Shown here piece after piece: positions 1 through 20,000 of a stretch of DNA of 20,000 nucleotides. The notes under the pieces were generated by a model that saw only the letters and a program-made list of their open reading frames with translations, was not told the origin of the DNA and made no database searches. The DNA is taken from the sequence record SRR20825006_1157. One strand, written 5' to 3'. Within the stretch, counting starts at the first letter, position 1; each line of letters begins with the position of its first letter. Both the position numbers and the translations under genes were made by a program.

Positions 1-28
1 TGCCCTACGGCGCATAGGAGCCTGACCC

Positions 29-322
29 ATGAGCGACAAGGTTGAAGTTGAAAACGTAAACACACCGGGCAAAATCACCCGCGTTGACGCGGCGAAATAT
101 AACGCCATGTACAATGCGATGATGCAGGTTTTGCCTCATGAGGCACCGGGCATGGTCGTCAAAGATGTGATTGCCGAAGCCAAAAAACATCTGCCGGATG
201 ATCTGTTCCCCGGGGGCAGCACCGCAGGCTGGTGGGTGAAATGCGTGCAACTTGATCTTGAAGCGAAAAAGAAAATCGCGCGGGCGGAAAAACCGCCTGT
301 GCGGCTTTATCGCCTAGACTAA
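29..322 (+). CDS. Small conserved hypothetical protein (97 aa), resembles the DUF6958 family
   Basis: ATG preceded by AGGAG (16-20). Co-oriented with deoA, 22 bp upstream. The motifs ENVNTPG...VDAAKY and FPGG.TAGWWVKCVQLDLEA resemble a conserved alphaproteobacterial family; the family name is from recall and was not searched. Confidence 0.75.
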   Translation: MSDKVEVENVNTPGKITRVDAAKYNAMYNAMMQVLPHEAPGMVVKDVIAEAKKHLPDDLFPGGSTAGWWVKCVQLDLEAKKKIARAEKPPVRLYRLD

Positions 323-344
323 AAGCCATCGAGGAAATTCGAAC

Positions 345-1661
345 ATGTTCTTGCCGGCAGAAATCATCGCCAAAAAACGCGATGGTGAAACCCTTACCCC
401 TGCTGAAATCAGCGCCTTCATTGAAGGCGTGGTCAGCGGTGCAGTAAAGCCGGAACAAGCCGCCGCCTTCGCCATGGCAGTCTACTTTCAGAATATGGAT
501 ATGAACGAGCGCGTGGCGCTCACCTTGGCCATGCGCGACAGTGGTGAAGTGCTCAATTGGGACGAACTGGACGGCCCCGTCATAGACAAACATTCTACCG
601 GCGGTGTGGGCGACAATGTCTCCTTGATGCTGGCCCCCATCTGGGCCGCTTGTGGCGCTTATGTGCCCATGATTTCTGGCCGCGGCCTCGGGCATACGGG
701 CGGCACACTTGATAAATTTGATGCCATCCCCGGCTATCAAACCAGCGTCGACAATGCCTTGTTCCGTAAGGTTGTCGCCGAAGCAGGTTGCGCTATTGTG
801 GGGCAAACCAGCAATCTCGCACCCGCCGACAAAATCCTTTACGCCATCCGCGATGTCACCGCGACTGTGGATAATATTTCTTTGATCACAGGCTCCATTC
901 TGTCCAAAAAACTGGCTGCCGGGTTGGATGCGTTGGTGCTTGATGTGAAGGTCGGCTCAGGTGCCTTTATGAAGTCAGCGGACGAGGCTAAAGCCTTGGC
1001 ACAAAGCCTTGTCCAAGTCGCCAATGGCGCAGGCGTGCGCACCAGCGCTTTGATCAGCGACATGAACCAGCCCCTTGCCAGCGCCGCGGGCAATGCACTT
1101 GAGGTGCAGAACGCCGTGCAGTTCCTCACAGGCGAACACCGCGGTGCCAATCTCGAGCAAGTGGTGCTGGAGCTCGCGGCCCATGGCTTGATGCATGGCG
1201 GCCTGTCAGCCGATCTGGATGCAGCCCGGCAAAAGGCGCAAGACGCGTTGGATAATGGCAGGGCGGCAGAACGATTTGGCAAAATGATCAGCGGCCTTGG
1301 TGGACCAAGCGATTTTATGTTGCGAGCAGAACATTATTTGCCCAAGGCCAAAATCATTCGTGACGTGACGATCGGCCAGTCTGGCTATGTCACCGAAATC
1401 AACGCTAAGCAGGTGGGCATGGGTGTGGTGATCTTGGGCGGAGGCCGCAAAGCGCCGGGTGATCCGCTGGATTATGCGGTTGGCTTCGATCAGCTTGCTT
1501 CACTTGGGCAAATGATTGAACAAGATACCCCCATCGCGCGTTTACACGCCAATGATGAAGCCTTGGCCGATGAAGCGGAAGAGCGATTGAAAGCGGCGTA
1601 TAGCCTTGGCGATGCGCCGCAAACCCCGCCATTATTTTATGGCGTGATAGAGCAGAATTAG
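345..1661 (+). CDS. deoA: Thymidine/pyrimidine-nucleoside phosphorylase (438 aa)
   Basis: N-terminal [34 protein letters not shown] signature, [10 protein letters not shown] and [18 protein letters not shown]. Typical length. Confidence 0.96.
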
Positions 1662-1669
1662 GAGGCCTT

Positions 1670-2887
1670 ATGCCCCGAGCAATATTATGTGTGTTGGATA
1701 GTTTTGGTATTGGCGGCGCGCCGGATGCAGCAGATTTTGGCGACAAGGGCGCCAACACGCTCGGCCATATCGCCGACAAATGCGCCGCAGGTGAAGCCGA
1801 CAAAGAAGGCTTGCGCCAAGGCCCGCTCTTCTTGCCCAATATGGATATGCTAGGACTTGGCCTTGCAGCCAAAGCCGCGGCAGGCACCTTGCCGCCGGGG
1901 CTCAGCGAAGAGCACAAAGCAGGCGTCTGGGCACATGCCAAAGAAGTGTCGAAAGGTAAAGACACCCCGTCTGGCCATTGGGAAATTGCGGGCGTGCCAG
2001 TGTCATTTGATTGGGGCTATTTCCCCGAAACAGAACCTTGCTTTCCGCCAGACCTGATCGAAAAATTTATTGAAGAGGCCAAACTGTCCGGCATTTTGGG
2101 CAACAAACATGCGTCTGGCACCACCATCATCGCGGAGTTGGGCGAAGAGCATATCAAAACTGGCAAACCGATCTGTTACACCAGTGCCGATAGCGTGTTT
2201 CAAATCGCTGCCCATGAGCAGCATTTTGGCTTAGATCGTCTTTATGAGATTTGCGAGATCGCTCGCAAATTGCTTGATCCCCTCAATATTGGCCGCGTGA
2301 TTGCACGGCCATTTAACGGTGAAAATGCTGGGGACTTTAAACGCACGGGCAATCGTCGCGACTTCTCTGTTTTACCACCAGAACCAACCCTTCTGGATCG
2401 CGCCAAGGAAGCAGGCCGCAAGGTACTGGCTGTGGGAAAAATCTCGGATATTTACGCAGCGCAGGGCGTGACCCACAAGATCAAAGCCAGCGGCAATATA
2501 GCGCTTTTTGATGCGACATTGGATGCGATGGATATGGCGGAAGATGGTGACTTGATCTTCACCAATTTTGTCGATTTCGACATGGAATATGGCCATCGTC
2601 GCGATGTGCCGGGTTATGCTGCAGCACTAGAAAAATTTGATCGCCGTTTGCCTGAGCTGGTCGCCAAAATGCGTCAGGATGATGTGCTGATCCTCACCGC
2701 AGATCATGGCTGCGATCCCACCTGGCGTGGCACGGATCATACGCGCGAGCAGGTGCCCGTTTTATGTTTTTCCCCAATTTTGCACAAAGCCAGTGCAGGC
2801 GGGCGAGAAACATTTGCAGATATAGGTGAAAGCGTGGCAAGTTGGCTAAAACTGCCAGCCGGACCCTATGGTAAGAGCTTTTTGTAA
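1670..2887 (+). CDS. deoB: Phosphopentomutase (405 aa)
   Basis: [62 protein letters not shown] and DHTREQVP motifs. GGAGG RBS; directly follows deoA. Confidence 0.96.
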
Positions 2888-2897
2888 GAGGTAGAAT

Positions 2898-3527
2898 ATG
2901 GAAAACGTCACCGTTGTCGAACACCCGTTGGTGCAACATAAATTGACCATTATGCGGGATAAAGAAACATCAACGGCGAGTTTCCGTCGGCTCTTGCAGG
3001 AAATTGCGCACTTGCTTTGCTATGAGGTAACCCGCGATCTCGAAACCGAGCTGATCGAAATTGAAACCCCAATCCAGAAAATGCAAAGCCCTGCCCTAAA
3101 AGGCAAAAAGCTTGTGTTCGCGTCTATCCTGCGGGCGGGCAATGGCTTGCTGGAAGGCATGTTGGATTTGGTGCCAAGCGCGCGCGTTTCCCATATCGGC
3201 CTTTATCGCGATCCAGAAACATTGGAAGCGATTGAATATTATTTCAAAGCTCCATCTGACATTGCAGACCGTTTGGTGGTTGTGGTTGACCCCATGTTGG
3301 CGACAGCCAATTCAGCCGTCACCGCCGTAGATCGTATCAAACGCCGCGGCGCCAACAATCTGCGCTTCTTGTGCTTGTTGGCTGCGCCAGAGGGCATCAA
3401 ACGCTTCCAAGAAGCGCATCCAGATGTGCCGATCTACACCGCTGCGATTGACGAAAAACTCAATGAAAAAGGCTATATTGTGCCGGGCTTGGGCGATGCG
3501 GGGGACCGCATGTATGGCACGCGCTAA
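2898..3527 (+). CDS. upp: Uracil phosphoribosyltransferase (209 aa)
   Basis: [27 protein letters not shown]-binding [11 protein letters not shown], and C-terminal [17 protein letters not shown]. Confidence 0.97.
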
Positions 3528-3946
3528 TGCAGCCTAAAGATTTGATGGGCGAGTGGCGGCTTTTGTCCGCCACTTTAACGGTGGCCGGTGAGGACAATTC
3601 GATCCTTGACCCCAATCGTCATTTTATCAAGCTGTTCACCGCCAACCACTTCGCCTTCTTTTCCCGTTTGCCAGAACGGCCACGCTACACGCTGCCACCC
3701 AGCGATAGCGAGTTGATTGCTGGTGGTAAATCTTTTGATGCTGGTGGCGGTCGGTACGATCTTGAAGGCGACAATTATATTGAGCATATCGATTATTGCT
3801 CGTTCCCCAATTATGAGGGCATTTCCATCGCCTTCAAACTGTCGTTCGAAAACGGTGTGCTCACCCAGCAAGGCACCTATCCTTTGGTGAAATTGGGGCT
3901 GGGTGAGGTCGATGGCTATCTCGTCGAAACCTACGAGAAAATCTAA
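3527..3946 (+). CDS. Lipocalin-like beta-barrel hypothetical protein (139 aa), no signal peptide
   Basis: TAATG overlap with the upp stop. N-terminal L.G.W.L.S motif (DLMGEWRLLS) is typical of lipocalin-like domains, followed by GGGRYDLEGDNYIEHIDY and an alternating beta-strand pattern. Confidence 0.7.
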   Translation: MQPKDLMGEWRLLSATLTVAGEDNSILDPNRHFIKLFTANHFAFFSRLPERPRYTLPPSDSELIAGGKSFDAGGGRYDLEGDNYIEHIDYCSFPNYEGISIAFKLSFENGVLTQQGTYPLVKLGLGEVDGYLVETYEKI

Positions 3947-4560
3947 GCCTTTAGCGGCAAACCCAAGGCGATCAAATCTTCACGCAATTGCTCAGGGCTT
4001 TCAAAATGAATGGCCTTCATGCCGATATATTCCGCAGCCACCACATTGGGATAGCTATCATCAATGAACACGCAGCTAGAGGCATCAAGGCTATAACGCT
4101 CCAAAAAGCGGTGATAAATCCGATAGTCTGGCTTCACCAGTTTTTCTTGGCCCGAAACCAAAATGCCATCAAACTTTTGCAAGAACTTATAGTTTTCCAG
4201 CGTCAGCTGAAATTTCTCTTTTGAGTAGTTGGTGATGGCAAAAGTTGGAATGTCTTCAGCAATCAGCTCTTCGTGGATTGCAACCGTACCCTCAAACAAT
4301 CCTGCAATTGTTTCCAACCAGCGCTTATCATAAGCCACAATCTGGTCTGTATAGGCGGGGAAACGAGCACACAGCTCAGCAATGCCTTCGGCATAAAGCT
4401 TGCCTGCATCAAACTCTAAATTCCACAAGCCGGAATAAACATTTTCGACAAACCAAATTGCTTCTTCTTCGGTGTCAAACACATTGCGATAAAGATTAAG
4501 CGGGTGCCAATCGATAAAAACACCGCCCAGATCAAACACGGGGATCAAATAATCAGACAT
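3943..4560 (-). CDS. HAD-superfamily hydrolase/phosphatase (subfamily IA, YihX-like), 205 aa
   Basis: Motif I VFDLGGVFIDW, motif II ITN, motif III KPD.RIY, motif IV FIDDS..N. Start placed at ATG 4560 (CAGGA RBS) rather than 4593. The stop overlaps the convergent gene by 4 bp. Confidence 0.88.
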   Translation of the reverse strand: MSDYLIPVFDLGGVFIDWHPLNLYRNVFDTEEEAIWFVENVYSGLWNLEFDAGKLYAEGIAELCARFPAYTDQIVAYDKRWLETIAGLFEGTVAIHEELIAEDIPTFAITNYSKEKFQLTLENYKFLQKFDGILVSGQEKLVKPDYRIYHRFLERYSLDASSCVFIDDSYPNVVAAEYIGMKAIHFESPEQLREDLIALGLPLKA

Positions 4561-4595
4561 GATTTTCCTGAAGATGGGGACCAGATGAGGCAACC

Positions 4596-5150
4596 CTAGA
4601 TCAGTTGGATGATTCCATCAAACCGAGATCTGAAGAAGTACCGCTCTTTAAAGCTCAGGGTGGAGTTGAACACATAGCCCACCACTGGCGACATGGAATT
4701 CCAAGCTTCACCCATCACCATATAACGGTTCTTATTGGCAGCAGCCACTTCAGGCGGCATGTCAACAAACTGGCTGCCAACCGACAAAATTGAACCGCCA
4801 TTATAGGTGCGAGACCAAATCACCCAAGCTTTGCCATCACCGTCGATGCGTAAGCTGGTCACGCGCTGCACCAAATTTGCCGACTTGTAAGGTTTGATGG
4901 TGAATTCAGCCGCCTTGAAATAATCGTCCACGGTGGCGATGGCGATTTTGTCTTCCGCTCGGGCAACCAAATCAGCCACAGAACCGGCAACAACAGAAAC
5001 TTTGCGATCAACAATGATGTAGGTGCTAAGGTCAATTGTACCCAAATAAAGCGTCAGCATTACGGGCAGAATAAGCGCGAATTCAACAGCAGAAACGCCG
5101 CGCTCATTTGTGCGGAGCCTCTTTAGTTTTTGGATTAAGTTGCGCAACAT
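4596..5150 (-). CDS. TadE/TadG-family Tad pseudopilin (CpaK-like)
   Basis: Class III prepilin motif NERG|VSAVEFALILPVMLTLYLG. AGGAG RBS upstream of ATG 5150. Located in the Tad locus. Confidence 0.88.
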   Translation of the reverse strand: MLRNLIQKLKRLRTNERGVSAVEFALILPVMLTLYLGTIDLSTYIIVDRKVSVVAGSVADLVARAEDKIAIATVDDYFKAAEFTIKPYKSANLVQRVTSLRIDGDGKAWVIWSRTYNGGSILSVGSQFVDMPPEVAAANKNRYMVMGEAWNSMSPVVGYVFNSTLSFKERYFFRSRFDGIIQLI

Positions 5151-5160
5151 CAATCCACTC

Positions 5161-5709
5161 CTAAAATGGCTCGTTCATGAACACACGCGATGCGCCCATC
5201 AACATGGCACTATCGCCATCTAAATGACCGAGCTTGAACCCTAAAATGTTCAAGAAGGTTGGCCATTTATAATAAGTTTCCACCAGCACAACTTGGTTGC
5301 GGCCGCCAGGTTTAAAACTGCTTGAAATCACCCATTTGCCGTCAGCATCAACAGGGTTAGTGGTTTTAGCGTTAGCAAAGCTATCAACAACTTGAACACG
5401 GATGCGAAGCTTGTTGCAGTCAAACAAACCATACGTCTTGTCGCAAACTTTGGCCCGGAATTCTGGCATGTTATAGCCGCTGCGTTGCGCCTCTCCCGTG
5501 CGGACAACGCGCGTGGCATCACCAACAGCGGTATCTAATATCTGCGAAGCGAGCAGCACCAACCCGGTTTCAAGAATTGCGCCAATGATGGCGAAGAAGG
5601 GCAGGGCAAGTAGGCTAAACTCAACAACAGTTACCCCACGCTCATCCGAGGCGAAGCGTTTAGCCTTCAACTGCTTGTAAGCTTTTCGACATGTTCTGGC
5701 GACTGACAT
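5161..5709 (-). CDS. tadE: TadE-family Tad pseudopilin (CpaJ-like)
   Basis: DERG|VTVVEFSLLALPFFAIIGAILETG prepilin motif, R.VRTG, a Cys pair (VC...DC) and C-terminal F.NEPF typical of alphaproteobacterial TadE. ATG at 5709. Confidence 0.88.
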   Translation of the reverse strand: MSVARTCRKAYKQLKAKRFASDERGVTVVEFSLLALPFFAIIGAILETGLVLLASQILDTAVGDATRVVRTGEAQRSGYNMPEFRAKVCDKTYGLFDCNKLRIRVQVVDSFANAKTTNPVDADGKWVISSSFKPGGRNQVVLVETYYKWPTFLNILGFKLGHLDGDSAMLMGASRVFMNEPF

Positions 5710-5800
5710 CACTTGACCCTTGCTCTAAGTGAAGCAAGCATAGCGCTGTAAAATTACTGAATTCTTTCGATAATTCTTTGTAAGTGAAAGTAACAATCTC

Positions 5801-6280
5801 TTAGCGTGAAGCGGCTTCCACGATAGACTTAGAACCAGCAACTTCACCAAGATAATTTGTATCGTCACCCATCATCAATGCGGGGCCACAATCTGGCGTG
5901 CATGAAACAGTGTTGCGTTCTTCACCATTATAAACCAGCACCAAATTATCTTCTTGCGACACCACTTCAACCTTCAAATCGGCGATTGGATTGCCCACAG
6001 CATCTAGCGCGATCAAATTGGTGTGCCCAAATGTTTTGCCTGTTAAAACAATGGTTTCAGGGTCTTGGATGGTTGCATCCGCAATGCCTGGATTGCCGAT
6101 CACGATGGTTGAGGCTGCAGAAGGCAACCGCAAAATGCGCGCCATATTAACCTGCACATCGACGCTACCTTTTGGGTCGGCGGCGAAGCCCGCGCCAGTT
6201 GATGAAACCAACAGCCCTGCAACAACGGCTCCCGCGGCGGTCCAGGAACGGAGCACTTTATTGAGACGTATGCCAAGCAT
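5801..6280 (-). CDS. Pilus assembly protein with a secretin N-terminal-like (T2SS-T3SS_pil_N) domain, CpaI-like (159 aa)
   Basis: Signal peptide ending ...GAGFA. ILRLPSAASTIVIGNPGIADATI and LTGKTFGHTNLIALDAVG resemble the CpaC N-terminal domain in this window (IIDLPVSAKEVIVSEPRIANA...GDTNIIFLD). C-terminal SCTPDC. Confidence 0.85.
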   Translation of the reverse strand: MLGIRLNKVLRSWTAAGAVVAGLLVSSTGAGFAADPKGSVDVQVNMARILRLPSAASTIVIGNPGIADATIQDPETIVLTGKTFGHTNLIALDAVGNPIADLKVEVVSQEDNLVLVYNGEERNTVSCTPDCGPALMMGDDTNYLGEVAGSKSIVEAASR

Positions 6281-6507
6281 GACTTTAACCCTTTATTCAG
6301 CAAAAACTTTTCTGCATCATGGGGCAGAATGGTGAATAAAGTGCAAATGTGTTTTGCCCTTCGCATTGCGCAACGCTGAACGAACACATTATCTATATAT
6401 ATAGAACAATAAGGGCCGCTATTTGCCCCATTGATCGACGTGTCTGCTGGGGTGGGTAATATGCTGCAAATGGCTAACTATCCAAATTAGTTGCAAATAT
6501 TTCTGCT

Positions 6508-6522
6508 TTAACCACTTGATAA
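6508..6522. promoter_or_regulatory. Putative CtrA box TTAA-N7-ATAA
   Basis: TTAAccacttgATAA, one mismatch to the CtrA consensus TTAA-N7-TTAA, in the divergent cpaI/pilin intergenic region. Confidence 0.55.
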
Positions 6523-6567
6523 TCATAAATATAGCAAGTCCGGTTATTATGCGTTGCTGCGTTTCGA

Positions 6568-6599
6568 TTAACACAATTTCAAGACTCCGCGCCTAACGT
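6568..6599 (+). promoter_or_regulatory. Putative CtrA-dependent pilin promoter (CtrA box over -35, -10 TAACGT)
   Basis: TTAAcacaattTCAA (6568-6582), 11 bp, then TAACGT (6594-6599). A GANTC site (GACTC 6583-6587) is immediately adjacent. CtrA control of pilA is established in Caulobacter. Confidence 0.6.
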
Positions 6600-6675
6600 T
6601 GAGCCTGAGTTCGATGGTGAGGATCGGACAATGTTTTGTCACGTTAGGGCGTGACGACGAGCAAGGAGCAACGAA

Positions 6676-6846
6676 ATGAAATTGGTAAAACGTTTTTTGG
6701 CTGATGAGTCAGGCGCGACCGCAATTGAGTATGGCTTGATTGCCGCACTTATCGCTGTGGCCATCATCAGTGCTGCAGGCCTTTTGGGTACAAAACTTGA
6801 TGATTTGTTCTCAGGTATCGCAGGCAAGTTGGTAGCACCTGCATAA
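6676..6846 (+). CDS. pilA: Flp family major pilin, 56 aa (not in the ORF track)
   Basis: Translates as MKLVKRFLADESG|ATAIEYGLIAALIAVAIISAAGLLGTKLDDLFSGIAGKLVAPA*, with the Flp motif G|ATAIEYGL. AAGGAG RBS at 6663-6668; directly upstream of cpaA. Confidence 0.96.
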   Translation: MKLVKRFLADESGATAIEYGLIAALIAVAIISAAGLLGTKLDDLFSGIAGKLVAPA

Positions 6847-6866
6847 GCCTCGGCTTACATGTTATC

Positions 6867-6901
6867 AAAAAGCGGGGAGCTGCAAAGCTCCCCTCTTTTT
6901 T
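6867..6901 (+). terminator. Rho-independent terminator after the pilin
   Basis: GGGGAGCT-GCAA-AGCTCCCC stem-loop (6874-6893) followed by TCTTTTTT, with an A-run upstream. Confidence 0.88.
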
Positions 6902-6917
6902 GTCCTATCGCCGGTTT

Positions 6918-6949
6918 TTAACTTTTGACTAACCATAAATTAGCAGACT
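6918..6949 (+). promoter_or_regulatory. Putative CtrA-dependent promoter of cpaA
   Basis: TTAA-N7-CTAA-N7-TTAG (6918-6943). A candidate -10 (CAGACT, 6944-6949) lies 11 bp after the first box. Confidence 0.55.
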
Positions 6950-6973
6950 GCAGCAACGTCTTTTAAAACAGGT

Positions 6974-7486
6974 ATGACCCCAATGAATGCGATCGTTCTT
7001 GCCATTTTTCCCATCATGATGGCTTTTTGTGCAGCTTATGATCTTCTCACCATGCGCATACCAAATTGGCTTTCGGCTGTTTTGATTGCGGGTTTTCTTG
7101 TTGCTGCATTGCTGGCTGGCTTTTCTTGGGAAACTATCGGCATGCACTTCGTCGCCTTTTTAATTGCACTTGTGGTCTGCTTTATTCTGTTCATCCCTGG
7201 CTGGATTGGCGGCGGCGATGCAAAATTCGCGGCCAGCACTGTGTTGTGGATGGGCATGAACCATGCCTTATCTTACTTCTTTTATGCCGCGATAGCGGGC
7301 GGCGTGTTCACATTGTTGATCTTAGTTTTCCGAAAATTTGTGAACGCAACACAATTGCCCAAATGGGATTGGCTGGTAAAATTGCATGACCCGAAAGTGG
7401 GCGTACCTTATGGCGTGGCTTTGGCCATCGCCGCTCTATTGGTCTTCCCAAGCACCAATATTTTCTCGGCGCTTGCGCTAAGCTAA
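6974..7486 (+). CDS. cpaA: Prepilin peptidase, A24 family (CpaA/TadV), 170 aa
   Basis: Multiple hydrophobic segments. Catalytic Asp motifs AYDLLTMRIPN and IGGGDAKF; C-terminal GVPYGVALA. Confidence 0.93.
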   Translation: MTPMNAIVLAIFPIMMAFCAAYDLLTMRIPNWLSAVLIAGFLVAALLAGFSWETIGMHFVAFLIALVVCFILFIPGWIGGGDAKFAASTVLWMGMNHALSYFFYAAIAGGVFTLLILVFRKFVNATQLPKWDWLVKLHDPKVGVPYGVALAIAALLVFPSTNIFSALALS

Positions 7487-7535
7487 GCACTTATAATCGT
7501 GCAACTTTTCGTTAACGCTATTTGACAAGGCTCCA

Positions 7536-7567
7536 TTAACCAAACCTTGACGCTTTAGGTCGATACT
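7536..7567 (+). promoter_or_regulatory. Putative CtrA-dependent promoter of the cpaB-tadC operon
   Basis: TTAAccaaaccTTGA(C) (7536-7550), 11 bp, then GATACT (7562-7567). Confidence 0.6.
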
Positions 7568-7627
7568 ACCCCGGAATATCTGTGCGTATTGGGTGCAGAA
7601 GCATTGAGTTTAACCGGGGAAATAGAA

Positions 7628-8563
7628 ATGAAGCCGGCGCGTTTGATTCTCGTTTTAGTTGCTTTGATAGCAGGTGGCTTGGCAGCTTTTTTTGCCTTGA
7701 ATTCAGGCGGGAGCTCAGATCCTTCGCCACAAGTTGCTGAGGTCGAGTCCGTTCAAAAGGTCAAAGTTTTGATCGCCAGCCGCACCATTGGCATTGGCGA
7801 GCGGTTGGACCCAACAACAGTGATGTGGCAAGATTGGCCAGAAGAGGCCATTCGCCCAGAATTCATCACAGATGAACGCTTGCCGGACGCACCGCAGCAA
7901 ATGCAGGGCACCATTTCCCGCTTTGAAATTTTTGAGGGCGAGCCCATTCGCGAAGCGAAATTGGTGCGCACCGGACAGGGCTATTTGTCCGCAGTGATCG
8001 GCAAAGGCATGCGCGGCGTTTCAATTGAAGTGTCAGCAGAAAGCGGCGCAGGCGGCTTTATCGTGCCAAATGACCGCGTAGATGTTGTGCTCACACAACG
8101 CAACCGCACTGGCGACACGTCACAGACCATTTTGAACAATGCCCGTGTGCTGGCCATCGGCAAAAAGCTTGGCGAAGTCGGCCCAAATGGCGGCGGCGGA
8201 AATGGCGAGCAGGCCAGCCCAGAAGCATTTGAAAACAACACAATTGCGACCTTGGAATTAACGCCACGCCAAGCAGAAGCCATCATCAACGCGTCTCAAG
8301 TTGGCCAACTTTCATTGGTGTTGCGTTCAATCATTGACTTTGTAGATGGTCCGGCAACGGCAGGCACAGGCGATAATGCAAGTGTAAAACTGATCCGCGC
8401 TGGCCAGCAAACGAGCGCCTTGGCGGTTTCAGCTGAAAACCCAGCGCAAAACGAAACATCCGAAACAGAACAAAGTACCGGTGGTCCCGTATTTTCTGCG
8501 GTTCCAGCCCCGGTGGCACAACAGCCGCAACCAAATAGTGCACCAGCCGTGGTGAAGGAGTAA
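7628..8563 (+). CDS. cpaB: Flp pilus assembly protein CpaB/RcpC (311 aa)
   Basis: MKPARLILVLVALIAGGLA N-terminal anchor, SAF-like region (VLIASRTIGIGERL...WQDWP), GMRGVSIEVSAESGAGGFIVPNDRVDV, TLELTP.QAE and LSLVLRS. Start taken at ATG 7628 with a GGGGA RBS. Confidence 0.93.
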   Translation: MKPARLILVLVALIAGGLAAFFALNSGGSSDPSPQVAEVESVQKVKVLIASRTIGIGERLDPTTVMWQDWPEEAIRPEFITDERLPDAPQQMQGTISRFEIFEGEPIREAKLVRTGQGYLSAVIGKGMRGVSIEVSAESGAGGFIVPNDRVDVVLTQRNRTGDTSQTILNNARVLAIGKKLGEVGPNGGGGNGEQASPEAFENNTIATLELTPRQAEAIINASQVGQLSLVLRSIIDFVDGPATAGTGDNASVKLIRAGQQTSALAVSAENPAQNETSETEQSTGGPVFSAVPAPVAQQPQPNSAPAVVKE

Positions 8564-10005
8564 TGGTGATGTCGAAAAATTCACAAGCCATTTTGAAATT
8601 CAAGGCATCAAAAGCATTCAGCAAAATGCTAGCGAAAAGCCTTTTGCTGCTCACCATGTTGTTGGCACCTCAAATGCTTGTGCCGCAAGCAGCTATGGCC
8701 AACGCTACCATGCGGGTGTCCGCCAATCAAATTGGGCAAACTTATGCCGTGGAATTGGGTGTAAACAAATCGCTCATTATTGATCTGCCTGTGTCTGCAA
8801 AAGAAGTGATCGTGTCTGAGCCACGTATTGCGAATGCCATTGTGCGCACCCAGCGCCGCGCCATTGTGCAAGGCCGCATGGCAGGCGACACAAACATTAT
8901 CTTCTTGGATGTGAAGGGCAATCCAATCGCTGTGTTGGATGTGACCGTAGGGGCGCAATCTGACGGCGGTTTGGAAAACACATTGGCAAGATTGTTGCCA
9001 GGTTCATCCATCCAGTCCACCATGGCTGAGGATCGTGTGGTGCTTTCCGGCACAGCGCGCAGCGACTCAGATGTACAAAACGCCATCGCCATTGCCAAGC
9101 AATTCACTAACAATGAGGTTGTCTCGGTTGTTGAAGTGTCTGGCGCGCAACAAGTCATGTTGAAGGTGATCGTTGCTGAAGTGCAGCGTGAAACCATCAA
9201 ACAATTGGGCATTGATTTGAACGCCAGCCTTAATGTTGGCGGCGTCACCACCTCATTGCTCACCAGCCAGGGTCTTGGCGGTGTGTCCAACACAGTTTCG
9301 CCAAACAGCGGCAAGCTTGGGTTCTCTTTCGGCAATCTATCTGTAGATGCCACTGTAAAATCATTGGAACGTCGTGGTGCTTTGCGCACTTTGGCTGAAC
9401 CGACCTTGACGGCCTATTCTGGCAAAAGCGCAGAGTTCTTGGCCGGTGGTGAGTTCCCAATCCCGGTTGCTTTTGAAGATGGCAAAATCACTTATGAATT
9501 TAAGCAGTTTGGTGTGGAGCTGAAATTCACCCCATCAGTTCACTCAAATAACGACATCTCTATGGATGTTGATACCAAGGTGACCGAACTGAACGTTGAG
9601 GGTGGTTACACAGCTGGCCCGGTCAATATTCCGGCCACCAAAGAGCGTAGCGCTAAAACTTCTGTGAAGCTGCCGACAGGTTCCACTTTGGCAATTGCTG
9701 GCCTGATTGAAGAGAAAACACGTCAGCAATTCAACGAAGTGCCGGGCGTCAGCAAAATCCCAATTTTGGGTGCCTTGTTCCGCTCTCGCGATTTTATTCG
9801 CTCTGAAACAGAATTGCTGATCTTGGTTACGCCATATCTGACCGCGCCAAGCCATGTGAACGACTACACATTGCCAACCGACAAACTGGAATTTGCAGGC
9901 GATGCGGAAGCGGTGTTCTAGGGCCATATGGAAAAACTGTATGGAGTGGGCAATGGCCCTAAAGGTCAAAGCCTTAAAGGTGGCGTTGGATTTGTTCTGG
10001 ATTGA
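8563..10005 (+). CDS. cpaC: Tad secretin CpaC/RcpA, interrupted by an in-frame TAG at 9919-9921 (452 aa to the TAG; 480 codons if read through to TGA 10003-10005)
   Basis: TAATG coupling to cpaB. Signal peptide, pil_N domain, BON-like domain and secretin core (QVMLKVIVAEVQR, LAEPTLTAYSG..AEFLAGGEFPIP, IPILGALFRSRDF...ETELLILVTPY). After the TAG the same frame reads GHMEKLYGVGNGPKGQSLKGGVGFVLD*, resembling the usual CpaC C-terminus. Confidence 0.9.
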
Positions 10006-10038
10006 TTGCAAGCACTAAACGAGTTGGAAGTATAAATT

Positions 10039-11298
10039 ATGTCAGATGATATTCGTCAGAATGTGAACGCCACATCGGATATTCCCTCTGGTGCGCGTTT
10101 GGTGCCACATATCACCATTCAGGCCTTTTGTGAGAATGCAATCACCGCCCAATCTGTGGAAAGCGCCATCAATGATCGGCGCATGCACAAGGTTGCTCTC
10201 ACCACCCACAATGGTGGCATTGAAGCAGCGGTTGAAACGTACAAAATCAACCCGACCCCAAACTTGATCATCATTGAATCAAATTTGGCGGGCAATGATT
10301 TGCTGTCAGCACTCGATCGGTTGGCAGAAGTTTGCGACGCATCAACTCGTGTTGTTGTGATCGGCAATGTGAATGATGTTGAACTCTATCGCCGCCTCAT
10401 TCGCTATGGCGTTTCCGAATATATGGTCACACCTGTGGAAACCCCTGCTTTGGTGGACACCATCACAGATTTGTTCGCCTCTGAGGGCGCAGAACCTATT
10501 GGCCGCACCATCGCCTTTATTTCCGCAAAGGGCGGGGCAGGCTCATCCACAATTGCCCACAACACAGCATGGTCTTTGAGCCAGCAGGTACGGCGCGACG
10601 TGCTGATCATGGATATGGATTTGCCATTTGGCACAGCGGGCCTCAATTTCAATCAGGAACCGCCACACGGCATCGCGGATGCAGTGTTCTCCAGCGATGA
10701 TGTGGACGATGTGGTGATTGAGCGCCTCATGTCCAAATGCGCCAACCACATAAATTTGTTGACCGCACCGGCCAATCTCAATCGCGATTATGATTTTCAT
10801 GAGCAGGCGTTCGAAAACATCATCGAGATTTGTCAGAAAAACATGCCGCTTGTGGTGCTGGATTTGCCACATGTGTGGAATGGCTGGGTGCGCCACACGC
10901 TTTCGACAGTGGACGAAGTTGTGGTAGTGGCCGAGCCCGATTTGGCCAACTTGCGTAATGTGAAATTCATGATGGATACGCTTAAATCTTTGCGCATGTC
11001 AGAGGCGGAACCAGTATTGTTGATGAACAAGGTTGGTGTGCCAAAACGGCCAGAATTGAGTACCTCTGAATTTGCAAACACCATTGAAGTCGACATTTTC
11101 GCTGAAGTTGCTTTTGAAGCTGGGCTTTTCGGCACGGCGGCCAACAATGGGCAAATGATCGCTGAAGTGAATGCCACGCATAAAATGAATGAGACATTCA
11201 ATTCACTTGCGCGCCGGGTAAGCGGCAGAGACGCTTCAACCCACCAAGAGGCAAACGGCCTTTTGCCGGGCATTTTGAAAAAATTAAAGCTGGGATAA
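10039..11298 (+). CDS. cpaE: Pilus assembly/localisation protein CpaE/TadZ (419 aa)
   Basis: N-terminal receiver-like domain (TPNLIIIES, VVVIGNVNDVELYR) plus a ParA/MinD-like domain with a degenerate Walker A (KGGAGSSTIAHN), DMDLPFGTAGLNF and FGTAANNGQMI. Confidence 0.93.
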   Translation: MSDDIRQNVNATSDIPSGARLVPHITIQAFCENAITAQSVESAINDRRMHKVALTTHNGGIEAAVETYKINPTPNLIIIESNLAGNDLLSALDRLAEVCDASTRVVVIGNVNDVELYRRLIRYGVSEYMVTPVETPALVDTITDLFASEGAEPIGRTIAFISAKGGAGSSTIAHNTAWSLSQQVRRDVLIMDMDLPFGTAGLNFNQEPPHGIADAVFSSDDVDDVVIERLMSKCANHINLLTAPANLNRDYDFHEQAFENIIEICQKNMPLVVLDLPHVWNGWVRHTLSTVDEVVVVAEPDLANLRNVKFMMDTLKSLRMSEAEPVLLMNKVGVPKRPELSTSEFANTIEVDIFAEVAFEAGLFGTAANNGQMIAEVNATHKMNETFNSLARRVSGRDASTHQEANGLLPGILKKLKLG

Positions 11299-11328
11299 CC
11301 CACGATTTAGCGTGAAGTAAGGTTAGTC

Positions 11329-12846
11329 ATGTTTGGGAAACGCACAAGTTTTGGCGGAAATACAAATCAGCAACAGGCAAAGCCACAGGCTCAGCCAAAG
11401 CCTGCTCCTGCGCCAGCCTCCAAGCCGATGGCGGAAAAGCCAAAAGCGCCGTCGCAGGCTGCCGGCAAACCAAACCTGAAGCTGAACACGCCTAAAATTG
11501 GCAAGGAAGAAGTGGTCGATGTCGATAAGCCGGCAAAAGACCGGGGTGTCGATTCCGAATATTATAAAACCAAATCCTCCGTCTTCAACGCACTGATTGA
11601 CTCGATCGACTTGAGCCAATTGGCGACGATGGAGCAAGATTCCGCACGCGAAGAAATTCGCGACATTGTGTCGGAAATCATCACGTTGAAATCCATCGTG
11701 ATGTCTATTTCTGAGCAGGAAGATCTGCTGGAAGACATCTGTAACGATGTGTTGGGTTATGGTCCGCTTGAGCCGCTTTTGGCGCGTGATGATATCGCGG
11801 ATATCATGGTCAATGGCGCGGGCCGCACCTATATCGAGGTGGACGGCAAGGTGCGCCTCACCAATGTGCGCTTCCGTGATAATTCTCACTTGATGAATGT
11901 GTGCCAACGCATTGTGAGCCAAGTTGGCCGTCGTGTTGATGAATCAAGCCCGATATGTGACGCCCGTTTGCCTGATGGTTCTCGTGTGAACGTTATCGCG
12001 CCACCACTGGCTATTGATGGCGCATCGCTCACCATTCGTAAGTTTAAAAAAGACAAGCTGACCCTCGACCAGTTGGTGAAGTTTGGCTCAATCTCGCCAG
12101 AAGGTGCTCGCGTGCTGCAAGTGCTTGGCCGTGTGCGTGCCAACATTTTGATTTCTGGCGGTACGGGTTCGGGTAAAACCACTTTGCTCAACTGTATGAC
12201 GGGCTTTATCGAGCCAGACGAGCGGATCATCACCTGCGAAGATAGTGCGGAACTTCAGTTGCAACAGCCACACGTGGTGCGGTTGGAAACGCGTCCCCCC
12301 AACCTTGAAGGGGAAGGGGAGATCACCATGAGGGATTTGGTGAAAAACTGTTTGCGGATGCGTCCTGAGCGGATCATCGTGGGTGAGGTGCGTGGCCCTG
12401 AAGCATTTGACTTGCTGCAGGCCATGAACACAGGTCACGATGGCTCAATGGGCACTTTGCACGCCAACTCGCCGCGTGAAGCCCTCAGCCGTTTGGAATC
12501 TATGATCACTATGGGCGGTTATTCGCTGCCGTCGCGCACCATTCGCGAAATGATCGTGTCGTCAGTTGATGTGGTGGTGCAAGCCGCCCGTTTGCGCGAC
12601 GGTTCGCGCCGCATCACTCACGTGTCTGAAGTGTTGGGCATGGAAGGTGACGTGATCGTAACGCAGGACGTGTTCCTCTATGACATTATCGGCGAAGATG
12701 CGAACAGCAACCTGATTGGTCGTCACCGCTCAACAGGTATCACTAAGCCGAAATTTGCTGAACGTGCGCGTTATTACAATGAAGAGCTGAATCTGGTTGA
12801 AGCGCTTGAAGCCGCTGCGGTCAGCGATGATGAAATGAGAGGCTAG
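11329..12846 (+). CDS. cpaF: Tad pilus motor ATPase CpaF/TadA (505 aa)
   Basis: [20 protein letters not shown], Walker [16 protein letters not shown] Asp box, [15 protein letters not shown] Walker B, and His box [16 protein letters not shown]. Confidence 0.97.
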
Positions 12847-12849
12847 CCT

Positions 12850-13842
12850 ATGTCACCGCTTCTTTTATTTTTGCTAACTGTGGTTGCCGTTGGGGCGTTG
12901 GGCTTTGCGCTCGTGCCGGGCATTGCTGGCGGCGGACGTGCTGGCAAGCGCATGAAGGCGCTCAAGCAATCTGATGGCCGCGTAAATGGGCGTCGCCAAA
13001 GCCGGGCTGATGTCGATGGCCGCAAAAGCCGCGACAAGCGCCGCAAGTCTTTGCAAGAAGTGCTTGATGAGCAAAATGAAGCGAATAAGAAACGCAAAAA
13101 ACGCTCGCTGAAAAAGCGTCTTATCCAAGCGGGTATGAAGGGTAATGTTGCCGCGTTTTATCGGAATTCAGCCATTCTTGGCGTCGCCATCTTCATCTTC
13201 ACCTGGTTTACGGGCGTGCCGCTTATGTTTGCCTTGGTGTTTGGCGCAGGTGGCTTTTATGTTTTGCCCCGTTGGTATGTGGCCCGCCGCACCAAAAAGT
13301 TCCGTTCGCAATTTTTGGATGAGTTTCCAAACGCCATTGAAGCCATTGTGCGCGGTGTGAAAGCCGGTATGCCGATCAACGATTCCATGAAAGTGGTGGC
13401 ATCTGAAGCCAAAGAGCCAGTGCGCACAGAGTTTTTGCGCGTTGTTGAGCAGCAATCTGTCGGTAAAAATATCGGCGAAGCCATCCTGATTATGTTTGAT
13501 CGGTTGCCCATCCCTGAAGTGAACTTCTTTGTGGTGGTGATCACAGTGCAACAGCAATCAGGTGGTAACTTGTCTGAAGCATTGGGCAACTTGTCCACTG
13601 TATTGCGGAACCGCAAAAAGATGAAAGCCAAGGTGAAAGCCATGAGCTCTGAAGCCAAGGCGTCTGCAGGCATCATTGGCGCCTTGCCATTTGTGGTGGC
13701 AGGCCTTGTGTCTTTGGTTAGCCCCACCTATTTGGGCCCACTCTTTTCAACACCTATCGGCAACATCTGGCTGGGTGTGGCTGGCCTGATGATGGGCATG
13801 GGCATTTTTGTGATGAACCGCATGGTTCAATTCGAATATTAA
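12850..13842 (+). CDS. tadB: Tad inner-membrane platform protein TadB (CpaG), T2SSF domain (330 aa)
   Basis: FPNAIEAIVRGVKAGMP, QQQSGGNLSEALGNLS.VLR.R and AMSSEAKASA.IIGALP, with transmembrane segments. Follows cpaF. Confidence 0.93.
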   Translation: MSPLLLFLLTVVAVGALGFALVPGIAGGGRAGKRMKALKQSDGRVNGRRQSRADVDGRKSRDKRRKSLQEVLDEQNEANKKRKKRSLKKRLIQAGMKGNVAAFYRNSAILGVAIFIFTWFTGVPLMFALVFGAGGFYVLPRWYVARRTKKFRSQFLDEFPNAIEAIVRGVKAGMPINDSMKVVASEAKEPVRTEFLRVVEQQSVGKNIGEAILIMFDRLPIPEVNFFVVVITVQQQSGGNLSEALGNLSTVLRNRKKMKAKVKAMSSEAKASAGIIGALPFVVAGLVSLVSPTYLGPLFSTPIGNIWLGVAGLMMGMGIFVMNRMVQFEY

Positions 13843-13863
13843 GCGCAACGCGAAAGTACGAAT

Positions 13864-14847
13864 ATGGAAAGCTTGGTCGAAACACTTACAGATCGTCAGT
13901 TCTTGGTAGCTGTGCTTGCTGCCATTTCAGCGGCCGCGATTGTGTTCACCTTTGGCGCCCAGTTCGCTGATGGCAAGGATATGAAAAGCCGTATCCGTAA
14001 GGTTGCTAGCGAACGCGAGCGCTTGCGGACTGATGAGCTTGCGCGCTTGCGGGGTGAAGACAAAAAAGCGGGCACCAATGCGCGCCGTAAAGATTTGATC
14101 CAAAAGGTCGTTGATAAGTTTTCGCTGAAAAAGGCTTTCGCTGATGAGCAGACCGGGCTGAAATTGGCGCAAGCGGGCTATCGTGGCCCCAATGCGGTGA
14201 TGACCTATGTGTTCTTGCGCTTTGTCATTCCTTTGGGCGTGTTCTTGTTTGCCCTGTTTTACATCAAGTTCATCTTCATGCCTGAAGGCATGTTGTTCTT
14301 GCAGATCGTATACGCTTTTGGCGCGGGTATTTTGTCGTCATATCTACCAGTGATTTTGCTCACCAACCAGATTAAGAAGCGACAAGATTCCATCCGCCGC
14401 GCTTGGTCAGATTGTTTGGATCTGATGTTGCTCTGCGTGGAAAGCGGCATGTCGATTGAAGCGGCATTTCAAAAAGTGTCCAATGAAATTGTCAGCCAAA
14501 GCCCGGAGTTGGGCGAGGAAATGACCCTCACCACCGCCGAGCTGAACTTCTTGGAAAGCCGCGCAAAGGCTTATGAGAATATGGCGAAACGGATTAATTT
14601 GGACGAAGTAAAGTCGGTGATGACCGCGCTGATCCAGTCTGAACGTTATGGTACATCCGTGGGCACCTCGCTGCGTGTGATGGCGGAGGAGGGCCGGAAC
14701 ATGCGCATGATGGAAGCGGAGAAAAAGGCTGCTTCATTGCCGCCGAAGCTTACCGTGCCGCTTATTCTGTTTTTCTTGCCAGTTCTGTTTATCGTGATCA
14801 TGTCACCTGCGATGATCACCGTTTTCTCAACACCTGGCCCCGCGTAA
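13864..14847 (+). CDS. tadC: Tad inner-membrane platform protein TadC (CpaH), T2SSF domain (327 aa)
   Basis: LAQAGYR, DCLDLMLLCVESGMSIE.AF, LIQSERYGTSVG.SLRV and AEKKAASLPPKLTVPLILFFLP. Confidence 0.93.
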   Translation: MESLVETLTDRQFLVAVLAAISAAAIVFTFGAQFADGKDMKSRIRKVASERERLRTDELARLRGEDKKAGTNARRKDLIQKVVDKFSLKKAFADEQTGLKLAQAGYRGPNAVMTYVFLRFVIPLGVFLFALFYIKFIFMPEGMLFLQIVYAFGAGILSSYLPVILLTNQIKKRQDSIRRAWSDCLDLMLLCVESGMSIEAAFQKVSNEIVSQSPELGEEMTLTTAELNFLESRAKAYENMAKRINLDEVKSVMTALIQSERYGTSVGTSLRVMAEEGRNMRMMEAEKKAASLPPKLTVPLILFFLPVLFIVIMSPAMITVFSTPGPA

Positions 14848-14871
14848 AACGGTACTCAGAAGTTTGAATAA

Positions 14872-14909
14872 AAAAACACCCAATCGGAAAGCTCCGGTTG
14901 GGTGTTTTT
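14872..14909. terminator. Bidirectional rho-independent terminator between convergent tadC and tadD
   Basis: AAAAACACCCAATCGGA-AAGC-TCCGGTTGGGTGTTTTT: 17-bp arms with one T.G pair, and A/T runs on both sides. Confidence 0.88.
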
Positions 14910-14934
14910 CGTTGATAGCGGTAAAAAGAAGCGC

Positions 14935-15723
14935 CTAGTTGGAGCTGCCTTTAATGCGGTCCCATTTGTTCTGCTGGGTCAGCAATGCGCGGATATAGGC
15001 CATATTGGCTTCAACATCTTCCGGCGGTAGTTCTCTGGCATAAATGCTACGTGCCTCATCAAACCGGCCCTGCAGCCCAATCACAAGGGCAAGGTTTAAC
15101 CGCACCTTGCGTGAGGCTTTCGGGAAGGAGATAGCACGGCGAAGCGCTGCCTCTGCCTGATCCAACTGGTTGGACATGGCGAAAGACAAACCAAGATTGG
15201 CATAGAGTGATGGCTCATTCGGCGCAATCACCAGCGCTTGATTGTAAAGCGTACGGGCTTCCGCATTGCGGCCCATCTGATCGAAAATCGCGCCTTTAAC
15301 GCTCAAGGCGTTCCAATTGGGGCGTTCTGGCCGAATGGTCACATCAAGCACATTCAACGCGCGATCAAATCGTCCATCTGCAGCCAGCGCCTTTGCGTAG
15401 GCGAGGGCCACGTCAAAATCGTTTTTATATTGCAGGCGCGCTTTTTCCAAAACGGAGACCGCTTGACCAGTTTGGCCAACGGCGCGCAAAGCAGCCGCAA
15501 AATAAATTGCAGATTGTTTGTTGGGGCTCTTTTGATATTTCGCCCCCAAATCTTGCACGGCAGCGTGTTTGGCCGCATTGGACATGCCAGAAAAATCTGG
15601 CGTCGCGGTGCCACCGCCGCCAGCACCGCGGGGTGAAGCACAAGCATTCAAGGCAATGGCGGCTACACCAGCAAGCGCCAATACTCTTAGTTTTTGCATT
15701 ATGCTCTTTTGCCGATCCACCAT
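14935..15723 (-). CDS. tadD: TPR lipoprotein TadD (putative secretin pilotin), 262 aa
   Basis: Lipobox LNA|C after a hydrophobic signal. TPR repeats (GAIFDQMGRNAEAR..Y.QAL, YANLGLSFA, VRLNLALVIGLQGRFDEA). Start moved to ATG 15723 (GAGG RBS). Convergent with tadC. Confidence 0.88.
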   Translation of the reverse strand: MVDRQKSIMQKLRVLALAGVAAIALNACASPRGAGGGGTATPDFSGMSNAAKHAAVQDLGAKYQKSPNKQSAIYFAAALRAVGQTGQAVSVLEKARLQYKNDFDVALAYAKALAADGRFDRALNVLDVTIRPERPNWNALSVKGAIFDQMGRNAEARTLYNQALVIAPNEPSLYANLGLSFAMSNQLDQAEAALRRAISFPKASRKVRLNLALVIGLQGRFDEARSIYARELPPEDVEANMAYIRALLTQQNKWDRIKGSSN

Positions 15724-15773
15724 GCTAACCTCTGCATAAATTGAGTGATGGGCACATTGCGCCATCCTCTTAT

Positions 15774-15805
15774 GCAATAAATCATTAACCCTAATAGTCA
15801 GTTAA
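15774..15805 (-). promoter_or_regulatory. Putative CtrA-dependent promoter of tadD
   Basis: On the minus strand: TTAActgactaTTAG (15805-15791), 11 bp, then TATTGC (15779-15774). Confidence 0.5.
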
Positions 15806-15897
15806 AATGCCGTGCGAATTGCGATCAGGAACAGGTTTGCATTGGGCAACATATCGCGCTAAATCTTGGTCAAACCAATTCAATCGAAAGCGAAAAA

Positions 15898-17250
15898 ATG
15901 TCTGATTCAAAACCGATTATCGTCCATTGTCTTTGGCAGGATGAGGCGTTGCCAGATGGCTTGAATAAGCAGCAAAATGCTTGGGCCCAATCTCACAAAT
16001 TTTCCGGCAAAAAAGGTGAATTGGTCGCGCTGCCACAAGTAGACGGCGCGGTTTCAGCATATCTGTTTGGCATGGGCGCACGTAAAGGCGCAGATCCTTT
16101 TGTCACCGGGTTGGCCGCTGCAGCGCTGCCTGAAGGTTCATATGAACTGAAAGGCGATTTCGATAATGCCACATTGGCCGCCACAGGTTTCCGTTTGGGC
16201 GCTTATGATTTTGATAATTTCCGCAAATCCGCCAAAACAGTTTCGCTCAGCGCGCTTGAAGGTGCTGACGAAGCTGAAACCGATCTGTTGGTTGAAGCCG
16301 CAACATTGGCACGTGATTTGACCAATCGGCCTGCCAATGATTTGGGGCCGGAAACATATGAAAAAGAAATCCGCGCCTTCGCCGAAAGTCATGGCGCTAA
16401 AGTACGCTCAATCGTTGGTGATGATCTGCTGAAAGAAAATTTCCCGATGATCCACGCAGTTGGCCGCGCTTCCGCCGAAGCGCCGCGCTTGCTCGACTTT
16501 ACATGGGGTGACGAAAGCGACCCAAAAGTCACTTTGGTGGGCAAAGGCGTTGTGTTCGACACCGGCGGCTTGGACATTAAACCAGCACCTTCCATGCTGT
16601 TGATGCGTAAAGATATGGGCGGCTCTGCCAACATTTTGGGCTTGGCTCACGCCATCATGAGAGCCAATTTGAAAGTGCGCTTGCGGGTGTTGATCCCCGT
16701 GGTGGAAAACGCCATCTCCGGCAACGCTTTCCGCCCGGGCGACATTCTCAATTCTCGAAATGGCATGACGGTTGAAATTGGCAACACAGATGCTGAAGGC
16801 CGTTTGGTGTTGGCCGATGCATTGAGCTTGGCGGATGAAGAAAGCCCTGAAATGATCATCGACATGGCCACTTTGACTGGTGCTGCCCGCGTGGCAGTGG
16901 GCACCGATCTTGGCGCGCTTTATTCAACCGACGATGATTTGGCGCAAGAATTGGTGGCCAAAGGCAAAGCCAATTCCGATGCATTGTGGCAAATGCCACT
17001 ATGGGATGAATATGATGCCATGCTCAAATCCACCATTGCGGATGTGAACCACATTTCAAACGGTCCCTTCGCGGGCTCCATCACCGCAGCCTTGTTCCTG
17101 CGCCGCTTTGTGAAAAACGCGAAAAGCTGGACCCATATGGACATTATGGCATGGTCGCCTGCGGCGCGCCCAGGTCGGCCCATGGGCGCCACAGAGCAGG
17201 GGCAGCGCGCCGCCTATTTCATGCTGAAAGAACGCTACGGCAAAAAATAG
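15898..17250 (+). CDS. Leucyl aminopeptidase, M17 family (450 aa)
   Basis: VGKGVVFDTGGLDIK, MRKDMGG, NTDAEGRLVLADAL signature, DMATLTGAARVA and GSITAALFL. Confidence 0.95.
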   Translation: MSDSKPIIVHCLWQDEALPDGLNKQQNAWAQSHKFSGKKGELVALPQVDGAVSAYLFGMGARKGADPFVTGLAAAALPEGSYELKGDFDNATLAATGFRLGAYDFDNFRKSAKTVSLSALEGADEAETDLLVEAATLARDLTNRPANDLGPETYEKEIRAFAESHGAKVRSIVGDDLLKENFPMIHAVGRASAEAPRLLDFTWGDESDPKVTLVGKGVVFDTGGLDIKPAPSMLLMRKDMGGSANILGLAHAIMRANLKVRLRVLIPVVENAISGNAFRPGDILNSRNGMTVEIGNTDAEGRLVLADALSLADEESPEMIIDMATLTGAARVAVGTDLGALYSTDDDLAQELVAKGKANSDALWQMPLWDEYDAMLKSTIADVNHISNGPFAGSITAALFLRRFVKNAKSWTHMDIMAWSPAARPGRPMGATEQGQRAAYFMLKERYGKK

Positions 17251-17260
17251 GCGTTATCGC

Positions 17261-18205
17261 TTAATAGCCTTGAGCGGGGTCAACCACATGATCCAAGTGG
17301 CCATCCCGCTCATACTGGGCAATCTGCTTTGCCACCAAATTCACGCCCCCTTCAAATGAAGAAATCGCTGCAATATGTGGCGTGATGTAACAATTGTCCA
17401 AATCCCAGAGCGGGCTATCATTTGGCAAGGGCTCAGTTTTAAACACATCAAGGCTTGCTGCGCCCAAAGTGCCATCCTGAAGGCAGGCAGCCACCTCTTC
17501 TTCATTCTGATGCCCACCGCGTGCGGCATTGATGATCACCGGACCATGCGGCAGCACAGAACGGCGCAGCTTTTCAAAAGTCGCACGACACAAAATGTCC
17601 TGCGTATCTGGCGTTAAGGGCAGCAAATTCACCAATATGTCGGTGTTGGCCAAAAAAGTGTCAAACTCGTTGGCGCCTGCATAAGTCGTCACATTCTCAA
17701 TTTGCTTTTTGCTGCGGCTCCAGCCGTTCACCTGATAGCCGAGTAAGGCCAGTTTGTTCACGGCATCGGTGCCCAGCTGGCCAAGGCCCATCACCCCAAC
17801 ATGAATGTCGGTCGCTGGCGCGGGGTAATATTGGGTCCAATAATGTTTGCGCTGCTCAAATCGATAATGGGTCAGCTCGCGGTGGTGCATGCTCACATTG
17901 GCCACCACATAATCACTCATGCATTGCGTCAGCGTTTCGTCCACAAACCGTGTGATCGGCACACCTTTTGGCAAATGGGGATGCTTCAATATTGGGTCAA
18001 CGCCCGCGCCGAGCGAGAAAATCACCTCAAGATTTTCCAACCCATCAAACACATCATCGCGGGGTTTCCACACATATAGATATTTGATCTCTGTCGGATC
18101 AAACATATCGGCGGAGGTCACAACCTTTTGGTCTGGCATCTTCGCCCGAAACGCATCTGCCCACTCATTCTCATCAATGTTGCCCAAATGCACTAAAAGC
18201 GTCAT
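17261..18205 (-). CDS. ghrA: D-2-hydroxyacid dehydrogenase, glyoxylate/hydroxypyruvate reductase A-like (314 aa)
   Basis: IFSLGAGVD, Rossmann GVMGLGQLG, GWSRSKK, NLLPLTPDT, IINAARG, LDVFKTEPLP and ITPHIAA. Start at ATG 18205 with a GGAGG RBS. Confidence 0.88.
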   Translation of the reverse strand: MTLLVHLGNIDENEWADAFRAKMPDQKVVTSADMFDPTEIKYLYVWKPRDDVFDGLENLEVIFSLGAGVDPILKHPHLPKGVPITRFVDETLTQCMSDYVVANVSMHHRELTHYRFEQRKHYWTQYYPAPATDIHVGVMGLGQLGTDAVNKLALLGYQVNGWSRSKKQIENVTTYAGANEFDTFLANTDILVNLLPLTPDTQDILCRATFEKLRRSVLPHGPVIINAARGGHQNEEEVAACLQDGTLGAASLDVFKTEPLPNDSPLWDLDNCYITPHIAAISSFEGGVNLVAKQIAQYERDGHLDHVVDPAQGY

Positions 18206-18230
18206 GCCACGCCTCCAAATCTGTTGTGAA

Positions 18231-18266
18231 ATAAAAAAAGACCGCACCTTTATGGCACGGTCTTTT
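18231..18266 (-). terminator. Rho-independent terminator downstream of the cytochrome c gene
   Basis: On the minus strand: GACCGTGCC-ATAAA-GGTGCGGTC (two G.U pairs) followed by TTTTTTTAT. Confidence 0.8.
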
Positions 18267-18293
18267 CAATGCATTCAAGCGTTTACAGGCAGC

Positions 18294-19055
18294 TTAGTTG
18301 CTTGTGTCTTCGCTTGTTGTTTCTTCAGCGGCTGGAGCCTCTTCTTCGGTTGCAGCAGGTGCTTCCTCAACTGGGGCAGCTTCCTCTTCAACAGGGGCAG
18401 CCTCTTCAGTTGCAGGTGCTGCTTCTTCAGAAGTGGTTTCTTCTGTCATTTCTTCGGTTGAAGTCGCGTCAGCATTCACATCTTCTTCATCAACCACTGC
18501 AGCTTCTTCAGCAGCAGGGAATGGAACAGGATTAGCGTCCAATGTTTGCAAATAAGCCAACAAGTCAGCGCGATCAGTTTCTTTTCTCAAACCAGCAAAG
18601 CTCATCTTGGTGCCAGCGGCAAAGCCTTTTGGATCTTCCAAGAATGCGTTCAACGCTTCGTAAGTCCAAACTTGGCCTTCAGCGCCTTTAGCGGCCAAAT
18701 CGTCTGAATAGGTGAAGCCTTCATGCGCGCCGATGGTGCGGCCAACAATGCCATAAAGCCCTGGGCCAACTTTGTTTGCGCCACCTTCTTCAAAGCTGTG
18801 ACAAGCGGAACATTTTTTAACAACGTCCATGCCGTCTTCAGCAGAGGCTGCAACAAGCAGATCAGCCAACGGCACAGCTTCTTCTTCCACTTCAGCTACA
18901 GCAGCGCCGCCTTCTTCAGGCTCTTCCAATGTGTAGCCGCCGCCAGCGCCAGCATCAGTGTGGTAGATCGCCTCTGACAAAAAGCCAACGGCAAATACAA
19001 ACACTAGGGTGCCCAAAGCAGCCCCAAAAAATTTTTCCAGATCAATCCGATTCAT
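18294..19055 (-). CDS. cycM: Membrane-anchored class I cytochrome c (CycM/c552/cy-like) with an acidic C-terminal tail (253 aa)
   Basis: N-terminal TM helix, acidic linker, heme motif CSACH, NKVGPGLYGIVGR, WTYEALNAFL..PK, and axial Met in GTKMSFAG. Confidence 0.9.
   Translation of the reverse strand: MNRIDLEKFFGAALGTLVFVFAVGFLSEAIYHTDAGAGGGYTLEEPEEGGAAVAEVEEEAVPLADLLVAASAEDGMDVVKKCSACHSFEEGGANKVGPGLYGIVGRTIGAHEGFTYSDDLAAKGAEGQVWTYEALNAFLEDPKGFAAGTKMSFAGLRKETDRADLLAYLQTLDANPVPFPAAEEAAVVDEEDVNADATSTEEMTEETTSEEAAPATEEAAPVEEEAAPVEEAPAATEEEAPAAEETTSEDTSN
18321..18430 (-). repeat. Degenerate tandem repeat encoding EE(E/A)AP(A/V) units in the cytochrome c tail
   Basis: Encodes EEAAPAT-EEAAPV-EEEAAPV-EEAPAAT-EEEAPAA-EE, about five imperfect 18-21 nt units. 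Confidence 0.75.
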
Positions 19056-19273
19056 TGTTCAGCTTTCTCCGCGTCGCTTCCCCGCCAGCGACATATTCCG
19101 CCTGAGCCCATCTTTACGGTGAAAAGAGGGCTAAATTGATTCTGCACGCCATCATAAACGTGCTTTTGCGCGCGGACCTTATCCATAAGCCGCTTTTTGC
19201 GCAACTCCCTTATGGCTTTCTGCGACATTTCGCATGATATTTTCTCAAATTTCCAGCAATAATCGCCACTCAA

Positions 19274-19303
19274 TTGACTTCATGAATAAAAAAAATGAAT
19301 AGT
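19274..19303 (+). promoter_or_regulatory. Possible sigma70 promoter of pheA
   Basis: TTGACT (19274-19279), a 17-18 bp A-rich spacer, then GAATAGT; about 35 bp upstream of the ATG. Confidence 0.4.
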
Positions 19304-19337
19304 GCGCGGCGAAAAAACAAAAATTGAGGAAAAATCG

Positions 19338-20000
19338 ATGCTTAAAGTGGCGTTTCAAGGTGAGTTGGGGGCTTTCGGACATGCAGCGGTGCGCGCTACA
19401 TTTCCAAACGAACAAGAATTCCCTTGCACCACATTTGAGCAAACGGTTGCTGCGGTACAAAATGGCGATGCTGATTATGCCATGGTGCCAGTGGAAAACT
19501 CCCTCTATGGCCGCATCACGGATATTCACCATTTGCTGCCCGAAAGCGGGTTGAAAATCATTGGCGAATATTTCCACCGCGTGAATATGAATTTGCTGGG
19601 CGTAAAAGGCGCAACTCTTGAGGACATCAAGGAAGTGCAAAGCCTTTCCGTTGCCCTTGGTCAGTGCCGCAAATTCATCAAAGATCACAACTTGATCCCT
19701 GTAAACTCGGTTGATACCGCCGGATCAGCCCGCGAAGTCGCTGAACGTGGCGACAAAAGCCGCGCCGCCATCGCCTCAAAATTGGCTGGCGAAATCTATG
19801 GTTTGGATTTGATTGCCAGCGATATTGAAGATGAAGATCACAACACCACACGCTTTTTGATCATGTCGCGCGAGATGATTGAAGTGGACCCATCCAAACA
19901 TAAGGTGAAGACCACCTTTGTGTTCCGCGTGCGCAACGTTGCGGCTGCGCTTTATAAAGCCATGGGCGGGTTTGCCACCAACGGCATCAACATGACCAAG
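19338..20000 (+). CDS. pheA: Prephenate dehydratase, 3'-truncated by the window edge (not in the ORF track)
   Basis: Open frame from ATG 19338 (GAGGA RBS): MLKVAFQGELGAFGH...MVPVENSLYGRITDIHHLLP...ALGQC...DTAGSA...IEDEDHNTTRFLI...TTFVFRVRNVAAALYKAMGGFATNGINMTK, covering the PDT domain and the start of the ACT domain. Confidence 0.95.
   Translation, partial: MLKVAFQGELGAFGHAAVRATFPNEQEFPCTTFEQTVAAVQNGDADYAMVPVENSLYGRITDIHHLLPESGLKIIGEYFHRVNMNLLGVKGATLEDIKEVQSLSVALGQCRKFIKDHNLIPVNSVDTAGSAREVAERGDKSRAAIASKLAGEIYGLDLIASDIEDEDHNTTRFLIMSREMIEVDPSKHKVKTTFVFRVRNVAAALYKAMGGFATNGINMTK

Follow-up and report, generated by a model that had tools for sequence, protein, structure and literature searches.

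The question raised by this locus is what an in-frame amber codon does near the 3′ end of the secretin gene of an otherwise complete Tad/Flp pilus cluster. The cluster lies in a 20,000-nucleotide stretch of sequence record SRR20825006_1157, here called the window. The secretin gene, cpaC, reads GAT GCG GAA GCG GTG TTC TAG GGC CAT ATG, and the encoded protein ends ...DAEAVF at a TAG in positions 9919-9921. Beyond the TAG the frame remains open for 27 more codons, encoding GHMEKLYGVGNGPKGQSLKGGVGFVLD, to a TGA at 10003-10005, and the ATG of cpaE at 10039 follows 33 bases downstream. These positions, together with that of an ATG at 9928, had all been given correctly in a preliminary description of the window, in which a strain-specific nonsense allele, programmed readthrough, a separate tail peptide made by re-initiation, and a sequencing or assembly error were offered as explanations. 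The reading judged probable here is that the TAG is genuine and of recent origin, and that it abolishes or severely impairs the function of the CpaC secretin.

The Tad/Flp locus and its host

Using Pfam and NCBIfam models, a complete Tad/Flp pilus locus was recognized in the window, with the gene order flp-cpaA-cpaB-cpaC-cpaE-cpaF-tadB-tadC. On the plus strand these are the Flp pilin gene (6676-6846; Pfam Flp_Fap, E 3.2e-18), the prepilin peptidase gene cpaA/tadV (6974-7486; Pfam Peptidase_A24, E 3.2e-16), cpaB/rcpC (7589-8563; Pfam RcpC, E 2.7e-29; NCBIfam pilus_cpaB, E 6.6e-62), the Tad pilus secretin gene cpaC/rcpA as a truncated 452-codon allele (8563-9921; Pfam Secretin and T2SS-T3SS_pil_N), cpaE/tadZ (10039-11298; AAA_31, ParA-type and receiver-like Pfam matches), the ATPase gene cpaF/tadA (11329-12846; Pfam T2SSE, E 2.9e-66), and the platform protein genes tadB (12850-13842; Pfam T2SSF, E 5.7e-20) and tadC (13864-14847; Pfam T2SSF, E 1.1e-18). 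The stop codon of cpaB, a TAA, overlaps the ATG of cpaC by 1 base. No cpaD is present between cpaC and cpaE, the intervening gap being the 33 bases noted above. On the minus strand, upstream of flp, lie two genes for TadE-like minor pilins (4596-5153 and 5161-5712; Pfam TadE, E 3e-09 and 2e-08) and one for a CpaI-like small protein with a secretin-type N domain only (5801-6280; Pfam T2SS-T3SS_pil_N, E 8.2e-22). A CpaI protein is described for the Caulobacter Cpa system in the available text of PMC13170226.

An intact gene for a TadD-like TPR lipoprotein, convergent with tadC, occupies 14935-15723 on the minus strand. Its product matches many TPR Pfam families and was modelled as an all-helical TPR solenoid (pLDDT 83.4). 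The N-terminus is MVDRQKSIMQKLRVLALAGVAAIALNAC, in which a lipobox was read by eye; the putative signal peptide, ...LALAGVAAIALNAC, likewise read by eye, ends in LNAC, with a Cys19 that at least 90% of 16 orthologues share. Of 26 related genomes, 23 encode the protein, and the copy in the nearest of the genomes compared shares 99.6% identity with it. Its structural matches to the type IV pilus pilotins PilW (2vq2, Z 16.4) and PilF (2ho1, Z 15.2; 2fi7, Z 15.1) were tied with many unrelated TPR proteins. TadD of Pseudomonas aeruginosa (the TadD chain of 8odn) was not among the 60 PDB sequence matches listed, nor among the Foldseek and VIA-align rows listed, and generic TPR proteins were returned instead. 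Very low sequence similarity of TadD to its relatives is described in the available part of PMC10499894. The sequence is that of a putative TadD-type pilotin.

An alignment of the window to the nearest genome compared, 19,925 columns long, shows 96.4% identity, 719 mismatches and 3 single-base gaps; in an exact-pattern scan the contig of this genome was identified as Maritalea mobilis CGMCC 1.7002. This degree of identity places the window in a Maritalea strain at approximately the species boundary with M. mobilis. One gap precedes the first gene start (341), one lies in the tadC-tadD interval (14905), and the third is at the very 5′ edge of a dehydrogenase open reading frame (18233). Since there are merely three over 19.9 kb and none lies inside a gene body, the assembly of the window is not error-ridden. 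Maritalea belongs to the marine Alphaproteobacteria; its placement in the family Devosiaceae is supported by the names of the database homologues of CpaC.

Codon 453 and the secretin tail in relatives

The homologous stretch was sought in 41 related genomes, 21 of which matched, and 20 loci were compared. All 20 carry a leucine codon at the position of the TAG (TTG in 6, TTA in 1, CTT in 2, CTG in 4 and CTC in 7), and it is TTG in the 4 closest genomes. M. mobilis has TTC TTG GGC where the window has TTC TAG GGC, and a single T-to-A change at 9920 therefore accounts for the premature stop at codon 453. The proposal in the preliminary description that the TAG occupies a leucine position one base away from TTG is thus borne out, and its suggestion of a strain-specific nonsense allele stands, the TAG being unique to the window and conserved in no relative among these loci.

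The orphaned 27-codon tail with its ancestral TGA (9922-10005, plus strand) encodes the end of the S-domain, including the tip GFVLD. Its peptide is identical in amino acids to the C-terminus of the intact M. mobilis orthologue, and the C-terminus FLGxMEKxYGVG...G.GF[VISA]L[DEN] is present in 20 of 20 related loci, so that the open frame past the TAG is more than a chance occurrence. One of these loci (L018), in a genome that is 66% complete, was omitted from the alignment of the tails (A1) because its frame is broken at a point upstream of the tail; the tail itself is intact. Invariant in the 19 aligned tails are L453 (L33 of A1), G34, Y40, G41, G53, G56, F57 and L59.

More distant homologues carry the tail as well. 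Database homologues with E <= 1e-20 numbered 7,752, and the C-termini of the best 120 of them were compared. Every one of the 120 ends in GFxx[DN], 104 of them in GFVLD; 119, all but a single protein with GFLWD at its end, fit G[FYW]x[LIVM][DEN]. The terminal pattern F-L-G-x(4)-Y-G...G-F-[IV]-L-D, previously put forward for this family, agrees with these ends. Of the best 150 matches to representatives at 50% identity, 125 could be assessed, their alignments reaching at least query residue 440. None of the 125 ends within 10 residues of the TAG position, and 124 continue for at least 15 residues past it (median 29, minimum 13). A terminal G[FYH]xxx was found in 116 of the 150, with Glu or Asp as the final residue in 84 of the 116. 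Homologues with ...AVF as their normal end were therefore not seen in these sets.

The exact truncated CpaC, whether of 452 aa or of 450 aa from the second Met, was not found in a collection of 15 billion proteins, and all 5 members of the protein cluster nearest to it are 478 aa long. A 41-base pattern in which 9920 could be either T or A, and which had to match exactly elsewhere, gave 0 matches in metagenome contigs. Among genome contigs the same pattern matched M. mobilis CGMCC 1.7002 only, with the T allele; within this scope the TAG turned up in no further sequence.

The state of the sequence around the stop bears on its age. Within the orphaned 27 codons there are 4 differences from M. 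mobilis, all 4 synonymous and none nonsynonymous. The other tad genes are full length, and their change relative to M. mobilis is mostly synonymous, with synonymous and nonsynonymous differing codons numbering 47 and 1 in cpaE, 41 and 1 in cpaF, 18 and 1 in tadB, 16 and 0 in tadC, and 15 and 1 in tadD. This is in keeping with the earlier impression that the other pilus genes look intact. The stop aside, the window CpaC has 5 residues unseen in nine close homologues (V65L, A169S, A246S, T325S and I396V), all of them conservative. The synonymous-only tail and the intact tad genes argue that the locus was under purifying selection for nearly all of its divergence and that the stop is young. From the sequence, the nonsense event looks recent and lineage-specific. 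A spare secretin is unlikely, because each of the 4 nearest genomes has a single Secretin-domain gene.

Truncation of the secretin and its expected effect

The window cpaC belongs to the Tad/Flp secretin family (CpaC/RcpA) and is an allele without the C-terminal tip. The Secretin domain (PF00263, E 2.3e-38) spans residues 268-426 and lies wholly upstream of the stop; PF13629 (T2SS-T3SS_pil_N) matches with E 1.9e-15, and a BON match is weak, its 23 bits falling below the cut-off of 27. Among solved structures, the M. mobilis orthologue, which is 97% identical, matches RcpA best (8odn_A, E 9.3e-39) and not PilQ (5.2e-14), GspD (1.4e-13) or InvG. What is missing from the window open reading frame is the C-terminal S-domain with its conserved tip, which is still encoded in frame downstream. 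In a model of the intact orthologue, built from a 62-sequence alignment with a mean pLDDT of 78, a helix is predicted at residues 447-460 (pLDDT about 70), beyond which the chain is of low confidence as far as residue 480. The stop at codon 453 cuts this predicted helix and removes everything beyond it, the rest of the helix being encoded by the orphaned codons.

In P. aeruginosa, the available text of PMC10499894 places the RcpA S-domain at residues 381-416 and calls it random coil. The end of RcpA (its last four or five residues, 412-416) sits in a groove of TadD, a pilotin made of TPR repeats, where a conserved Arg lies opposite the final Asp, and TadD binding, co-localisation and secretin assembly are abolished in the truncated forms RcpA 1-399 and 1-412 (PMC10499894). 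The link between the RcpA tail and TadD, which the preliminary description had mentioned, is thereby confirmed for P. aeruginosa, as far as that text goes. The phmmer alignment of the M. mobilis orthologue to 8odn_A ends at residue 432, which corresponds to RcpA residue 375, and by simple offset from this point the stop falls near RcpA residue 396. A search of the PDB with a profile of the tail gave 0 chains at E up to 10. Because the tails are unalignable by sequence, the Maritalea and RcpA tips are equated by their position and by the acidic residue with which both end.

Taken together, the following course of events is proposed. A T-to-A transversion at 9920 turned leucine codon 453 (TTG) into an amber codon in the Tad/Flp secretin gene, apparently the only one, and translation ends inside the conserved S-domain helix. 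The signal peptide, the N domains and the whole secretin barrel are kept in the product, which is shorter by 28 residues and so lacks the invariant GFVLD. If P. aeruginosa RcpA is taken as the model, this tip may be the handle for the groove of the intact TadD-like protein (14935-15723), and a secretin without it would be poorly delivered to, or assembled in, the outer membrane, or would never reach that state. An otherwise intact pilus machine would then produce few or no surface pili. The mutation, its uniqueness, the conservation of the lost segment and the intact state of the other genes are seen in the sequences; loss of TadD binding, of secretin assembly and of piliation is inferred from them, and a pilus-less strain would be the most likely outcome.

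The alternatives differ in whether the base, the stop or its consequence is doubted. An error of sequencing or assembly, or a minority variant raised to consensus in an organism that is truly TTG, is improbable. It would account for a single-base difference confined to one sample. In a separate Logan assembly of run X1, the position is also A, on a contig of 67,590 bases with a word depth of 16.6; over 9600-10250 (651 bases) this contig shows 0 differing letters, and there is no alternative contig. The A is thus in the consensus of the reads, and the scarcity of gaps against M. mobilis likewise speaks against a faulty assembly. All of the sampled words (100%) occur in X1, probably the very run from which the window derives, so that its agreement is not independent; base calls at 9920 are those of contig consensus, from which rare variants are dropped, and the population may be a mixed one. 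At this contig level the error explanation is weakened. Contigs of X2, X5 and X6, runs of three other studies that contain close relatives, have T at 9920 (depths 21.5, 60.3 and 10.1). Programmed or suppressor-mediated readthrough, giving a regulated mix of short and full-length secretin, is very improbable, even though the frame past the TAG stays open and its peptide is unaltered. Near-cognate readthrough at a low level occurs for any stop codon. A stop at codon 453 was seen in 0 of 20 related loci, 0 of 3 related runs and 0 of the 120 best homologues, and by the test that the preliminary description itself proposed, programmed readthrough is refuted. TAG is an ordinary stop here, because 7 of the 19 other open reading frames examined in the window close with it, cpaF and tadD among them; no tRNA gene lies in the window, and the base after the TAG is a G, which is not known as a leaky context. 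The faintest chance of all attaches to a restart at the ATG in 9928-9930, by which a separate 25-residue tail peptide (MEKLYGV...GFVLD; 9928-10005, plus strand) would complement the truncated secretin. That ATG stands 6 bases past the TAG, and the mutation itself created an AGGG 4 bases upstream of it, an arrangement found in none of the 20 related loci. Lacking a signal sequence, such a peptide would presumably stay in the cytoplasm, on the wrong side of the inner membrane from its periplasmic and outer-membrane partners, and this reading frame is judged irrelevant to function. Neither readthrough nor the separate peptide, both raised in the preliminary description, is retained.

If the mutation is real, the truncated secretin might still work, with the tail or TadD helpful rather than essential in this lineage and the strain piliated, perhaps to a reduced degree. 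This is unlikely, yet deserves more weight than the readings above. The N domains and the Secretin domain at 268-426 are wholly upstream of the stop and all other tad genes are intact, and CpaO, the TadD orthologue of Caulobacter crescentus, is dispensable for pili according to the available text of PMC13170226, in which the lipoprotein CpaD surrounds the secretin. The belt lipoprotein of Caulobacter comes from cpaD (PMC13170226), however, and the locus in the window has none between cpaC and cpaE; its arrangement is thereby nearer to that of Pseudomonas, in which truncations of the same region abolish assembly (PMC10499894), and dependence on TadD is presumed for Maritalea. Retention of the tail in every homologue examined argues for strong selection on it, against a tail that is merely helpful. 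There is also a slight chance that natural selection has favoured the allele as an off-switch or dimmer: without the pilotin handle on its only secretin the cell would shed its surface pilus, for instance in escape from pilus-specific phage or in favour of a free-living state, with the machine still one base from reversion. Rare near-cognate readthrough may then provide a few full-length subunits, which would seed mixed, partly functional rings. For a disabling allele, phage escape or adaptation to culture is a plausible selective cause.

Some further readings were rejected. Reassignment of TAG was set aside, TAG being a common terminator in the window, as counted above. An artefact at a methylation motif was considered for position 9920; no GANTC, the motif in question, was seen at the site by eye. 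Polarity on cpaE was also rejected, as just 84 extra untranslated bases would precede its start.

Comparison with known Tad systems

A literature search for cpaC premature-stop alleles affecting pili found no relevant paper. In Caulobacter crescentus (CpaC, CpaD and CpaO), the core Cpa/Tad genes are the same as those in the window, including a CpaI-like protein and TadE-like minor pilins, as far as the available text of PMC13170226 describes them. The systems differ in that CpaD is placed around the secretin and the TadD orthologue is dispensable in Caulobacter (PMC13170226), whereas Maritalea has no gene between cpaC and cpaE and has tadD beside tadC.

In Yersinia pestis, a fixed rcpA frameshift is described for the tad locus (Thomson et al. 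2006, in the available text of PMC1698947). Both cases are natural inactivations of a Tad secretin gene in one lineage with close relatives intact. The Yersinia case combines the frameshift with loss of the pilin gene and represents old, fixed decay of the whole locus (PMC1698947), whereas in Maritalea one nonsense codon close to the 3′ end is the sole lesion and the other genes are intact, which indicates a much younger event. The window allele is thus a further natural example of tad secretin decay, distinct in that only the presumed pilotin-binding end is hit and the machine is otherwise intact. It is otherwise an ordinary strain-specific nonsense mutation and not a recoding signal. In annotation, cpaC is best flagged as a truncated allele or a pseudogene, with no presumption that the strain makes Tad pili.

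The closest parallel is with the engineered P. aeruginosa proteins RcpA 1-399 and 1-412 (Tassinari et al. 2023, in the available text of PMC10499894), which belong to the same family and from which the S-domain after the barrel is likewise removed. The Maritalea cut falls at about the same position as that of RcpA 1-399, and a gene for a TPR lipoprotein adjoins the locus. The tails themselves do not align in sequence, and a helix is predicted at 447-460 in Maritalea where RcpA is described as random coil (PMC10499894). The Maritalea case also differs in being a natural allele in a marine alphaproteobacterium, with an effect that is predicted. It may be regarded as a natural counterpart, arisen in a remote marine lineage, of the engineered truncations from which the binding of the Tad secretin to its pilotin was worked out. 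Should the strain prove to be without pili and an intact allele restore them, the mechanism of the C-terminal handle would be valid well beyond Pseudomonas, despite the situation in Caulobacter.

Both ends of cpaC

The sequence TAATG at 8561-8565 places the cpaB stop codon TAA and the ATG of cpaC, the Tad pilus secretin gene (8563-9921, plus strand), in a one-base overlap, and this arrangement suggests translational coupling of the two genes. In database homologues the start is set at a Met two codons downstream of the ATG used in the window, and the annotated length is 478 aa.

At the other end of the gene, the T-to-A change at 9920 that makes the premature TAG also makes an AGGG, which lies 4 bases 5' of the ATG at 9928 (9920-9930). 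Placed before the orphaned tail, i.e. the 27 codons following the TAG, this AGGG is a weak ribosome-binding look-alike. Between 9897 and 9966 the window differs identically from all three related runs (X2, X5, and X6) at 6 positions in 70 bases, comprised of five synonymous third positions and the nonsense change. Difference density here is locally above the window average of 3.6%.

Length differences and a split orthologue

Over 19.9 kb only three length differences separate the window from M. mobilis, at 341, 14905, and 18233, each of one base. The last lies no more than 15 bases from the listed GTG start of a 2-hydroxyacid dehydrogenase ORF (17261-18247, minus strand), the real start of which may be shifted by it. 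Among related loci, the cpaC orthologue of L018 (G013:C3:2053770-2056994), from a genome that is 66% complete, has its C-terminal tail intact; its match is split into three pieces in different frames, possibly by a frameshift or an assembly problem.

Fold matches and gene order compared with Caulobacter

For the predicted model of the TadD-like protein (m4d37c65723d0; 14935-15723, minus strand), the top Foldseek matches are TPR domains gripping the C-terminal peptides of their partners. They are PEX5, bound to PTS1, and Trip8b, bound to the tail of HCN2; E is ~1e-5 and TM only 0.5, level with many other TPR proteins.

The tadD gene follows tadC and is convergent with it. The gap between the ancestral stop of cpaC and the start of cpaE is only 33 bases long (10006-10038) and holds no cpaD-like lipoprotein gene, whereas Caulobacter carries one at this position. 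A 159-aa protein (5801-6280, minus strand; PF13629, E 8.2e-22), followed by two successive TadE-like genes (5161-5712 and 4596-5153), consists of a secretin-type N domain alone and resembles the CpaI bridge protein of Caulobacter (PMC13170226).
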